Shown: one piece after another, positions 1-64,000 of the stretch | Numbering within the stretch: position 1 is the first letter of the stretch | Layout: each line of letters begins with the position of its first letter | IMG/VR virus record: IMGVR_UViG_3300044816_000098 | Location: 1-64,000 of that record | Reading direction: 5' to 3' (one strand) | Source of the DNA: a virus | DNA length: 64,000 nucleotides | Program-made: the position numbers and the translations under genes | The notes under the pieces: generated by a model | Databases searched by the model: none | What the model was told of the DNA's origin: nothing | The model's input: only the letters and a program-made list of their open reading frames with translations

Positions 1-1
1 G

Positions 2-1444
2 ATTTGCTTCGCGGAGAAGGCCAAGGAGGCGGCCCGGGAGGCCGACCTGGTGATCACCAACACCGCGATGCTCATGACGGACCGGGTGATCCTGTCCAAG
101 ACCGCCCACCGCGAGAGCGGCCCGGTGGAGATGCTCGGTCAGTTCGACCTGCTTCTTCTGGACGAGGGTCACGAGCTGCCGGAGATCGCGGCGAACAACC
201 TCGGCTTCGAGTTCACCGCCCAGGGCATCGCGAACTTCGCCCGGGACGCCATGACGTGGGCCGCCCTCCAGGGCAAGGACGTCTCGGAGTCGGCCGACTT
301 CATCGGCGACACCCTGAAGATCCTGGACCCGGTGGTCCGCACCATGGGCGGCGAGTCGGTCAACCTGCGGTGGTTCACCGAGAACTTCGAGCCCTTCATG
401 GACGTCTGCGACGCGGTCAAGGCCCTGCGGACGACGATCATGGGCACGTCGGTGAACCGGGACCGGGACGGCCAGGAGACCAAGCGCAAGATGCTCATGG
501 TCCGGGGTCAGAACATCATCGAGAACCTGACCACGATGGTCTCCGCGCCCGACCACGAGCAGGTCCGCTGGGTCGAGCTGTACGAGACCAACCGAGGAGA
601 GAGCCGCTGGAAGATGCGGACCGCCCCGGTGGACATCGCGCCCTTCATGCAGACGTGGGTGTGGGACGAGGTGGAGACCGCTGTCCTGATGTCCGCCACG
701 CTGTCCTCCGGCGTCAACCACGACGGGACCAAGGACTTCACCTACATGAAGCGCTCCCTGGGCCTGTGGGACGCCTCCACGGTCGACGTGGGCACTCCCT
801 TCGACCTCGGCCGTCAGGGCCTGATGTACGTCCCCAAGCCGACCATCGCGAGCCCCAAGAGCAACTACGGCGCGTGGATGACCTTCGCGGGCGCCATCAC
901 GATGGAGCTGATCGACGCGAGCAAGGGCGGGGCCCTGCTGCTCTTCACCTCCCGCAAGGCCATGCAGGAGGCCCACCTCTCCCTGGGCGGGCGCCTGGAG
1001 GACAGCGGCTACACCGTCCTGATGCAGGGCGACGGCCGGACGAACAAGGAGTTGGCGCGGATCTTCAAGGAGGACACCCACAGCATCCTGTTCGCCCTCA
1101 AGAGCTTCTTCGTGGGCGTGGACGTCCCCGGGGAGGCCCTGCGGCTGGTGGTCCTGGACAAGCTCCCCTTCCCCGTCCCCTCCGAGCCGCGTTTCAAGGC
1201 GCTGTCGCTCAAGGAGGAGAACGAGGGGCGCCGGTCCTTCGCGAGCCTGTCGATGCCGATGATGATCCTCACGCTGGAGCAGGCCATCGGCCGCCTGATC
1301 CGGACCAAGACCGATCAGGGCGTGGTGGCGGTCCTGGACTCTCGTCTGTCCTCCGAGCGGTACGGCCGGGAGATCGTCTCCGCTCTGCCGGACTTCCCCG
1401 TCACGGTCGAGATCACGAAGGTTCGTGAGTTCTTTGCGGCCTGA
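2..1444 (+). CDS. DinG/YoaA-family SF2 helicase (5' end truncated by window edge)
   Basis: Frame open from position 2 (ICFAEKAKEAAREADLVITN); DEGH motif II, LMSATL, ALLLFTS, LVVLDKLPF, QAIGRLIR motif VI. Confidence 0.9.
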   Translation: MCFAEKAKEAAREADLVITNTAMLMTDRVILSKTAHRESGPVEMLGQFDLLLLDEGHELPEIAANNLGFEFTAQGIANFARDAMTWAALQGKDVSESADFIGDTLKILDPVVRTMGGESVNLRWFTENFEPFMDVCDAVKALRTTIMGTSVNRDRDGQETKRKMLMVRGQNIIENLTTMVSAPDHEQVRWVELYETNRGESRWKMRTAPVDIAPFMQTWVWDEVETAVLMSATLSSGVNHDGTKDFTYMKRSLGLWDASTVDVGTPFDLGRQGLMYVPKPTIASPKSNYGAWMTFAGAITMELIDASKGGALLLFTSRKAMQEAHLSLGGRLEDSGYTVLMQGDGRTNKELARIFKEDTHSILFALKSFFVGVDVPGEALRLVVLDKLPFPVPSEPRFKALSLKEENEGRRSFASLSMPMMILTLEQAIGRLIRTKTDQGVVAVLDSRLSSERYGREIVSALPDFPVTVEITKVREFFAA

Positions 1445-1715
1445 GGAGGACCCCCGCGTCGTCCTGGTTCTGGCGGGCAATGCCTCCCAGTTCCGGGACT
1501 GGTGCCGGGAACGGGACCTGGGCCCCAACGACAAGACCGTGGTCTACGCCAGAGACATTCAGTCGCTCCGGGGGTTCCCTCTCCGAGAGGCCCCGGTCGA
1601 GGTCGTCACCACGGGGAGCTGGGGAGACCACTGGAGCGCGGCGGAGACCCTGCACTGCGCCCGCTACATCCAGCACAAGGTGAACACCAAGTTGGAGGAG
1701 CAGTCGAAGCGGTAA
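1425..1715 (+). CDS. hypothetical protein
   Basis: ORF overlapping helicase end, plausible codon usage. Confidence 0.55.
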   Translation: MSSLRPEEDPRVVLVLAGNASQFRDWCRERDLGPNDKTVVYARDIQSLRGFPLREAPVEVVTTGSWGDHWSAAETLHCARYIQHKVNTKLEEQSKR

Positions 1716-1805
1716 GGGAGGGAGCCCCTCCTCTTGCGTACTCCAACAATCCTTAGTAATATTCGAGGTGTGGAAGAGATCCACACCGACTCCGTGGGAG
1801 GCCCC

Positions 1806-2552
1806 ATGTCTCAGCTCGTCGCACAGATTCCCCGGTCCATCAAGCTGGCCCTGAAGGCCGCTCCGCTGGACCAGGTGGCCGAGGAGCTTCTCCCCGGTGG
1901 CGTGACCGTCGCGGACGCCCCCGACAGCTTCCCGGAGCTTCCCGCTCCGCTGGAGGCCAAGGCGGACACCCGCAAGGCGTTCGCCAACCTCCACAAGATC
2001 TTCAACAAGGTCGTGATGGTCACCCGTCGCGTCCTGACCGAGCCCGAGATGGCCGAGCTGGGCGCGGAGTACCGCGACATCCAGGAGGTCAAGAAGCTGA
2101 TCGGCGAGCGCGAGTCGCAGATCAAGGAGTACGTCCGGACCCACCAGGACGTCGCTGCTGAGGAGACGGGCCAGGCGTTCCCCAAGGACGTCTACCGCAA
2201 CGGCAACCTGATCGCCCACGCCACCCCGCGTGACGCGAACGGCCACTACCTGCTGGCGGCCCCGAAGGTGCCCTCGGTCACCGAGATCCCCGGGACCAAC
2301 GGCCTGAAGTTCAGCAACCAGTTCTCTTCGGGCAAGACCACGATCAACCTCGGCAAGATCGACGAGGCGTACGCGGCCGGGAACATGGACGAGGAGACCT
2401 ACAAGGCCGTCACGCGGCTCGTGCGGGTCCCCGACGCGGAGAAGCTGCGGGAGCACGCCCTGAAGACCGGGGACACCTCTCTGCTGGCCACCGTGGTCAG
2501 CAAGGGCCGTCCGTCGGCCTCCATGTACCTGCGCGGCCTGAAGAAGAACTGA
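1806..2552 (+). CDS. hypothetical phage protein
   Basis: ATG after GACTCCGTGGGAGG RBS motif and a degenerate promoter copy at 1734. Confidence 0.75.
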   Translation: MSQLVAQIPRSIKLALKAAPLDQVAEELLPGGVTVADAPDSFPELPAPLEAKADTRKAFANLHKIFNKVVMVTRRVLTEPEMAELGAEYRDIQEVKKLIGERESQIKEYVRTHQDVAAEETGQAFPKDVYRNGNLIAHATPRDANGHYLLAAPKVPSVTEIPGTNGLKFSNQFSSGKTTINLGKIDEAYAAGNMDEETYKAVTRLVRVPDAEKLREHALKTGDTSLLATVVSKGRPSASMYLRGLKKN

Positions 2553-2614
2553 CCCATTCATCGTCGCCGGGACAGTCCCCCGCTGTCCCGGCCCCCGCTC
2601 CACCAGGAGGAACC

Positions 2615-3037
2615 ATGCCTGAACCTGTGATCCACGACTCCGGCAGCGTGGGGGACATCCTCGGCGTCAAGCCGAAGCTGGACCCCGAAACCGGGCTGTT
2701 GTTCTACCTGTGGGACGACATGTTCAACCAGGACGAGAACGGCAAGCCCAAGCCGACCTTCGGCGCCCAGGAGACCGCGAGGATGTTCTTCGCCAAGGGC
2801 GCGGACTGGCTCCGCTGGCGTTACCGTCCGGCCCCGGGCTACCCCGACGGGTACTTCGTCCTCAACGGCGTCATCCTGGAGCCCAAGCGCAGCGAGCCGG
2901 GTCAGCGGTATTACACCCTGGCGGACATCGAGCGCATGGCCCATGCTCTGGCCCAGAACCACGCCATCGACGGCGAGCGGGTGGAGACCATCATCTCCAT
3001 CGCGCTGTGGGTGGCCCGGCTCTACGAGGTCGTCTAG
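2615..3037 (+). CDS. MerR-like helix-turn-helix DNA-binding protein
   Basis: AGGAGG RBS; ETARMFFAKGADWLRW helix pair and RYYTLADIERMA wing/helix. Confidence 0.6.
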   Translation: MPEPVIHDSGSVGDILGVKPKLDPETGLLFYLWDDMFNQDENGKPKPTFGAQETARMFFAKGADWLRWRYRPAPGYPDGYFVLNGVILEPKRSEPGQRYYTLADIERMAHALAQNHAIDGERVETIISIALWVARLYEVV

Positions 3038-3471
3038 TGGCCGAGGAGGTGGGAGGCACCCTCCCTCACCTCCGTGAGGAGCAGTGGGCGAAACTCGAAA
3101 CGCTCAAGCTCACGACTGCTGATTCGGTACGTGTGTGGCAGGAGATCGTTAAGCCTCTGATCGAGGACATCGAACAACGTACGTTCTGGCCGCATGGCCG
3201 GTGTCGTCGTTGCGGTATCCGGAATCCGGCTAGCTTCCTCCCTGGTCAGAAGGACAGTGGTCACCGTACGTGGTGTCCCCGCTACGTTGGACCGCTCCGG
3301 CATGCGGTTCACCTGGGACCCCATGGGCTTTTCCACGATCAGCTCACCTGTCTGTGTGGGAAGCGGTACTCGATGTACCCGGACGACGACGGCCAGAGCG
3401 GGCCGAGGACGCAGAACGAGTGCCCCGACAAGGAACTGATTTGGAGGGGCCCGACCAACGACGAGGGGTAG
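3037..3471 (+). CDS. hypothetical Cys/His-rich protein
   Basis: GTG overlapping upstream TAG; CxxC and HxxxC motifs. Confidence 0.55.
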   Translation: MAEEVGGTLPHLREEQWAKLETLKLTTADSVRVWQEIVKPLIEDIEQRTFWPHGRCRRCGIRNPASFLPGQKDSGHRTWCPRYVGPLRHAVHLGPHGLFHDQLTCLCGKRYSMYPDDDGQSGPRTQNECPDKELIWRGPTNDEG

Positions 3472-3473
3472 CT

Positions 3474-3908
3474 ATGCCAACTGGTGCCGACCTGTACATA
3501 GGGGATCAGGATCGGGCGGAGTGGCTGGGTTCGTACATGTACGACGGGGAGCCGTGGTTCCTGGCGAAGGAGATCGTTCTCGCCAGGGGCGTTCAGGAGT
3601 ATCGCGAGGCGGTCTCCAACCATCTGGTACAGCGCAATGACGCCACGTTGTCCTATCAGGGGTGGCCGTGGCCATGGAACAGCTCACGCACGACGGACTA
3701 CGCCTACACCTGGAAGGACGGGGCCCTGTGGGGCTCCAACTTCGGGAAGCCGTGGTTCGCGGTAGACCCCTCCGATCGCTTCGGCGGGGCCGATGTCCGC
3801 AAGGACACTCCGGATCTTCACCTGCGGGCGAAGGGTTACACGCCGACTCATGGCGGATGGCCCGAGCTGCCGGACATGAAGAACCGCCAGAACATGACGA
3901 GGATCTAA
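3474..3908 (+). CDS. hypothetical protein
   Basis: GAGGGG RBS, ATG, tightly packed with neighbours. Confidence 0.65.
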   Translation: MPTGADLYIGDQDRAEWLGSYMYDGEPWFLAKEIVLARGVQEYREAVSNHLVQRNDATLSYQGWPWPWNSSRTTDYAYTWKDGALWGSNFGKPWFAVDPSDRFGGADVRKDTPDLHLRAKGYTPTHGGWPELPDMKNRQNMTRI

Positions 3909-4945
3909 TGCCAGAGACGATCACCTGTTCGTGTCACTTTGTCGACATCGGTGTCGGCATGCAGAAAGCTGCCGAGGACCCCGCGTGCCCGGTATGCCAT
4001 GAGCAGGATCTGGCGGGGATGGACATCAAGACGGTCCTCCTCGTCGGCGACATCCACGGCAACACGAGCCATCTGCTCTGGCTCGTCGACAAGGCCAAGC
4101 GGAAGGGCGTTGACGCGATCTTCGCCCTGGGGGACTTCGGCATCTGGGACCACTACGACGATGGCCGGTTCACCGACACCTGCGCCAAGGAGGTCGAGCA
4201 GTCCGGGATCCCGATCTTCTTCCTGCCGGGCAACCACGACAACTACGACCTGCTGGAGGCGTGGGTCAACGAGAAGGACCGCACGGTCGACGGCTTCGTG
4301 ATCGTCAAGCCGGGCCTGTACTACTCGCCCCGGGCTCACCGGTGGACGTGGAACGGCGTGCGGTTCCTGTCCCTGGGCGGCGCCTACTCGATCGACAAGG
4401 AGCCCCGGCTCGTCCAGGACCGGCAGTTCCTGCGGGACGCCAACCGGCGCAAGGAACAGGGCCAGGACCTGAACGCCCGCGAGGAGTACATGCTCAAGTA
4501 CGAGCAGATGTCCTGGTGGCGCCAGGAGGAGATCACCCAGGAGGAGGCCGACGCTGCATCCGCCCCCGGCGGCGTGGACATCCTGCTGACGCACGACAAG
4601 CCCTACGACTCGAACCCCAAGTGGAACAGGAAGAACATCCCGGAGTGCGAGCCGAACCAGGAGAAGATCCAGCAGGTCGTGGACAAGACCGAACCGGGCC
4701 TGCTGATGCATGGCCACCTGCACTATGCCTACTCGGAGATGCTCGCGACGACCCAGACCTTCGTGAAAGCTCTCGACTGCGACCCGTCGGCCTCCCGGGG
4801 CACTGGCGGTTCCGGCAAGCGGGAACGGTCGTGCGCGGTGCTGGAGCTGAACCCGCAGGACAAGCCGGGCTTCTGGCGGCTGAAGTGGCTGGAGCAGGAC
4901 GGCACGGAACTGTCCACGGCGATGTCCCTCCCGCAGAGCCGATGA
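3908..4945 (+). CDS. calcineurin-like metallophosphoesterase
   Basis: GDIHG, GDFG, GNHD, THD and GHLH motifs; TAATG coupling. Confidence 0.9.
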   Translation: MPETITCSCHFVDIGVGMQKAAEDPACPVCHEQDLAGMDIKTVLLVGDIHGNTSHLLWLVDKAKRKGVDAIFALGDFGIWDHYDDGRFTDTCAKEVEQSGIPIFFLPGNHDNYDLLEAWVNEKDRTVDGFVIVKPGLYYSPRAHRWTWNGVRFLSLGGAYSIDKEPRLVQDRQFLRDANRRKEQGQDLNAREEYMLKYEQMSWWRQEEITQEEADAASAPGGVDILLTHDKPYDSNPKWNRKNIPECEPNQEKIQQVVDKTEPGLLMHGHLHYAYSEMLATTQTFVKALDCDPSASRGTGGSGKRERSCAVLELNPQDKPGFWRLKWLEQDGTELSTAMSLPQSR

Positions 4946-4967
4946 GCGCTGAAGAGGACGGGGCGCC

Positions 4968-5861
4968 ATGATCCTGCTGGTCGACGCCAACAACCTCTAC
5001 GCCCGCGCCTGGTACGCCACCAGGAACGAGGCCATGACGGCCGACGGCGAGTCCACTGCCGCGATGGTGGTCTTCGTCAACACCCTGGTGCGGATCATCC
5101 GGACCAGGCGGCCGGACCGGGTGGCGGTGTGTTGGGACGGTGGCAGTTCGGTCTACCGGACCCGGTTGCTGCCGTCCTACAAGGCCAATCGCATGGCGAA
5201 GATCTCGGAGATGCGTACCGGCCGCGATCAGGTCCACGAATTCCTCGCGCTGGCGGAGATGTTCCAGGTGGAGCGCTCCGGCGTGGAGGCGGACGACCTG
5301 ATCGCGAAGTACTGGTACGACGCGGACGAGGAGGTCATGGTCTTCTCGGACGACAAGGACTTCCTCATGCTGGCCGGGACCAACCCTCAGGGTCACCTCT
5401 GCCGGGTCCATCGAGCCCAAGGCGCCCCATGGACGGACCAGATGGTCTTCGACCACACCGGGGCCTGGCCCAAGGACCTGCCGGACGTCATGGCCCTGAC
5501 TGGGGACGTCTCGGACAACATCCTCGGGGTGTCCGGCATCGGCCCCAAGAAGGCCGTGGCGCTCCTGGAGGAGTCGGGGTGGTCCCTGGAGGCCATAGAG
5601 CGCCCGGAGGTCCAGGAGAGGCTGTCTCAGGTCCTCTTGAACCGGGTGCTGGTCAACCTTCGGCTTCCGCTGCCGGGACTGCTGTTGCCGACCCCTCCGG
5701 CGTTCAAGCCGACGGGCGCCGGTTCGGTGCTGTATGTCGATCTTGTCGACTTTATGACCCGTTACGAACTCGGTGCCTTGCTCACGAAGCTCTACACGGG
5801 CACCCTGTGGGGTGGTGATGATCTGATCGGATCTTCTGCCTCCCCGGGAGAAGCTGTTTGA
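4968..5861 (+). CDS. 5'-3' exonuclease / flap endonuclease (PolA N-terminal-like)
   Basis: LLVDANN, YKANR, EADDLI, SDDKDF, GDVSDNILGVSGIGPKKA (helix-3-turn-helix). Confidence 0.92.
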   Translation: MILLVDANNLYARAWYATRNEAMTADGESTAAMVVFVNTLVRIIRTRRPDRVAVCWDGGSSVYRTRLLPSYKANRMAKISEMRTGRDQVHEFLALAEMFQVERSGVEADDLIAKYWYDADEEVMVFSDDKDFLMLAGTNPQGHLCRVHRAQGAPWTDQMVFDHTGAWPKDLPDVMALTGDVSDNILGVSGIGPKKAVALLEESGWSLEAIERPEVQERLSQVLLNRVLVNLRLPLPGLLLPTPPAFKPTGAGSVLYVDLVDFMTRYELGALLTKLYTGTLWGGDDLIGSSASPGEAV

Positions 5862-5965
5862 GCTGATCGTCCGTCACATCCTGTGGTGGCCGGGCATCGC
5901 TTGATACGATCTCGACCACCCCATCCTTCCTCTCGGCGCCAGACGAGAAGGAGCGCGGACTCTGT

Positions 5966-6008
5966 CTCCCGCTCCGTCTGAGCTGACCCCAGACGGAGCG
6001 GGATTTTT
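5966..6008 (+). terminator. intrinsic terminator-like hairpin
   Basis: TCCCGCTCCGTCTG...CAGACGGAGCGGGA stem followed by TTTTT. Confidence 0.6.
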
Positions 6009-6124
6009 AAATCGACCAAGGGAGCGTTCGTGAAGTCATCCGTCTCTCCCCGTCGGCACTCCGGCTCCCTCTTGTGCGAGTGTGCGCACACCATCCCCTC
6101 GAAGATCAAAGATCAGGAGCACCA

Positions 6125-6514
6125 GTGATCGACTTCGCTTCCATCGCTCGTGAGGCCGCCAAGAACAAGGCCACCACGGCCTCTTCGCCTACCGTGCGGG
6201 AGACCGTCAGGACCACCCCTGTGGCGGGAGCCGCCTACCTCCTGAAGGAGGACGGGGCCTGGACGCCGGAAGACCTCCGCGACTACGTGATGGGCCAGAT
6301 CGAGACCCATCACGGTCCCCAGGTCCGCAACAGCGTCCGGGAGATGGCCACCTTCAAGGCGTTCCTCACCCGCTGGGAGAGCAAGGCCCCCGCCATCGCC
6401 CGCTTCGCCTTCGAGGTGCAGCGCGGCATGTGGCAGCGCGCCCCGATCGGTGTGAACCGCTTCTGCAAGGCTTCGGATCCGTACTTCGCCGCGATCATCG
6501 CCGAGCGCGTCTAG
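6125..6514 (+). CDS. hypothetical protein upstream of helicase loader
   Basis: AGGAG RBS plus GTG start, strong GC3 bias. Confidence 0.7.
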   Translation: MIDFASIAREAAKNKATTASSPTVRETVRTTPVAGAAYLLKEDGAWTPEDLRDYVMGQIETHHGPQVRNSVREMATFKAFLTRWESKAPAIARFAFEVQRGMWQRAPIGVNRFCKASDPYFAAIIAERV

Positions 6515-6571
6515 CTCAGCGGTCCCCTGCCAGAGACCCCGCCAGAGACACTGACTCCTTAGGAGAAGCGC

Positions 6572-7420
6572 GTGCCCAAGATCGCCCCGGTCGACATGCG
6601 TTGGTTGCTGGAAGAGAACGACTCCAGCCGCTTGCAGATCCAGTACCCGGCCCTGTGGTCGGACCCCCAGAAGTCCTGCATCACGTGCTTTTTCGAGACG
6701 AAGCCGAACGCCGAGAAGATCTTCCAGTGGTGGAATGACGCCCGCACCGAGGTCGTCGAGTGGGAGTGCGACTGCGTCTCGCAGTGGATCCTCCACCGCA
6801 AGCTCCTGCACCACGGCATCGGCAAGGCGTACCAGCGGCTGAGCTGGATGGATGCCACCCACGTCCCCCTCGGCTCCCAGGAGCAGGCGCTCAACTACCT
6901 GGAGAACGGCGTCCGGTACACCGAGCGGGGGATGAACCTGATCTTCCACTCGCCGGATGCCGGTACCGGCAAGACGATGATGCTCATGCTGCTGGCCAAG
7001 GGCCTGCTGTCCATGGGGGTCGACGTCTACGTGGCCCAGATGAACTCGATCGTGGAGTTGTACTCCTCCGGCTGGAGGTCCGCCGAGGAGAAGGCGTACT
7101 TCGAGCGCCGGGTGATGAACTGCGGTGTGCTGGGTATCGACGACCTCGGCAAAGAGACCGGTCAGAACAGGATCGACTTCATCGACAAGCTCTTGGACCG
7201 GGTCATCCGGCACCGCACGGCCAACGCCATGCCCGTCGTCACCACGACCAACCTGACGCCGGAGCAGATCGGGTCCGGCTACAAGGGCTACGTGATGAGC
7301 CTGCTCTCCGAGACCTGCGACTATGTGGAGACCGCCGGTCGGGACTGGCGCCCTGCATCCCTGTCAAGGATGAAGGAAGAGGTCGCTCTCGGCCTGTCCC
7401 GACCGGTGGTGCTGCGGTGA
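6572..7420 (+). CDS. DnaC/IstB-like AAA+ helicase loader
   Basis: Walker A AGTGKT, Walker B LGIDDLG, TTN sensor, N-terminal Cys pairs. Confidence 0.85.
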   Translation: MPKIAPVDMRWLLEENDSSRLQIQYPALWSDPQKSCITCFFETKPNAEKIFQWWNDARTEVVEWECDCVSQWILHRKLLHHGIGKAYQRLSWMDATHVPLGSQEQALNYLENGVRYTERGMNLIFHSPDAGTGKTMMLMLLAKGLLSMGVDVYVAQMNSIVELYSSGWRSAEEKAYFERRVMNCGVLGIDDLGKETGQNRIDFIDKLLDRVIRHRTANAMPVVTTTNLTPEQIGSGYKGYVMSLLSETCDYVETAGRDWRPASLSRMKEEVALGLSRPVVLR

Positions 7421-8730
7421 CGACCTCCCGCGCAGAGGACGTCCTCTACTCCTCCCTGAACGACATCGACGCTCTGGAACAGCTCGCCAAGATCGGGCTG
7501 GAGCCGGACTGCATCCCCAAGCCCGGCATGCGGCCGGTGGTGGCCTGGGCCCTGGACTACTACTTCCGGACCGACCAGCGGCAGGCCCCCTCGCGGGAAG
7601 CGCTGATGGAGTCCTGGGGAGAGGTGATCGAGGACCTGGAGGTCGAGATCGAGGACGCGGATGTCGAGAAGGACGACATCCAATGGGCCATCGACTCCCT
7701 GAAGTCCCAGTACATCCTGTGGAAGTTCCAGAGCTGGCAGAAGGAGTCGGCGCAGGCCATCCACGAGGCGACCATGACGGACCGGATGACGGCCCTGGAG
7801 GACATCACCCACCAGCTCGTCACCATGTCCCTGTCGCTGCGGGACCGGACCGAAGAGGTCGAAGGGATGTCCGGCTTCCGCCAGTCGGTGGCCGACTACC
7901 GCAAGCGCGAGGGCGAGGCCCTGACGTCGCGGGGGATGACCTTCGGCATCCCGGAGGTCGACGAGTTCACCTACGGCATCCACGAGGGCGAGGTGGCGGT
8001 GTTCGCCGCCGGGCCCAAGACCGGCAAGTCGGTGACCTTCGCCTTCATTCTGCTCAACGAGTGGCGCCAGGGGAGGCTGACCACGCTCTTCACCCTGGAG
8101 AACTCGGTGAAGATGACGTATGACCGGCTCGTCTGCATGCGTCTGGCGATCGACCACGACCGCTATCGCAGGGGCGTGTGCATCCCGGAGGAGATCGAGC
8201 GGATCGAGACCTTCATCCAGGAGCGCGGTGACGCCATGAAGGAGCAGATCCGGGTGGTCCAGCCGCAGAAGGGCCAGCGCACCGTCCAGTGGATGGTTCG
8301 TCACGCCCGCACCCTGGGGACCGAGTCCCTGCTGATCGACCAGCTCACCTTCATGGAGGCGTCGCACCGCTCGCTGAGGGGGCCGGACAAGATCACCGAC
8401 ATCATGCACGACCTCAAGACCGAGGTCTCGACCGGCCGCAGTCAGATGTCCACCGCGCTGGCCCACCAGATCAACCGCGAGGGCATGAAGGAGGCCAAGA
8501 AGAACGGCTTCCTGGAGATGTACATGATGGCCGAGGGCTCCGAGGTCGAGCGGACGGCGGACTGGGTCTTCGGGCTCTACAGCAGTCCGGACGAGCAGAA
8601 GGCCCAGATGATCAAGTGGCAGACGCTGGCCGGTCGCCGGGCCTCGTCCAACAAGCACTGGCGGATGGCCTGGCGCCCCTGGGTCGGTCAGGTCGACGCC
8701 ATGGGAGAGATCGAGATGACGAGGTCGTGA
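7417..8730 (+). CDS. dnaB: DnaB-like replicative helicase
   Basis: Walker A AGPKTGKS, FTLEN, LLIDQL, HQINR, ERTAD; GTGA overlap with loader. Confidence 0.88.
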   Translation: MTTSRAEDVLYSSLNDIDALEQLAKIGLEPDCIPKPGMRPVVAWALDYYFRTDQRQAPSREALMESWGEVIEDLEVEIEDADVEKDDIQWAIDSLKSQYILWKFQSWQKESAQAIHEATMTDRMTALEDITHQLVTMSLSLRDRTEEVEGMSGFRQSVADYRKREGEALTSRGMTFGIPEVDEFTYGIHEGEVAVFAAGPKTGKSVTFAFILLNEWRQGRLTTLFTLENSVKMTYDRLVCMRLAIDHDRYRRGVCIPEEIERIETFIQERGDAMKEQIRVVQPQKGQRTVQWMVRHARTLGTESLLIDQLTFMEASHRSLRGPDKITDIMHDLKTEVSTGRSQMSTALAHQINREGMKEAKKNGFLEMYMMAEGSEVERTADWVFGLYSSPDEQKAQMIKWQTLAGRRASSNKHWRMAWRPWVGQVDAMGEIEMTRS

Positions 8731-9191
8731 TGGCAGAAGCATTGGATGGACACATCTGGGGGAAAGACCAGGTCTCTGACGACCTGATGTGCACGCGGTG
8801 CACCATGTACGCAGGGCAGTACGTGGACCAGGTATGCCCCGGGGTCCCGACGGAGTGGGATGACCAGGACCCGGCCCGGCCGGTGTGCGGGGACAACGAC
8901 GTATGTGAGGTGTGCGGGGAGTGCTCCAACTGCGGTTGCGGGTGCCCGCAGGGGCTGGTTCACCTGGATCTGGGCCTGCGGGCCTTCTCCCAGGGGGCCG
9001 CCTGTTCCAAGTGCGGCCTGACGGGCTTCAAGGTCACCTTCCACGTCATGCCGGTGATCGGTAACAGCCCGGCGTTCCCGTGCGAGGACTGGATCAACCG
9101 GGGGCTGCTGACCGGCGAGATCGGTGAGCACCTGTGCCGCGTCTGCACCTGCTGCGGGTACGGCTGGCCGGAGCGGACGTACGAGTCGTGA
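8730..9191 (+). CDS. Cys-rich (multi Zn-ribbon) hypothetical protein
   Basis: Several CxxC pairs; TGATG coupling to the helicase. Confidence 0.6.
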   Translation: MAEALDGHIWGKDQVSDDLMCTRCTMYAGQYVDQVCPGVPTEWDDQDPARPVCGDNDVCEVCGECSNCGCGCPQGLVHLDLGLRAFSQGAACSKCGLTGFKVTFHVMPVIGNSPAFPCEDWINRGLLTGEIGEHLCRVCTCCGYGWPERTYES

Positions 9192-10318
9192 ATACCTTCT
9201 TCGAGGCGTCCCTCCTGCCGGACCAGTCGAAGCGGGCCCTGTGTCTGGAGCTGTTGTCGGAGTTCGGCGCCAACATCTCGCGGATCAACGACAAGAAGGG
9301 CGAGATCACCCACGGGTGCCTGGTCTCCCCGGGCATGCACTCGGACCAGGCGGCCAACCCGACGGCCTCGCTCAACTACGAGAAGCTGGTCTACAAGTGC
9401 CTGGGCTGCGGGGCCTCGGGTGGTCTCCTGTGGTTCATCGGCACCTGCCGGGGCTCCACCTCGGGGGACGCCCGCGTGTGGCTGGAGCAGACGGCCGGGC
9501 TGGGCACCTCCGTCATGGAGCTGGACGCCATGCTGCGGTTCCTGGACAACATGTACGCCAAGCGCTCCGCGATGCCCATCCCGAGCTACTCGGACCGGGC
9601 TCTGGACCCCTGGAAGTTCGACCATCCGTACATGACCGACCCGCCCACGGCTGACCCGCCCGGCCGGGGGGTTCCGGTGGAAACCCTGCGCCGGTTCCGG
9701 ATCGGGTGGGACCCGCAGAAGGACCGCATCGTCATGCCGCACTTCTGGAAGGGCAAGCTCGTCGGGTGGCAGACCCGCAAGATGCCGGTGCCCTGGATGA
9801 GCCAGATGCCGGAGGAGGGGGCACCGAAGTACCAGTCCTCTCCGGACTTCCCCAAGGACGCGACGATCTTCAACTACCTGCCGCAGGAGCGGTCGGCGGT
9901 GGTAGTCGAGTCCGCGCCTTCCGTCCTGCGGCACGTCCACGCGGTGCACATGGAGGCCACCTTCGGGGCGTCGGTCACCGAACTCCAGATGGCCCGGCTC
10001 GTTAAGCACGACGAACTGATCTTGTGGATGGACAACGACAAGTCTGGCTGGGTCGCGGTGGAGGGGGTTCCCGAGGAGCCCCGTACGAAGAAGTCCCCAG
10101 GCAAAGAGGCCAAGGTCGGCATGGGGGAGTACTTCTCCCGGTACTGCACGGTCCGGGTGGTCGACTCCCCGTGGTCCCAGGACGCGGGAGACCTGCCGAC
10201 CGAGGAGGCACTCCGGCTGATCGGCCTGGCGGTGCCCTGGGGGATCTGGGAGCGACCGAGGACACTGTGGTGCTACGAGTGCAAGCAGCAGGCCCACACA
10301 GGGCCGTGCAGGACTTAG
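9188..10318 (+). CDS. DNA primase (Zn-binding plus TOPRIM)
   Basis: C..H...YKCLGCGASG Zn domain, RIVMP, PKY.SSP, VVVES, WMDNDKSG (DxD), QDAGDL. Confidence 0.88.
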   Translation: MNTFFEASLLPDQSKRALCLELLSEFGANISRINDKKGEITHGCLVSPGMHSDQAANPTASLNYEKLVYKCLGCGASGGLLWFIGTCRGSTSGDARVWLEQTAGLGTSVMELDAMLRFLDNMYAKRSAMPIPSYSDRALDPWKFDHPYMTDPPTADPPGRGVPVETLRRFRIGWDPQKDRIVMPHFWKGKLVGWQTRKMPVPWMSQMPEEGAPKYQSSPDFPKDATIFNYLPQERSAVVVESAPSVLRHVHAVHMEATFGASVTELQMARLVKHDELILWMDNDKSGWVAVEGVPEEPRTKKSPGKEAKVGMGEYFSRYCTVRVVDSPWSQDAGDLPTEEALRLIGLAVPWGIWERPRTLWCYECKQQAHTGPCRT

Positions 10319-10326
10319 GAGCCCTC

Positions 10327-10458
10327 ATGCAGAAGTTCGGTACCGGCCAGATCCTCAACGACGAGGACCAGCCCGTCCGCAAGACCGCCAACGCCCGCCC
10401 GCTCACCGAGGACGACGTCCAGGAGATCGAGCGTGAGGGCCAGAACACCGAGGAGTAA
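10327..10458 (+). CDS. small acidic hypothetical protein (43 aa)
   Basis: AGGAG RBS, ATG, GC3-biased. Confidence 0.6.
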   Translation: MQKFGTGQILNDEDQPVRKTANARPLTEDDVQEIEREGQNTEE

Positions 10459-10460
10459 GC

Positions 10461-11291
10461 GTGGGCGCTCGTCCGGATCTTGATCTGTCGGTTCTTCTGG
10501 AGGGCTTCAACCGCACGTGGTTGTTCCCGGACCAAGAGGGCATCGACGACGCTCCCGAGACCAACGGCATCAAGTTCCCGGAGCCGGTGCGGCTCGGGTG
10601 GGGGCCGGACCAGTGGTCTGCCTCCACCGAGCTGGCCGTGCCCATCGTCTTCATCTGGGACGTCAACGGCTACTACGCCTCGCTGGGGGTCGGCCACCAG
10701 GCCACCCGTAAGGAGCTGCGGCAGGCGTATCAGGCCCTGGACGGCCAGGAGTCGGCCTACCTCACGTACGTCTTCAAGCAGCTCCTGGACCCGGAGGTAC
10801 GGGCCGAGTACGACCGGTCTCCTCTGGGGGCGCCGTTCTTGGACGACTACCAGGGGGACGACCTCAAGCGCCGTGCCGCCAAGGAGGCCGGGCTCCGGTC
10901 GGAGAAGGGCAAGCCCACCTCCCCCAAGGACGTTCTCTACGAGTGGGGATACACCTCGGGAGATCAGCCGGAGGGGGTTGACAGCGTCAGCTCCGACCTG
11001 GAGGATCATTCCAGCAAGGCCGAGCCGCTCAGGTACTCCTACTACGGCTGGAAGACCTCCACGTTCCTTCCGGACACGGAGCAACTCCAGGAGTGGCAGA
11101 GACTGCTGACGGCGGCAGCGGCCAAGCTTAGGGTGGCTCCGAAGATCTCCTTCGGGGTGACAGGATCATCAGACCGGCCGTACATTCTCCACACCGTGCA
11201 CGGCCAGACGGTCATCTTCTTTCCCGAGGGGGAGGAGCCGACTGAAGAGGTGGCCTTCGAGGCCATCGACCAGCTCTGCAAATCTCTCTGA
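10461..11291 (+). CDS. DnaJ-domain-like protein
   Basis: YYASLGV...ATRKELRQAY...LLDPEVRAEYD J-domain pattern, without HPD. Confidence 0.7.
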   Translation: MGARPDLDLSVLLEGFNRTWLFPDQEGIDDAPETNGIKFPEPVRLGWGPDQWSASTELAVPIVFIWDVNGYYASLGVGHQATRKELRQAYQALDGQESAYLTYVFKQLLDPEVRAEYDRSPLGAPFLDDYQGDDLKRRAAKEAGLRSEKGKPTSPKDVLYEWGYTSGDQPEGVDSVSSDLEDHSSKAEPLRYSYYGWKTSTFLPDTEQLQEWQRLLTAAAAKLRVAPKISFGVTGSSDRPYILHTVHGQTVIFFPEGEEPTEEVAFEAIDQLCKSL

Positions 11292-11328
11292 ATTCTTCTC
11301 CGTTCTGCCCACAGAAAAGGTCTTCCAC

Positions 11329-12378
11329 ATGACCCAGACCGACGCATTGCCCATGACCGACGAAGAGATCGAAGCCCTTCTTCGTCGCGGCGACGAGGAC
11401 GACGAGCCCCGCTTCACCAACGGCTACCGGCGTGAGCCGCACCTGTTCCTGAAGGAGACTGGCGACTCCGCCATCGTCCGCCCCCTGATGGACTCGAAGG
11501 ACTGGTTCCGGGCCCGGACGCATAAGTTCGTCAACGTCACCAAGCCGAAGCCCGAGGGGTACGAGGGCAAGTGGCCGGAGATGATGACCGGCACGTGCCG
11601 CAAGGAGCCGCTCTTCAAGAAGCTCTACCCGGGCGGCTGCCCGCTCTGCGCCTCCCCCCTCCGCAACAAGTTCGACAAGACCATGGAGGAGTCTGCGCAG
11701 GAACTGCGCTACACCCTCGCGGTCGAGCGGGAAGAGGTCACCGGCGACGGCTCCCCCGAGATGGGCGGCCCGGAACTGGAGGGGAAGAAGGGGTGGCAGG
11801 ACAAGATGATCAAGGTCCCTGTCTTCGACGACAAGGGCGAACCGATCAAGGACCAGTTCGAACTGCACCCCTCGATCGTGATCATCAGCGGCACCATGTT
11901 CCAGATGTTCGCCGCGCTCAAGGCGCTCGGTGAGGCGTACGACGGCACGCTGAAGGACCGCGACTACCGGGTCAAGCGCGTCCCGAACCCCAACCCGAGC
12001 AGCAAGGGCGACATCTTCGTCTGGATCCCGCTGACGCCGATCGACGCGATCAAGCCGGGCACGGACCACTGGGACACCTACCTCGCCGCCATAAAGGCGT
12101 GGACCCCCACTGGTCTCAATCTGGCCCGCATCATCGTTGAGAAGTCCAGCGAGGAGTTCTACGACCGCTTCTTCACCACGGACGGCGTCTACGTCGTGCC
12201 GCAGCAGGCCCGGCCGAGGACTGGCGGTTTCTCTGTCGCCTCCACCCCGTCCGTCTCCACCCCCAGCGAGGCCCCTGACGCGGACAAGCTCGCGGCCATG
12301 CGGGCCCGTGTCCTGTCGCAGCAGCCCGCCGCCGCCGCGCAGGCGCCCGCTGACCAGGCGCCTGCCACCGAGGGCTGA
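11329..12378 (+). CDS. single-stranded DNA-binding protein (gp32-like, putative)
   Basis: Position before the polymerase, TC...CPLC motif, low-complexity C-terminal tail. Confidence 0.55.
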   Translation: MTQTDALPMTDEEIEALLRRGDEDDEPRFTNGYRREPHLFLKETGDSAIVRPLMDSKDWFRARTHKFVNVTKPKPEGYEGKWPEMMTGTCRKEPLFKKLYPGGCPLCASPLRNKFDKTMEESAQELRYTLAVEREEVTGDGSPEMGGPELEGKKGWQDKMIKVPVFDDKGEPIKDQFELHPSIVIISGTMFQMFAALKALGEAYDGTLKDRDYRVKRVPNPNPSSKGDIFVWIPLTPIDAIKPGTDHWDTYLAAIKAWTPTGLNLARIIVEKSSEEFYDRFFTTDGVYVVPQQARPRTGGFSVASTPSVSTPSEAPDADKLAAMRARVLSQQPAAAAQAPADQAPATEG

Positions 12379-12392
12379 CCCTCCCCACAGGC

Positions 12393-12439
12393 CAACGGCC
12401 GCCCACCCCTACTTCGCCGTAAGGGGTGGGCGGCCGTTG
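12393..12439 (+). terminator. strong hairpin, putative terminator
   Basis: CAACGGCCGCCCACCCCT / AGGGGTGGGCGGCCGTTG 18-bp inverted repeat. Confidence 0.6.
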
Positions 12440-12461
12440 CTGACCAGGGAGGAGGACTCCT

Positions 12462-15400
12462 ATGCAGATCATCGAGACGTATCCGCACGACCGTCTGGCC
12501 ATTGAGATCATGGGCCGGACCTACCCCGGTGTGTGCCTTGTCGAGGACGACGACGGTATCCGCTGGCTCCTTGTCGCCTGGGGCGCGGTCCACGGACCGA
12601 CCTGGGCCCGCGCCGCAGGATCCGGGGCAGCAGGCATCCTGCACACCGCAGGCGACCTGCCGATTCGTGCGATCACCGCAGAGCGCTTCGCCGACCAGCG
12701 CACGGAGCAACAGCCCTACTACGTCGTACCGGACGGGGCCTGGTCCCAGTTCGACCACATGCCCTCCTACGCCGAGGTCTACAGCAGCCGTCCTGGCTCT
12801 CTGCTGGTGGCCAGGGGACCGGTCAACTCCGGCTTCGTCCACCTGCACACCCACAGCGACTACTCGCCACTGGACGGGCTGAGCACCCTCCCGGAGATCG
12901 TCACCCAGGCCGCGCTGCACGGGCAGGAGTCCCTGGCGCTGACCGATCACGGCCGCTGTGCTGGACATCCGCTCCTCCAGAAGGAGTGCCAGGCAGCCGG
13001 GATCCGGCCGGGCTTCGGGATCGAGGCGTACTTCGTCAACGACCGGCTGATCCGGCCGGACGGCATGACGGTCCCCGAGGGCGCCGTGGACACCAAGGGC
13101 AAGCCCTTGACGGCGGCCAAGAAGCTCCAGCACGACTACTGGCACCTGATCCTGTGGGCCATGAACGAAGAGGGGCTGCACAACCTCTGGGCCATGTCGA
13201 CGGAGTCCTTCCGCGACGGGCTCTACTACAAGCCCCGGATGGACTGGGACACCCTGCGCAGGCACTCCAGCGGGGTCATGGCGGCCTCCGGCTGTCTGCG
13301 GGGCCCGTTGAGCGTGCCGATCCTCAACGACGACGAGGACGGCGCCCGCAGGAACCTGACCAAGCTCCTGGACATCTTCGGCGACCGGTTCTACCTGGAG
13401 ATCCAGCCCAACGCGCTGGCGGAGCAGGAGAAGGTGAACCGCGCCCTGGTGCGGCTGGCCAAGGACTACAGCGTCCCCCTGCTGGCCACGGTCGACTCGC
13501 ACTACCCGGTGAAGAAGGACCACGACGCCCACGAGGCGTGGATCGCGATCCAGACCAACAAGGACGTCAGCGATGAGGGCGACCTGTTCGCGATCAACCT
13601 GGACCTGTACATGCAATCCGAGGAGGAGGTCCGCAAGGGCCTCGCGTACCTCGGGGACAGCGTGGTGGATGAGGCCGTCGCCAACACGGTCGTAGTGGCC
13701 TCTCACTTCAACGCGATCATCGGCGGCAAACCGACGGCGCCGGTGTACTCGAAGAAGGGTGGCCCGCAGCGGGACGAAGAGCGCCTGCTGGAGCTGTGCA
13801 TCGAGAACTGGAACAAGGTCTCCGGCAAGAGGGACGACCAGGACACCTACGTCGCCCGCTTCGAGCGGGAGTTCTCCCTGCTTCGCCAGAAGGGCTTCTG
13901 CGGCTACTTCCTGATGGTCTCGGACTACTGCCGCTTCGCGAAGGACAACGGGATCCTGGTGGGCCCTGGGCGCGGTTCCGGGGCAGGTTCCCTGGTGGCC
14001 TACCTCAGCGACATCACCGAGGTCGACCCGATCGAGGCGAACCTCCCCTTCGAGCGGTTCATGACCGAGGGGCGCGTCTCGCTGCCGGACTTCGATGTGG
14101 ACTTCCCGGCCTCCAAGAAGGAGGTGATGCTCCAGTACCTGCGGGACAAGTACGGGGAGCAGTACGTCATCTCCATCGGCACCCACCTGCGGCTCAAGTC
14201 CAAGGGCATCGTCAAGGACCTTGGCCGGGCGCTGAAGTCCAAGCTCCTGGAAGACGTCCCGATGGAGGATCAGAACGACCGGTACGCGACGATCCTCAAG
14301 GACCTCAACGTGGTCTCGAAGATCGTCGAGGACGCGGAGCGGGGCACGGCCGGGCTCGGGATGTCCTGGGAGGACCTGTGGATCCAGCACGGTGACGAAC
14401 TGGATCCCTACCGGGCGAAGTACCCGTATCTGTTCTCCATGGCCGACCGGCTCGTGGGTCGGATGAAGGCGTACGGCAAGCACGCGGCCGGGGTCGTCAT
14501 CTCCACTGACCGGGCCCTGACGGACTGGCTCCCGCTCTCCGGCGGTGAGGGAGAGCAGATGGTCTCCCAGTTCGACATGGGTGCGCTGGAGGACATGGGG
14601 CTGGTGAAGTTCGACATCCTCACCATCCGGACCCTGGACACCGTGCAGCAGGCGGTGGACCTGATCCGGGAGCGCAACGGCTCCGACGTCGAGATTTATA
14701 AATGGCGGGACGAGTACGAGGACCCGCTCGTGTGGGAGAGGATCGCGGCGGGGGAGACCCTGGGGATCTTCCAGATCGAGACCCAGGCCGGTACCCGGCT
14801 GTGCCATCGGATGCAGCCGCACTCGATGCAGGAACTCTCGGACATGAACACCATCGTCCGGCCGGGCCCCATGCGTTCGGGCCTGACCGAGACCTACCTC
14901 AAGCGCCGGGCCGGGCTGGAGTCGATCTCCTTCCAGGACCCGCGCCTGGAGGCCATCACCGGCGACGCCCAGGGCTGCATCATCTACCAGGACCACGTCC
15001 TGGAGCTGCTGATGAAGCTCGCGGGCTACACCTCGGACGAGGCCGACGAGGTCAGGAAGATCCTCGGCAAGAAGAAGGTCGAAAAGATCGGCCCGGCCGG
15101 GCAGGAGTTCGTGGCCCGTGCTGTCGAGTGGGGCGGGATGGACCGCGAGGTCGCCTCCCACCTGTGGGACCAACTTGCGGAGTTCGCGAAGTACGGGTTC
15201 AACAAGGCCCACGCGTACAGCTACTCCATGATCAGCTACTGGACCGCGTGGCTGAAGTTCCACTACCCGGTGGAGTTCTTCACGGCCTGTCTGAGCACCA
15301 TCGACCAGAACCGCATTCCGGAGTTCATCAAGGAGGCCCGGCGGACCGGGCTCACTGTGCTGCCCCCGGACGTCAACGCCTCCGGCAAGGGCTTCAAGGC

Positions 15401-16298
15401 CGAACCGCTGGCGGTTCGCTACGGGCTGGACGCGATCAGCGGGATCGGTGAGGTGGCGGTCGAGGATCTGGAGGCCGGGCAGTTCTACACCTCCTGGACC
15501 CAGTTCAACGAGTACGCCACCCGGCCTGGCAGCAAGATCAACGCCGGGATCGTGATGCTCCTCGCCAAGGTGGGAGCGTTGGACTCCCTGGAACCCAACA
15601 GGGCGGGCCTGGTGGCCCGTCTGGAGGCCAAGAAGTCCGGGGAGGACACCCGGTGCGTCTTCAAGGACGACAGGGCCCTCCACAGCCCCGTGGTGATTCG
15701 CCATCCGGACGAGTCCGCAGAGGACCACCAGGTCCGGTACGACGCGGAGCGCAAGAAGCTCCCTCCGGACACCTGCACCTTCGACTGGAGCACCGAGGAA
15801 CCCCCGGTCAACCCGAGGACCTTGAAGCTCCTCCCCCTGAAGGCCCTGCCGAAGCGCTGCACCAAGGCGTGCCGCCAGTACAAGGCGCCGGACCTGATGG
15901 ACATCGCCGAGGTCGCCCCGTACACGGATGAAGAGGTCCGTGCGATCGAGCACGAGCTTCTGGGAGTGTTCCTCTCCTCCACGCCGTTCGACCGGCTGGA
16001 CGTGGTGGACCGCTCCTCGCTCTACCACGATGCCGAGGACCTGGTCACGGGGCCGCCGAAGCTGTACACGATGGCCGCCATCCTGATGGGGATCCGCAAG
16101 ACCAAGACCCGCGCCACCGGGGACGAGATGGCCTTCGTGTCGCTGGACACCGAGCTGAACACGGTGGAGGCCGTGGTCTTCCCCAAGCAGTGGGCCGCGA
16201 TCCAGACCGGGATGAAGGCCGGACAGCTCTGCCTGGTCGTGGTGGAGAAGCAGGCGGATGACAAGGGACTCGTCCTGCGCGAGTACGTGACTGTGTAG
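12462..16298 (+). CDS. dnaE: DNA polymerase III alpha subunit
   Basis: PHP domain FVHLHTHSDYS, TDHG, DSHY; GPGRGSGAGSLVAY; PDFDVDF; KHAAGVVI; KFDIL; YGFNKAHA; C-terminal OB fold. Confidence 0.97.
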   Translation: MQIIETYPHDRLAIEIMGRTYPGVCLVEDDDGIRWLLVAWGAVHGPTWARAAGSGAAGILHTAGDLPIRAITAERFADQRTEQQPYYVVPDGAWSQFDHMPSYAEVYSSRPGSLLVARGPVNSGFVHLHTHSDYSPLDGLSTLPEIVTQAALHGQESLALTDHGRCAGHPLLQKECQAAGIRPGFGIEAYFVNDRLIRPDGMTVPEGAVDTKGKPLTAAKKLQHDYWHLILWAMNEEGLHNLWAMSTESFRDGLYYKPRMDWDTLRRHSSGVMAASGCLRGPLSVPILNDDEDGARRNLTKLLDIFGDRFYLEIQPNALAEQEKVNRALVRLAKDYSVPLLATVDSHYPVKKDHDAHEAWIAIQTNKDVSDEGDLFAINLDLYMQSEEEVRKGLAYLGDSVVDEAVANTVVVASHFNAIIGGKPTAPVYSKKGGPQRDEERLLELCIENWNKVSGKRDDQDTYVARFEREFSLLRQKGFCGYFLMVSDYCRFAKDNGILVGPGRGSGAGSLVAYLSDITEVDPIEANLPFERFMTEGRVSLPDFDVDFPASKKEVMLQYLRDKYGEQYVISIGTHLRLKSKGIVKDLGRALKSKLLEDVPMEDQNDRYATILKDLNVVSKIVEDAERGTAGLGMSWEDLWIQHGDELDPYRAKYPYLFSMADRLVGRMKAYGKHAAGVVISTDRALTDWLPLSGGEGEQMVSQFDMGALEDMGLVKFDILTIRTLDTVQQAVDLIRERNGSDVEIYKWRDEYEDPLVWERIAAGETLGIFQIETQAGTRLCHRMQPHSMQELSDMNTIVRPGPMRSGLTETYLKRRAGLESISFQDPRLEAITGDAQGCIIYQDHVLELLMKLAGYTSDEADEVRKILGKKKVEKIGPAGQEFVARAVEWGGMDREVASHLWDQLAEFAKYGFNKAHAYSYSMISYWTAWLKFHYPVEFFTACLSTIDQNRIPEFIKEARRTGLTVLPPDVNASGKGFKAEPLAVRYGLDAISGIGEVAVEDLEAGQFYTSWTQFNEYATRPGSKINAGIVMLLAKVGALDSLEPNRAGLVARLEAKKSGEDTRCVFKDDRALHSPVVIRHPDESAEDHQVRYDAERKKLPPDTCTFDWSTEEPPVNPRTLKLLPLKALPKRCTKACRQYKAPDLMDIAEVAPYTDEEVRAIEHELLGVFLSSTPFDRLDVVDRSSLYHDAEDLVTGPPKLYTMAAILMGIRKTKTRATGDEMAFVSLDTELNTVEAVVFPKQWAAIQTGMKAGQLCLVVVEKQADDKGLVLREYVTV

Positions 16299-16322
16299 TT
16301 GGCACGCGAGCTAGGAGAAGCA

Positions 16323-17420
16323 ATGCCCCCGAAGGTGAAGAAGACCTACACCCCTCCGAAGTCGCTGGACGCCTTCCGGACTGCCCAGGAGAAGAAGTAC
16401 GGGGACCGGGTGGTCCGTCACGAGGACGCCCGCGAGATGACGTACATCCCGACCGGCTCGATCGGTCTGGACATGGCCCTGGGAGGCGGCTGGGCCCGGG
16501 GCAGGATCCACGAGGTCATCGGACAGCCCGGTGTGGCCAAGACGTCCCTGTGCATGGTCGGTATGGGGGAGGCCCAGCGGCAGCACAAGACTCTGGCCGT
16601 GGGGTACATCGACATGGAGCGCACCTGGAAGTGGGACTGGGCCGAGAAGCTGGGGGTGGACACCAGCAAGAAGCGGCTCATCTACCAGAAGCCCGACTCC
16701 TCCGAGGACGTCTCCGACATGCTCCGGGACATGCTCCGCTCCGAGCTGTTCTCCCTGGTCGTGGTGGACTCGGTGGGCGGCATGGAGCGGGCCGACGTCA
16801 TCTTCGAGAAGGACGCCGAGCAGAGCGACATGGGCAAGAACTCCCAGGTCATCTCCCGGCTCTGCAAGCAGGTCGCCGTGATCGGGGACAACTCCAACAC
16901 CGCGACCATCCTGGTCAACCAGTTCCGCAAGGACTTCGGGTCCATGACGGGGATGGACAAGGCATCCGGCCCGATGATCCTGGGGTACTCCACAACGGAC
17001 TCGGTGGTCCTGCGCCGGACCTACGGTGTGGGCAACGTGGAGATGGCCAATCTGGACGGGGACGAGATCGAGGTCTCCCGGAAGATCGTGGCCCGGGTCC
17101 AGCGGTCGAAGATCTTCGTCCAGGGGCGCAAGGCGGAGTTCTTCTTCACCAACGCGGACACCGACTTCGGTCCGGTCGGAATCGACCAGGTCGGGGAGAT
17201 CTACATGATGGCGAAGAAGTGCGGGGTCCTTGTACCGAACACGGAGACATCAAGCTGGATGGTGTTCCCCGACGGCACCAAGGAGAACGGCGAGAAGGGG
17301 TGCAAGGCCCGTCTGCGCAAGGACCCCAAGCTCGCCGAGGAGATCCGCCGCATGTGCGTCAAGACGGTGGAGAAGGACCGCATCATCGAAACCGAAGTCA
17401 CATTCGAGCCCGCAGGGTAG
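16323..17420 (+). CDS. recA: RecA-like recombinase
   Basis: IPTGSIGLDMALGGG..GRIHE, YIDME, VVVDSV, LVNQFR; AGGAG RBS before ATG 16323. Confidence 0.9.
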   Translation: MPPKVKKTYTPPKSLDAFRTAQEKKYGDRVVRHEDAREMTYIPTGSIGLDMALGGGWARGRIHEVIGQPGVAKTSLCMVGMGEAQRQHKTLAVGYIDMERTWKWDWAEKLGVDTSKKRLIYQKPDSSEDVSDMLRDMLRSELFSLVVVDSVGGMERADVIFEKDAEQSDMGKNSQVISRLCKQVAVIGDNSNTATILVNQFRKDFGSMTGMDKASGPMILGYSTTDSVVLRRTYGVGNVEMANLDGDEIEVSRKIVARVQRSKIFVQGRKAEFFFTNADTDFGPVGIDQVGEIYMMAKKCGVLVPNTETSSWMVFPDGTKENGEKGCKARLRKDPKLAEEIRRMCVKTVEKDRIIETEVTFEPAG

Positions 17421-17437
17421 TCAGGCAGAGCAGGGAC

Positions 17438-17812
17438 ATGTACGAGGGGTTCACGGGATTCATGGAGTTCGCAATGATCTTTTTCAACTGGTGGACGTTG
17501 ATCATGGGGATCGTCATCGGCCTCGCCGGGGGAGTGCTGGGGGCCCTGCTGGGGCTGCCGGTGATCTACCAGGTCAACCGGCGCCGGGCCCTGCGCAAGC
17601 AGTGGCGGCTGGACCGCCCCCGGCAGATGAAGACGTACCTCGCTCCCCAGTGGGGCGAGTACAGCCAGGACACGGAGAACATCGACCGCCGGTGCGTGTG
17701 CCACAACCGTGTCCTGGGCGAAGGAGAGACGGTCCTGCTGTGGCCGGAGATGGGACCCTTCGGGATCCTCTACACCGCCGTCTACTGCGAGAACGTCCGG
17801 GACCGGGTATGA
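17438..17812 (+). CDS. membrane protein
   Basis: N-terminal hydrophobic segment, coupled to next gene. Confidence 0.55.
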   Translation: MYEGFTGFMEFAMIFFNWWTLIMGIVIGLAGGVLGALLGLPVIYQVNRRRALRKQWRLDRPRQMKTYLAPQWGEYSQDTENIDRRCVCHNRVLGEGETVLLWPEMGPFGILYTAVYCENVRDRV

Positions 17813-18237
17813 GGACGAAGAACCAGCAGATGGGCGACGCCCACGAGGCGGACATCGCCACGTGGATCGAGGGCGCCCAGACCAAGGCGTCCGGCTCCCA
17901 GTGGCACAACCAGATGGACGCCAAGAACGGGCTGAAGATGCCGTTCCCGATCGCTGCCGACGGCAAGTCCACGCTGGGTAAGTCCATCGGGATCACCCGG
18001 GAGCTGTGGGCGAAGTTCCGGGAGCAGACCTTCGGCGAGATCCCGGTCATGTTCCAGCGCTGGTACCGGAGTGTGGACCTGCGGACGGTGGACCTGGACC
18101 TGATCACCATGGAGGTCGGGGACTTCCTGCCCATCCTGGTGGCCGCCCGCAAGTGGGAGGAGCACCAGCGGGCCGCCGAGGTCAGCCTGACGCGGCTGGA
18201 GAAGTACCTCGGCTCGAATCCTGGTGCTCATCAGTGA
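17809..18237 (+). CDS. PD-(D/E)XK Holliday-junction-resolvase-like endonuclease
   Basis: G..HE...A, SGS, D, ADGKST pattern. Confidence 0.6.
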   Translation: MRTKNQQMGDAHEADIATWIEGAQTKASGSQWHNQMDAKNGLKMPFPIAADGKSTLGKSIGITRELWAKFREQTFGEIPVMFQRWYRSVDLRTVDLDLITMEVGDFLPILVAARKWEEHQRAAEVSLTRLEKYLGSNPGAHQ

Positions 18238-19064
18238 CCATCGACTACGAGGCTCTGCTTCGTCGGGAAGGGGCCGCCGCGTCGACAGGTGCCGTGGTGG
18301 CCCCGCTCCTGCGGCTGCACCTGACCGAGGGCCGCTTCCCGGCGAACCAGCACATCCTGCTGCCGGGAGGGGATCCCCAGCGCAAGCCGGACGGCTGGTT
18401 CCACCCCTCCAGCCATCCCACGATGAGCGCCAGGAAGCTCTACTACTACATGACCGAGCCGGAGCGCTGGAACCCGGATCCGTTCTCCCCCGAGGCGCGG
18501 ATGTCGGTGACCGTCGGCACGGTGATGCACGGGATCGTCGAGATCATTCTGGAGGACATCGGGCTGTGGCAGATGCCCACGGGGACCTGCCCGGCCTGTT
18601 CGCGTCCCTACGGCCGGGGTGAGGGTGAGTGCCGGGAGCCCGGGGTGGCGGATCCGGTCCTCAAGCGCCGGGGCCACATGGACGGAGTGCTGCTGACCAA
18701 GCAGCTCGGGATGGTGGGGTTCGACCTCAAGACGATCAACCACTTCGCCATCGGCCGGATGCCGGACATGGATTTGGAGCACTTTCGGGAGAAGTACCCG
18801 TACTACTACGGCCAGATGCAGGAGTACATGGCGCTGTCCGGCCTGCGTCTGGTCATCGTCACGTTCATGGGTATGGGATTCCCCTGGGAGTACCGAGAGG
18901 TCCATGTCGAGTACGACGAGCAGTACGTGATGAATCTGATCGCGAAGTACCGTCTAGTCCGTAATGCCGTGGCCGAGGGTATTCCCCCGGTGGCCTGCTG
19001 CCAGCACGGGAGCAAAGCGGCGAAAGCCTGTCCTGCCATGACGTGTCCCATCAAGGCTCTGTAG
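18234..19064 (+). CDS. Cas4/RecB-like exonuclease
   Basis: HPSS, GTVMH, GHMDG, FDLKT, QMQEYM, C-terminal Cys cluster. Confidence 0.8.
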   Translation: MTIDYEALLRREGAAASTGAVVAPLLRLHLTEGRFPANQHILLPGGDPQRKPDGWFHPSSHPTMSARKLYYYMTEPERWNPDPFSPEARMSVTVGTVMHGIVEIILEDIGLWQMPTGTCPACSRPYGRGEGECREPGVADPVLKRRGHMDGVLLTKQLGMVGFDLKTINHFAIGRMPDMDLEHFREKYPYYYGQMQEYMALSGLRLVIVTFMGMGFPWEYREVHVEYDEQYVMNLIAKYRLVRNAVAEGIPPVACCQHGSKAAKACPAMTCPIKAL

Positions 19065-19072
19065 GAGAACCG

Positions 19073-19405
19073 ATGACCAATCAGATTGAGGGGGCCATCC
19101 AGAGATGGATGGACAACCCTGACGGTGGTGGAAGCTTCCTCCGGCAGAGGGATGCCATCGCCAAGCACGACCAGGAATGCGAGAGTCTGAAATGGGCGTG
19201 GCTCCCGCGAAAGACCGGTTCTGTCTGTCCCAGCGACCTTTCGTACTGTGACGCCGAATGCGGGATTACCTTCTTCAACGAAGGCGTGTTCGGTCAGGTC
19301 GGTGACTGTAAGGAGTGCTGGTTCTGCGAGTGCTGCGCGAAGAACATCACAGTCTGCCCTTGCGAAGAGGAATTGATGATGCGCGCGATCCTCGGAGGTT
19401 CCTGA
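19073..19405 (+). CDS. Cys-rich hypothetical protein
   Basis: AGGAG RBS; many Cys residues. Confidence 0.55.
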   Translation: MTNQIEGAIQRWMDNPDGGGSFLRQRDAIAKHDQECESLKWAWLPRKTGSVCPSDLSYCDAECGITFFNEGVFGQVGDCKECWFCECCAKNITVCPCEEELMMRAILGGS

Positions 19406-20016
19406 TGGAAGTGCCGGAGCAGATACTCCTTCGGATCAAGGCGTTCGCCGCCGAGGGGCAGAAGCAACTTCCGAAGAGGGGGTGGGTACCCCCGTCTCCG
19501 GAGAACTTCCGCCCGGCGCAGATCCTGTGCTTCGACCAGACCCTGAGCAACTGCGGGTGGGCCATCCTGGCCACTGACCAGCAGGAGATCTCGGTACCGG
19601 CCTGCGGGGTGCTCGTCGCACCGAAGTTCGCGGTGGGGGAGCGGGGCTTCGCGGCCACCTTCGCCAAGTCCATCTTCATCGCCGACGGGATGAAGCAGAT
19701 CCTGCGGGACAACCACGGCAGTTTCGAGGGCGTGGTGGCCGAGATGCCCGCCGTGTCGGGGTATCGCACGGAGTCCTCGCTCGTGGCCGCCGTGACCCTG
19801 GTGCAGACCCTGCACGACATGGGTGAGCCGTGGCCGGAGATGGTCTCCCGCAACCGCGCTGGGGCAGTGCTCTGCGGGGACAGGAACGCCCCCAAGGGCG
19901 TCTCTGGCGCCTTCGTCGACCAGATGGTCCAGGACCGCCACCCCAAGCCCTGGAACGAGCACGTACGCGATGCCGTCTTCGTCGGGCTCCAGAGTCTGTA
20001 CAAGGAGATCGCGTGA
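19405..20016 (+). CDS. RuvC-like resolvase
   Basis: ILCFDQTLSNCGWAIL, VVAEMP and NEHVRDA acidic motifs of the RNase H fold. Confidence 0.75.
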   Translation: MEVPEQILLRIKAFAAEGQKQLPKRGWVPPSPENFRPAQILCFDQTLSNCGWAILATDQQEISVPACGVLVAPKFAVGERGFAATFAKSIFIADGMKQILRDNHGSFEGVVAEMPAVSGYRTESSLVAAVTLVQTLHDMGEPWPEMVSRNRAGAVLCGDRNAPKGVSGAFVDQMVQDRHPKPWNEHVRDAVFVGLQSLYKEIA

Positions 20017-20693
20017 GCGTGGAGGAGTTCGACCGCAAGACCGAGGAGGTCATTCGGGAGATGTCCCAGGAGGCCGACAAGCTCCCGGAGGTCGAGCTTC
20101 ACGAGGACCGGACCCGGGAGATGTCCTCGCTGAGCTTGTCCCGGATGCGCTGGGAGTGGCCGACGGAGCTGGGCGAGTCGATGGACGCCCTGCACCAGAT
20201 GATCGACAACCAGATGCTGATGAAGTTCGCCGGGGCCTACCAGATCATGAACGACCTCTACATGGTCGTCCGGGAGCCGATGGTGGGGGCCGGGGGCGAG
20301 ATGCTCGAAGACGCCCACGGCTGGCCCATCTGGGAGACCAACGAGTCCGGGGCCTACATCGAGGACTTCACTCGTCTGGGTATCAAGGAGGTGCAGAACT
20401 TCCTCTTCCGGATTACCACCCAGCTCTTCGCCTGGGAGCAGACCTCGGCCCGTCTGTGGGGTGACGCGATGTTCGCCAAGGCCGTCTGGGAAGAGGCCCT
20501 GGGGCTGGGCTACGAGCAGGCCAAGAGCAACGGGAGCCGTACCGTGGAGGACCGGACCCAGGCATCTCGCCTGGTCTCCCGGGAGGAGCGGTTGTTCTCG
20601 CTCTTCAAGAGCACCCTGAGCCGCCAGGCCGAAGCGCTCGTCCGCAGCATGCAGTTGTTGGGCCAGAGGCTGAAAGATGTCCTGTCTGCCTAA
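20013..20693 (+). CDS. hypothetical helical protein
   Basis: AAGGAG RBS, GTGA overlap, GC3 bias. Confidence 0.7.
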   Translation: MSVEEFDRKTEEVIREMSQEADKLPEVELHEDRTREMSSLSLSRMRWEWPTELGESMDALHQMIDNQMLMKFAGAYQIMNDLYMVVREPMVGAGGEMLEDAHGWPIWETNESGAYIEDFTRLGIKEVQNFLFRITTQLFAWEQTSARLWGDAMFAKAVWEEALGLGYEQAKSNGSRTVEDRTQASRLVSREERLFSLFKSTLSRQAEALVRSMQLLGQRLKDVLSA

Positions 20694-20794
20694 CTCCGGC
20701 TTTACCTCGTAACAAAACGAACACGTCAGCGAAGATGTGATCGTGTTACCCCAGCTTTTGTTGGCAACAGGCCACGCGTCCCCTACTCTCTCCA

Positions 20795-21514
20795 TTGACG
20801 GATGATCTCCTTGCCCCTCCTCCAGGGGGAGCCGAGGAGGTCAGGGGAGGGGAGCGTGGCCTGTTGCCGTTGACCCGGGGCGTTCTGAGGTCGTTGTTGA
20901 AGAACCTGATTGCCTTTCAGTCTCTCTACGAGTCCGAAGGGGTTGACGTTGTCTGCGGCCCCGATGGCGACTCGTACTCCCTGTACGACATCGAATACCT
21001 CTACTCCGCCCGGGTTCTCCTGAGTGGTCGTCAGCGCCAGGCCATCGAACTCTTTCTCGTGAAGAACATGAAGGAGAAAGAAGTCGCTCTGGTGATGGGG
21101 GTCTCGGAGTCCAATCCGGTCGCCTCCTACGCTTCACAGGGCATCGACAAGATCCTGGGCATGGTCGCCACCGGCGGGCTCCCCCGGTACCGGCCGGAAG
21201 GAGATCAGGGTGGGTCAACTGCACTCCGGAGTCCACGCTCCACTGGACGACGCGGCGACGGAGCTGATCAGGAAGTCGCTGGAGGGTGTGACCTCCATGT
21301 CCGAGAAATCGGACATCTTGACCCCGTGGAAGGAAGTCGACCGGCGGCGCCGGGAGGTCTACACGGAGAACGGGGTCCCGGACGGATCTTTGCGACGTGG
21401 CATGTATCACCGGGCATGGAATTCGCACCACCCCCATCTGAACAGCGTGAACGGCCGGGTGCCGGTGCCCGCCGACCTCCTCGGTGGAGCATCCGAGCCC
21501 AGGTTCGCGCGTGA
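20795..21514 (+). CDS. sigma70 region-4-like HTH protein (true start and C-terminus uncertain)
   Basis: LSGRQRQAIELFLVKNMKEKEVALVMGVS region-4 pattern. Confidence 0.6.
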   Translation: MTDDLLAPPPGGAEEVRGGERGLLPLTRGVLRSLLKNLIAFQSLYESEGVDVVCGPDGDSYSLYDIEYLYSARVLLSGRQRQAIELFLVKNMKEKEVALVMGVSESNPVASYASQGIDKILGMVATGGLPRYRPEGDQGGSTALRSPRSTGRRGDGADQEVAGGCDLHVREIGHLDPVEGSRPAAPGGLHGERGPGRIFATWHVSPGMEFAPPPSEQRERPGAGARRPPRWSIRAQVRA

Positions 21515-21701
21515 CGCCGACTGCGTAGAGGTCGGGGAGACATACGACCTACGGGTCTCCTGGGGCACCCAGGAGCGCATCAAGTGCCCCGGGTGCTCGA
21601 AGTACTGCAAGCCCGCGCTGGAGGTCTCGTGTCGCTGCGGGGCCGTGTTCACCCAGATGCCTGAGCGCGGGCACTACCAGATCGTGAGGCTCACCAGATG
21701 A
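21210..21701 (+). CDS. hypothetical protein with C-terminal Zn ribbon
   Basis: GGAG RBS plus GTG; CPGC...CRC; coupled to next ATG. Confidence 0.6.
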   Translation: MGQLHSGVHAPLDDAATELIRKSLEGVTSMSEKSDILTPWKEVDRRRREVYTENGVPDGSLRRGMYHRAWNSHHPHLNSVNGRVPVPADLLGGASEPRFARDADCVEVGETYDLRVSWGTQERIKCPGCSKYCKPALEVSCRCGAVFTQMPERGHYQIVRLTR

Positions 21702-22384
21702 ACCAGGAAGACGCGTACCCGGAGGTGAACACCACCCCGGGCTCCATGGTCATGGTGAGCGTGAACGGCCAGCAGTACCCCCGCCGGGTCGTGTCCCAGT
21801 GCCACACCTGCATGTCTCCGTACCGGCTGGAGATCGAGCGGTACCTGATCGAGGGTCACAGCTACCAGGGGATCGCCGACACGGTGGCCGGGTGGCCGGT
21901 CAAGCCGAACCAGCGGTGGCGGCACCCGGTGGCGGTGGGGATCCGTCACCACGTGGTCTCCAAGCACATGCCGCTGGGGCCGACGGCCGAGCGGGCCCTG
22001 ATTGAGCAGAGGTCCCAGGAGATCGGGCGGAGCCTGGAGGACTACCAGAGCAGTCTGGTGGACCACGTGGCGGCCAATCAGATCGTCATCCAGCGCGGGA
22101 TGGCCCGGATGGCCTCGGGGGCCCTGGAGCCCTCCATGAGCGACCTCATGACGGCGATCCGCAACCAGCAGGCCATCGAGCAGGCCGCCGAGGGCGGAGT
22201 GGACTCCGCCGCGTGGCAGGAAGCGCTGGTGGCGTACATGGAGGTCGCGCAGAAGTTCATCCCTGCGGAGCTGCTGCACGCCTACGGCAACGCGCTGTCC
22301 CAGCACCCGGTCCTGCGGGCCATGATGACGAAGAAGCCCGCTGCGATCGAAGGGGAGATTGTCACGGAGGGTGAATCCGGGTAG
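21698..22384 (+). CDS. hypothetical protein (CxxC plus HTH; possible small terminase)
   Basis: CHTC...GHSYQGIA; close to terminase; function inferred only. Confidence 0.55.
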   Translation: MNQEDAYPEVNTTPGSMVMVSVNGQQYPRRVVSQCHTCMSPYRLEIERYLIEGHSYQGIADTVAGWPVKPNQRWRHPVAVGIRHHVVSKHMPLGPTAERALIEQRSQEIGRSLEDYQSSLVDHVAANQIVIQRGMARMASGALEPSMSDLMTAIRNQQAIEQAAEGGVDSAAWQEALVAYMEVAQKFIPAELLHAYGNALSQHPVLRAMMTKKPAAIEGEIVTEGESG

Positions 22385-22428
22385 GATTTTAAAATCTAGT
22401 CCACCCAACCCCGCCAGAGGAGTCCCCC

Positions 22429-23451
22429 ATGACCCACCTGTACATGCGTGATCTGCCCGGCACCACCCTCGCTGACCTGGCTGTCGAACTCGACCAGCAG
22501 TCCTTCGTCTGGGGCGGCGGCGCCCACGAGGTGGAGCCCCGGCTCGACCAGGAAGTCCCCGCGATGATCCTGGGCGGCCGGGAGATCCAGACCACCGCTG
22601 ACGGAGTGAAGGCGTTCGCCTCGTACTTCGACATCCCCCCGAAGTTCTTCACCCGGCTGGAGAAGGACGAGCAGCAGTGGCTGCTCAAGAGCCGCATGGA
22701 GCACCTGGGCGGGGAGCTGACGGTCCGCTACGGCGCCACCGGCATCAACGAGGTCTACAAGCCCACCATCGTCCGTGTGGAGCCCCAGCGGCTCGTTGCC
22801 GCCGCGCTGAAGACCTTCCCCGCGAACTCCCCGATCGTCGACTGGTGGTGCGACACCGAAGAACTTCAGGTCGACGTGATCGTCCCCGAGGGCTACGAGC
22901 GTTTCATCGGTGGTGACCTGGTGGAGGGTGACCTGACCCGTGGCGGAGTCCGCTTCGGCCAGGACCGCAAGCACAACACCGCCCCCTGGGTACAGCCGTT
23001 CATGTACCGCCTGTACTGCACCAACGGCATGGAGGTCCCCGACCTCGGCCTGAAGGTGGACGCGGCCCGTGCCTCCGCCGAGGAGGTCGAGGCCATGTTC
23101 GAGGGCGAGATCCGCCGCGCGGTGGATCGTCTGGAGAGCGACATCCACGCCTTCTACGACCTGCGGAACCAGAAGCTCGGGAACGACCCCACGGGTGTCC
23201 TGCGCCGGTCCGCCCTGGACCAGAACCTTCCCAACCGCACGGTGGGCACGCTGGAGGACCTGCTGCCCTCGGTGCTCGGGGAGGACAACGACCCGTCGAT
23301 GTTCGACGTCGTCAACCTCATGACCAACCAGGCCAACAACCCGACCATCGGCCTGCGCAGCTCTTCGCGGCGCAACCTCCAGCGTGCTGGCGGCGGCCTG
23401 GTCTTCGACCACGCGGAGCGGTGCGCCACCTGCCACTCGCGCCTGTCGTAA
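22429..23451 (+). CDS. DUF932-like protein
   Basis: YRLYCTNGM signature. Confidence 0.6.
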   Translation: MTHLYMRDLPGTTLADLAVELDQQSFVWGGGAHEVEPRLDQEVPAMILGGREIQTTADGVKAFASYFDIPPKFFTRLEKDEQQWLLKSRMEHLGGELTVRYGATGINEVYKPTIVRVEPQRLVAAALKTFPANSPIVDWWCDTEELQVDVIVPEGYERFIGGDLVEGDLTRGGVRFGQDRKHNTAPWVQPFMYRLYCTNGMEVPDLGLKVDAARASAEEVEAMFEGEIRRAVDRLESDIHAFYDLRNQKLGNDPTGVLRRSALDQNLPNRTVGTLEDLLPSVLGEDNDPSMFDVVNLMTNQANNPTIGLRSSSRRNLQRAGGGLVFDHAERCATCHSRLS

Positions 23452-23476
23452 CACCCCAGAACAGACCGGAGGAATC

Positions 23477-23890
23477 GTGACAGCCCTCAACACCGAGGCG
23501 TTCCACCCGTACGACACCGAGATCATCGAAATGCAGAGGATCAAGGACGAGGTCAACAACCGAGCCTCCCTGAGGGGCGGCTCGGTTGACCGGGACGCCA
23601 TGGGGCGGGAGCTGAAGGACCGGATGTACACCGAGGCCGGTCTCGTCGTGAACGTCCTCTGGTACACCGTCGGCGAGCAGATGCCGGACGGCAGCATCCG
23701 GGAGATCGTGGGTCGCTTCGATCCCGAGGTGGTCCCGGTCGGCCGGGTCAACAAGCAGGGCGTGGACCACGACCAGATGAAGCACGAGATCGTCAACGAC
23801 GTCCTGGGCCTCGGCGAGGGCGGCCTGATCAAGGTCACCACCGGCGACGTCCGGGCGGCGCTGGAACACGCGAAGGGACACTCCCACTGA
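23477..23890 (+). CDS. hypothetical protein
   Basis: GGAGG RBS plus GTG. Confidence 0.7.
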   Translation: MTALNTEAFHPYDTEIIEMQRIKDEVNNRASLRGGSVDRDAMGRELKDRMYTEAGLVVNVLWYTVGEQMPDGSIREIVGRFDPEVVPVGRVNKQGVDHDQMKHEIVNDVLGLGEGGLIKVTTGDVRAALEHAKGHSH

Positions 23891-24078
23891 TGGCCGACAT
23901 CAAGTTCTTCGAGCCCGGAGAGCCGATCACCTGCGCCAAGGCGGACGAGGGATGCAAGTCCCTCTACCACCGCCCGCAGGAGGCCGCTGAGGCCCTGTCC
24001 ACGAAGACCATCGCCCAGCTCCACGGCTGGAAGGTGGCCGACCGCGAGGCGGACACCCTCAACTGCCCGATGCACTAG
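23890..24078 (+). CDS. small hypothetical protein
   Basis: TGATG coupling, Cys/His motifs. Confidence 0.6.
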   Translation: MADIKFFEPGEPITCAKADEGCKSLYHRPQEAAEALSTKTIAQLHGWKVADREADTLNCPMH

Positions 24079-24088
24079 GACTCGTCAC

Positions 24089-26128
24089 ATGGCCGTCGCG
24101 GTCCGAGGCAAGTCGAGGCCCACAGGGATGATCCCTGTGGGCCTCGGTCCGCATGAGATCTTCCGCCTGTTCACCGGACTGGAAATCCCCGACCCGATCA
24201 CCTTCGTGATGGGGGACCGGTGGCTTGAGCGCGCCAACATGTACCCGCGCCAGGCCACCCTGTTGAAGATCATCTTCTTGCGGGACGACCTCTTCACCGA
24301 GTACGACCACATGGTCATCGACGAGTGGGAGGCGTCGTTCCGCAGCACGGGGAACAACGGCATCACCCCGAACGTCCGGAGCCGGATCACTCAGCTCCGC
24401 GCGGAGGGCCGGAAGTGGTTCCGGGAGGTCCTCCTCGTCATGGGCCGCCGTGCGGGCAAGGGGCACATCTCCGGCCTGTCCATGGCGTATGTCTTGTGGC
24501 ACTACATGGCCAAGGGAGATCCCCAGGGGTACTACGGGGTGGACCGGGACAAGAAGCTCGTGGCGATGGTCTTCGCCGGGAAGCGGGACCAGGCCAAGGC
24601 CACGGTGTGGCAGGACGCCGTCAACTACATCACCGGCGCGGTGTGCTTCGCCCCGTACATCCGGGCGCCCCTCCAGGCCGAGAAGCTGAGTGTCTACGCG
24701 CCCCACGACTTCATCCGCATGAAGAAACGTCTCGACCAGGGGATGAACCCTGAAGAGATCAACATGGCCACCTTCGAGATCGTCCCGAAGGAAAGCACCC
24801 TGATGGCCGGGCGTGGCCCCACGTCCTTCTGCCAGGCGTACGACGAGATGGCCCACGTGGTCGCCTCCGGGGCGAACCGCAGTGCGGAGGACGTCTACGG
24901 CGCGGCCACCCCGTCACTCGACCAGTTCGGCAAGGACGGCTTCATCATCGAGCCGTCCAGCCCCTGGCAGATGCTGGGGCAGTTCTACACGAACTACTGC
25001 AACTCAATCCTTGATGACGAAGAGGGCAATCCGGTCTATCCGGAAATGCTCATGATCCAGCTCGCGAGCTGGGACATCTACAAGGACTGGGAGATGGCCC
25101 ACACCCTGAAGGTCTTCCCCGACGGGTACGAGGGCGACCTGGGCGAGTACGTCGACATGCCCCCGCTGTACTTCCAGCCCCTGCGCGGCGCCATCCAGGC
25201 GTACGACGATCAGATGGCCCGGCTGGAGCAGTCGAACCCGGAGACTTTCAAGGTCGAGCGCCGGAGCCACTTCGCGGTGACCCTGGACGCCTACCTCAAC
25301 GAGGACAAGGTCCGGCAGATCTTCGCCCCCTGGCCCGACCGCGACCCGAGCTTTGGTGGCCCGGCCCTGGGGATGCAGACCGGCGGGCGCATGGACATCG
25401 ACTACTGCGCCCACGGCGACCCCTCGAAGTCCAACGCCAACTTCGGCCTGGCGCTGGCCCACACCGAGCCCGGCCCGGACGGCAGGCTCCACGTGGTCTT
25501 CGACAAGATCCACCATTTCCACCCGGGGGACTTCGAGGACCACATCGTCGACTACGACGAGATCGAGGGCTGGATCTGGGACAACATGCTGGCCCCCTTC
25601 ATGCCGACCCAGATGACCTTCGACCAGTTCAACTCGGCCCAGGTCATCCAGCGCCTGCACCGCAGGTCACGCACCTCGGGTCTGCCCAAGACGACCACGG
25701 TCTTCGAGGACTCGGCCACCAAGCAGAAGAACTGGCAGCGTGCGGAGATCTTCAAGACCGCCGTGAACCTCGGGTACGTCCACTCGCCCTACTACGAGCA
25801 GGGCGAGCTGGAGCTGAGGTTCCTCCAGGAGAAGAAGGGCGTCGTTGACCACCCGGACGCCGGGCCGGTGCAGACAAAGGACGTCGCGGACTGCATGATG
25901 CAGTGCGTGATGAACCTGATCGGAGACCAGATCGTCTCCATGCGGTCCGAGCTGGGATCCATGCGGCCCACCGGCGCCATGCCGGGCGGGATCTCGCCCT
26001 TCCCGGGGATGAGCAGCCCCACCCCGGAGAACCAGGTGTTCGACCAGCTCTCGGGGTTCGGCAAGTCCCGGGGGATGCGTACGGAGCAGTTCCGGCAGTC
26101 GCTGGGCCGGGGCAGCCGCCGCAGATAG
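24089..26128 (+). CDS. terL: terminase large subunit
   Basis: YPRQ adenine motif, Walker A MGRRAGKG, Walker B AYDEMAH, nuclease AHGDPS / FDQFNS / KDVAD. Confidence 0.88.
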   Translation: MAVAVRGKSRPTGMIPVGLGPHEIFRLFTGLEIPDPITFVMGDRWLERANMYPRQATLLKIIFLRDDLFTEYDHMVIDEWEASFRSTGNNGITPNVRSRITQLRAEGRKWFREVLLVMGRRAGKGHISGLSMAYVLWHYMAKGDPQGYYGVDRDKKLVAMVFAGKRDQAKATVWQDAVNYITGAVCFAPYIRAPLQAEKLSVYAPHDFIRMKKRLDQGMNPEEINMATFEIVPKESTLMAGRGPTSFCQAYDEMAHVVASGANRSAEDVYGAATPSLDQFGKDGFIIEPSSPWQMLGQFYTNYCNSILDDEEGNPVYPEMLMIQLASWDIYKDWEMAHTLKVFPDGYEGDLGEYVDMPPLYFQPLRGAIQAYDDQMARLEQSNPETFKVERRSHFAVTLDAYLNEDKVRQIFAPWPDRDPSFGGPALGMQTGGRMDIDYCAHGDPSKSNANFGLALAHTEPGPDGRLHVVFDKIHHFHPGDFEDHIVDYDEIEGWIWDNMLAPFMPTQMTFDQFNSAQVIQRLHRRSRTSGLPKTTTVFEDSATKQKNWQRAEIFKTAVNLGYVHSPYYEQGELELRFLQEKKGVVDHPDAGPVQTKDVADCMMQCVMNLIGDQIVSMRSELGSMRPTGAMPGGISPFPGMSSPTPENQVFDQLSGFGKSRGMRTEQFRQSLGRGSRRR

Positions 26129-26241
26129 TGACCGTCGTTGCGGAGCCACATGTCGTGTGGTCCAATGCGAAGGAGAGTTGTAAGGGAGCCCCCACCCGGG
26201 GGAAAAGTTCTCTGGCGGGAACGAACTCACACTGCACTCGA

Positions 26242-26269
26242 AGAAGAGCCCGCTTCGGCGGGCTCTTCT
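26242..26269 (+). terminator. terminator hairpin with cUUCGg tetraloop
   Basis: AGAAGAGCCCGC TTCG GCGGGCTCTTCT. Confidence 0.75.
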
Positions 26270-26315
26270 GCTGTCCCGGGACGGCGCCGGACGCCGAAGA
26301 GGTGGAGGTGGCGCC

Positions 26316-28826
26316 ATGCAGACGCTGACTGGGCTGTTCAGGGAAGACGGGTACCCGAACCTTGACGCGGTGTTCCGCGAGGGGGTCGAGCGTCGTCGGA
26401 AGCGGCACGGCGTCTGTCACGGCACCGGGTGCACCTTCTGGGCCGGTCACCCCGGGCTCTGCGGTTCGGCCCCCACAGGCCCTGTAGAGGGCGCTGACTC
26501 GGGCGGCGGAGACGACGGAGGGGGCATGTCGTCCACGGCTGCCAGGAAGCCGTACACCGAGGACGTCAGCGATGACGGTCCGGTAACCCTGCACTACCAC
26601 CGCCGGGTAGACGCTCCGGCCCCGAACATGGGCAGTCGGTTCGGCCAGGACATCGAACCCAACGGTCAGTACTTCTCGCAGGGCAAGCTGGGCGGAGACC
26701 ACCTCGATAACCCGATCTTCGAGCATGGCCAGAAGAGCTTCCAGCGCCCCTTGAGGATCCACCTGGACGACTGGAAGTCGCAGCTCTCCCAGCGGTACCA
26801 GGGACAGACCGGCAAGGGACTGTCGCAGGCGATCCGCAACGACGGCTACGACGCGATCCTGACCCATGACGAGTACGGCCCCTCGGAGAGCGTCGATCTG
26901 TCGAACTTCCGGCCGAAGAAGGCCGCTGAAGAGCACATCGGCGAGGACAAGTACGAGAAGGAGCCGGACGACTTCCATGACCAGCTCTGGGACCGGTGGC
27001 ACCCCAAGCTCCAGCCTACGGTCCACCGGCACCTGGCCCTGGACCTCCCCAAGGGTCACCCGGCGCATGACACCAAGCTGCCGATGGCCGACCGGGCGCA
27101 CGCCGTGCTGGAGGCCGCCACCTCGGGGGACGGGTACCGGCCGGGCAAGATGGGCGTCAACTGGACCGACGACCCGACGTACGACCACTTGTCCTCGGGC
27201 AACGGTCGGGTCTCCCCAGGACAGACCCGGGTGACCATCCACGCCCAGACTCCGCCCCGCCATCACATCGAGGACGACGACTACACCCTTGAGCAGCGCG
27301 GCGTGCGGGACTGGGACACGGACCCCGAGCGGGAGGTCCCGCTCAAGCGCAACGCGCCCATGAACGTCACCGGGGTGAGCTGGCACTCGGGGGACGGACC
27401 TCAGCGTCACACCTTCGAGCAGCCCATCAGCAAGAAGGCCCAGTACGAGCAGGAGCACTCGTGGCTCCCCACCGGTCGGTACTGGGGACCGAACTCCGGT
27501 CACAACGACCAGCGCCTCTTCGAGGGGGAGCATCTGCGGCCGGAGATCCGGAAGGACATCCTCAAGCGGGTGGGGGACTTCTTCGATGGTCACGGCTACA
27601 AGAACTGGCCGCACTGGACCAAGGTGTATTTCGCCGGGTCGGAGGCTGCTCAGTGGGAGCCGTTCAACGGGGACTTCGACATCCTCATTGGAATCAACTG
27701 GCCCCATTTCCGCAAGGACAACAGGGGTTACGCGAAGAAGAACGACCTTCAGGTCACCACGGAGATGACTGACGGATTGTGGAAGTCCACCAATGTGGAC
27801 GACTACTACTTCACGCTGGACAGCGGCAAGAAGGTCGGTCCATTCGACCGTACGTTCTTCGTCAACCCCATCGCCTGGGATATCTCAAAGCTGCATCCCT
27901 ACGCGGCATATGACGTCTCAGAGGATGAATGGGCCGTTTCTCCCCTAAAGGTCCCCAAGGACTGGAGCGCCGAGAAACTGCCCGAGGGATATTGGGTCTA
28001 CGCTGAGTCGCTCGTCGCCACCATCAAGGCCATCGGCACCCTTCCGGCGGAAGAGCGCCACCGTATGGCCCGCAACCTCTGGGAGGAGCTGCATACCCAC
28101 CGCAGCGACGCCTTCGCAGATGGCGGGCATGGTCTGTTCGACTTGTCCAACGTGGTGGAGAAGTACCTGGATCAGCACCCTGATAAGCCGTGGGACCAGC
28201 TCCGCGACTGGAAGAACACCTCTCCTGTCGGGCCGGAGCCGTGGGTTCCCACGACGGCCGCACGGAGGCAGACCTTGACTACGATCTTCCAGGAAGCAGC
28301 AGTACGCACCGAGGTACGCGACCCCGGCTCCGCCACCGGCGCGGACTACGAGGGCATCATGATCGCCCTGGTCCCGCCGAAGAAGGTCTGCAAGGACCTG
28401 GCCCTGGACGGCGGTGAGCCGGTCGAGTCCATGCACGTGACTCTCGCTTACCTCGGCTCCAGGGGAGAGCACAGCAAGAACCACATCAAGGCCCTGCCCA
28501 ACCTGGTGAAGTCCTGGGCCAGCACGCGGACTCCGTTGACCGCGACCGTGGGTGGGGTGGGCACGTTCGTGAACCCCACCCAGCACGTCCTGTGGGCTGC
28601 GGTGGACATCCCCGACGGCACCACGTTCCGGGACGACCTCGTGAGGTACCTGGAGGGACACGGGTACGAGATCCGCAACGACCACGGGTGGACCCCTCAC
28701 GTCACCCTCCAGTACAGCAAGAGCCGGATCCGGTTCCTGCCCAAGGTGGATCCGATGGAATGGCCGGTCAGCGAGGTGTGGGTGTGCATCGGCAAGCACT
28801 GGGCGTCCTTCCCCCTGGGTGGATGA
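26316..28826 (+). CDS. polyvalent protein: two ADP-ribosyltransferase-like domains, a nucleotidyltransferase and a 2H phosphoesterase
   Basis: GYDAIL...E.V; VHR...GVNWT...EREV; FAGS...DFDIL; two HxT motifs (MHVTL, PHVTL). Confidence 0.7.
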   Translation: MQTLTGLFREDGYPNLDAVFREGVERRRKRHGVCHGTGCTFWAGHPGLCGSAPTGPVEGADSGGGDDGGGMSSTAARKPYTEDVSDDGPVTLHYHRRVDAPAPNMGSRFGQDIEPNGQYFSQGKLGGDHLDNPIFEHGQKSFQRPLRIHLDDWKSQLSQRYQGQTGKGLSQAIRNDGYDAILTHDEYGPSESVDLSNFRPKKAAEEHIGEDKYEKEPDDFHDQLWDRWHPKLQPTVHRHLALDLPKGHPAHDTKLPMADRAHAVLEAATSGDGYRPGKMGVNWTDDPTYDHLSSGNGRVSPGQTRVTIHAQTPPRHHIEDDDYTLEQRGVRDWDTDPEREVPLKRNAPMNVTGVSWHSGDGPQRHTFEQPISKKAQYEQEHSWLPTGRYWGPNSGHNDQRLFEGEHLRPEIRKDILKRVGDFFDGHGYKNWPHWTKVYFAGSEAAQWEPFNGDFDILIGINWPHFRKDNRGYAKKNDLQVTTEMTDGLWKSTNVDDYYFTLDSGKKVGPFDRTFFVNPIAWDISKLHPYAAYDVSEDEWAVSPLKVPKDWSAEKLPEGYWVYAESLVATIKAIGTLPAEERHRMARNLWEELHTHRSDAFADGGHGLFDLSNVVEKYLDQHPDKPWDQLRDWKNTSPVGPEPWVPTTAARRQTLTTIFQEAAVRTEVRDPGSATGADYEGIMIALVPPKKVCKDLALDGGEPVESMHVTLAYLGSRGEHSKNHIKALPNLVKSWASTRTPLTATVGGVGTFVNPTQHVLWAAVDIPDGTTFRDDLVRYLEGHGYEIRNDHGWTPHVTLQYSKSRIRFLPKVDPMEWPVSEVWVCIGKHWASFPLGG

Positions 28827-28905
28827 TCGAGGGGGTTGACTCCTGCAATCCTTGGTAGTAGCGTTCTCTTTGCCAGAGAGAAACTGACTCCCCGGGAGAA
28901 CCCAC

Positions 28906-30015
28906 ATGACGCAGCTTCACGAAGAGATCCGCATCGCCGTAGAGGTCGCCAAGGCAGCAGGCTGGCCAGTGGCCTTCCGCAGCGGCAAGGTCGTCATCAC
29001 GGCGCCCAACGGGATGAACCTCACCGTCGGCACCCGACCGAACGAGGAGACCGTCAAGGACTGGCGGTCGGTCTGCCGCAAGTACAACCTCCTTGGTGAG
29101 GGTCCGGCCCGTACGCCGGAGCAGCAGGAAGAGGCCCGGGTGGCGGCGGCGAACGGAACTCCCCTCTCCCCGGAGGCGAAGGCCGAGTCGGCAGCGAAGG
29201 CCGAGAAGAAGGCTCAGGCCGCCGAAGCACAACGCAAGGCGGACGCGGTGGTTGCGGAAGCGGCCAAGCTGCCGACCCCTCCGGCCTCTCCCTCGGCTCC
29301 GTCTTCACCGGTGAAGCCGGTCAACGTCCCGGTCGTCGCCGTGACCAAGGTGACCCCGGACACCATCGCGAAGAAGGCCGCTGCCAAGAAGACGGCTGCC
29401 GCCCCGGTTCGGGACGCCAACGGCTACCCGCCCTTCACGCCGGACATGCTCACCTCGAAGACCTACGCCCAGTTCAAGCTGGCTGACGGCCGGTACTTCT
29501 GCCCCAACTGCTGGGGCCACGGGGAGAAGCTGTCCTTCAAAGCGCCCCAGGGTGTCGCGAGCCACCGTGGCTTCAAGCACGGCGTCTTCAGCCCGGACGC
29601 CGCGAGCGGTGAAGGGGCCCTGCCGGAGTCGCTCCTGACGGCGCTGGAACTCCTCAAGCTGGAGATGGTCGAGCACCTGGCCAGCACGGTGGACGAGGAG
29701 CTGATCAAGGAGCAGCAGGAGAAGATCGAGGGCCTAGGCGTCCTGATCGAGCGTCAGCGGACTCTGCTCAAGGAGCGCGGCGAGGAGATCACGAAGCTCG
29801 GCTCCGAGATCGAGAAGCTCAAGCTGACCGCCGAACAGCGTGGGGTTCTGCTGGACGGGGAGAAGGCCCGCTTCGACCGCGAGGCGAAGCAGATCATGGA
29901 CAAGGTCGCCACCGACCTCGGACAGTTCCGTACCTGGATCAACGAGCTGGCCCCGGTGCGTGCTGTCGGCAAGATCAACGACACCCTGGACAAGTACCTC
30001 GGCGACGAGAGCTAG
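28906..30015 (+). CDS. hypothetical protein: HicA-like N-terminus, Ala/Lys/Pro linker, C2H2-type Zn finger, coiled coil
   Basis: GWPV...VITAPNG; YFCPNC...SHRGFKH; heptad C-terminus. Confidence 0.65.
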   Translation: MTQLHEEIRIAVEVAKAAGWPVAFRSGKVVITAPNGMNLTVGTRPNEETVKDWRSVCRKYNLLGEGPARTPEQQEEARVAAANGTPLSPEAKAESAAKAEKKAQAAEAQRKADAVVAEAAKLPTPPASPSAPSSPVKPVNVPVVAVTKVTPDTIAKKAAAKKTAAAPVRDANGYPPFTPDMLTSKTYAQFKLADGRYFCPNCWGHGEKLSFKAPQGVASHRGFKHGVFSPDAASGEGALPESLLTALELLKLEMVEHLASTVDEELIKEQQEKIEGLGVLIERQRTLLKERGEEITKLGSEIEKLKLTAEQRGVLLDGEKARFDREAKQIMDKVATDLGQFRTWINELAPVRAVGKINDTLDKYLGDES

Positions 30016-30025
30016 TCGGTAAGTG

Positions 30026-30064
30026 AGACAGGGGAGACCGGGTGTGACCTGGTCTCCCCTGTCT
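30026..30064 (+). terminator. hairpin abutting a promoter copy
   Basis: AGACAGGGGAGACC...GGTCTCCCCTGTCT. Confidence 0.6.
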
Positions 30065-30132
30065 TGTACTCCAAGGATCGCAGGTGTACATTCGAGGAAC
30101 GATCAATAGGTATAGGCCAAAGAGGAGCAATC

Positions 30133-30627
30133 ATGAGGCGCAACGAATTGAAAGCGGGAGGGCTGTACGTCGGACCTGGCGACAAGTGCTACGAGATCGT
30201 CGACCTGTCCCCCGGATGGCGTATCGGTTCTGCTGGCGAGTGGGTGAAGGACTCGGCGACCCGTACCCGGCACATGCCCGGTAAGGGGAACGTCTCCTAC
30301 CGCACCAACCTCGCGATCCGCGTCATCCTCCACGACGCGGGCGGCGACGAGCTGAGCAACGCGGTGATCGACCCGCGCAAACTCACCAAGACCTGGGAAG
30401 AGCACCTGAAGGACGTCGAGTCCTCGGAGAACCAGTTCGCGGAGGCGGAGACCGTCGTCCGCACGGCCCGGCAGGTCCTGAGGAACAACTCCGGCTTCCG
30501 GCCGGGCACCTACGTGCTATCTGCCGACGGCCACACCGTCACCCTCCCCACAGAGGATCTCGCCGCGCTCGCCGGAGTCCGGCAGGGTGTCCAGGGTTCC
30601 ACCGAGGTCACCTGGATCAGCCCGTGA
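30133..30627 (+). CDS. hypothetical protein
   Basis: GAGGAG RBS, downstream of promoter 30064. Confidence 0.7.
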   Translation: MRRNELKAGGLYVGPGDKCYEIVDLSPGWRIGSAGEWVKDSATRTRHMPGKGNVSYRTNLAIRVILHDAGGDELSNAVIDPRKLTKTWEEHLKDVESSENQFAEAETVVRTARQVLRNNSGFRPGTYVLSADGHTVTLPTEDLAALAGVRQGVQGSTEVTWISP

Positions 30628-30986
30628 GCCCCAGGCGACGCGGATTCCTGGCCTTCGTCGGGGTTCTGGCCTTGAGCGGTCCGTGGGCCCTGCTGGCGAC
30701 TCAGTTGTTCTCCGGCAGCGACCTGAAGGGCGCGACCCTGGGCGGAATCGGGCTGATCTTCCTGATCTCGCTCATCGCGGCCTTCATGGCCGGAGCGGAC
30801 TTGTCCATCTACGAAGACGGGTACGTCCCGCAGCAGCAGCACCAGAGTCCGCCGATGTCCCAGTGGATGCAGGAACAGCGGGCCCACGAGGAGTACATGC
30901 GCAGGCGTGCCGAGGACTCCCGCATGCGCACCCTGATGAACCCGAACAGTCAGCAGGCCCCGCAGACGGACTGGTTCGGGCGCTGA
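30624..30986 (+). CDS. membrane protein (2 TM)
   Basis: Two hydrophobic segments. Confidence 0.6.
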   Translation: MSPRRRGFLAFVGVLALSGPWALLATQLFSGSDLKGATLGGIGLIFLISLIAAFMAGADLSIYEDGYVPQQQHQSPPMSQWMQEQRAHEEYMRRRAEDSRMRTLMNPNSQQAPQTDWFGR

Positions 30987-31017
30987 GCACGATTTTTAAA
31001 TGATGCCCCCTCCGGGG

Positions 31018-31046
31018 TTGTACTCCTGCAATCGCAGGAGTAGAGT
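31018..31046 (+). promoter_or_regulatory. type copy of the repeated promoter/operator; copies start at about 1734, 28836, 30064, 31018, 32662, 34337, 34868, 43044, 44833, 45584, 47588, 49130, 50003, 51914, 53351, 54065, 54450, 56196, 58185, 60298, 62442, 63746
   Basis: TTGTAC-N17-TAGAGT (-35/-10, HrdB/sigma70-like) enclosing palindrome TACTCCTGC-AATC-GCAGGAGTA; all copies lie just upstream of + strand genes. Confidence 0.9.
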
Positions 31047-31089
31047 CTTACTTGTCAGCAGGAACGACAAAGACTCCCCGGAGGCGCAC

Positions 31090-32082
31090 ATGACCCACAC
31101 CACCGAGATCCAGACGATCCGCAACGAGATGGCCATCAAGGGCCTGAGGAACTGCACGCCGGTCGAGATCGACACCGTGCTCTACCACTTCTACGGACTC
31201 CAGTCCCAGGCGCAGGCCGCTTACGAGCAGGCCGACCGGTCCGTTGCGGAATTGCGGATGCAGATCTCCAAGGTGCTGGACGGGGAGAAGGTCCGGGGGA
31301 TCAACACTCCGGCGGATGGTGTTCGTCTCTCCCAGCGGCTGGACACCCAGTTCGCCACCATGCAGCGACTGGAGAGTCAGCGGGACGCGCTCCTCGATGA
31401 GGCCGCCCCCTACGAGCGCCAGTACAACCGTCGCCAGTGGAGCCGCTACTTCCTGGTCCAGAACGACAACGGCCACATCCACAGTTCGATGGGCTGCTCC
31501 ACCTGCAACCGTGAGGGCATCGCCACCCGCTTCGGCTGGCTGGTCGAGCTGTCCGGCAAGGCCGAGGCGGACGTCACCGACGAGGTCGGCCCCAACGCCT
31601 GCACCGTGTGCTACCCGTGGGCCGAGACCATCCGCGAAGAGGCCGAGAAGGGGGCCCGTAAGGCTCGCCAGGACGAGAAGGCGGCCAAGGACGCGGAGAA
31701 GGCCCGGATCGCGGCGGAGAAGGGCATCACCACCCCCGAGGGCCTGCCGCTGAACGTCGGTAACCACGGCTTCCCGGACATCGCCAAGACCCTCCGCACC
31801 GCCGAGATCGCCGCGACGGACTCCCTGGTCGACCTGGTCACCATCCAGCGTGAGGCCCTGGACCCGGAGTACGCCTTCCTCTTCCAGAACGGCCGGACCG
31901 TTGAGGTCCGCACGATGGAGATCACCCTCCGCGCCTGGTACCTGCTCCGCTCGATCGCCGCCAAGAAGGGCCAGACCTTCGAGGAGACCTTCCAGGTCCA
32001 CGAGGCCAAGGCTCAGGCCAAGGTCCGCAAGAACGACCGCGAGTGGGCGAAGGACTTCCGGAACCCGAACCGCAGCAAGTAG
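31090..32082 (+). CDS. actinophage hypothetical protein (HxH/Cys motif)
   Basis: WSRYFLVQNDNGHIHSSMGCSTC...ACTVCYP; promoter and RBS motif upstream. Confidence 0.8.
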   Translation: MTHTTEIQTIRNEMAIKGLRNCTPVEIDTVLYHFYGLQSQAQAAYEQADRSVAELRMQISKVLDGEKVRGINTPADGVRLSQRLDTQFATMQRLESQRDALLDEAAPYERQYNRRQWSRYFLVQNDNGHIHSSMGCSTCNREGIATRFGWLVELSGKAEADVTDEVGPNACTVCYPWAETIREEAEKGARKARQDEKAAKDAEKARIAAEKGITTPEGLPLNVGNHGFPDIAKTLRTAEIAATDSLVDLVTIQREALDPEYAFLFQNGRTVEVRTMEITLRAWYLLRSIAAKKGQTFEETFQVHEAKAQAKVRKNDREWAKDFRNPNRSK

Positions 32083-32138
32083 GACCCCGGAGGGGGCCAT
32101 CCCGGCCCCCTCCTCCGTGTCTCCCCAGGAGGATCCCT

Positions 32139-32366
32139 ATGGATCTGTTCGTCGCCCTGTGTGTCTTGTACCTCTCCGGCTCCATCCTGGTCACCCTCTG
32201 GGTCTCAATCCAGGTGTTCGTCCTGGGCCGGGGAGACCAGTTCGTCGACAAGCACGGGAAGTACCGGGGGACCACCCTGGCAGTCCTGTTCTACGGAGCG
32301 TGGATCACCGGCTACCCGGTCATGTTCCTCGCCCGCTACACCCGGGGCCTGATCAAGGGCGTATAG
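32139..32366 (+). CDS. small membrane protein
   Basis: AGGAGG RBS, 2 TM segments. Confidence 0.6.
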   Translation: MDLFVALCVLYLSGSILVTLWVSIQVFVLGRGDQFVDKHGKYRGTTLAVLFYGAWITGYPVMFLARYTRGLIKGV

Positions 32367-32402
32367 CTCACCTCTTCCATCCCGACTCCCTCGGAGGTCC
32401 AC

Positions 32403-32657
32403 ATGAAGCTCATCGACTTGCAGACCGGCTACTTCGCTCACCCGGAGCGCCCGCAGGCGACGTTCCCCGAGATCCACGCGGTCACCCCGGACAAGACCCC
32501 GGTGTGCGGCCTGGCCGTCCAGGGGGACTTCGAGTACCAGTGGTGCTCCCGCACGCTGGAGTGGTCGTACATCGACTGCACGGCCTGCGAGGACAAGCTC
32601 CAGGCCATGGCTGACCACGAGAAGCTGGGCCAGCAGATGCTGGCGAAGTTCGTCTGA
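32403..32657 (+). CDS. hypothetical protein
   Basis: GACTCCCTCGGAGG RBS motif. Confidence 0.7.
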   Translation: MKLIDLQTGYFAHPERPQATFPEIHAVTPDKTPVCGLAVQGDFEYQWCSRTLEWSYIDCTACEDKLQAMADHEKLGQQMLAKFV

Positions 32658-32735
32658 GGGGTTGTACTCCTGCAATTGCGGGAGTAGAGTCTCACTCATC
32701 AGCACAACGCATCACCGACTCCTCGGAGGCTCCAC

Positions 32736-32951
32736 ATGGCGATCACCCTGAACCCGCAGTCCGTCCGGCTCGCGAACGCTCTTCGCCCCCGGACAGCGGT
32801 CCAGACCATGGGAGCAGACCAGTTCACCGCCGAGGGCGAGTGCGAGGACTGCGGCTACGCGAACCCGATGGAGTTCGAGATGGTCGGCTTCGACGAGGCC
32901 CGTGCCGAATGCCCCGGCTGCGGGGTTGAGGTCACCAAGATCGTCGAGTAG
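32736..32951 (+). CDS. small Zn-ribbon protein
   Basis: CEDC and CPGC; promoter and RBS motif. Confidence 0.7.
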   Translation: MAITLNPQSVRLANALRPRTAVQTMGADQFTAEGECEDCGYANPMEFEMVGFDEARAECPGCGVEVTKIVE

Positions 32952-32995
32952 GTGCGGTTCACGATTTAAAAACCCACTAGGCCCTGGAGGCCCAC

Positions 32996-33628
32996 ATGAC
33001 CGACACCAACATGCTCAAGTACTTCACCGCCCTCGCCGAGGCCATCCGGGACGGTGGGGATGTGTCCCAGGCCGCCGACATGCTGGAGCGGGAGTTCGGC
33101 GACAAGCTCACCTACGACACCGACGATCTCCGCGAGTTCATCGCCAACAACGAGTATGAGGACCGCGAGATCCTCGCCGAGGGCATCGCCGACATCATGG
33201 CCGGTCAGGAGGGGTTCGGGGCGGAGATCTTCAAGAACTACGCCACCGGCGTCTACCCGCACCCGTACAGCCCCCGCCGGTCCTGGATCATGCTGGCCGA
33301 CGCCATCGGCAAGTACCTGGACCACAATGAGGACGCGGCCCGCTGGCTCAACCAGGTCGTCGACCTGCTTCCGATCGACGACTCGACCCGGCTCCTGCTG
33401 ATCGAGGGGTTCGGCACCCTGCGGAGCAACAAGACGGACAGCCGCACGAACATCGCCCGCATCTTCGCTCTCATCCTGAGCGGCCAGGAGAAGTTCGACA
33501 CCGGCCGCTTCATCTTCCACGCCACTTCGAACGACACGGACAACAAGTGGAAGTACAACGAGCTGTTCCCCGAGGCCGCGATGAAGACCACGATCGAGGG
33601 CGGCGGAGAGACCGTCATCGTCCTGTAG
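32996..33628 (+). CDS. hypothetical protein
   Basis: GGAGG RBS, GC3 bias, followed by terminator. Confidence 0.75.
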   Translation: MTDTNMLKYFTALAEAIRDGGDVSQAADMLEREFGDKLTYDTDDLREFIANNEYEDREILAEGIADIMAGQEGFGAEIFKNYATGVYPHPYSPRRSWIMLADAIGKYLDHNEDAARWLNQVVDLLPIDDSTRLLLIEGFGTLRSNKTDSRTNIARIFALILSGQEKFDTGRFIFHATSNDTDNKWKYNELFPEAAMKTTIEGGGETVIVL

Positions 33629-33645
33629 TACCCGGCACCAACAGT

Positions 33646-33671
33646 GGGCCCCGCTTCGGCGGGGCCCTTCT
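33646..33671 (+). terminator. terminator hairpin with UUCG loop
   Basis: GGGCCCCGC TTCG GCGGGGCCC TTCT. Confidence 0.7.
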
Positions 33672-33898
33672 GTATGCAACGACCGAATCAAGCGGCACAC
33701 TGGGGAGATGAAGATCCAGCCTGCCGTGTATCCGCAGCGCTCGTGCCGGGATCACGTCTGGGGTGTCCATCAGGCATATGCCTGCGAGATCCCCGAGATG
33801 CACAACGGTCCGTGTGTGTCCCTTTCGGTCCGGGCATCTATCCAGCGACGAGAGTCGTGGGAGGCTCAGCAGGACGCCCAGCGAGAGGAGCAGACCTC

Positions 33899-34270
33899 AT
33901 GACGACCACCGATCATCAGATCCCGGCCCAGGTAACTTCCGGTCAGACCGTGGACACCACCGAGGACGGCCTTCCGGCCATCGCCCCGTCCTTCATGCAG
34001 CACGGCGCCCCGATCTCGGATCCCGGTGAGGCCCTGCGCAACCCGTACGCGGCCGACCTGAACCGGCTGAACTCGTTCCTGATGGAGCGGTACCCCGAGC
34101 AGATGAACCGGACCAACCGTCCGGTCCAGGAGACTCCCGTGGATACCGCCATCCGGCTCCTGAGCGGCCTCTCCGCCACCGGCGTCTTCGCCAGGTGCTC
34201 CGAGTCCTACTGCAACCTGCCGGAGGCGCACGACGGCGACCACGGCTTCGTGCAGTACGCCCCTCGGTAG
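33899..34270 (+). CDS. hypothetical protein
   Basis: GAGGAG RBS; C-terminal C..C...H...H. Confidence 0.6.
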   Translation: MTTTDHQIPAQVTSGQTVDTTEDGLPAIAPSFMQHGAPISDPGEALRNPYAADLNRLNSFLMERYPEQMNRTNRPVQETPVDTAIRLLSGLSATGVFARCSESYCNLPEAHDGDHGFVQYAPR

Positions 34271-34403
34271 ACCCGATCCGGCAGGCCCCTCCTCCGGGAG
34301 GGGCCGCAGTCGTTTCAAGTGGTTCCGTGTCGGGGGTTGTACTACAAGGATTCCAGTAGTAGAGTCAGAGACGTCAAGCCAGACCGACTCCCTGGAGGAC
34401 ACC

Positions 34404-34751
34404 ATGACCTACAACATCCCGACCCACCTGCGGGGATCCGTCCGAACTGCCCTCAGTCACTTCACCGTCATCGACGAGGACCAGCGCTTCGAGGGCCTGA
34501 ACCTCGGGATGCTGGCGGAGGGCTGGTGGAACATCTCGTCCTCGGTCATCGGCTGGGCGAACGAGCTGGACGACCGGCAGGTCCGGGAGCTTCTCGCCGT
34601 GCTGTCCCCGATCGCCGAGTACGCCGCCGAGAACAACTACGGCGCGGAGTCGGACGAGCTGAGCTTCCCTGAGGACGTGAAGCTCGCCAACCAGTCCGAG
34701 GAGATCATCGCGTGGTTCACCGACGTCGCCCTGACATCGGCCCTGCGTTGA
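34404..34751 (+). CDS. hypothetical protein
   Basis: Promoter 34337 and RBS motif. Confidence 0.75.
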   Translation: MTYNIPTHLRGSVRTALSHFTVIDEDQRFEGLNLGMLAEGWWNISSSVIGWANELDDRQVRELLAVLSPIAEYAAENNYGAESDELSFPEDVKLANQSEEIIAWFTDVALTSALR

Positions 34752-34937
34752 GGGGCAGGCGCCGCAAGGCGGGTCGCGGTGGTTCCGGAGAGAGTTGGGC
34801 CGGAGCGATCGGAGATCTCATCGGCGACATCATGGGGGCCATCGTCGAAGCCATCTTCCGTTGGTAGTTGTACTCCTGCAATTCCCGTAGTAGGGTCATC
34901 AGTACACCAGCGCATCACCGACTCCCCGGAGACTCAC

Positions 34938-35666
34938 ATGAAGACCAGTGAAATCGCCAGCGGTCTCGTCTACGCCCACAAGAAGACTCGGGTGTGGGGC
35001 CAGGCCGAGGCGGCCCTCGTACTGGACACCAAGCTCTGGACCAGGGGCGAGGTGTGGCGGTCGGACGCGGACAAGGGCAGCCGCCGGGTCTACGAGATCG
35101 GCCTCGCGTCGGAGGGTTCTCGGGCCCGTGCGTCCACCTACGGCCACGGCGAGGTGGGGATTCCGGTCCTGATCACCTCGGAGTTCTACTTCCAGCGGAC
35201 GGGCGACGACAAGATCCAGGAGACCGCCGAGGCCCTGCTGACGCAGGCCGCGATCCAGATGGACGTGGAGAATCTCCACGGTCGCTACGAGAAGGGCCAG
35301 TATCCGGACTCCGAGGCGAAGGTGACCGCCACCACGGCGGACGGAAGCAAGGTCACCGTGGTCGTCCGACTGGCCCTGGTGGCGCCCCAGACGATCCTGG
35401 CGCTCTGGAACGAGTACCTCCAGGCGGCGATCGACGAGAAGCAGCGCCGGATGGCGTACGAGGCCAGGCAGCGCGGCGAGGCCAATCGGGCCCGTGACGA
35501 GACCCTGGACGTCGCCAACCGGCTGAACGCCCTGCTGGGGGAGAACCCCGACCGCCACGAGACCGGTCACCGCAGCGACCTCAAGCGCAAGAACGACGGG
35601 GACTTCCAGATCAAGCCGGAGGCACTCCTCGCCCTCATCGAGCTGGCCGAAGCCGGTCGGCAGTGA
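34938..35666 (+). CDS. hypothetical protein
   Basis: Promoter 34868 and RBS motif. Confidence 0.75.
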   Translation: MKTSEIASGLVYAHKKTRVWGQAEAALVLDTKLWTRGEVWRSDADKGSRRVYEIGLASEGSRARASTYGHGEVGIPVLITSEFYFQRTGDDKIQETAEALLTQAAIQMDVENLHGRYEKGQYPDSEAKVTATTADGSKVTVVVRLALVAPQTILALWNEYLQAAIDEKQRRMAYEARQRGEANRARDETLDVANRLNALLGENPDRHETGHRSDLKRKNDGDFQIKPEALLALIELAEAGRQ

Positions 35667-36283
35667 TCTTCCTTCCGGGTGAATACGTAGAGGTCGGGCA
35701 CGCCAAGCTGAACACCGGGGACGTCATCCTCTACGGCCGCGAGCCCCACCTGATCGTGCGCAAGGACCACCTCGGTGCCGGGCCCAAGCTGCGGATGCAG
35801 AACCTGTCCAGCCGCAAGGTCCTGGAGATCTTCCCCAAGTCGTACACGCGCCTCAAGCGCCTGCGCGCCCCCAGGAAGCACCAGGACGGCAAGGTCTGGA
35901 CGATGGCCTGCGGAGACGTGGTGCTGTACCCCGCCACGAGGAGCGCCCCGCCGGAGGTGGCGATCCGTCACATCCACGGCTGGTACTCCTCCGGGGGTTC
36001 GCCGGTGGTCCGGGCCGACGTCCACATCTTCAAGGCGCTGACCTCGAATACCGCCCTGGCGGTAAGGAATTCGCATCTGTTGAACGCTGTACCTATCCGC
36101 CGCCCGCACCGCATCGGTACGGTGGCGGCCGTCCGGAGCCTGAAAGTGCGGGAACCGACGGCCTGGGTCTGCGTGGGGCGGAACCTGTGGCGCTCGACCA
36201 GTGGGGTCGAAGCGTCGGACCTGATGATCGAGTTCGAATTGCAGCGCGGGATGTACGCGCTGCTCTACGAACCGGACGCGTAG
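35663..36283 (+). CDS. hypothetical basic protein
   Basis: GTGA overlap. Confidence 0.6.
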   Translation: MIFLPGEYVEVGHAKLNTGDVILYGREPHLIVRKDHLGAGPKLRMQNLSSRKVLEIFPKSYTRLKRLRAPRKHQDGKVWTMACGDVVLYPATRSAPPEVAIRHIHGWYSSGGSPVVRADVHIFKALTSNTALAVRNSHLLNAVPIRRPHRIGTVAAVRSLKVREPTAWVCVGRNLWRSTSGVEASDLMIEFELQRGMYALLYEPDA

Positions 36284-36294
36284 GAGGAGACCAG

Positions 36295-36753
36295 ATGATA
36301 GCCACCCCGATATACGACCAGATGCTCGCCGAGCGCGGGGGACGGCCGCCGGGCGGTCTGGCCGAGGAGGACTTCACCGCGCTGCTGTTGCCGCCGCCGG
36401 TCGAACTGCCGGTGGCGGACCCCGAGGACGAGACGGCCCTGATCACCGAGGCGTCGAGCCTCCTGCCCGCCGAGGTCGAGCGGGTGGTCCTGGTGAAGGC
36501 CCCCAAGGCGCCGGTGGACGATAACGCCGCGCCGGACGAATGCCTGGACTCGGAACTGTGCACCAAGGCGGACCCCTGCCCCGTCTGCGGCCCGGAGGAG
36601 TACGACCCGGACCCGGAGGAGACCCAGGAGATGAAAACCCCGGAGAACCCCCCTCAGGCCCCGCCGAAGGTGTCCGAGAAGAAGGTCTCCTCCCCGGCCG
36701 CCGGTCGTGTCCGCACCAGGACCCGCACCGGCGTCGTGAACGGCAAGAAGTAA
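36295..36753 (+). CDS. hypothetical Pro/Glu-rich protein
   Basis: AGGAGGAG RBS. Confidence 0.6.
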   Translation: MIATPIYDQMLAERGGRPPGGLAEEDFTALLLPPPVELPVADPEDETALITEASSLLPAEVERVVLVKAPKAPVDDNAAPDECLDSELCTKADPCPVCGPEEYDPDPEETQEMKTPENPPQAPPKVSEKKVSSPAAGRVRTRTRTGVVNGKK

Positions 36754-36991
36754 CCCACCCGATCGTCTGAGCTTCACTCCCCGAGGAGCGCACCATGATC
36801 ATGAACCTGATCGAGGCGATTATCGGCATAGGTGCCGTCGTGATGATCGCGAAGAACCCGGGCACCCGGCGCGGAGTCCAGGTCTTCTTCAAGCCGGACG
36901 GGCGGCACCGCCTTCCGCAGGACTGACGTTCTGTAGGACGCCGCTGCTACGATCCGCATCCCCTTCCCGCCAGAGACACAAGGAGGCCCTG

Positions 36992-37807
36992 ATGGGCCGT
37001 GAAATTCACCGCGTACCACTCGACTTCGACTGGGAGATCGACAAGACCTGGAAGGGCTACCTCCCGCCCAAGGAACTGGAGGAAACGGTCTGTCCCGACT
37101 GCCATGGCCAGGGGGATACCTCGGCCCGTGCGTGGGTGCAGGGGATCGTCTACCTGCTGGGGATGCTCGCCCGGGATCTCGGTGACCAGAAGTACGGCCG
37201 ACGGATCCACCCCTACCTCAGCGAACTGCCCCGGTCTCCCGATGACGGCGGAGAACTCGACCATGAGACGAGGAAGTGGATCCGGCTCCCGCAGATCCGC
37301 CGTGTGAGCGAGGACATCGTTCCTCTGCTGGCCGGTCTCACCGGTCAGCCTGCGGAAGAGCTGACCAACCGCATGATGTCGGACCCGAGCTACCCGATCA
37401 ACGACGTCCTGATCAAGGCGGCTGGGCTGGATCCCAAGACCTGGGGCTGGTGCATCACCTGCAAGGCGCACGGCTCTCTGGAGAAGTACGAGGGCCAGCG
37501 GGCCGAGGCCGAGGCGTGGGAGCGCACCGACCCGCCGAAGGGCGAGGGGTGGCAGCTCTGGCAGACCGTGAGCGAAGGATCCCCGATCTCCCCGGTGTTC
37601 GCCACTGCCGAGGAACTGGCCCGGTGGATGACCACCCCGGCGTACCACTGGGGTGCCTCCCGTGGGGAGGAGATTTCCTATGAAGGCGCGCTGGCCTTCG
37701 TCAACGTGGGCTGGGCTCCCTCGGGGATGGTCACCCGCGAGCATGGCGTGGAGACCGGAGAGCAGTTCATCGGCCGTACCGAGCTGGAGAAGGGCGAGGA
37801 CGCATGA
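36992..37807 (+). CDS. phage hypothetical protein with split CxxCxGxG motifs
   Basis: CPDCHGQG, CITCKAHG, PPKGEGWQLWQTVSEGSPISPVF. Confidence 0.8.
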   Translation: MGREIHRVPLDFDWEIDKTWKGYLPPKELEETVCPDCHGQGDTSARAWVQGIVYLLGMLARDLGDQKYGRRIHPYLSELPRSPDDGGELDHETRKWIRLPQIRRVSEDIVPLLAGLTGQPAEELTNRMMSDPSYPINDVLIKAAGLDPKTWGWCITCKAHGSLEKYEGQRAEAEAWERTDPPKGEGWQLWQTVSEGSPISPVFATAEELARWMTTPAYHWGASRGEEISYEGALAFVNVGWAPSGMVTREHGVETGEQFIGRTELEKGEDA

Positions 37808-38724
37808 GTTACGTCGCATTCCACTTTGCCGAGGGTGAAGTACTGCACCTGCGCGGCATGGAGCGGGGCTATCTGGGGCACCTGGCCGACTCGACAGCTG
37901 TCGGGGCGATCGGGCTGACCGCAGGCACGTTCGGCGGTGTCGGACGGGTCCTGGAGCAGATCTATCCGTTCCTGGACAAGGACTTCCATCAGGGCTGGCC
38001 GCCCTCGGACAAGAGCCTTCAGCAGAGGTTCGCCGACAACTTGCAGAACAGCTTCTTCGACCGGCCCCTCTTCTCCTGGAAGGGCAAGGCCATCGCGACG
38101 TGGCCGCTCATGCTGAACACGGCGCTGGCCGTGGGCTCTTCTCCCATCCGGATGGCCGCCAAGATCCACGCGACGTGTGAGATCCACGGCCGGATCGAGG
38201 GGCCGGACCGGGCCTGGGTGGCCGACGTCATCGAAGAAGGGCTGAGGTCCTGTCTCTACCGGCCGGGGTTCTTCACCACGAAGAACCCGATGGCGGAACT
38301 GATCATCGGTTCGAAGCAGGAAGGCACCCTGACCGAGGAGGACAAGGAGCAGGTCTTCGTCTCCATGGGCTGGACAGAGATCGTCGAGCAGCTCCGGAAG
38401 TCGGACCAGGGTGCGGTGGTGATGTCCTACTCCGTCACCGACGGCTTCCCAGATCCTCCGAAGGAATGGATGCCGACCGGTACCCCGCCGGAGGACTGGG
38501 ACCAGGTGTACGACTGGCGGTGGGAGGAGTGGGGCGACCTCTCGTACGAGGAGCAGTTCCGGCTGGCCCTGGACGAGATCAAGGCCACCTCGGGGAACGC
38601 GTCCATCTCCAAGTGGACCGAGCTGAACCTCTTCCAGCACGAGCTGAACCTCTTCGACCTGATCCGGGGAGACATCCCGAAGATCGAGAAGTGCCTGAAG
38701 ATCACCCCTGAGGTCGCGGAGTGA
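37804..38724 (+). CDS. hypothetical protein
   Basis: ATGA overlap, GC3 bias. Confidence 0.7.
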   Translation: MSYVAFHFAEGEVLHLRGMERGYLGHLADSTAVGAIGLTAGTFGGVGRVLEQIYPFLDKDFHQGWPPSDKSLQQRFADNLQNSFFDRPLFSWKGKAIATWPLMLNTALAVGSSPIRMAAKIHATCEIHGRIEGPDRAWVADVIEEGLRSCLYRPGFFTTKNPMAELIIGSKQEGTLTEEDKEQVFVSMGWTEIVEQLRKSDQGAVVMSYSVTDGFPDPPKEWMPTGTPPEDWDQVYDWRWEEWGDLSYEEQFRLALDEIKATSGNASISKWTELNLFQHELNLFDLIRGDIPKIEKCLKITPEVAE

Positions 38725-38999
38725 GCGCCCCGGTGCAGGAGATCCAGCAGTTCATCCTGGATCGGCTTGAGGAGAACGTCGAGGGGATCCCCGGGTGGCA
38801 GATCATCCTGGATCGCCGCCTGACGAAGTTGCACGGGATCGAGGCTGGGCTGTGCACCGAGTGCGCCCAGCCTGCGGTGGAGGGGTGCTCCTGCGGCCAG
38901 TCGGTGGAGCCCTCGTTGCGCCCCTGCAACACCCTGTGCTTCATGGCGCTCCGCTGGGCCGAGCACGCGAAATTCAACCCGAAGTGGAACATCCTGTGA
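38721..38999 (+). CDS. hypothetical protein
   Basis: GTGA overlaps at both ends. Confidence 0.6.
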   Translation: MSAPVQEIQQFILDRLEENVEGIPGWQIILDRRLTKLHGIEAGLCTECAQPAVEGCSCGQSVEPSLRPCNTLCFMALRWAEHAKFNPKWNIL

Positions 39000-39400
39000 C
39001 AGAGCTTGACGATCTGGACGAGACCCCGGAGTTCGATCCGGGGAACCTCGCCATCAACATCACCCGGTACACCATCCCGTACTGGGTGACGCACTGCGAA
39101 GAGCGGGCCTTCACGCTGGAGAGCCGGGGGCACATCGGGGAAGACCGCTGGGCCCTTCTGGACGCGCCCCACTGCTTCAACAAGCGGACGGGGGAGTTCG
39201 AGTACGAACTCCGTCCCTCCTCTCGGGACGACGATTTTCTCCGTGACTGCCGGATGACGCTGGAAGAGGCCATCCCTCACGTCAAGGAGCAGGTTGCCCT
39301 CAAGCGTGTGGCCGTGCGGGAGCAGATGACCCGCATCCTCCAGCGCAATGCCGAGCGGGAGGCCGCCAAGGCCAAGACGAAGGAGGGGCCCAGTGGTTGA
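38996..39400 (+). CDS. hypothetical protein
   Basis: GTGA overlap; FEYELRPSSRDDDFL. Confidence 0.65.
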   Translation: MTELDDLDETPEFDPGNLAINITRYTIPYWVTHCEERAFTLESRGHIGEDRWALLDAPHCFNKRTGEFEYELRPSSRDDDFLRDCRMTLEEAIPHVKEQVALKRVAVREQMTRILQRNAEREAAKAKTKEGPSG

Positions 39401-40097
39401 GGACGACAACGAGATCTCCCGTCACATCCTGCTCTCCGGCGTGGTCGGCTCGACCGCGTACGGACTGGACCACCAGGGGTCGGACATCGACCGGATGGGC
39501 GTTTTCGCCTACCCGACGCAGAACGTGCTGGGGCTGCACGTCCCCAAGGACTCGATCGTCTCCACCAAGCCGGATATCACCCTCCACGAGGTCCGCAAGT
39601 TCTTGGGCCTCGCCCTGAACGGCAACCCGTCGATCATGGAGATGATGTGGCTGGAACAGTACGAGGTGGTCTCCGCCTGGGGTGCGGACCTGATCGAGAT
39701 CCGGCAGGCGTTTCTCACGGCGAGGTCCGTCCGGGACTCCTACTTCGGGTACGCCATGAGCCAGTTCAAGAGGCTCTCGACCCGGGGCAACGGCACCTTC
39801 TCCTCTGACCTCGGCAAGCGGACCGAGAAGCACGCGCGGCACCTCATGCGCCTGGTGGAGCAGGGGTTCTCCCTCTACACCACCGGCGAACTGTCGATCA
39901 AGGTCGACAACCCGGAGCAGTACCACGCCTTCGGCAAGACCGTGGCGGCCGGGAACCTGAACGCGGCTCAGACGTACCTGATGAAAGCGGAGGATCGCTT
40001 CAACCAGGCGACCACTGTGCTTCCTGACCGGCCGAACGAGCGCCGGGTGGAGAAGTGGCTGCTGGGTGTCCGGAAGGACTTCTTCTTCGAGGAGTGA
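39393..40097 (+). CDS. Pol-beta superfamily nucleotidyltransferase (RlaP/YcgL-like)
   Basis: VVGSTAYGL...SDIDRMGVF, GNPSIME, KHARHLMRL. Confidence 0.85.
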   Translation: MVEDDNEISRHILLSGVVGSTAYGLDHQGSDIDRMGVFAYPTQNVLGLHVPKDSIVSTKPDITLHEVRKFLGLALNGNPSIMEMMWLEQYEVVSAWGADLIEIRQAFLTARSVRDSYFGYAMSQFKRLSTRGNGTFSSDLGKRTEKHARHLMRLVEQGFSLYTTGELSIKVDNPEQYHAFGKTVAAGNLNAAQTYLMKAEDRFNQATTVLPDRPNERRVEKWLLGVRKDFFFEE

Positions 40098-40099
40098 TC

Positions 40100-43037
40100 A
40101 TGGCCCGCATTACCGCCGACTCGGTGATAGACGAGCAGCTCGATCGGATCTACGAAGAGATCATCTTCGTGATCGGCCTGCATTCCCCGGATGGGGAAGG
40201 GAGCTGCCGGACGTGTCTCGAAACGTCTCCCTGCTGGACGCTGGACGCCGTGGAGAGGGCGAAGGCGCAGTTCGTCCGTCAGGTGTTTGAGGAGGGCTCA
40301 TGTCGGATCTGACGAACCTGGAGCGGCGCGTCCTGGGGGCGATGAAGAGGGATCCGGACTCCGATCAACTGCCCATCTCCTTCCTGGCCCGGCTGGCCAG
40401 GAGAGCTGTCCGGGAGATGTGCACGGGGGAGGCGGTCAATCGGCGGAAGAAGATCCCGTTGATCCCCCTCCCTCCTCCCCCGGGGAACGCGAAGAGGCTG
40501 AGGGCGCTGGCCCGCCAGATCGAGGACTCGTTCGACACGATGCCCGAGGGGTGGCGGCGCTGGAGCGAATTGACCGACGAGGAACGTGCCGAACTGCGGC
40601 AGAAGAGCAAGAGGGGGAAGAAGTCATGAGCGACGACGGCGGTGCGCTCGGTGCATGGCGGCTCAAGGAGCTGGCCGGGCCTGAGGCGTGGCAGCAGATC
40701 ATTCTGGAGAGCCTGCCCGGCCTGACCCTGACTCTGGAGGGTCAGCAGAGGGTGACCTGTGCTGCGGCCCATCTGGATCCGGAGTACCACCCGGAAGGGC
40801 ACCTGGAGGACTACTCCCTCGAACTCAAGATCACGAGAGCCCAGGTGACCGACGGATGACCGCCAAGGACATCGAGCTTCCCGTGATCCCGTGCGACACC
40901 AAGCCGCAGGCGGGGAAGGGGTTCAGCTTCCTCCGGGAGTTCATGGAGAAGTACGACTACCAGGAGCTGTACAAGAAGCTCCAGGAACGGCGCGAGGAGG
41001 ACTGGACCAAGTGGGTCCAGCGCTTCGAGGAGGACCCGAGCTTCTTCAACGCTTGGCGCTACGTCGAGGGGCACCCTCTGTTCTGGCGCTTCGAGGCCCC
41101 GTCCAATGGTGACGCCTGGTTCCACGAGGAGTTCCTCGTCCACGACCAGGGGGTTGCCGAGGGGCTGGAGATCCAGGTCGTCCACGTCAACCCGGAGGAC
41201 GACAGGATCTCGGACGACGAGGCGAAGAACACCGCCGTCCGGATCTGGTACGAGGTGATGCCCTGCCTCCTGGGCCCGCAGAGCAAGCACCGCATCCACG
41301 CCTACGAGGCGGACGGCGGAGGGAAGACCTACGAGGCGGCCATAGTCATGGCCGCGCAGGAGATCCACCGGGTCTACGGCAACGACCGCCGGGTCCTGGA
41401 CGAGGAGTTCGGGGAGGACATGTTCTAGTGGTTGAGGGACTGCACACCTACGAGGACGGCTACGAAGAGGGCTCGTACGACGGGTACATGGAGGGCTGCA
41501 AGGACCAGGAGCAGTGCGTCCCGCCGTGGTTCCGCCGGTTCTTCTGGTGGGGCAAGGAGCAGTTGTCCTTCCCGAAGAAGCCCTTCTACATCGGGGGTAC
41601 CGACGAGTACTGCAACGCCACCTTCGGGATCCGGCTGATCAACGGGGTGCTGTTCGTCCGGTACGGGCGCAAGATCCACGACGAGATGAACATGAACTGC
41701 CCCGTTTGCGTAGCGGCCAGGGCTGAAGAAAAGGACACGACATGAGGGTAACGATCGACCCGGACGACTCCGAGGAACTGGCGGAGGACTTGGCCCGCTG
41801 GCGCCCGCACCAGATCGTGGAGCTGGTCGAGCAGATCGACAAGCACATGGGGGAGTGGGACCTCGTTCTCAAGCTCAAGGTGTGGGTCGAGACGGAGATG
41901 GTCGAGTACGTCGCGGAGCAGACCTCGTCCCACGCGGTCCTGGGCCTCTGCTTCCGCAATCCGATCTCCGGGGAGACGATCCACCAGGATCCACACAAGG
42001 AGTGCATCCTCCGGTGATGGGCTTCATGCTCGACTGGATCCGGGCCAGGAGGAAGCTGATCCAGCAGGACATGGAACAGCTTCCTCCGCCCCCTTTGTCG
42101 CCCCGGCTCGATGAGAACCATGACTGCTACAAGTCGCCGTTCCCCCGGGCAGTGGTCCTCGCCTCGCCCATGCTGCCGCTGGAACCGTGCCCGGCATGCG
42201 GCCACGCGATCCTGGCCCACACCTACACGGAGCCGTGCGCCCTGTGCACGCTGTTCATGCAGGGGCGCGTGTGGAACTCCCTGATCAAGAACCTGATGAA
42301 GAAGAATCGAGGACCCGCCTGATGCCATCTCAGAACATCGTTTTCCGGACCACCGGCCTCCTGCTGAAGAGGATCTCCATCCGGGACCCGAAGGGCGTCA
42401 AGATGCCCGGGGCCACGGCCCGGCGTGACCTGGAGCGCTGGTACAGCGCGCTGGAGATCGCCCTGTCCAAGGTCAAGCTCGACCCGGCCGAGGCCGTCTT
42501 CCTCATCAAGGTCGTCGGGACGGAGCCGGAACACAACGATCACTTCGTGGAGTTCCTGGGCGCGGCGATTCAGGACTCCGACGAGGAGGGCTTCGAGCAC
42601 GTCCGGGCCCGGCTCATCCACAAGGTCTCGCAGTGGGACTTCATCACCCTGTGGGCCGTGGTGGACGCCTGCGAGCGGTACGTGGTCTACCAGGCCCGCA
42701 ACGCGGGGGACCCCAAGGTCACCCTGGGGATGGCCCTACACCAGGTGGGCCTGCACAGCTACATGGTGACCCCCGAGGAGCTGGCGGCCCTGGAGGCCGC
42801 TGAGGCTGCTCCGCCGGTCGAGCTGGAGGTTCCGGTCGCATGATGTCCGACGAGGAGGCCGAGGCTCTCCTGAGAGGCGACGAGCACGACGGCCCGAGAG
42901 TCGCCACCTTCGTCGCGGAGTACCAGAGCGACTGCTTCGAGTGCGGGGGCATGGTCGTGCCCGGTGACCTGGCCGGATACGTGAACGACGATACCGAGGC
43001 GACCTGTCCCGAGTGCCTGGACAAACTGACCCGATGA
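40100..43037 (+). CDS. cluster of translationally coupled small hypothetical genes (40100-40312, 40300-40629, 40626-40859, 40856-41428, 41428-41745, 41742-42017, 42017-42322, 42322-42843, 42840-43037)
   Basis: Consecutive stop/start overlaps and GC3 bias; no recognisable motifs. Confidence 0.6.
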
Positions 43038-43108
43038 AGGGGCTTGTACTCCTGCAATCGCAGGAGTAGAGTTCCACTCATCAGCACAACGACTCCCCGG
43101 AGGCTCAC

Positions 43109-44035
43109 ATGGAAACCACCTCGCGACCCATCGCCCACGCATCGGCCGTCTCCGGCATCCTGAACCGCGCCGGGTTCCGCAAGTGCATCGACGTCGTTGG
43201 CTTCGAGACCATCCAGATCGCTCACGTCACCCAGGTCTGGTACACCCCGGCTCGCACCGAGGTTATGAGCGACGTGCTCGACCAGATGGACGAGGTGCTC
43301 AAGGAGAAGGGCTACACCGTCCGGAAGACCACCTCGGAGACTTCGGGCAGCCTGATGCTGGAGGTCACCAAGGGCGAGGACACCCTGGCAACTGAGGAGC
43401 CGGTCAAGGTGACCGTCCGGGAGGTCCGTCAGGTCCTTCTCCAGACCTGTTACGAGGTCACCACTGGCACCTCCGGCTTCAACGTCCAGACGTTCTGGTC
43501 CGACAAGAGCCTCATCCGGGTTTCCTTCGAGCTGAAGCCGTGGACCACCTTCGAGGACGGTCCCGGGGCCGAGCGCAAGCACATCGAGTGCACTCTGGCC
43601 ATGTACGAGATCAACCTGAACGCTGCCGGATACGCCACCGAGCGACTCCGGGACTCGGAGGGCGGTCTCGTTGACGCCATCCTGGTCGGCCCTCCCGGGA
43701 CGGAGTTCTACACCGACGGACAGCGCAGCACCTGGGCTGTCATCAAGGAGGAGCGCGAGCACATGCAGCAGCAGACCCAGGAGGCCCAGACGCTGACGCT
43801 GGTCCGTGAGGCGATCGAGAACGACGACCTGGCCTACTCCACCCGCAAGGCGGGACCGTGGTCGATCTTCGTTCTCTACCTGGTGCCCTTCAAGAACAAG
43901 GTCCGGCGGGCGGAGGTCTCCTTCGACTTCGAACTCGGCGGCTACGTCGTCATCGGCCGTCTGGGATTCAGGTACGACCGGACGTTCGACCTCCAGAAGG
44001 TCCTGGAGCACCTGCGGGACGAGCTGAAGGACTGA
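43109..44035 (+). CDS. hypothetical protein
   Basis: Promoter 43044 and RBS motif. Confidence 0.75.
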   Translation: METTSRPIAHASAVSGILNRAGFRKCIDVVGFETIQIAHVTQVWYTPARTEVMSDVLDQMDEVLKEKGYTVRKTTSETSGSLMLEVTKGEDTLATEEPVKVTVREVRQVLLQTCYEVTTGTSGFNVQTFWSDKSLIRVSFELKPWTTFEDGPGAERKHIECTLAMYEINLNAAGYATERLRDSEGGLVDAILVGPPGTEFYTDGQRSTWAVIKEEREHMQQQTQEAQTLTLVREAIENDDLAYSTRKAGPWSIFVLYLVPFKNKVRRAEVSFDFELGGYVVIGRLGFRYDRTFDLQKVLEHLRDELKD

Positions 44036-44099
44036 CACCCTTCCTGTGAGGGCGGTGGGGACTTCCCACCGCCCTCGGTCCTGCCCTCCGGAGGTTGCC

Positions 44100-44829
44100 A
44101 TGCACGCCGTGTACGAGATCCACAAGGTCGTCAACGAAGCGACCCATCAGCACGAGCCCATGCTGATCAGCCGGGACGCGGGGGAGACCTACGAGCCCAT
44201 GACGCTGTCCGGCAAGCAGGTCGACGAACTCTTCCGGATCGCCATCGCGAAGGAAGCCCGTCCCTGCGTCCGCTATGACGACGGTCGGGTCCAGACCGGC
44301 CACTACGTATTCGTCCCGCAGGAGACCAAGAAGGAGTAACCCCCATGACTACGAGGCTCAAGGACGACGAGAAGACCCTCTGGATGGCCTACGCGGACGG
44401 CGAGGTCCTCGGATGCGGTGAGAAGTCGGAGACGGTCGTACAGGCCCTGTTCCTGGCTTACCAGAAGGACCTGGGGCTGGATGACGCCCAGCGCGAGGAC
44501 CTGTTCCTGGATCTCAAGCTCGGAGACTGGTTCGTCGTCGACCCGGTCTTCTGCTCCAGCTACCGCCAGCGCGCCTACTTCGTCAGGAAGGTACCGAAAC
44601 TATGAGCGAGCAAGTGGGTTACCGCAAGATCGCGCCGCGTGACCTCGAAATCGGGGACATGATCTGGGTGAACGGCCGCCTGGAGATGATCGGGGGACTC
44701 GGCAGCTACGGCCCCGCTCCCGACCGGCCGTGGGACTGCCCCATCCGGCCGGACTGGCGGGCCTACAACATCCACACCCAGTCCGGGGATGTGTGGTGGG
44801 GAGAGCCGGTGTTCCCGGGTAAGAAGTAG
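44100..44829 (+). CDS. three small hypothetical genes (44100-44339, 44345-44605, 44602-44829)
   Basis: RBSs and overlaps. Confidence 0.6.
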
Positions 44830-44899
44830 GGGTTGTACTCCCGTAATCCTTGTAGTACCGTCCAACAGGCCAGAGAGACACGACTCCCAGGAGGTCACC

Positions 44900-45559
44900 A
44901 TGACGGACTCCGAACTGCCGGAACCCCACAAGGGCGCTGTCGCCAAGCGTTTCCGCGTCCAGCTCAAGAAGGCATTCCCGAAGACGACCTTCATGGTCAC
45001 GTCCAACCGGCACCGCTGGTCCTCGGAGATCCGGGTCCTGTGGATCGGCGGCCCCTCCCAGGAGGAGGTCCAGGCCGAATTGGGAACCGACTACGCGGGC
45101 CTGGTACTGGACCACAAGTCCTTGAGTTCCGTTGAGGAGCTGGAGGTTCACCCTCCGGACGAGATCTTCGTTCCGAAGCAGCGGTCCTCCAAGGGGCGCC
45201 TGATGCGGGACAACACCTTCGTCCTGGGGATGTACCCCGGAGAGAAGCCCCTCCTCCAGATCCGTCAGTCCAGCCCCTTCGAGGCTCTCCTGAGGGTTGT
45301 CCCCGACGACGAACACGAGGACGAGGAGGACCTCTCCCCGCGCATGGTGACCTCGCTCAGCCCCTCGGGCAGCAAGTTGCAGATCTACTCGGTCGCCGCC
45401 CTGGTCATGGCCGACAACAACGGCTTCAACGCCGGTGAGATCGTGTGGATCGGCCGGACCATCGCCACCGTGCTGGAGCAGACGGACCGCGTGCTGGCCT
45501 CCCGGGGTGACGGTCTGCCCCTGCTGCCGGTCACCTCGGCGTTGCTCAGTCTCTTCTGA
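44900..45559 (+). CDS. hypothetical protein with LPD29-like N-terminal domain
   Basis: AKRFRVQLKKAFPKTTFMVTS...IRVLWIGGP pattern; promoter and RBS motif. Confidence 0.55.
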   Translation: MTDSELPEPHKGAVAKRFRVQLKKAFPKTTFMVTSNRHRWSSEIRVLWIGGPSQEEVQAELGTDYAGLVLDHKSLSSVEELEVHPPDEIFVPKQRSSKGRLMRDNTFVLGMYPGEKPLLQIRQSSPFEALLRVVPDDEHEDEEDLSPRMVTSLSPSGSKLQIYSVAALVMADNNGFNAGEIVWIGRTIATVLEQTDRVLASRGDGLPLLPVTSALLSLF

Positions 45560-45653
45560 GATTTAAAAATCCTGCCAGAGGGCTTGCTACTACAAGGATG
45601 CCAGGAGTAATGTCTTCCTTGTCAGCAGCACCCGACTCCTTCAGGAGATGCAC

Positions 45654-46553
45654 ATGACCACTCAGCTCACCGGCTTCCAGAAGAACTTCATGGGAGATGT
45701 CGTCAGGGAGCACGCGGTTGCTACCGACCACAGCCCCTACTGCTGCGAGACGGCTCGCCGGTATGAGGAGCAGCTCGCCGACTGCACCCTGAAGCCCGAC
45801 GTGAAGGGTGCGGGAAACGCTGAGTGGAAGCGCAACAACGGAGGAGGCACCGGCCGAGCGACTGCTATGAAGGGCTCTCCCGCCAGTGACGCCCAGGTCA
45901 ACTACGTCAAGGGCCTGATGCTGGAGCGCGACTACTCCGCACTGGAGGGCAAGACCTGGAACGCGATGCTGGCCAACGGGATGTCCGTCCGGGAGGCGTC
46001 CACCATCATCCAGAAGCTGAAGGAGCGCAGCCGCCGCAACGACATCGTGTCCTCAGACGGCATCGTCGGCCGCCCGGCCAGCGACAAGCAGGTCTCGTTC
46101 ATCCTGAGCCTGGCCGACCAGAAGGACTGGTCGCAGGAAGCCCCTGAGGCCACCGCCATCCAGGCTGCGATCGACGACCGCGAGATCGGCATCAAGGACG
46201 CCTCGGCCGCCATCAACTACCTGATCGGCTGCCCCAAGCTCGTCGCCTCGGTCACCGCGAAGGAGACCGGGACCGAGGGGATCTACTTCTTCGAGGGCGA
46301 GTACTACAAGGTCCAGCGTGCGGTGCACGGCTCGGGTCGCCTCTACTCGAAGAAGTTCGACCGCGAAGAGGAGAGCTGGAGCCGGGGCGGTTCGCTCGGC
46401 AAGCTCACCCCCGAGTTCCTGGTCACCCAGGAGCAGGCCAAGCAGTTCGGTGACCTCTACGGGCAGTGCATCCGGTGTCACGCCACGCTGACCGACGAAG
46501 AGAGCATCGAGAGGGGAGTCGGACCCATCTGCTTCTCCAAGATGGGCTTCTGA
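45654..46553 (+). CDS. DUF6011-like Zn-finger protein
   Basis: C-terminal GQCIRCHATLTDEESIERGVGPIC; two internal PASDxQV repeats. Confidence 0.7.
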   Translation: MTTQLTGFQKNFMGDVVREHAVATDHSPYCCETARRYEEQLADCTLKPDVKGAGNAEWKRNNGGGTGRATAMKGSPASDAQVNYVKGLMLERDYSALEGKTWNAMLANGMSVREASTIIQKLKERSRRNDIVSSDGIVGRPASDKQVSFILSLADQKDWSQEAPEATAIQAAIDDREIGIKDASAAINYLIGCPKLVASVTAKETGTEGIYFFEGEYYKVQRAVHGSGRLYSKKFDREEESWSRGGSLGKLTPEFLVTQEQAKQFGDLYGQCIRCHATLTDEESIERGVGPICFSKMGF

Positions 46554-46615
46554 TCCGCCTGGGGCCGGGTGTCCGCCCGGCCCCTCCCGCCAGAGACACA
46601 AGAAGGAGCACCACC

Positions 46616-46804
46616 ATGAACCAGACCCTCAAGCAGCCCGAGACCCCCACCGAGTGGGCCGGTGCCGCGCTGCTGTGCCTGGGCGTTCTGTGCGCCCTGT
46701 CCGTCGCCTGGACCCTCGGGTTCTCAGGCTTCGTCGAGATCTTCGTGGCCATCATGGCCCTGTTCTTCGGCGCCCGGATGTACTTCGGTTCGGCCAAGAG
46801 CTGA
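46616..46804 (+). CDS. small membrane protein
   Basis: AAGGAG RBS, 2 TM segments. Confidence 0.6.
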   Translation: MNQTLKQPETPTEWAGAALLCLGVLCALSVAWTLGFSGFVEIFVAIMALFFGARMYFGSAKS

Positions 46805-46842
46805 CCTACCCGCCAGACGACCCGACTCCCTAGGAGGCAGCC

Positions 46843-47559
46843 ATGCCCACTCAGCACAAGCGCAAGAACATCACTCCCAGCTCGGTCAGCCGTCAGCTCC
46901 GGGCCCACGCCGGTCACGAGCCCTACGTCCACAACGCGAACCACGGCGGGTTCGAGATCCGCGAGAAGAGCAAGGACCCGGCGGTCCTGACGATCACCTA
47001 CCGAGGTGTGGAGCGGGACCACCTGGCCCGCGAGGATCGGATCAAGGCGTTCCGCGAGGAGATGCGGCGCCTGCGGATGAGCCTGACCGACATCCTGGGT
47101 CTGGAGGTGTGCTGGGGCATGGACTCCACGGGGGAGGTCGACACCTCGCACCTGCTGATCTCCATGGACCCCATCGAGCGCCCTGGGGGCCACGAGAAGG
47201 TCCCGACCGTCGCGGAGGTCACCCAGGTCTCCACGGAGGTCGGGAAGGCTCCTGTGGCCCCTCCGGAGGGCATCCTGACCACCTTCGTCGAGGACGTCTT
47301 CCGGGGGAAGGAGCCCTATGACGAGGAGCGGCCCGAGGGCGGCAGTTTCCGGGACCTGTTCATCGGCCCGATGGAGATCCTCGGCACCAACAAGGCCATC
47401 GCCTTCGCGCACGCCATCTCGACCGATGACGGCAAGGCCGAGTCCCTGGAACGGGCCCTGCACCACAAGGTCCTGCTGGCCATCGCGGCCGGTGCCGAGG
47501 ACCCGGCCCACCTGGCCATGCTGGCGCTGGAGACACAGCACCTGCCGCTGGCGCGCTGA
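46843..47559 (+). CDS. hypothetical protein
   Basis: GACTCCCTAGGAGG RBS motif. Confidence 0.7.
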   Translation: MPTQHKRKNITPSSVSRQLRAHAGHEPYVHNANHGGFEIREKSKDPAVLTITYRGVERDHLAREDRIKAFREEMRRLRMSLTDILGLEVCWGMDSTGEVDTSHLLISMDPIERPGGHEKVPTVAEVTQVSTEVGKAPVAPPEGILTTFVEDVFRGKEPYDEERPEGGSFRDLFIGPMEILGTNKAIAFAHAISTDDGKAESLERALHHKVLLAIAAGAEDPAHLAMLALETQHLPLAR

Positions 47560-47648
47560 GCACTGCGCTTGCCCGGAGTCCTTGGGGTTGTACTCCAAGG
47601 ATTGCGGGAGTAGCGTGAGCACTCGACACAGACTCCCAGGAGGTGCCT

Positions 47649-48617
47649 ATGGGCACGTACGAGCAGTTCATGGAAGACCGGGCGAAGGGCACCCGGAGGG
47701 GAAGCGGGCTCTCCATGGAAGACCGCATGGATGCCGCGATGAACGTGGACGAGGCATTCACGGACGCTCGGGGGAGGATTCAGACCTTCGTGGACGCCTA
47801 CCTCGTCCAGCGCCACCAGGAGATCAAGCACCTGAACGACCCGGGTGCCGCCATTCCCGGCGGGGAGTTCTACCAGATCGTGCACGACAGCGTTCAGCGG
47901 CTGAAGAGCGCCGGAACGAGCGACGCCGACGCCAAGCACCTCCTGCTGGACGACCTGCGGATTCTGCTGGACATGGTGGGTGGCTCCCGATGAGCGACAC
48001 CGTGACCTGGACCCCGTTCGAGCTGGAATGCGGTACGGACATCCAGTGGAAGGAGGGGGAGGAGTCCTTCGGGGACTTCGTGATCCGCAAGAACGAGGTC
48101 TGTGCCCTCCGGCGGGACATGGCGGAGTCGCAGCGCCAGCACAACCGGGCGATGGAGACCCTGCCGTGGAGCGAGTACACCCACTTCGCCAGTACCGATG
48201 GCGACGAGGGGATGCTCTCCGAGCTGTACTGCATGCGGTGCGTCAAGGATCCGAAGATCTCCTCGGAGGGCAGCGTGGTCATCGAGACCTACCAGGAGGA
48301 CATGGACAAGGTCGTCGAGGCCATGCTCAAGCACGAGTACGAAAAGCACGGAGGGCGTCCCTGTGGCTGAGAGCGATCAGGACGAGCGCGAGGTCATGAT
48401 CCCCGATCTGAGCCGGTACGCCTTCGTGGTCCGTGAGCCCGATCCGTACAGCGCCACGACCCAGCGCTTCGTGGATATCACCTGTCGCCTGGAGCACCCG
48501 GAGCCTTGGATGAGGCTGGTGCGGAGCATCCCGGACATCTTCCGGCCGGACCACGACTACTCATTGCCCGAGGTCCTGGAGATGATCCAGAACCACCACG
48601 ACAGCTTCCACGCCTAG
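47649..48617 (+). CDS. three hypothetical genes (47649-47993, 47990-48370, 48363-48617)
   Basis: Promoter 47588, overlapping stops and starts. Confidence 0.6.
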
Positions 48618-48625
48618 GAGGCACC

Positions 48626-49084
48626 ATGGAGCGACCGGAGGCGGTCATCTACGACATGGACGGCACGCTGACGGATGTCTCCTCGATCCGCCACCTGGTG
48701 ACCGGCCCCGACCGCAACTTCCATGCCTTCCACCGCGAGTCGATCAACTGCCCGCCGCACCGCTGGGTGGTCCGCAGGGCCCACGCGGACAAGGCGGCGG
48801 GCCGGGCGATCATCATCATGACGGCCCGGCAGCAGAAGTACGGCCGGATCACCGGAGTGTGGCTGGCCCTGAACGACGTCCCCTCGGATGCCATGTACAT
48901 GCGCAAGGACAACGACTGCCGACCGGACTACGAGGTCAAGAAGGACCTGTTCACCGCAGCGTCCCGACGCTTCCGGATACGGGGTGCAGTGGATGACAAC
49001 CCGAACGTGTTGAACCTCTGGATCGAGTTGGGGCTTGAGGTCACCGTGGTGCCAGGATGGCCGAGGGGGGATACCGCGCAATGA
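48626..49084 (+). CDS. HAD-family phosphatase (polynucleotide kinase 3'-phosphatase-like)
   Basis: IYDMDGTL, MTAR, MR..D.RPD..VK, VDDNP. Confidence 0.88.
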   Translation: MERPEAVIYDMDGTLTDVSSIRHLVTGPDRNFHAFHRESINCPPHRWVVRRAHADKAAGRAIIIMTARQQKYGRITGVWLALNDVPSDAMYMRKDNDCRPDYEVKKDLFTAASRRFRIRGAVDDNPNVLNLWIELGLEVTVVPGWPRGDTAQ

Positions 49085-49192
49085 CTGCGTGGACGCAGGA
49101 AGGGCCTTCCCTGGGGAGGGCCCTTCCTGTTGTACTCCTGGGATCCTTGTAGTACTGTCAGAGACGTAATCCCGACTCCCCGGAGGTAGCCC

Positions 49193-49998
49193 ATGAAGAT
49201 GTACGTCGTCCAGGATGGTTCGAGGGCCCCGCAGCCCCGCTGGTCCATCGAGGAGGCTCGGCAGCTCGTGAAGAGCAATCACCACGGGCACGACCTCAAC
49301 TTCGAGTGGGACCGCTACGGCGAGAAGTGGATCGCCTACGACTGGTCCGCGATGGTCGATGACGTGGCTCCGCAGGTCAACGAGGCGATCTACGAGGTGG
49401 AGGTGCCCGGTGAGGCACCGGCCCGGTCGAATGTCCTCCCCGACTGCGCTGCCGTCCGGATGGAGATGCGAATCACCACCCGTAATCGGGTGTCCTCCTT
49501 CGAACACATGGACACGTCCGATATCTGGAACGCGGTCGATCTGGGTAAGGGTTACCTCATCCAGCAGTTCGCTGCCCGCGCAGGGCGTTCCCTGGCCGAG
49601 CACTTGACCGAGGAGTCCACATGAAGACCGCCGTCAGCACCAATGTCCTGGCCGACCAGCTCAAGAAGAAGGGGATCACGTCCGGCCGCAGGCTCGCGGA
49701 GCACACCGATGCCGAGGCCGTGATCTACTTCCTCGCCAAGGACGAAGAGGGCAACAACAACCCTCGGGCCGAGCTGCACGACCTCCTGGACAAGTCCCCG
49801 TTGCGGGTCTACCGCCCGGATGAGGACGTCCGCACCCTGTCCGTCGCCCGCCAGCAGACGCTGGCGAAGGCGGTTGCTGACGCCACGGAGCTGTGGGGCC
49901 TGAGCGACTGGCGCAAGACCCCCTTCAGCAACTGCTGGTTGCCGGTCGAGGCGATCAACATCATGCGCCACGAACTCGGCGTAGACCTGCTGACGTAG
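49193..49998 (+). CDS. two hypothetical genes (49193-49624, 49621-49998)
   Basis: Promoter 49130 and RBS motif; ATGA overlap. Confidence 0.65.
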
Positions 49999-50070
49999 GG
50001 GGTTGTACTCCAGCAATTGCAGGAGTAACGTCTTCCTTGTCAGCAGCACGGCGACTCCCCGGAGGCCCAC

Positions 50071-50415
50071 ATGATCGAGTTCCAGAACAGCGAAGAGATT
50101 CGCTTGATGCTGGTCACCGAGATCCGGGAAGCGGCCTCCCGCCGTCACCTCGCTGGGATCAACTCCCTGGTCGCCTGGTTCGCCAACGGGGGCCAGGGGG
50201 ACCGGCCGGAGGTCAAGGGCATCGGCACCAAGCCCCTGGAGGCACTGGACGACGACCTGGAGTGGATCTACAGCCCGGAGCTGGCTGAGGGCTGGCGCCA
50301 GTGCAGTTACGAGCGCTCCTACGTCAAGAACCGCCGTGCCGCCCAGCGCAGCGCAGAGAACAACCACCGGGGCAATGGCCCCAAGGTCCTGAGGGACCTG
50401 CTCCCGAAGTTCTGA
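50071..50415 (+). CDS. hypothetical protein
   Basis: Promoter 50003 and RBS motif. Confidence 0.7.
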   Translation: MIEFQNSEEIRLMLVTEIREAASRRHLAGINSLVAWFANGGQGDRPEVKGIGTKPLEALDDDLEWIYSPELAEGWRQCSYERSYVKNRRAAQRSAENNHRGNGPKVLRDLLPKF

Positions 50416-50450
50416 TTCCTGCCCAAGATCGCCAAGTCCCTGGAGGACGC

Positions 50451-51224
50451 ATGTCATTTCTCAAGCGCGGCACCAAGCTCGACCTCTCCAAGACCGGCCC
50501 GACGGGCATCAGCCTGGAGAAGCGGATCGAGACCGCTCACAAGGTCATCCTGACCAAGGGTCTCGGCGAGCAGAAGGCCGCCGTCTACCTGGTCATCGAC
50601 CGCTCCGGCTCGATGGAGATGTCCCCGACCTTCTTCTACACCGACCACACCGTCCAGAACCTCGCGGAGCAGGTCCTCGGCCTGGCCGCGCAGTTCGACG
50701 ACGACGGCAAGGTCCCGGTGGTCTACTTCGACACCAAGGTCCAGAAGGCCGCTGAGATCGAGATCGGCCAGCACGCGGGTGTCATCGACAAGCACCACAA
50801 GAAGATGGGCCGTATGGGCGGCACCGACTACTCCGTGGCCATGGACTGGGTGGTGGACGACTACCGCAAGAACTACCCGGCGTACGACGTCCCGGCCTTC
50901 GTCATCTTCCAGACCGACGGCCAGACCTCGCGTCAGCAGCACGTGGAGAACACCCTGTGCCTGGCGGCGGAACTGCCGATCTTCTGGCAGTTCGTGGGCT
51001 TCGGTCCCGAGGGCGACGAGGACGGCTACGACGTCTTCGCGTTCCTGAAGTCGCTCAACTCGGGCCTGCCGGTACCGGCGCGGCGCAAGGTCGACAACGC
51101 TGGGTTCTTCGCCCTGGGCGCCAACCCCAAGGACATGGCGGACGAGACCCTGTACGGCAAGCTCATGGAGGAGTTCCCGTCCTACCTGAACGACGCGCGG
51201 ATCGCGGGCGTCCTCAAGGGCTGA
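50451..51224 (+). CDS. vWA domain protein (TerF-associated vWA type)
   Basis: MIDAS DRSGSM, GGTDY, FQTDG, PIFWQFVG, VDNAGFF. Confidence 0.85.
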   Translation: MSFLKRGTKLDLSKTGPTGISLEKRIETAHKVILTKGLGEQKAAVYLVIDRSGSMEMSPTFFYTDHTVQNLAEQVLGLAAQFDDDGKVPVVYFDTKVQKAAEIEIGQHAGVIDKHHKKMGRMGGTDYSVAMDWVVDDYRKNYPAYDVPAFVIFQTDGQTSRQQHVENTLCLAAELPIFWQFVGFGPEGDEDGYDVFAFLKSLNSGLPVPARRKVDNAGFFALGANPKDMADETLYGKLMEEFPSYLNDARIAGVLKG

Positions 51225-51256
51225 CAACAACACCACCCGACTCCCTGGAGGTCCTC

Positions 51257-53348
51257 ATGACGGCACCACTCGCCCCCTCGAAGCCGTGTACCTCCTGCGG
51301 GTCCCCCAGGACCAAGCAGACCGAGTTCCGGCCGCCGGTGACCTCTCACGGCTCCTGTGACGCGAGCTGCACCAAGACCGGCACGTTCTGCCTGAACTGC
51401 CGGACGCTCAAGCAGGGAAGTGAATGAATGGGTACTAGCTGGAACTCCGAGGGCCAGATCATCATCGACCCGCCGCTGAACCTCGCGCAGATCAAGGCGT
51501 TCCGTAAGGACTGCTTCGCGCAGCTCCGGCCGGTCGACCTCCAGCGGCTCAACCGGGTCTTCCCGAACGGGGAGGCGGAGGAGCGGTTCAACATCGCCGA
51601 CTTCTTCGCCCTGACCCTGGAGATCGAGCAGGACGAGCGCGAGACGGACGAGGGGGTCCTCCAGATCAGCCGGGCCGTCTCCCTCATCCCCGCCTGCGCC
51701 AACGGAGGGGGATCCTCCTACCGGATGGGCGACCAGGTGGAGCGGGCATTCAAGATCTTCCCTGACAACTCCTTCACCGGCGAGATCGTCGCGGTGCGGG
51801 AGCAGAACGGCGGCGCGATCAAGATCACCGCCAAGGGCCGCAAGGTCGAAGAGGTCGCAGGCACCGTCCATGTCGTCTGGGCTGACGGGTCGGAGAGCAC
51901 CGACATCACCGACTTGTAGTACAAGGATCCCAGGAGTAAGTTCATGTCCAGGACGTCATTGCCGATGTACAGCTTCGACTCGAATACCGGTGTCGTGACC
52001 GTAAACAGCGGTGTGGGCTACCACAGCAGCCACATCACGTACACGGCGGACACCAACATCAACGCGTTCCAGCCGTCGTACCCCAGTCCTGCCGAGCAGG
52101 CCCCGAAGAAAGAAGAGGTCTCTATGCGCACCTACCAGATCGAGTTCAACAGTTCGAAGCCCAACGAGGTCGTCGAGGGCGTTCACCAGGTCGTCACAGA
52201 CAACGGCATGATCGCCTTCTACGGTGAGGACCGCCGGGTCCTGCGCTCCTTCCTGGTGACCGGCATCTTCGCCTACGGCGTCGTGGCCGACCCGGAGAAG
52301 CTCGTCGTCGGGAAGTACCTCTTCACGCTGCACCTGATCGACAACGCCACCAAGACGGTCGCGGCGGACACCTACGTGATCACCAAGAGCGGCGACGAGG
52401 GCAGCTCGGTCTACGAGTTCTTCACCTCGCTCTCCGAGCAGGGAACCAAGACCCGCAGCGAGCTGGCCATCCCGTACGGTGCGGTCAAGTACGTCGAGCG
52501 CGTCGACCCGGAGAAGGCCCAGACCGCCGCCGTGGACTCGCCGAGGACCGGCGGTCGTCTCATGGACACCGAGGACTACGGCGACGCCGCCCGGCCCCCG
52601 GCCAAGCGCTAGTCCCTACCCCCTGCACGATGCGGGCCGGTACCCATCCCGGGTACCGGCCCGCCGTGCGTCTGAGAGGAGCACACATGGCCGTGTTCAG
52701 CCGCAGAGAAGAGGTCTCCCGCAAGGTGATCTTCTTCGTTCTGTCGCCGACCAACTTCGCCGAGTTCGACAAGGCCATGACGGCCGCGACCCGGGAACTC
52801 TCCGAGAAGAGGAAGAGCCTCTTCGACGACTCGTTGGCGGTCGAGGCTCATGATGATGAGATCCACATCTCCTACACGGAGAAGGTGGATCTTCCGGCGC
52901 CCAAGTCGCAGGGCCAGATTATGAAGGAGGCGGAGGAGGCCGCTCAGCTCGACTCGGTGATCTTCCATATCTACTTCGCCAGCGGCAAGTGGAAGAAGCG
53001 GACCGAGAGCCTGAGCGACCGGGACAAGGAAGCTGCCGCGCAGGCGGTGGAGCGGCACATCGACACGATGCGCAACCACCTGTACGACAACGCCGGAAGG
53101 ATCCACCAGGACACCGTGCTGGACAACCCCGACGTCATGGAGCAGAACCTCCGCTGGTGGGAGCCGGAGGTATGAGGCGCCTGATCGCCCGCTTCTGGTA
53201 CGAGCGCCGGAACCGCTGTCCCTGGGCGTGCAACGAGATGCACACCGAGACGGGCTTCTGTCTGATCGCCCAGCAGCGCGAGCGGGATAAGCGGGTCTCG
53301 GTCCTCGAAGGGGCCCTGGAGTACATCAAGCGCAACAAGCTGTCCTGA
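51257..53348 (+). CDS. hypothetical genes (51257-51427, 51428-51919, 51944-52612, 52687-53175, 53172-53348)
   Basis: RBSs and GC3 bias; 51944 starts just after promoter 51914 and may be leaderless, or start at 52124. Confidence 0.6.
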
Positions 53349-53411
53349 GCTTGTACTACTGCAATCGCAGGAGTAGAGTTCCCGCATCACCTGACTCCCC
53401 TGGAGGAAGAC

Positions 53412-53945
53412 ATGAAGAGAGCATTCGACTTCTGGGCCGCATCCGACCTTGCGGCCAAGGGCCATGAAGGCCAGATCGACAAGCTGGGGGTGCCGTACAT
53501 ACAGCACCCTCGTGAGGTCGCCCTCGGTGTCCTCCAGTTCGGGGAGGACCATGGCATCGTCGCCCTCCTGCATGACCTCGTGGAGGACACAGAGATCACC
53601 CTGGAGGATCTGCGCCAGATGGGCCTGTCGGCGCCCTGCACAGTGGCTGTGGGCCTCCTGACGAAGGAGAAGGGGGAGCGGTCCCAGGACTACCTGATGC
53701 GGATCGCGGCGTACCCCATGGCCTGCCGGGTGAAGATCGCGGACAACGCGCACAACACCCTGCCGGAGCGGACGGCCAAGCTGGCTGAGACGGCGGACCA
53801 GGCGACGATCGACCGGCTCGGGCGCAAGTACCGGCAGGCCCAGGACATCCTGTGGGCCGCGATGCCGTACACCGAGGTCAAGGCCATCCTGAAGGTCATG
53901 AACCCGGACCTGATCGAGCGCCTGCGTGAGGTGTCGTTCCGGTGA
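53412..53945 (+). CDS. HD-domain hydrolase, (p)ppGpp hydrolase (Mesh1/SAH)-like
   Basis: HEGQ.DK.GVPYIQHP, ALLHDLVEDT, VKIADNAHN. Confidence 0.85.
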   Translation: MKRAFDFWAASDLAAKGHEGQIDKLGVPYIQHPREVALGVLQFGEDHGIVALLHDLVEDTEITLEDLRQMGLSAPCTVAVGLLTKEKGERSQDYLMRIAAYPMACRVKIADNAHNTLPERTAKLAETADQATIDRLGRKYRQAQDILWAAMPYTEVKAILKVMNPDLIERLREVSFR

Positions 53946-54134
53946 GCAGGCGGGCGTGGGCCTTTGCCCTGAGCTTCAGTCTGCTGATCTGGGGCAGCAT
54001 AGGGGCCCTGATCTGCGCGTTCGTGTGAGCCATGGAGCCCCCGGAGAAATCCGGGGGCTCCTGCTTGTACTCCGGCAATTGCAGGAGTAGAGTCTCTCTT
54101 GTCACCAAGGAACACCGACTCTCCGGAGGTCCCC

Positions 54135-54446
54135 ATGGCTCTCAGCTCCTTGAACCGCACCCGCGTCATCGCCGCCATGAAGGCGAAGGTCCCCTTCGAG
54201 TACTCGTCCATCTCCGGATGGACGGCGAGGGGTGACGGAGACCTGCGGACCGGCGACCTGCCGGAGCCCTACCTCCAGATGCTGCTGAGCGCGGACAAGG
54301 CGGGAGAGGTGGAGTTCGTGGTCATGTCGTACCGCACGCCGATCGCCTGGATCCTGAAGAACGGCCTCGTCATGGTCCCGGAGGTCACCTACTCCTTCAC
54401 CACGAGCCAGCACCAGCGGATCGTGGAAGAGACCCTCTGCCGGTAG
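54135..54446 (+). CDS. hypothetical actinophage protein
   Basis: VMSYRTPIAW...YSFTTSQHQ; promoter and RBS motif. Confidence 0.75.
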   Translation: MALSSLNRTRVIAAMKAKVPFEYSSISGWTARGDGDLRTGDLPEPYLQMLLSADKAGEVEFVVMSYRTPIAWILKNGLVMVPEVTYSFTTSQHQRIVEETLCR

Positions 54447-54514
54447 AGCTTGTACTCCTGCGATCCTTGTAGTAGCGTCTTCTCCAACAGCACAATGACT
54501 CCCCGGAGGCTCAC

Positions 54515-55129
54515 ATGACGAACATCAACGAATGCCGCGACCGGCTCCGCAATCTGGCCGCCCAGCTCATCGACGCGGACGGCACCTCCACCGCAGCCCT
54601 CGTCCAGGCGGCCGTTGCCCTGGAAGAGGCCATGGTCGAGCAGGAGGAGTCCACGGCCTACCGCCGGTTGCAGGAGTTCCTCCGCCAGCACCAGGTGGCC
54701 AAAGCCCAGTACCTGAACCGCAAGCGGGACTTCTCGCCGGGCGCCCAGGACGACCAGATCCACGTCCTGCACCATGACAAGTACGTCGGTGCCGTCTCGC
54801 TGCGTTACTCCGACCTGGAAGAAGTGGTCGGCATCTCGCAGCGGGACACCAAGGCCGAGTACTACGGCCTCCAGCGGCAGCGGCTGGCGAAGGTCCTGGC
54901 GGCCAACCCCAGGCTGACGGACAAGCAGAAGCTCGCGCTGGAGATGGTGGCCGAGGGCAAGGTCACGTACATGTACGGCGTCCGGGACCACCGCCGGTCC
55001 TTCAACGGGCTGGACCAGAGCGGAGTCTCCGCCCAGACCATCACGGGCCTGGAGACGCGAGGCATCCTGACCACGATGTCCGATCACTCCCACTCGGGCC
55101 ACATGAGCATCGCCCGGGTCAAGAGCTGA
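54515..55129 (+). CDS. hypothetical protein
   Basis: Promoter 54450 and RBS motif. Confidence 0.75.
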   Translation: MTNINECRDRLRNLAAQLIDADGTSTAALVQAAVALEEAMVEQEESTAYRRLQEFLRQHQVAKAQYLNRKRDFSPGAQDDQIHVLHHDKYVGAVSLRYSDLEEVVGISQRDTKAEYYGLQRQRLAKVLAANPRLTDKQKLALEMVAEGKVTYMYGVRDHRRSFNGLDQSGVSAQTITGLETRGILTTMSDHSHSGHMSIARVKS

Positions 55130-55277
55130 TGGCCAACCTCTCCGAGGTCGACAGGGCGGCGCAGGTCCACCAAGAGGAACTGCGCCGTCTTGTCCAGGAC
55201 CCCACACCCGAAGCCGCCGCTGATCTGTTGGAGCAGTGGGACGGCTACTACAACCGCGAAGACGCCTGGAGGGCGAA

Positions 55278-55972
55278 ATGACGATGACCCGTGAGCAGTT
55301 CATGGCGGACATGCGGCACCAGTGGATGAACCGGATGGATCCGCACAAGTTCCAGGGCTTCGAGGGGGACGAGTACAACGCGTGGCTGGAGCACCGGCAC
55401 GCCTGGCCGATCGACGAGGACGGGCGCTGTGCCCCCTCGGTGGTCCTGTCGATGCAGGACGGGGGAGGGGACTTCTCGGCCGAGGAGTGCACGGTCTGCA
55501 TGCGCCTGGCGGACCTGTACCGCATCTACACCAGCGGCCACAAGGAGGAGTGTCTCGACCAGCAGGCGGGGGAGATCACGATCACGCGGCTGGGAGACGA
55601 CTCGGTCGCCTTTCACTTCCCCAACGGCGTGGGGGACCTCGCGCCCCCGGTGGACCTGGTGCTGAGCAAGACCGAGTACGACGTGTTCAACCGCGCCCAC
55701 ACCCGCTTCCTGCGCACGGACGCGCTGATGCTGACCAAGGCACTCGTGGGCGAGGTCCGCAAGGGCTTCAAGCAGTTGTGGGCGGAGGGCAAGTGACCGA
55801 CGTGCCCCAGGACGGCGACGTTCTCTCGCTCACCCTCACCTACGACATCTTCGATGAGGTGGACGGCGAGTTCCGCGAGGTCGAGTACAGCGTCGAGGCC
55901 ACCCGCCAGGGCCTCGTCAGGGTCCTCCAGGCCATGGACGAGGCCAATGACGAGGAGGGGGCTGATGCCTGA
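55278..55972 (+). CDS. two hypothetical genes (55278-55796, 55793-55972)
   Basis: GGAGG RBS; GTGA overlap. Confidence 0.6.
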
Positions 55973-56192
55973 GCCCATGAGGCCCTTCGGGGTCATCCTG
56001 ACGGAGCTGGTCGACGTGACCGAGCAGCTCAACGAGCTGAAGGCCCGGCACAGGGCGCTGGTCATCGAGGCGGACGAGCACGTGGTGGCCTTCGCGCCCG
56101 GGGCGACCCGGGCGAAGATCGCTGTCTTCGCAGATCTGTACCCCAGCACGATGTACCGCTGGTTGAAGAGTGCGGGGCACCCCGTCACCTAG
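55965..56192 (+). CDS. small HTH protein
   Basis: ATRAKIAVFADLYPSTMYRWLK HTH pattern; GGAGG RBS. Confidence 0.6.
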   Translation: MPEPMRPFGVILTELVDVTEQLNELKARHRALVIEADEHVVAFAPGATRAKIAVFADLYPSTMYRWLKSAGHPVT

Positions 56193-56263
56193 GGGTTGTA
56201 CTCCAGGAATTCCCGTAGTAGCGTTCCACCTGCCAGAGAAACACCGACTCCAAGGAGGCCCAC

Positions 56264-56848
56264 ATGGGTAATCAGCTCAAGGTCCAGCTCACCCTCACCG
56301 GCACCGCACCGATCCTCATGCACAACGCGCGGCTGGCGGACCCGCTGGACAGCTACACCAAAATGCTCAAGGTGGTGTCATCCAAGCGGACCAAGACCGA
56401 CGACGACCACGAGGAGATGGCCCGCGTCGAGTTCCTTGGGGGCCTGTACTGCGACGACGTCATGGGTCCGTACATCCCGGGCGTCAACCTCCACCAGTGC
56501 CTGATCGAGGGAGCCAAGCTCACCCGGCGCGGTCGGCACGTGGAGCGCGGCGTGGTGGTCATGGAGGAACAGCTCCTCCTCGCATACAGCGGCCCCCGCA
56601 CGCCGGACGAGCTGTACGCGGACAAAAACTTCCGCTCGCGGCTCTCGGTGGGTGTCACCACCTCCCGCGTCATGCGGACCCGCCCGAAGTTCTCCTCGTG
56701 GGCCCTGGAGGCCAACCTCGTCGTGGACACCGGGCAGCTCGACCTCAACGACATCAACGAGATCAGCGAGACGGCCGGGATGATGATCGGCCTGGGCGAC
56801 TACCGCCCGCGCTACGGCCGGTTCGATGTCGTGGTGACGGAACTCTGA
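56264..56848 (+). CDS. stand-alone RAMP/Cas7-like RNA-binding protein (candidate Vipr-like effector)
   Basis: N-terminal strand LTLTGTAPILMHN, PYIPG..L, RTRPKF..W, C-terminal Gly-rich loop IGLGDYRPRYGRF; own promoter; array begins right after the stop codon. Confidence 0.75.
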   Translation: MGNQLKVQLTLTGTAPILMHNARLADPLDSYTKMLKVVSSKRTKTDDDHEEMARVEFLGGLYCDDVMGPYIPGVNLHQCLIEGAKLTRRGRHVERGVVVMEEQLLLAYSGPRTPDELYADKNFRSRLSVGVTTSRVMRTRPKFSSWALEANLVVDTGQLDLNDINEISETAGMMIGLGDYRPRYGRFDVVVTEL

Positions 56849-57279
56849 CGTTCAGGGCAAGGCATGGCAAGGCTCGGTAGAGCTGGGCCAGGCTGGTCAA
56901 GGCAGGGTTCCCCATCAGGGCTTCACGGCGCTAGTGGGGGCGTTCAAGGCGGGGCGTGGCAAGGCACGGTACGGCACGGCGGGGCAAGGCAGGGTTCCCC
57001 TTCAGGATTTAAAAGTCCTGGAGGGGGCGCTCTGGGCGAGGCTTGACGGGGCTGGGTATGGCCAGGTCTGGCGGGGAAAGGCAAGGCAGGGTTCCCCTCC
57101 TCAGGATCACACCTGAGGAGGGGGCTTTGAGGCGGGGCATGGGCAGGACCAGGCGGGGCGCGGTGTGGCCGTGTAGGGCACGGCGTGGCAGGGTTCTTCT
57201 CCCTCTGGGTCAGACCAGGGGAGAGGGCAATCAAGGCGCGGCACGGCGCGGTTAGGCAAGGCAAGGCATGGCAGGGATC
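56849..57279 (+). ncRNA. array 1: five (GGY-NN)n units, the first four closed by hairpins (candidate guide RNAs)
   Basis: 5-nt periodicity with variable NN, conserved end GGCAG-GGTTC, then GC hairpin and CGTTCA-like linker. Confidence 0.8.
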
Positions 57280-57302
57280 ACCACCGACTCACAGGAGGAA
57301 CG

Positions 57303-57881
57303 ATGAAGAAGTTCGAGGCCGAGGACCAACAGCCTCGGTGGGCACGGGTCTACAACGGCATCCGCGCCCTGAAGACCGGTGAGGCGGCCACCTATCACCA
57401 GCTCAGCGAGTGGGCAGGGGTGGATGTCACCGGGACCAACAGGGCCTGCGTCTACGAGGCGATCCGGTTCTTGCAGCGCAAGGACCACCGGACGCTCGCC
57501 TGTATCCCCACGGTGGGCTACATGGTGGTTCCGGCCAGTGCTCACGAGGATCTCGCCAAGAAGCACAACAAGAAGGCGGGTCGTCAGCTCCGCGAGGCCA
57601 TCGGCAAGGTCCAGTCGGCTGACCGGAACTACCTGACCCCGGCCGAGGCCCGGCGGATGGATTCCATGGAGGTGGACCTCTCCCGGCAGAGGCACATGAT
57701 CATCGGCCTGAGTCGGCGACTCGACAGGACCGAGACCGCCATCAAGGAGGCCCGCCAGCGCGACCGCGAGGCCAAGGGCACCATCGCTCAGCTCTCCGAG
57801 GAGAAGGACGCTCTGGCCACCGAGGTGCGCGAGCGCCTGGCGCGCCTGGAGCAGGTCCTCCTGGACCGCACGGCGGCCTGA
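57303..57881 (+). CDS. winged-HTH-like plus coiled-coil protein embedded between the arrays
   Basis: GACTCACAGGAGG RBS; ATYHQLSEWAGVD...IPTVGYMVV; heptad C-terminus. Confidence 0.7.
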   Translation: MKKFEAEDQQPRWARVYNGIRALKTGEAATYHQLSEWAGVDVTGTNRACVYEAIRFLQRKDHRTLACIPTVGYMVVPASAHEDLAKKHNKKAGRQLREAIGKVQSADRNYLTPAEARRMDSMEVDLSRQRHMIIGLSRRLDRTETAIKEARQRDREAKGTIAQLSEEKDALATEVRERLARLEQVLLDRTAA

Positions 57882-57896
57882 TCCCCAGACTTCTTG

Positions 57897-58136
57897 GGCA
57901 CGGCTCGGCTCGGTAGGGCCAGGCGTGGCACGGCAAGGCGCGGCAGGGTTCCCGCCCTGGGGATCACACCTCAGGGCGGGGCGTTCCGTGGCAAGGCAAC
58001 GCAAGGCGGGCCGGGGCGCGGTGGGGCAAGGTACGGCTTGGCATGGCGAGGTTCCCCACCAGCACTTCACGGTGCTGGTGGGGGCGTTCAGGGTTAGGCA
58101 GGGCTGGGCTGGACAAGGTAAGGCAGGACATGGGAG
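57897..58136 (+). ncRNA. array 2: three (GGY-NN)n units
   Basis: Same unit grammar as array 1. Confidence 0.8.
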
Positions 58137-58173
58137 GAGACCCCGCAGGTCAGATGACTTGCGGGGTCTCTTC
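58137..58173 (+). terminator. hairpin closing the RAMP/array transcription unit
   Basis: GAGACCCCGCAGGTC...GACTTGCGGGGTCTC TTC, immediately before promoter 58185. Confidence 0.65.
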
Positions 58174-58254
58174 ATGCAGCGGGGTTGTACTCCTGCAATC
58201 CTTGTAGTAGCTTTCTCTTATCACCATGAACCACTGACTCCCCTGGAGGGTCAT

Positions 58255-58914
58255 ATGCAGGACGAGAACCCCATCGAGGCGGAGCAGCGCAGGCGCCAGG
58301 AGGCCCTGGACCAGGCGTGTGCTGACCGGTACCTCGCCATGCTGGAGGTCGAGCACGGGGACACCTTCCGGGAGGCCGTCAAAGAGGGTGAGGAGTACGA
58401 GCGCCGGAAGGAGGAGCTTCGCGCCCACATCCTGAAGACGTACGACGTGGGCGATTTCAACCAGGAGAACCTGCATGGTGATCCGCCTGCGCTCACTCCG
58501 GAACAGGCCGAGAAGCTCCAGAAGGCGGCCAAGCGGGTGGCGGATACAGCCCGCAAGCACCTGTATGAGCAGACGCTCTCTCCGGAGGAAATCCGGGAGG
58601 ACTTCGTTCCCCGCATCGGTGGCTGGACGCCCGGCAGGCACAAGCCGGAGACCCACGAGGGCCTGCTCTTCGAGCTGGAGGCGGAGCGGGCCATGTTCCT
58701 CGGCAAGGGCGCGCCCAAGGATCCGGACCCCGACCTCCAGGCCCTGCACCAGGAGCTGCATCAGCTCCACGTGACCTACCAGCGCACGGGGGACCGCTCC
58801 CTGTTGCTCCCGATCGCAGACCTGACCGCGCGGTACAACGCGCTGATCAAGCCGAAGCCCCGGATGGACAAGCCGAAGAACCCCAACCCCTTCCCCCGCT
58901 TCACCGTCGACTAG
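58255..58914 (+). CDS. hypothetical protein
   Basis: Promoter 58185 and RBS motif. Confidence 0.7.
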   Translation: MQDENPIEAEQRRRQEALDQACADRYLAMLEVEHGDTFREAVKEGEEYERRKEELRAHILKTYDVGDFNQENLHGDPPALTPEQAEKLQKAAKRVADTARKHLYEQTLSPEEIREDFVPRIGGWTPGRHKPETHEGLLFELEAERAMFLGKGAPKDPDPDLQALHQELHQLHVTYQRTGDRSLLLPIADLTARYNALIKPKPRMDKPKNPNPFPRFTVD

Positions 58915-58949
58915 ACCCCATCACGCTCAACGACTCCCTGGAGGTCTCC

Positions 58950-59417
58950 ATGGACCCTCTCGTCCTCCCCGTCGCCCTCGGTGCCGGGATCCCGTCCTAC
59001 CTCGTCGTAGGCGCCCTCACAGCTCGCCGCGCCTACCGCCAGATGTCCGCCGAGTGGTACGAGGAAATGATCCAGAAGTGCCTGACGAAGTGGCGCTGCA
59101 CGGAGATCTCCGCAGAGGGCATGCAGAAGATCGACGACACCTTCCGGGACGACGGATCCACGGAGGCGGTCTTCGGAGCCCTGCTCTCGGGAGCCCTGTG
59201 GCCGATCACCTGGGTGTGGGGCTTCATCTTCGGCACCCGCATCCCGACCGGCCTGGAGGCGGACACCCGCAAGGCGGTGGAGAACGCCGAACTGCGCAGG
59301 AAGATCCAGCGCCTGGAGCGGGAGGTGGACGACGACCTCCAGGACCAGCTCTCCACGGCGGAGGCTGCCCGTCAGGCCGCCCGCAAGGCCCAGCGCAAGG
59401 CCCTTCGCGACAACTGA
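58950..59417 (+). CDS. membrane protein, paralog 1
   Basis: 2 TM plus coiled coil; RBS motif. Confidence 0.7.
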   Translation: MDPLVLPVALGAGIPSYLVVGALTARRAYRQMSAEWYEEMIQKCLTKWRCTEISAEGMQKIDDTFRDDGSTEAVFGALLSGALWPITWVWGFIFGTRIPTGLEADTRKAVENAELRRKIQRLEREVDDDLQDQLSTAEAARQAARKAQRKALRDN

Positions 59418-59455
59418 CCACATCCCGCATACCCATGACTCCCCAGGAGGCATCC

Positions 59456-59905
59456 ATGTTCATCCATCTCGACCTGTTCACCCTGACGACCGTGCTACCG
59501 GCCTATGCCGCTGTCGGCACGGTCTACGCCCGGATCCACTACCGGGCCCAGGTCCGCAAGTACTACGCCGCCGCCGTCCAGGCGTGGAAGGACAAGAACG
59601 GCGGCCAGGACATGACCCCCGCCGGGATGCAGCAGATCGACACGGGCTTCCACAGCGTGGGCCAGAAGAAGCTTTCCGGCATCGCCTTCGACAAGGGCAT
59701 CTTCTGGCCGGTCGCCCTGGTGGGCTCCTTCATCTACTCCACCCCCAAGGCGGAGGGGGCCGAGGCCGACGCCCGCAAGGAGGTCGAGAACGCCCGGCTC
59801 CGCAAGAAGATCGAGCACATGGAGGCGGTCATGGAGAAGGAGGCCCAGGATCGCTTGGCCATCCTGGAGGCCGACGACGGCAAGAAGGGCTGGGACATTG
59901 TTTGA
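59456..59905 (+). CDS. membrane protein, paralog 2
   Basis: Shares WP...G.FI...EAD.RK.VENA.LR.KI with paralog 1. Confidence 0.7.
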   Translation: MFIHLDLFTLTTVLPAYAAVGTVYARIHYRAQVRKYYAAAVQAWKDKNGGQDMTPAGMQQIDTGFHSVGQKKLSGIAFDKGIFWPVALVGSFIYSTPKAEGAEADARKEVENARLRKKIEHMEAVMEKEAQDRLAILEADDGKKGWDIV

Positions 59906-60227
59906 GCGCCCTGCCCCCGAGGGGGAGCCCGGCTACTGGGACCAGCCCGATCCCCTGCTCCCGGCGCACCTGGATACGTTCTCCCTGTTCGCCATGAACG
60001 AGACCACGATCTCCCAGATGCAGCGCATGGGCTGGGAGGAGGAGCACGTGGACCAGGTGCGGGCCTCGATGGACTCCGTGTACGTCCGGTACCGCGAGGA
60101 GCTGGCGGAGCAGTACATGAGCTACCCGGCGCACCTGAGGGCCCACCAGTGGTTCATGAGGGACTACCTCCCGGCCATCCAGTTCTGGCCCGACGGAGGG
60201 GTCCTGGACAGCTCCCACCCCCGGTAG
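59898..60227 (+). CDS. hypothetical protein
   Basis: Overlap with upstream gene, followed by hairpin 60245-60282. Confidence 0.6.
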   Translation: MFERPAPEGEPGYWDQPDPLLPAHLDTFSLFAMNETTISQMQRMGWEEEHVDQVRASMDSVYVRYREELAEQYMSYPAHLRAHQWFMRDYLPAIQFWPDGGVLDSSHPR

Positions 60228-60392
60228 AGCCCCTGCATGACCCCGAGGGCCCGTCTGCGTAGTGAACGTCAGACGGGCCCTCGAACATGTCTTAGGTTAC
60301 TACAAGGATTCTTGTGGTAGGCTCTACCAAGAATTGTACGAGGGAGGTATTCATCCTCATCTCGTTCCCCGTAATCCCCTGAGGAGACTCAC

Positions 60393-60557
60393 ATGAACCA
60401 CTACGGATCTCTGGCACACACCGGTGTGGGCCTGACCATCGCTGGGGTGGTGCTCGACCAGACCTGGCTGATCACCGCTTCTGTGGCCCTGGTCGTGCTC
60501 GGTGCCCTGGTCGTGCGCGTCACCTTCCGCCGCAACCGCACCGTGGACAGCATCTGA
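60393..60557 (+). CDS. 54-aa protein with LAXTG-type sorting signal (not in ORF track)
   Basis: GAGGAG RBS; MNHYGSLAHTG, hydrophobic stretch, RRNR tail; TGATG coupling to GT2. Confidence 0.75.
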   Translation: MNHYGSLAHTGVGLTIAGVVLDQTWLITASVALVVLGALVVRVTFRRNRTVDSI

Positions 60558-61975
60558 TGGCCGCTGTACCCACTGCGACGTTCGCGGGACCTGGACGGGT
60601 CGCAGCACTGACGCTCATACCTCTGGTGGGCTTCATCGCCTGGGGGATCTACCACGCGCTGGCCGTGACCCAGGCGTTCGAGGGACACGGCAACAAACTC
60701 GCCACCGCGTGGGCTGTGTCCTTCCTGCTGCTGTGGTGGGTACCGGTCGCGTGGAGAGAGAAGCCCCTCACCGCGACACCTCGCCAGCAGAAGGCGCTGG
60801 ACCGACTCTTCGTCACCGTGCAGATCCCGGCCTACAACGAGGAGGAGAACGCTCTTCGCCAGTGCATCCAGTCGCTCTTCGACCAGACCCGGCTTCCGAA
60901 CCGGATCCACGTGGTGGACGACGGCTCGGTGGACAAGGCCCAGGGCGTCCCGATCACCTACGACGCGGTGAAGGACTGGTTCCTGACCACGGCGTGGGAC
61001 CTGGGGATCGAGGCCACCTGGGTGCGTACGGTGAACCGGGGCAAGCGGCACGCCCAGATGGAGGTCCTGACGGACGATGACGGGGACATCTTCGTCACCC
61101 TGGACAGTGACTCCGTTCTGGACCGCCAGGCGCTCAGAGAGGGCCTCAAGCCCTTTGCCGACCCCAAGGTGATGTCGGTCGCGGGCATGGTCGTGGTGCT
61201 CAACAGCCGGGACAACCTGCTGACGTTCATGACGAGCATGCTGTACCTGCCCTTCACCCGGGGATTCCGCTCCGCACAGTCGGTGCTGAAGCGGGTCATG
61301 GTGAACTCGGGGACGCTGGCGTTCTACCGGGGAGACGTGGTGCGCAAGCACGCGGGCTCGTACGAGAACGAGAGCTTCCGTGGCAAGCCCATGCAGATGA
61401 ACGACGACTCCATGCTGACCTTCTACGCGATGCTGGAGGGGGACACCGTCCACCAGCCGTCGGCTATCTGCTTCACGCTGGCGCCGGTGAAGGTCAAGCA
61501 CTACCTGAACCAGCAGTTCCGCTGGATGCGGGGGACCTTCGTCCGCACCTTCTGGTGGTTCCGGTACCTGTCGCCCACGAGCATCGCGTGGTGGATGCCG
61601 GTTATGGAGATGGCGCAGCTCCTGCTGTCGCTGATCATCCCGATCGCGCTCATCACGGATCCGGCCCAGGCCGGGAACATGTGGAACCTGGTCCAGTCGA
61701 CCATCTGGGTGGGGCTCGGGGTCAACTACGTGATCGCCCTGAGGTTCTTCTCCATCGACCGGACGGACGAGTCCTTCTGGTTCCGCATGGCGCTGTTCCT
61801 CACCTCGCCCCTGACGGGCATCTGGCGCCTGCTGGTGCTGCGTCCCATGTACTTCTACGCTCTCGCCACCTGCTGGAAGGTCGGCAAGTGGGGGACGCGG
61901 GAGACCGTCGAGGTCGGTATGGCCCCGGTGGATCAGCCCGTCGTACCGCTCGACAAGATCAACACCAACGCCTGA
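60557..61975 (+). CDS. processive GT2 glycosyltransferase (hyaluronan synthase/NodC/chitin synthase-like)
   Basis: IPAYNE, VDDGS, GKRHAQ, LDSDS, NDD, QQFRW (QxxRW); N- and C-terminal TM helices. Confidence 0.9.
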   Translation: MAAVPTATFAGPGRVAALTLIPLVGFIAWGIYHALAVTQAFEGHGNKLATAWAVSFLLLWWVPVAWREKPLTATPRQQKALDRLFVTVQIPAYNEEENALRQCIQSLFDQTRLPNRIHVVDDGSVDKAQGVPITYDAVKDWFLTTAWDLGIEATWVRTVNRGKRHAQMEVLTDDDGDIFVTLDSDSVLDRQALREGLKPFADPKVMSVAGMVVVLNSRDNLLTFMTSMLYLPFTRGFRSAQSVLKRVMVNSGTLAFYRGDVVRKHAGSYENESFRGKPMQMNDDSMLTFYAMLEGDTVHQPSAICFTLAPVKVKHYLNQQFRWMRGTFVRTFWWFRYLSPTSIAWWMPVMEMAQLLLSLIIPIALITDPAQAGNMWNLVQSTIWVGLGVNYVIALRFFSIDRTDESFWFRMALFLTSPLTGIWRLLVLRPMYFYALATCWKVGKWGTRETVEVGMAPVDQPVVPLDKINTNA

Positions 61976-61983
61976 GGAGAACC

Positions 61984-62432
61984 ATGCCGAACAGTGAAGA
62001 GCACCGGGCAGACCTGTGGGACGCGCTCGCAGATCTGGGGTCCGAACGGAAGACCACCCTGTTCAAGAAGCGGCTGTGTTTCGAGGACAACAACGAAGCA
62101 CTCGACCTGGACCCTGTGGTTCTCGCGGCATTGGAGGAGACCCTCACGGTTCTGATGAGCCGCGCGGACGCTCAGTCCTATCTCCATGAGCGAGTGCTCC
62201 TAGCCAAGCGCTTCGTGCCCAAGGTCGACTAATGGGGGAGAGGCCCCCTGAGGACTTCTCTGACCCCATCGCGGTGTGGAACGACTCCCAGAGGACCCCG
62301 GGGACTCCCTGGGGCGTCTCAGGGGCCATGTGGGGCCGTCTGTGGGAGTATCCCGGGGCCTTCTACCTCTTCGGCAGGGTCTACCGCTGGGACACGGTGG
62401 ACGGACGGCTGAGCCTGACGAAGAGAAGGTGA
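61984..62432 (+). CDS. two small hypothetical genes (61984-62232, 62232-62432)
   Basis: GAGGAG RBS; TAATG coupling. Confidence 0.5.
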
Positions 62433-62512
62433 GGAAGGGGCTTGTACTCCTGCAATCGCAGGAGTAGAGTCTTACTCAGCAGCACAGCACACCGACTCTC
62501 CGGAGGATCACC

Positions 62513-62824
62513 ATGGCGAAGAAGATCACTCGCAAGCAGGCCGAAGCCGTTCTCCAGTCCGTCGAGGCCCAGTTCGCCCGGTACATCGAGCCCGGCTACG
62601 GCCCCAAGCTCATGGACGAGGACTGGGACGAGGGCTTCTGGGCGATCGTCTGGGAAGAGGGCGCTCCGTACGAGTGGACCCTTGCCGCCGAGGTCGGTGG
62701 GACCGACGAGGAGCTGAGCGTTCTGCGGGGAGAGCGCGTGGACATCCCCGCTGCGGCCTCCTGGCCCAAGGGCGTCTTCGCGGAGCCGGTGAACAACTGC
62801 GTGCTGGGCCTGTACCCGGCCTAG
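62513..62824 (+). CDS. hypothetical protein
   Basis: Promoter 62442 and RBS motif. Confidence 0.75.
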   Translation: MAKKITRKQAEAVLQSVEAQFARYIEPGYGPKLMDEDWDEGFWAIVWEEGAPYEWTLAAEVGGTDEELSVLRGERVDIPAAASWPKGVFAEPVNNCVLGLYPA

Positions 62825-62862
62825 AGCCCGACAGCCCGGCGGGAGCTGTGATCCCGCCCCTC

Positions 62863-62979
62863 GTCCCCATAGCTCAAGAGCCCCCAGCACATGCGGCCCT
62901 GTAAGGGTGGCTGTGGGCTCTGGCAGAGCAGACGCCTCCCCAGGCGCCACAGATGCAGGTTCGAAGCCTGCTGGGGGCT
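62863..62979 (+). tRNA. atypical tRNA-Gly-like RNA (8-nt anticodon loop CTCCCCAG, 43-nt insertion in D loop)
   Basis: Acceptor GTCCCCA/TGGGGGC, TA-GCTC...TGGCA-GAGC D arm, T arm GCAGG-TTCGAAG-CCTGC, U discriminator, no encoded CCA. Confidence 0.6.
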
Positions 62980-63013
62980 CTCAGAGCCTTTCTCGGACTC
63001 CCTGGAGGATCCC

Positions 63014-63742
63014 GTGACCGTCAAGAACCTGCCTCTGCACGCCAACAGCCATCAGGTCACGCAGGAGGGGACGACCGAGGTGACCGTTTTCTTCACCAAG
63101 CCCATCCCCGGGATCGACCCGAACTTGTTGAGCGGCATCTACAACACCTTTGGATGCCACTGGTGTGGGAGGCGCCCTCCGATGCGGGTGGAGGACGACG
63201 GGGTGTACATCGACGAGGCGTGCACCGTGCCCGAGGGCATCACCACGGTGATCCACCTGGAGGTCCCCTCCGGCACGATCATCGTGAGGGACGACCTGCG
63301 GGCCGTGTACGACGTGGACCGCGACGACCTGGCCGACTACAACTCCGTCCTGGGGCAGGCTCAGTACGTCGAGGCCATGGCCCAGCTCGGTTGCGCGTAC
63401 GGCCCGGTGGGCAACTCCTGCCCCGACCTGTGGAAGACCGGCAAGGACACGTACGTCATCGGCAAGATGCCGTACGACGAGGAGACCGACGAGCAGATCG
63501 TCACCCCGCCCGGCTCCGTCAAGCTGGCGGGCGTCTGTACCGGCCTGTGGGCCTACTCCATCGCTGACTACCAGGATTGGCTGTCCAAGGGCGGCGAGAC
63601 GGTCGAGGAGCTGGGCTGGACTTCCACGCTGGTGGAGGTGCCCCCGGGCACGTACCAGTTCACCCTCCACTCGGGGGAGAAGGGCTTCGACCACTGGGGC
63701 GAGAACGGAGTGATCTTCGCCGACGTGAAGAAGGTCGCCTGA
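63014..63742 (+). CDS. hypothetical protein
   Basis: GACTCCCTGGAGG RBS motif plus GTG; GC3 bias. Confidence 0.7.
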   Translation: MTVKNLPLHANSHQVTQEGTTEVTVFFTKPIPGIDPNLLSGIYNTFGCHWCGRRPPMRVEDDGVYIDEACTVPEGITTVIHLEVPSGTIIVRDDLRAVYDVDRDDLADYNSVLGQAQYVEAMAQLGCAYGPVGNSCPDLWKTGKDTYVIGKMPYDEETDEQIVTPPGSVKLAGVCTGLWAYSIADYQDWLSKGGETVEELGWTSTLVEVPPGTYQFTLHSGEKGFDHWGENGVIFADVKKVA

Positions 63743-63816
63743 GGGTTGACACTACAAGAATCCTTGTAGTAGCGTTCCTCTTGTCACCACGCAGCACCGA
63801 CTCCCCGGAGGCCACC

Positions 63817-64000
63817 ATGGCAACCATTACCCAGCTTCGTTCCGCCGCCAAGCAGGGCGCGACTCTCATCGTCACCAGCGGCGTGTACGAGGGCGAAGAG
63901 GTCTACTACAGCCCCGATGGTGACGAGCTGCCGTGGCGTGTGACCGGGAAGACCTGGCTGGACCGGGTGCACTCCAGCCAGGTCGAGATCGTGTTGGAGC
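63817..64000 (+). CDS. hypothetical protein (3' truncated)
   Basis: Promoter 63746, RBS motif, ATG, frame open to window end. Confidence 0.65.
   Translation, partial: MATITQLRSAAKQGATLIVTSGVYEGEEVYYSPDGDELPWRVTGKTWLDRVHSSQVEIVLE

What the first reader, a model, noticed from the sequence alone, without database searches (positions are those of the whole stretch)
56196..58173. Stand-alone RAMP/Cas7-like gene plus arrays of (GGY-NN)n units: candidate RNA-guided system with a non-contiguous code
Seen in sequence: one transcription unit, from promoter 56196 to hairpin 58137, holds a 194-aa protein with RAMP-like motifs (LTGTAPILMHN, YIPG, Gly-rich GLGDYRPRYGRF) and then 8 non-coding units. Each unit is a run of 8-13 pentamers with a near-fixed GGC/GGT and a free dinucleotide; most end GGCAG-GGTTC and run into a GC hairpin. 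NN strings are U1 (56856) AA AT AA TC AG TG CA TG AA AG TC; U2 (56948) GG GT AA AC AC AC GG AA AG TC; U3 (57035) GA TT GG TG AT CA CT GG AA AA AG TC; U4 (57131, one extra G) GG AT AG CA GG GC GT CG AG AC GT AG TC; U5 (57235) GC AC GC TA AA AA AT AG TC; U6 (57897) AC TC TC AG CA GT AC AA GC AG TC; U7 (57990) AA AA AA GG GG GC GG AA AC TT AT GA TC; U8 (58092) TA AG TG TG AA AA AG AT. Established: Cas7-family RAMPs polymerise on guide RNA with a fixed nucleotide step. Inference: one protomer binds each GGY and displays NN for pairing, so each unit is a distinct guide. No cas1/2/3/5/6 and no nuclease lie in the unit, suggesting silencing by binding. This fits my unverified recollection of phage VIPR (viral interference programmable repeat) systems, so the class may already be reported.
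Basis: partly seen in the sequence, partly recalled or inferred. Interest (0 to 1): 0.97.

Follow-up and report, generated by a model that had tools for sequence, protein, structure and literature searches.

The report
VIPR guide-RNA system in an actinophage

Summary
Eight tracts of GGY-NN pentamers lie at 56856-58131. All are on the + strand, and there is no comparable tract elsewhere in the window. 74 of 85 pentamers are exact GGY, and the NN positions are close to maximum entropy.

The 194-aa protein (56264-56848) is a full-length homologue of the solved SUSP1 Vipr protein (PDB 36pp, E 2.6e-34). It keeps the residues that hold the two guanines. Its model (pLDDT 92) matches Csm3/Cas7.

It is a Vap1-like winged-helix plus coiled-coil protein that follows vipr in 60 related loci.

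Six units end in a GC hairpin with covarying stems. Unit 5 has no hairpin and runs into the vap ribosome-binding site. Unit 8 ends in the operon terminator.

134 of 163 loci that encode a homologue carry co-oriented arrays. The 154-kb phage genome has one vipr gene and five more units outside the window.

No natural target was found. Transcription could not be tested.

Verdict: a new member of the published VIPR kind, most like type II, with minor layout variants. This scan had already followed up the distal array of the same genome.

The parts
56192..56232 (+). Promoter-like element GGGGTTGTACTCC...GTAGTAGCGT (TTGTAC, 17 nt, TAGCGT), followed by the phage's usual leader CACCGACTCC..GGAGG
   Evidence: I counted about 20 clear + strand copies of this motif in the genome, each about 35-45 nt upstream of an RBS and ATG. 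The generic sigma-70 scan does not find it.
56264..56848 (+). vipr: 194-aa Vipr protein (minimal RAMP with RRM core, thumb and glycine-rich loop)
   Evidence: PDB 36pp_D 'SUSP1 Vipr protein', E 2.6e-34, residues 8-191 against 5-189. phrog_4652, E 1.8e-57. AF2 pLDDT 92.4. Foldseek top hits are Csm3/Cas7. H20, K36, R140, D179 and R181 are invariant in 26 homologues.
56856..56947 (+). vrRNA unit U1: 11 pentamers, then hairpin tail and GCGTTCA junction
56948..57034 (+). vrRNA unit U2: 10 pentamers plus hairpin tail
57035..57130 (+). vrRNA unit U3: 12 pentamers plus hairpin tail
57131..57234 (+). vrRNA unit U4: 2 pentamers, a one-base slip, 11 pentamers, then hairpin tail
57235..57302 (+). Unit U5: 9 pentamers ending GGCAG-GGATC with no hairpin. 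It runs straight into the leader and RBS of vap.
   Evidence: The same tail-less array abutting vap occurs in L035, L116, L168, L176, L101 and L086.
57303..57881 (+). vap: 192-aa Vap1-like accessory protein with an N-terminal winged helix (about residues 12-75) and a long coiled coil (79-191)
   Evidence: Homologous to the gene that follows vipr in 60 related loci. hhalign against the SUSP2 gene after vipr gives 96.7%, E 3.3e-10; against MakoManhole gp77 'DNA binding protein' it gives 99.7%. AF2 pLDDT 95.5. Weak fold matches to GntR, MarR and PhoP winged-helix regulators.
57897..57989 (+). vrRNA unit U6: 11 pentamers plus hairpin tail
57990..58091 (+). vrRNA unit U7: 13 pentamers plus hairpin tail
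58092..58175 (+). Unit U8: 8 pentamers, then an 18-bp GC hairpin (about 58134-58173, -36.6 kcal/mol) that probably ends the operon
   Evidence: The next copy of the promoter motif starts at 58181.

Best explanation
The stretch is one operon of a type II-like VIPR system in a complete 154-kb phage of Actinomycetota.

A phage promoter at about 56192 most likely drives vipr, five guide units, vap and three more guide units, and transcription most likely ends at the hairpin at about 58134-58173. The precursor is presumably cut into vrRNAs. Each vrRNA would be a tract of 8-13 GGY-NN repeats closed by a GC hairpin tail.

By homology with the solved SUSP1 complex, Vipr protomers coat each repeat tract as a helical filament. 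They bury every GGY through H20, R140, D179, Y180 and R181, and they present the NN pairs. The NN pairs read double-stranded DNA with one target base skipped between pairs (NNxNNx). The R-loop grows from the tail end, and the bound filament blocks transcription. No nuclease is present.

The winged-helix, coiled-coil Vap1-like protein probably enhances this silencing.

The 8 local guides and 5 distal guides most likely aim at competing mobile elements such as prophages, satellites or rival phages of the unknown host. They do not aim at the phage itself.

Shown here: the anatomy, the homology, the conserved contact residues, the linkage of arrays to the gene, the covarying tails and the lack of self-targets. 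Inferred: transcription, processing, filament formation, DNA silencing and the kind of target.
For: - Vipr homology to the solved SUSP1 Vipr is full-length, E 2.6e-34.
- The SUSP1 residues that read G1 and G2 and hold DNA (H17, K33, R39, K82, R138, D177, W178, R179; paper 10.64898/2026.04.26.720927) align to H20, K36, R42, K85, R140, D179, Y180 and R181. In 26 homologues H20, K36, R140, D179 and R181 are invariant and R42 is nearly invariant (at least 90%). K85 and Y180 vary, for example Y180 is W or H in some rows.
- The RAMP fold is supported by an AF2 model with pLDDT 92.4 whose top matches are Csm3/Cas7.
- Eight arrays lie only at this locus, only on the gene's strand, and far above the shuffle controls.
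- 134 of 163 homologue loci carry co-oriented arrays: 371 on the same strand against 8 on the opposite strand.
- 9 of 16 tail-hairpin pairs show compensatory changes among nine paralogous tails.
- The vap gene is homologous to the gene after vipr in SUSP2 and MakoManhole.
- No 1-nt-skip self-target in the 154-kb genome exceeds the shuffled guides, as the VIPR paper reports for its systems.
- The record is a complete virus with a single vipr gene.
- The published description of VIPR matches point by point.
Against: - No natural target was found for any guide tested, so the inter-element conflict role is inferred from relatives.
- The tails are plain hairpins. The pseudoknot described for the SUSP1 clade is not evident.
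- The tail model finds nothing in relatives, so the tail sequence is lineage-specific.
- SUSP1 residues E71 and M72 of the pyrimidine pocket are V74 and N75 here.
- U5 and U8 lack the standard tail and may not be mature guides.
- The last two NN (AG, TC) are constant in most units. It is unclear whether they pair with a target.
Confidence: 0.9

Rival explanations
1. The system regulates the phage's own genes. The vrRNAs would guide Vipr to sites in this genome to time early and late transcription, rather than attacking other elements.
For: The operon uses the same promoter family as about 20 other early-looking units. No external target was found.
Against: Under the 1-nt skip rule, no guide matches the own genome better than order-shuffled guides do. 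Best scores are 13-17 of 16-26 informative bases, and only D3 tops its shuffled maximum, by one base.
Confidence: 0.04
2. The locus is a decaying or inactive remnant. The genes and repeats are recognisable but no longer work together.
For: U5 and U8 lack canonical tails. 11 of 85 pentamers depart from GGY. U4 has a register slip. No targets were found.
Against: Both ORFs are intact with strong RBSs and a coding GC3 of 0.91 and 0.84. All key contact residues are kept. Tail stems keep pairing through compensatory changes. Internal degeneracy of vrRNAs is described as normal. A relative with 92% identical Vipr also keeps vap.
Confidence: 0.04
3. The pentamer tracts are not guide RNAs. They could instead be coding low-complexity sequence, G-quadruplex-forming DNA or ordinary tandem repeats that happen to lie beside a RAMP-like gene.
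For: ORFs of 60-70 aa can be drawn over the tracts. GG every 5 nt could form two-tetrad G4 structures.
Against: A period of 5 is incompatible with codon structure. ORFs over the tracts have flat GC1/2/3, for example 0.73/0.55/0.69, against 0.63/0.41/0.91 for vipr. The same strand-specific tracts accompany Vipr homologues in 134 of 163 loci across phyla. For SUSP1 they have been shown to be Vipr-bound RNAs.
Confidence: 0.02

Closest known systems
Type II VIPR system of Escherichia phage SUSP1 (and the Pseudomonas fulva prophage): Vipr + vap1 + vrRNAs. bioRxiv 10.64898/2026.04.26.720920 and 10.64898/2026.04.26.720927; PDB 36pp
   Same: - The Vipr protein is homologous over its full length (about 35% identity, E 2.6e-34).
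- The G1 and G2 contact residues are conserved.
- The repeat is GGY-NN.
- Each vrRNA has 8-13 repeats.
- Each repeat tract is followed by a structured tail.
- A Vap1-like DNA-binding gene follows vipr.
- The system is phage-borne.
- There are no cas genes and no nuclease.
- There are no self-targets.
   Different: - The host is a high-GC actinophage, not an enterobacterial phage.
- Five units are inserted between vipr and vap. In 47 of 60 relatives and in SUSP2, vap directly follows vipr.
- Tails are simple GC hairpins flanked by GGTTC and GCGTTCA, not a pseudoknot.
- One tail-less tract serves as the vap leader.
- The genome holds 13 units in three places.
- Targets are unknown.
Solo (orphan) vrRNAs of F5 satellites and VIPR-null SUSP1-like phages (bioRxiv 10.64898/2026.10.15.759431)
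   Same: Guide units sit away from any vipr gene. Here these are D1-D4 at genome 151052-151382 and O1 at 111498-111557.
   Different: In this phage the distant units are in the same genome as a working-looking vipr, so they extend the phage's own repertoire rather than hijacking another element's protein. O1 lies antisense inside a structural gene.
Class 1 CRISPR backbone subunits Cas7/Csm3/Cmr4 (for example PDB 5yjd, 6ifn, 6xn3)
   Same: RRM core, thumb and glycine-rich loop fold (Foldseek probability about 1.0, TM 0.4-0.5). Polymerises on a guide RNA with a fixed step and flips out bases at each step.
   Different: About 10% sequence identity. There is no CRISPR repeat-spacer array, no cas5, cas6, cas10, cas1 or cas2, and no acquisition module. 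The guide is non-contiguous (2 of every 5 nt). The target is dsDNA read with a 1-nt skip.

Membership tests
VIPR system | Vipr protein: a minimal RAMP homologous to characterised Vipr proteins | tested here: met
   phmmer against PDB 36pp_D SUSP1 Vipr gives E 2.6e-34 over the full length. tblastn hits SUSP2 and other Felixounavirus-type phages at 35-36% identity. The AF2 model matches Csm3/Cas7.
VIPR system | Residues that sequester GGY and hold DNA in the solved complex (SUSP1 H17, R138, D177, W178, R179; K33, R39, K82) | tested here: met
   They align to H20, R140, D179, Y180, R181, K36, R42 and K85. In the clade H20, K36, R140, D179 and R181 are invariant and R42 is nearly invariant; K85 and Y180 vary. 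W to Y is conservative. The pyrimidine-pocket residues E71 and M72 are not conserved (V74, N75).
VIPR system | vrRNA genes: tandem GGY-NN (YNNGG) repeats, at least 4 units, conserved GGY and hypervariable NN, next to vipr on the same strand | tested here: met
   Eight tracts of 8-13 units. 74 of 85 pentamers are exact GGY. NN entropy is 1.74 and 1.95 bits. The association holds in 134 of 163 homologue loci.
VIPR system | Structured, conserved 3' tail after the repeat tract | tested here: met
   A GC hairpin follows GGTTC in U1-U4, U6 and U7. 9 of 16 pairs are compensatory among nine tails. It is a hairpin, not the SUSP1-clade pseudoknot. The closest relatives have the same plan with other flanks.
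VIPR system | vap accessory gene beside vipr (type II: predicted DNA-binding Vap1) | tested here: met
   57303-57881 is a winged helix plus coiled coil. Profile match to the SUSP2 gene after vipr is 96.7%, E 3.3e-10. The exact type number could not be checked because the paper's type tables are not held.
VIPR system | vrRNAs are transcribed and co-purify with Vipr | not testable with these tools
   No sequencing run was listed for the stretch.
VIPR system | Guides match natural targets under the 1-nt skip rule (at least 80% of NN), and there are no self-targets | tested here: inconclusive
   No self-target was found. No convincing external target was found in 163 related loci, three related phage genomes, IMG/VR exact scans for U1, U3, U6, U7 and D4, or the actinobacterial genomes searched (5 plus 401) with U7.
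CRISPR-Cas class 1 | CRISPR repeat-spacer array and cas operon (cas5, cas6, large subunit, cas1-cas2) | tested here: not met
   Only two genes lie in the unit. Neither hits a Pfam, NCBIfam or PADLOC cas model. The repeats are 5-nt units, not 25-40-nt repeats with spacers. Rfam finds nothing.

The most novel reading that the evidence does not exclude
This actinophage lineage may wire VIPR differently from the described systems in three ways.

(a) A tail-less repeat tract forms the 5' leader of the vap mRNA. This recurs in at least six relatives. Vipr filament assembly on the leader could therefore couple Vap synthesis to the Vipr and guide load.

(b) Guide genes are dispersed through the genome. 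One (O1) is written antisense inside an in-frame insertion of the prohead protease gene.

(c) Some guides, such as U7 whose NN decode to a K-G-G-A-G-K-T P-loop, may aim at conserved protein motifs through the codon-like periodicity. That would let one guide hit a whole gene family.
Probability: 0.2. Interest if true: 0.55.

Novelty: new member of a known kind. Interest (0 to 1): 0.3.

Why it matters
It shows that a reader working from raw sequence can recover a VIPR system, and it confirms the published definition on independent DNA.

It adds a well-resolved actinophage example. The locus has 13 guides, plain hairpin tails and an array-interrupted vipr-vap operon, and guide units lie far from vipr, one of them inside a structural gene.

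These variants are useful for defining what is essential in vrRNA tails and processing. They also give a starting point for porting the system to Actinomycetota.

It does not change the picture of how VIPR works.

Tried and rejected
**Target hunt under the 1-nt skip rule**
- Own genome: nothing meaningfully above shuffled guides.
- 163 Vipr-homologue loci: only short U8 hits at chance level.
- Full genomes of three related phages (G405, G406, G407): nothing meaningfully above shuffled guides; two truncated guides only equal their shuffled maxima.
- IMG/VR exact scans:
  - U7 10-NN and U3 10-NN: 0 hits.
  - U6 9-NN: 0 hits.
  - D4 9-NN: 1 hit, but the extension matches only 2 of 8 bases.
  - U1 9-NN: 2 hits in 35% GC contigs, which fits chance.
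  - U7 8-NN core: 39 hits. About 27 of them are in one P-loop gene family (AEGGAGKTF), but they match only 18 of 26 bases over the whole guide.
- U7 with up to 3 mismatches: 0 hits in 5 Vipr-bearing actinobacterial genomes and 0 hits in 401 genomes of the class.

**Other searches that led nowhere**
The whole guide matches only 17 of 26 bases, which is chance level.
- Sequencing runs: none was listed, and no RNA holder was listed.
The 152-kb relative with 92% identical Vipr (P0001) therefore could not be fetched, and NN turnover between near-identical phages could not be compared.
- The covariance model of the tail found no match in 74 related loci.
- Rfam: no family, including no hammerhead.
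- The generic promoter and terminator scan found nothing.
- Megablast of the locus against GenBank phages found no match.
- No GGY arrays were found in the homologous protease insertions of relatives.
- Complex prediction was not used, because the filament is already solved for a homologue.
Full report

Yes. Reading 56000-58400 and running a period-5 GGY run-finder with a 5-unit floor on both strands of the 64-kb window gives eight runs. All are on the + strand, at 56856, 56948, 57035, 57142, 57235, 57897, 57990 (in register from 57975) and 58092. The only other run is a weak 5-unit run on the minus strand at 11404.

With a 6-unit floor, block shuffles give 0.14 runs per window.

74 of 85 pentamers are exact GGY. 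Entropy is 0.28, 0.46 and 0.90 bits at G, G and Y, against 1.74 and 1.95 bits at N and N.

**2. The protein**

ORF 56264-56848 has no Pfam, NCBIfam or PADLOC family. It belongs to phrog_4652, function unknown, E 1.8e-57.

phmmer against all PDB chains gives a single hit: 36pp_D, 'SUSP1 Vipr protein', E 2.6e-34, residues 8-191 against 5-189.

The cryo-EM paper (10.64898/2026.04.26.720927) names the contacts:
- H17 and D177 read G1.
- R138 and W178 hold G2.
- R179 caps the pyrimidine.
- K33, R39 and K82 hold DNA.

In the alignment these are H20, D179, R140, Y180, R181, K36, R42 and K85. In 26 homologues H20, K36, R140, D179 and R181 are invariant and R42 is nearly invariant; K85 and Y180 vary.

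An AF2 model built on that alignment has pLDDT 92.4. Its best Foldseek matches in the PDB are Csm3 and other Cas7 backbone subunits of type III and VII complexes, with probability about 1.0 and TM 0.4-0.5.

**3. The published class**

A full-text search finds three 2026 preprints on VIPR. The discovery paper defines:
- a minimal RAMP (Vipr) and a vap accessory gene;
- vrRNAs of 9-16 YNNGG repeats followed by a structured tail;
- DNA recognition in which NN pairs read the target with one base skipped;
- transcriptional silencing;
- targets in rival phages and satellites;
- seven types.

The locus matches this description.

**4.

ORF 57303-57881 (192 aa; RBS AGGAGG; GC3 0.84) lies between U5 and U6. 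tblastn shows homologues directly downstream of vipr in relatives.

A 34-sequence profile of it matches two annotated genes:
- the gene after vipr in phage SUSP2, at 96.7% probability, E 3.3e-10;
- Gordonia phage MakoManhole gp77, 'DNA binding protein', at 99.7%.

The AF2 model (pLDDT 95.5) is a winged helix at residues 12-75 followed by long helices at 79-191. It has weak fold matches to GntR, MarR and PhoP-type DNA-binding domains.

It is therefore a Vap1-like protein, which places the system nearest type II. In the 92%-identical relative, Vap is only 70% identical.

**5. Anatomy of the units**

U1-U4, U6 and U7 end in GGCAG (GGCGA in U7), then GGTTC, then a 10-13-bp GC hairpin, then GCGTTCA or a variant of it. 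That last motif also precedes the next tract.

In an alignment of nine paralogous tails (six local, three distal), 9 of 16 predicted pairs keep pairing through changes on both sides.

No pseudoknot is evident. Rfam finds nothing, so there is no ribozyme between units.

The closest relatives use the same plan with different flanks: GGCAG-GGAGAAGG, hairpin, CCTTCGTCGTTGA. This explains why a covariance model of this phage's tails finds nothing in them.

U5 ends in GGCAG-GGATC and runs with no hairpin into the vap leader. U8 runs into an 18-bp hairpin of -36.6 kcal/mol at about 58134-58173.

**6. The transcription unit**

The generic scan finds no promoter or terminator. However, the sequence at 56192 belongs to a motif family, GGGGTTGTACTCC...GTAGTAG(A/C)GT, read as TTGTAC-17 nt-TAG(A/C)GT. 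I counted about 20 clear copies among the + strand matches between 31 and 80 kb. Each is followed by a CACCGACTCC..GGAGG leader and an ATG. The next copy is at 58181, just after the U8 hairpin.

One promoter-to-hairpin unit is therefore a reasonable inference. It has not been shown.

**7. Linkage in relatives**

The Vipr query has 379 homologues at E up to 1e-5. Loci fetched from IMG/VR, metagenomes and genomes were scanned.
- 134 of 163 carry at least one array of 6 or more GGY units on the gene's strand.
- There are 371 same-strand arrays against 8 on the opposite strand.
- In 47 of 60 loci with both genes, vap follows vipr directly and the arrays lie upstream or downstream.
- In 13 of 60, arrays are inserted between the two genes, as here. 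In six of those, a tail-less array ends within 45 nt of the vap start.

The closest cellular homologues are all Actinomycetota, at 56% identity or less. The closest cultured-phage homologues are in Gordonia and Mycobacterium phages.

**8. Genome context**

The window is the first 64 kb of a 154,156-bp IMG/VR virus record. The record has direct terminal repeats, is rated complete, has 65.6% GC and has a single vipr gene. It encodes a DnaE-type polymerase that is only about 31% identical to those of cluster C mycobacteriophages.

Five further units lie outside the window, on the minus strand.
- D1-D4 lie at 151052-151382. They sit behind a diverged copy of the same promoter motif and end in a terminator-like hairpin. 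The D3 tail is identical to the U1 tail.
- A solo unit, O1, lies at 111498-111557 with its own hairpin.

O1 lies antisense inside the prohead protease gene. It falls within an in-frame insertion of about 48 codons relative to the proteases of Rhodococcus phage E3 and Mycobacterium phage Phrappuccino. Related phages have other, larger insertions at the same site, and those hold no arrays.

**9. Targets**

Under the published NNx rule, no guide matches the phage's own genome better than shuffled guides do. That agrees with the absence of self-targeting reported for other VIPR systems.

No convincing external target was found in related loci, three related phage genomes, IMG/VR exact scans, or the actinobacterial genomes searched (5 plus 401).

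The U7 core does decode to a P-loop (G-G-A-G-K-T-F/L-I/M). It picks up a P-loop gene family in IMG/VR, but the whole guide matches only 69% of informative bases. This remains a lead and is not a target.

**10. Verdict**

The locus is a new member of the published VIPR kind, nearest type II.

Its points of difference are modest:
- an actinophage host;
- plain hairpin tails;
- arrays between vipr and vap, with a tail-less tract as the vap leader;
- 13 guides in three places, one inside a structural gene.

Expression, RNP formation, silencing and targets remain untested. Earlier notes of this scan had already identified the distal array of this genome as a VIPR array. I found that array independently.

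Noticed in passing
outside the window: genome 151052-151382, minus strand (L165:1553-1883): A second array of four GGY-NN units (D1-D4) lies about 94 kb from vipr, behind a diverged copy of the phage promoter motif. It ends in a terminator-like hairpin. The 47-nt tail of D3 is identical to that of U1, which suggests duplication or recombination between the two arrays.
   Followed up: partly
outside the window: genome 111455-111557, minus strand (L166:956-1058): A solo unit, O1, has 12 pentamers (11 exact GGY) plus a 10-bp hairpin. It lies antisense inside the prohead protease ORF, within an in-frame insertion of about 48 codons that is absent from the E3 and Phrappuccino homologues. The protein there reads as a proline-periodic linker.
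   Followed up: yes
window 31014, 32658, 34333, 34864, 43040, 44829, 47584, 49999, 54446, 56192, 58181, 62438 (+ strand); more copies up to about 80 kb of the genome: About 20 copies of a promoter-like motif GGGGTTGTACTCC-N-GTAGTAG(A/C)GT (TTGTAC, 17 nt, TAGAGT). Each is followed by a conserved leader CACCGACTCC..GGAGG and an ATG. This is probably the phage's early or middle promoter set.
   Followed up: partly
window 57235-57302; L035:5553-5637; L116:1595-1679; also L168, L176, L101, L086: A repeat tract without a hairpin tail directly abuts the vap ribosome-binding site in this phage and in at least six relatives. It may act as a regulatory leader for vap.
   Followed up: partly
L035:4837-5500; L116:916-1493; L101 and L011 upstream of vap: In more distant relatives the vrRNA tails contain a tRNA-like minihelix: a GGTTCGA-type T-loop hairpin inside an acceptor-like stem, followed by CCCACGC. 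This hints at processing by tRNA-maturation enzymes. The word tRNA does not occur in the main text of the VIPR discovery paper.
   Followed up: no
G405:C1:94867-96770 and G406:C1:30115-30830 (relatives' prohead protease genes): The site that holds O1 here carries in-frame insertions of about 1.9 kb and 0.7 kb in two related phages, inside open frames of 1274 and 787 aa. It is a hypervariable linker in a structural gene.
   Followed up: partly
window 56856-58131 (all units): The first N of each NN pair is strongly biased: A 48%, C 7%. The last two pairs are constant (AG, TC) in most units. It is unclear whether these pair with a target or belong to the tail.
   Followed up: no
window 11404-11443, minus strand: This is the only other period-5 GGY run in the window. 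It has 5 units with gaps, no tail and no neighbouring array, and is probably chance.
   Followed up: no

Follow-up and report, generated by a model that had tools for sequence, protein, structure and literature searches.

U7, the seventh of eight guide-RNA units in a locus of a 154-kb actinobacterial myovirus, is almost certainly a VIPR guide gene, and its target is probably a ParA-type Walker A box, although with less certainty that this box belongs to a rival mobile element. The VIPR mechanism has already been published, and what is new here is the predicted parA target class, with a candidate target that is credible but unproven. The window that we analysed comprises the first 64 kb of IMG/VR record IMGVR_UViG_3300044816_000098 (154,156 bp, 65% GC), which has direct terminal repeats and an estimated completeness of 100%. 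The terminase and DnaE of this phage show only 31–34% identity to proteins of cluster C mycobacteriophages and Gordonia phages.

VIPR, first described in 2026, is a CRISPR-like gene silencer that phages carry (bioRxiv 10.64898/2026.04.26.720920, 10.64898/2026.04.26.720927 and 10.64898/2026.10.15.759431). It consists of a minimal RAMP protein (Vipr), an accessory gene (vap) and vrRNAs, which are made up of 9–16 YNNGG repeats and a structured 3′ tail; the NN dinucleotides pair with the target with exactly one target base skipped, the skipped bases are mostly codon wobble positions, and either strand is targeted, with no PAM and with transcriptional repression as the outcome (10.64898/2026.04.26.720920).

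Four lines of evidence identify the present locus (Table 1) as a VIPR system: the homology of its Vipr protein, the fold of that protein, the co-occurrence of protein and arrays, and covariation in the RNA tails. The Vipr protein matches phrog_4652 (E = 1.8e-57) and, over residues 7–191, shares 35% identity (E = 1.2e-36) with a phiSUSP1 protein (28495–29052) that is itself flanked by NNGGT arrays. An AF2 model built on a 9-sequence alignment (pLDDT 89.9, pTM 0.84) found Csm3/Cas7 subunits of type III and type VII systems as its top PDB matches (E ~1e-5, probability 1.0), and the modelled fold is Csm3/Cas7-like. A Vipr homologue is encoded in 17 of 24 IMG/VR loci that were picked by array pattern alone; in three actinophages, Gordonia phages Trine and MakoManhole and Mycobacterium phage LittleE, the homologue likewise has such arrays at its flanks. 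The small ORF between the arrays matches phrog_5926 weakly (4.5e-5) and has no Pfam match, but a homologue adjoins vipr in one IMG/VR locus (L008; 31% identity, 1.3e-20), and a gene that resembles it, judged by eye, lies behind the arrays of Trine. The locus thus combines a RAMP Vipr homologue, vrRNAs of GGY/NN repeats and a structured 3′ tail, which is a hairpin here and a pseudoknot in the published form. Readings of the repeats as a binding site for a TRAP-like ring protein, as a centromere or as a G-quadruplex array were set aside in favour of the published VIPR systems.

Table 1 Features of the VIPR locus, by position in the 64-kb window
Feature	Positions	Strand	Description
vipr	56264–56848	+	194-aa minimal RAMP (Cas7/Csm3-like) protein
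vrRNA units U1–U5	56854–57272	+	8–12 NNGGY pentamers apiece; tail of U1–U4 is AGGGTTC plus hairpin
vap-like accessory gene	57303–57881	+	192 aa; between the arrays, co-oriented
vrRNA unit U6	57895–57987	+	11 NN, then hairpin tail
U7 guide region	57988–58052	+	13 pentamers; ParA deviant Walker A decode
U7 3′ tail	58053–58089	+	~14 bp hairpin led by TCCCC, then GCGTTC
vrRNA unit U8	58090–58175	+	7–10 pentamers, GC-rich hairpin end, short T-rich stretch

Pentamer parsing resolved eight guide-RNA units, all on the + strand between 56854 and 58124 and with 7–13 pentamers apiece, in which a near-constant GG(C/T) accompanies a free dinucleotide NN; across the eight units, diverse NNs stand beside a conserved GGY. 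Some of the units have fewer than nine pentamers or carry degenerate triplets, and the latter occur in most units of the locus (U1, U3, U4 and U8, besides U7). U5 continues into the ribosome-binding site of the vap-like ORF, and the end of U8, read by eye, is likely to be the terminator of the locus. In the tails of U1–U4, U6 and U7, the AGGGTTC lead-in is followed by a hairpin of ~12–14 bp. Alignment of these six tails gave a consensus hairpin of 16 pairs, 8 of which show compensatory changes; the best-paired hairpin of the six is that of U7, and the whole U7 unit has a z-score of −2.85. Guides of either array cluster (see below) had no self-target within the 154-kb genome, the window had no Rfam match at the gathering threshold, and megablast of the locus against phages returned no match.

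Outside the window, a second cluster of four vrRNA units lies at 151054–151384 on the − strand, ~93 kb from the first, with tails that appear identical or similar to the U1 and U2 tails, and a possible solo unit of 12 pentamers lies at 111500–111559, also on the − strand. The phage would therefore carry 12–13 guides in two or three places, with a single vipr gene.

Related arrays in other phages differ in how they end or are punctuated. The NNGGC arrays that adjoin the vipr homologue in Trine (L025, 3140–3368), MakoManhole (L026, 2919–3100) and LittleE (L027, 2169–2400 and 3645–3950) end in a tRNA-like minihelix, which is neither a hairpin nor a pseudoknot. In this minihelix an acceptor-like stem is joined by a T-arm whose loop reads GGTTCGA, and one example is labelled 'tRNA-???' by ARAGORN; the shape suggests that the arrays may be processed by tRNA-maturation enzymes. 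The word tRNA is absent from the main text of the first VIPR preprint (10.64898/2026.04.26.720920). The annotated CDS start of Trine gene 40 (L025, 3097–3900) falls inside the vrRNA arrays, and an alternative start at ~3395, after a GAGAGGA ribosome-binding site, would give a protein that resembles the vap-like ORF; the deposited start is probably wrong. A GTCGCG motif lies between short pentamer runs in one IMG/VR locus (L004, 2159–3700) and GGCAGGC junctions occur in the arrays of three others (L011, L016 and L021), punctuation that may reflect the staggered or other array architectures to which the VIPR preprint refers.

Reading from position 57990, U7 consists of GGC-AA GGC-AA CGC-AA GGC-GG GCC-GG GGC-GC GGT-GG GGC-AA GGT-AC GGC-TT GGC-AT GGC-GA GGT-TC. 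The initial annotation had seen a ParA-type Walker A motif in the dinucleotides of this unit, and we recovered exactly the same core string from that position, with one flanking NN on each side: (GT) AA AA AA GG GG GC GG AA AC TT AT (GA), in which the YNNGG register adds GT (57988–57989) at the 5′ side and GA (58048–58049) at the 3′ side of the core. Taken as NNx codons, the string spells (V)-N/K-N/K-K-G-G-A-G-K-T-F/L-I/M-(D/E). This fits only the ParA/MinD signature with an extra lysine, K-G-G-x-x-G-K-[ST]; the classical GxxxxGK[ST] is not matched. Of the 13 constant triplets, two (CGC at 58000 and GCC at 58010) are degenerate, and the last NN, GA, may belong to the tail, because it stands at the site of the conserved AG of the other units. 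The decode depends on a gap of one base that falls on the codon wobble position, as the initial annotation had supposed, and both the gap and the wobble alignment are experimentally established for VIPR systems (10.64898/2026.04.26.720920, 10.64898/2026.10.15.759431). As noted initially, no parA was seen in the window, and the whole phage is without an AAA_31-type ParA. In another unit, U2 (56946–56995), the NN string AA GG GT AA AC AC AC resembles the common ParA sequence K-G-G-V-G-K-T-T-T minus two glycine codons; it does not fit a contiguous one-base-skip reading and is possibly a coincidence.

Natural matches to U7 lie nearly all in frame in ParA-type genes and exceed control patterns. The exact 11-NN pattern had no match in 2.9 million viral contigs, nor in 185,579 species represented by one genome each. 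Within the viral contigs, the 5′ 9-NN seed of U7 had 26 matches, 21 of which read NNKGGAGKT in frame in ParA-like proteins, whereas shuffling the order of these nine NNs gave 5 matches in one control and 9 in another, and the 9-NN seeds of U6 and U3 gave none. The 3′ 9-NN seed of U7 was likewise without a match in viral contigs; in the species genomes it had 45, of which ~38 read KGGAGKT[FL]I in MinD/ParA/CobQ-type proteins. Mismatch-tolerant searches covered samples totalling ~1,100 Actinomycetota genomes, the remainder of the work being exact-seed scans. The U7 pattern outnumbered its reversed control by 10 to 3 in the phylum sample (401 genomes, ≤3 mismatches), by 8 to 1 in the order-level sample (301 genomes, ≤3 mismatches) and by 13 to 0 in the genus-level sample (401 genomes, ≤2 mismatches); the genomes in the last two samples are of Streptomyces size (~5–13 Mb). 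Matched genes scored Pfam AAA_31/CbiA. Natural parA matches thus rise above both the shuffled and the reversed controls, at the one-base gap that has been published.

No target in an actinobacterial phage, plasmid or genome reached 24 of 26 bases in the exact-seed scans and the ~1,100 sampled genomes, in which the best matches were 21–22 of 26. The ParA genes of Streptomyces phage Gilgamesh and of a Kitasatospora plasmid, tried as U7 targets, matched at only 17 of 26 bases and were rejected. For the NNKGGAGKT ParA family of IMG/VR, no close relative was found in cultured phages. We also looked for convergence of guides on shared targets: besides U7, no guide rose above background on the provirus, the marine contigs or the parA loci of 5–13-Mb genomes that are described below, and none of the other guides yielded a target in these searches.

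Three sets of matches deserve separate treatment. The first is an actinobacterial provirus (G001; 127 kb, 69% GC), in which U7 matches 21 of 26 bases in a parA gene (Pfam AAA_31, 1.7e-27) whose nearest plasmid relatives are actinobacterial ParAs; an exact-protein look-up found no protein identical to this ParA. The match is an outlier only at a skip of one base, with 21 of 26 bases versus 15–16 at skips of 0, 2 and 3. The three tail-proximal NNs mismatch, both in this provirus and in the phage ParA family. Published cryo-EM work resolved structures of the filament and the gapped R-loop, with assembly intermediates from the tail end in the 3′-to-5′ direction, and suggested that target engagement starts at the tail end (10.64898/2026.04.26.720927).

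The second set came from a 10-NN scan of metagenomes, which returned 49 loci; 43 of these match all 11 core NNs (24 of 26 bases with the flanks), in frame, in an AAA_31/CbiA gene. Exact 11-NN matches were limited to marine contigs of 49% GC that encode a ubiquitin hydrolase with UBA domains (UCH/UBA), cyclophilin and Fcf1. These eukaryotic genes indicate that the contigs are of eukaryotic origin and hence irrelevant as a target of U7. The matched gene encodes a 435-aa ParA/CbiA-like protein (…CFANNKGGAGKTFMAYQLACEAA…) that is near-identical across many samples (L106–L154; for example, L153, 4512–5819). It is probably a nuclear gene of a picoeukaryote, and its exact match to the U7 core is a coincidence.

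The third set is a single actinobacterial parA-like family (…VIVANQKGGVGKTFISSG…), to which all order- and genus-level matches with two mismatches belong. Its members agree with U7 at 20 of 22 core bases and at 21–22 of 26 bases overall. The two mismatches are identical in all 17 copies (a Q instead of N/K and a V instead of A), so that this family is probably not the exact target. Over ten core codons, positions 1 and 2 are invariant among the 17 copies and position 3 takes 1–4 different bases. The family occurs in ~3% of the sampled genomes, one of which has two copies, and its local GC content is 59–69%. One 407-aa copy, with a ~140-aa N-terminal extension, sits on a 54-kb contig, where its neighbours encode a DnaB-type helicase, a Mu-type transposase and a protein with sigma-70 region 4. 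The sporadic spread, the GC content and the helicase and transposase neighbours give this family the look of a mobile one. The family (L156, L184–L190 and L194–L203), which is N-terminally extended by ~140 aa, is sometimes found only tens of kilobases from where a very large contig ends, and it may mark a plasmid or a mobile element of terminal regions.

We weighed three other explanations for the U7 string. It could be a real vrRNA whose resemblance to a Walker A box arises from common dinucleotides, its true target being unrelated or unsampled. The initial annotation had left room for chance on the grounds that AA and GG are frequent, and its premise holds: AA is the commonest NN in the units of this phage and GG is frequent too. 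The motif was moreover spotted post hoc among eight units and two strands, the scans yielded no exact target in a plausible host, and, given a database of huge size, any Walker-A-like string can find a match, as the exact one in a marine eukaryote makes plain. The conclusion nevertheless fared badly in shuffling. We defined the deviant Walker A at the NN level as AA GG GG nn GG AA followed by AC, TC or AG. This pattern appeared in 2.05e-4 of 200,000 shuffles of the phage's own NN pool (12 units, both strands), and permuting U7 alone, with its own GG-rich NNs, still gave only 3.9e-4. Across 119 arrays (1,739 NN) drawn from the present genome, the 24 IMG/VR loci, three actinophages and SUSP1, it was present in one, U7, against a pool-shuffle expectation of <0.001. 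Allowing for ~100 motifs that a reader might recognise leaves chance at only a few percent. The match also extends past the core, with N-N upstream and F/L-I/M downstream, both of which are found in natural ParA/MinD proteins. It is very unlikely that the Walker A reading of U7 arose by chance, and we accordingly give little credence to this explanation as a whole. About equally improbable is that U7 is a decayed guide or a decoy, with two degenerate GGY triplets, an atypical last NN and a functional target that is gone. CGC and GCC do replace GGY at two positions of U7, perturbation of GGY abolished silencing (10.64898/2026.04.26.720920), and no exact target was found in our scans; but degenerate triplets are a feature of most units in the locus, the U7 tail hairpin is the best paired, and a clean, protein-like reading of 11 codons is not expected of a decayed guide.

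Somewhat less improbable, although still unlikely, is that U7 serves host takeover and is aimed at a ParA/MinD-type gene belonging to the host, such as a chromosomal or telomere-proximal one, rather than at a rival mobile element. This would agree with the finding of the best actinobacterial matches in ~3% of 5–13-Mb genomes, two of them near the start or end of very large contigs. The same parA-like family, however, is sporadic and mobile in appearance, as described above, and by our own reckoning the usual chromosomal ParA (NQKGGVGKTT) would be off at 5 of 22 core bases. The natural VIPR targets that have been published are satellites, prophages and other VIPR loci (10.64898/2026.04.26.720920). 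The initial annotation had placed the target in the parA of a competing element. The ParA part of that proposal is supported by the decode and by in-frame parA matches in excess of controls, whereas the element itself was not pinned down, as no host-plausible target matched at 24 or more of 26 bases. Because the scans gave no exact host-plausible target, we infer, rather than observe, that U7 in reality acts on the parA-family gene of some competing replicon, whose partition functions would be silenced by the binding.

The preferred reading, a ParA-type Walker A box as the target of U7, can be cast in terms of the published mechanism. Vipr protomers would polymerise along the U7 transcript, one per pentamer, each burying GGY and leaving NN exposed; the NNs of the filament would pair with double-stranded DNA, with every third target base skipped, and a gapped R-loop would form and block transcription. 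The 11–13 NNs of U7 would specify codon positions 1 and 2 of (V)-N-N-K-G-G-A-G-K-T-F/L-I/M. This motif is the deviant Walker A box, which genes for short ParA proteins carry close to their 5′ end. The target would most likely be a parA-family gene on an extrachromosomal replicon or a prophage that resides in the host, and binding of U7 would silence this gene together with everything downstream. With the skipped bases on wobble positions, the target could escape only through changes to invariant ATP-binding residues. A more ambitious proposal, which we regard as possible but doubtful, is that U7 is a broad-spectrum guide acting at the level of the motif, with which the phage silences partition operons throughout an entire class of plasmids or plasmid-prophages resident in its host. 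A single hard-wired vrRNA would then read codon positions 1 and 2 of the invariant Walker A box, which is promoter-proximal in parA, and the plasmids or plasmid-prophages would be destabilised or disarmed during infection, in a form of RNA-guided anti-partition warfare. The one-base skip, the filament mechanism and the logic of wobble escape are taken from the preprints; the U7 string, its membership in VIPR, the non-random ParA-type decode and the in-frame parA enrichment over controls come from the present analysis.

The closest described relatives are the type II VIPR systems of Escherichia phage SUSP1 and a Pseudomonas fulva prophage (10.64898/2026.04.26.720920). Common to these and the present locus are a lone Vipr RAMP protein, a small adjacent gene (here a putative accessory gene), carriage by a phage, and several vrRNAs with 8–13 GGY-NN pentamers and a structured 3′ cap. 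By contrast, the present locus resides in a 154-kb actinobacterial myovirus of 65% GC and is known from sequence alone; its constant triplet is mostly GGC rather than GGT, its tail is a simple hairpin of ~12–14 bp with an AGGGTTC lead-in rather than a pseudoknot, and a second four-unit cluster lies ~93 kb away. In SUSP1, vrRNA4 sits on the active-site codons of a satellite recombinase, from which escape needs an amino-acid change (10.64898/2026.10.15.759431). The predicted U7 footprint is similarly wobble-aligned on the codons of an essential motif, but the satellite recombinase has experimental support as a target, whereas the ParA deviant Walker A is a predicted target class. More distantly, VIPR resembles the Cas7–crRNA backbones of class 1 CRISPR systems (type I Cascade and type III Csm/Cmr) in its RAMP fold, its helical filament on a guide RNA and its periodically interrupted guide–target pairing. 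The period is 5 nt with 2 pairing in VIPR, compared with 6-nt segments with 5 pairing in class 1 CRISPR, and, unlike the latter, VIPR is without a CRISPR array, adaptation genes or a nuclease; its guides are hard-wired genes.

These data place a VIPR system in a large actinobacterial phage, with a different tail design and at least 12 guides. The match to a marine eukaryote carries a general lesson: a guide to a universal motif can match irrelevant organisms perfectly, so that target calls from large databases need host context. The 17 nearest copies of the box, in which the first two positions of the core codons are kept and the third drifts, illustrate the use of a code that skips the wobble base. 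The words ParA, partition and Walker are absent from the main text of two VIPR preprints (10.64898/2026.04.26.720920, 10.64898/2026.10.15.759431), and within the scope of those main texts this target class has not been reported for VIPR. If the prediction is true, the targets of VIPR would come to include partition ATPase genes of extrachromosomal elements, in addition to satellites, prophage regulators and the active sites of recombinases.
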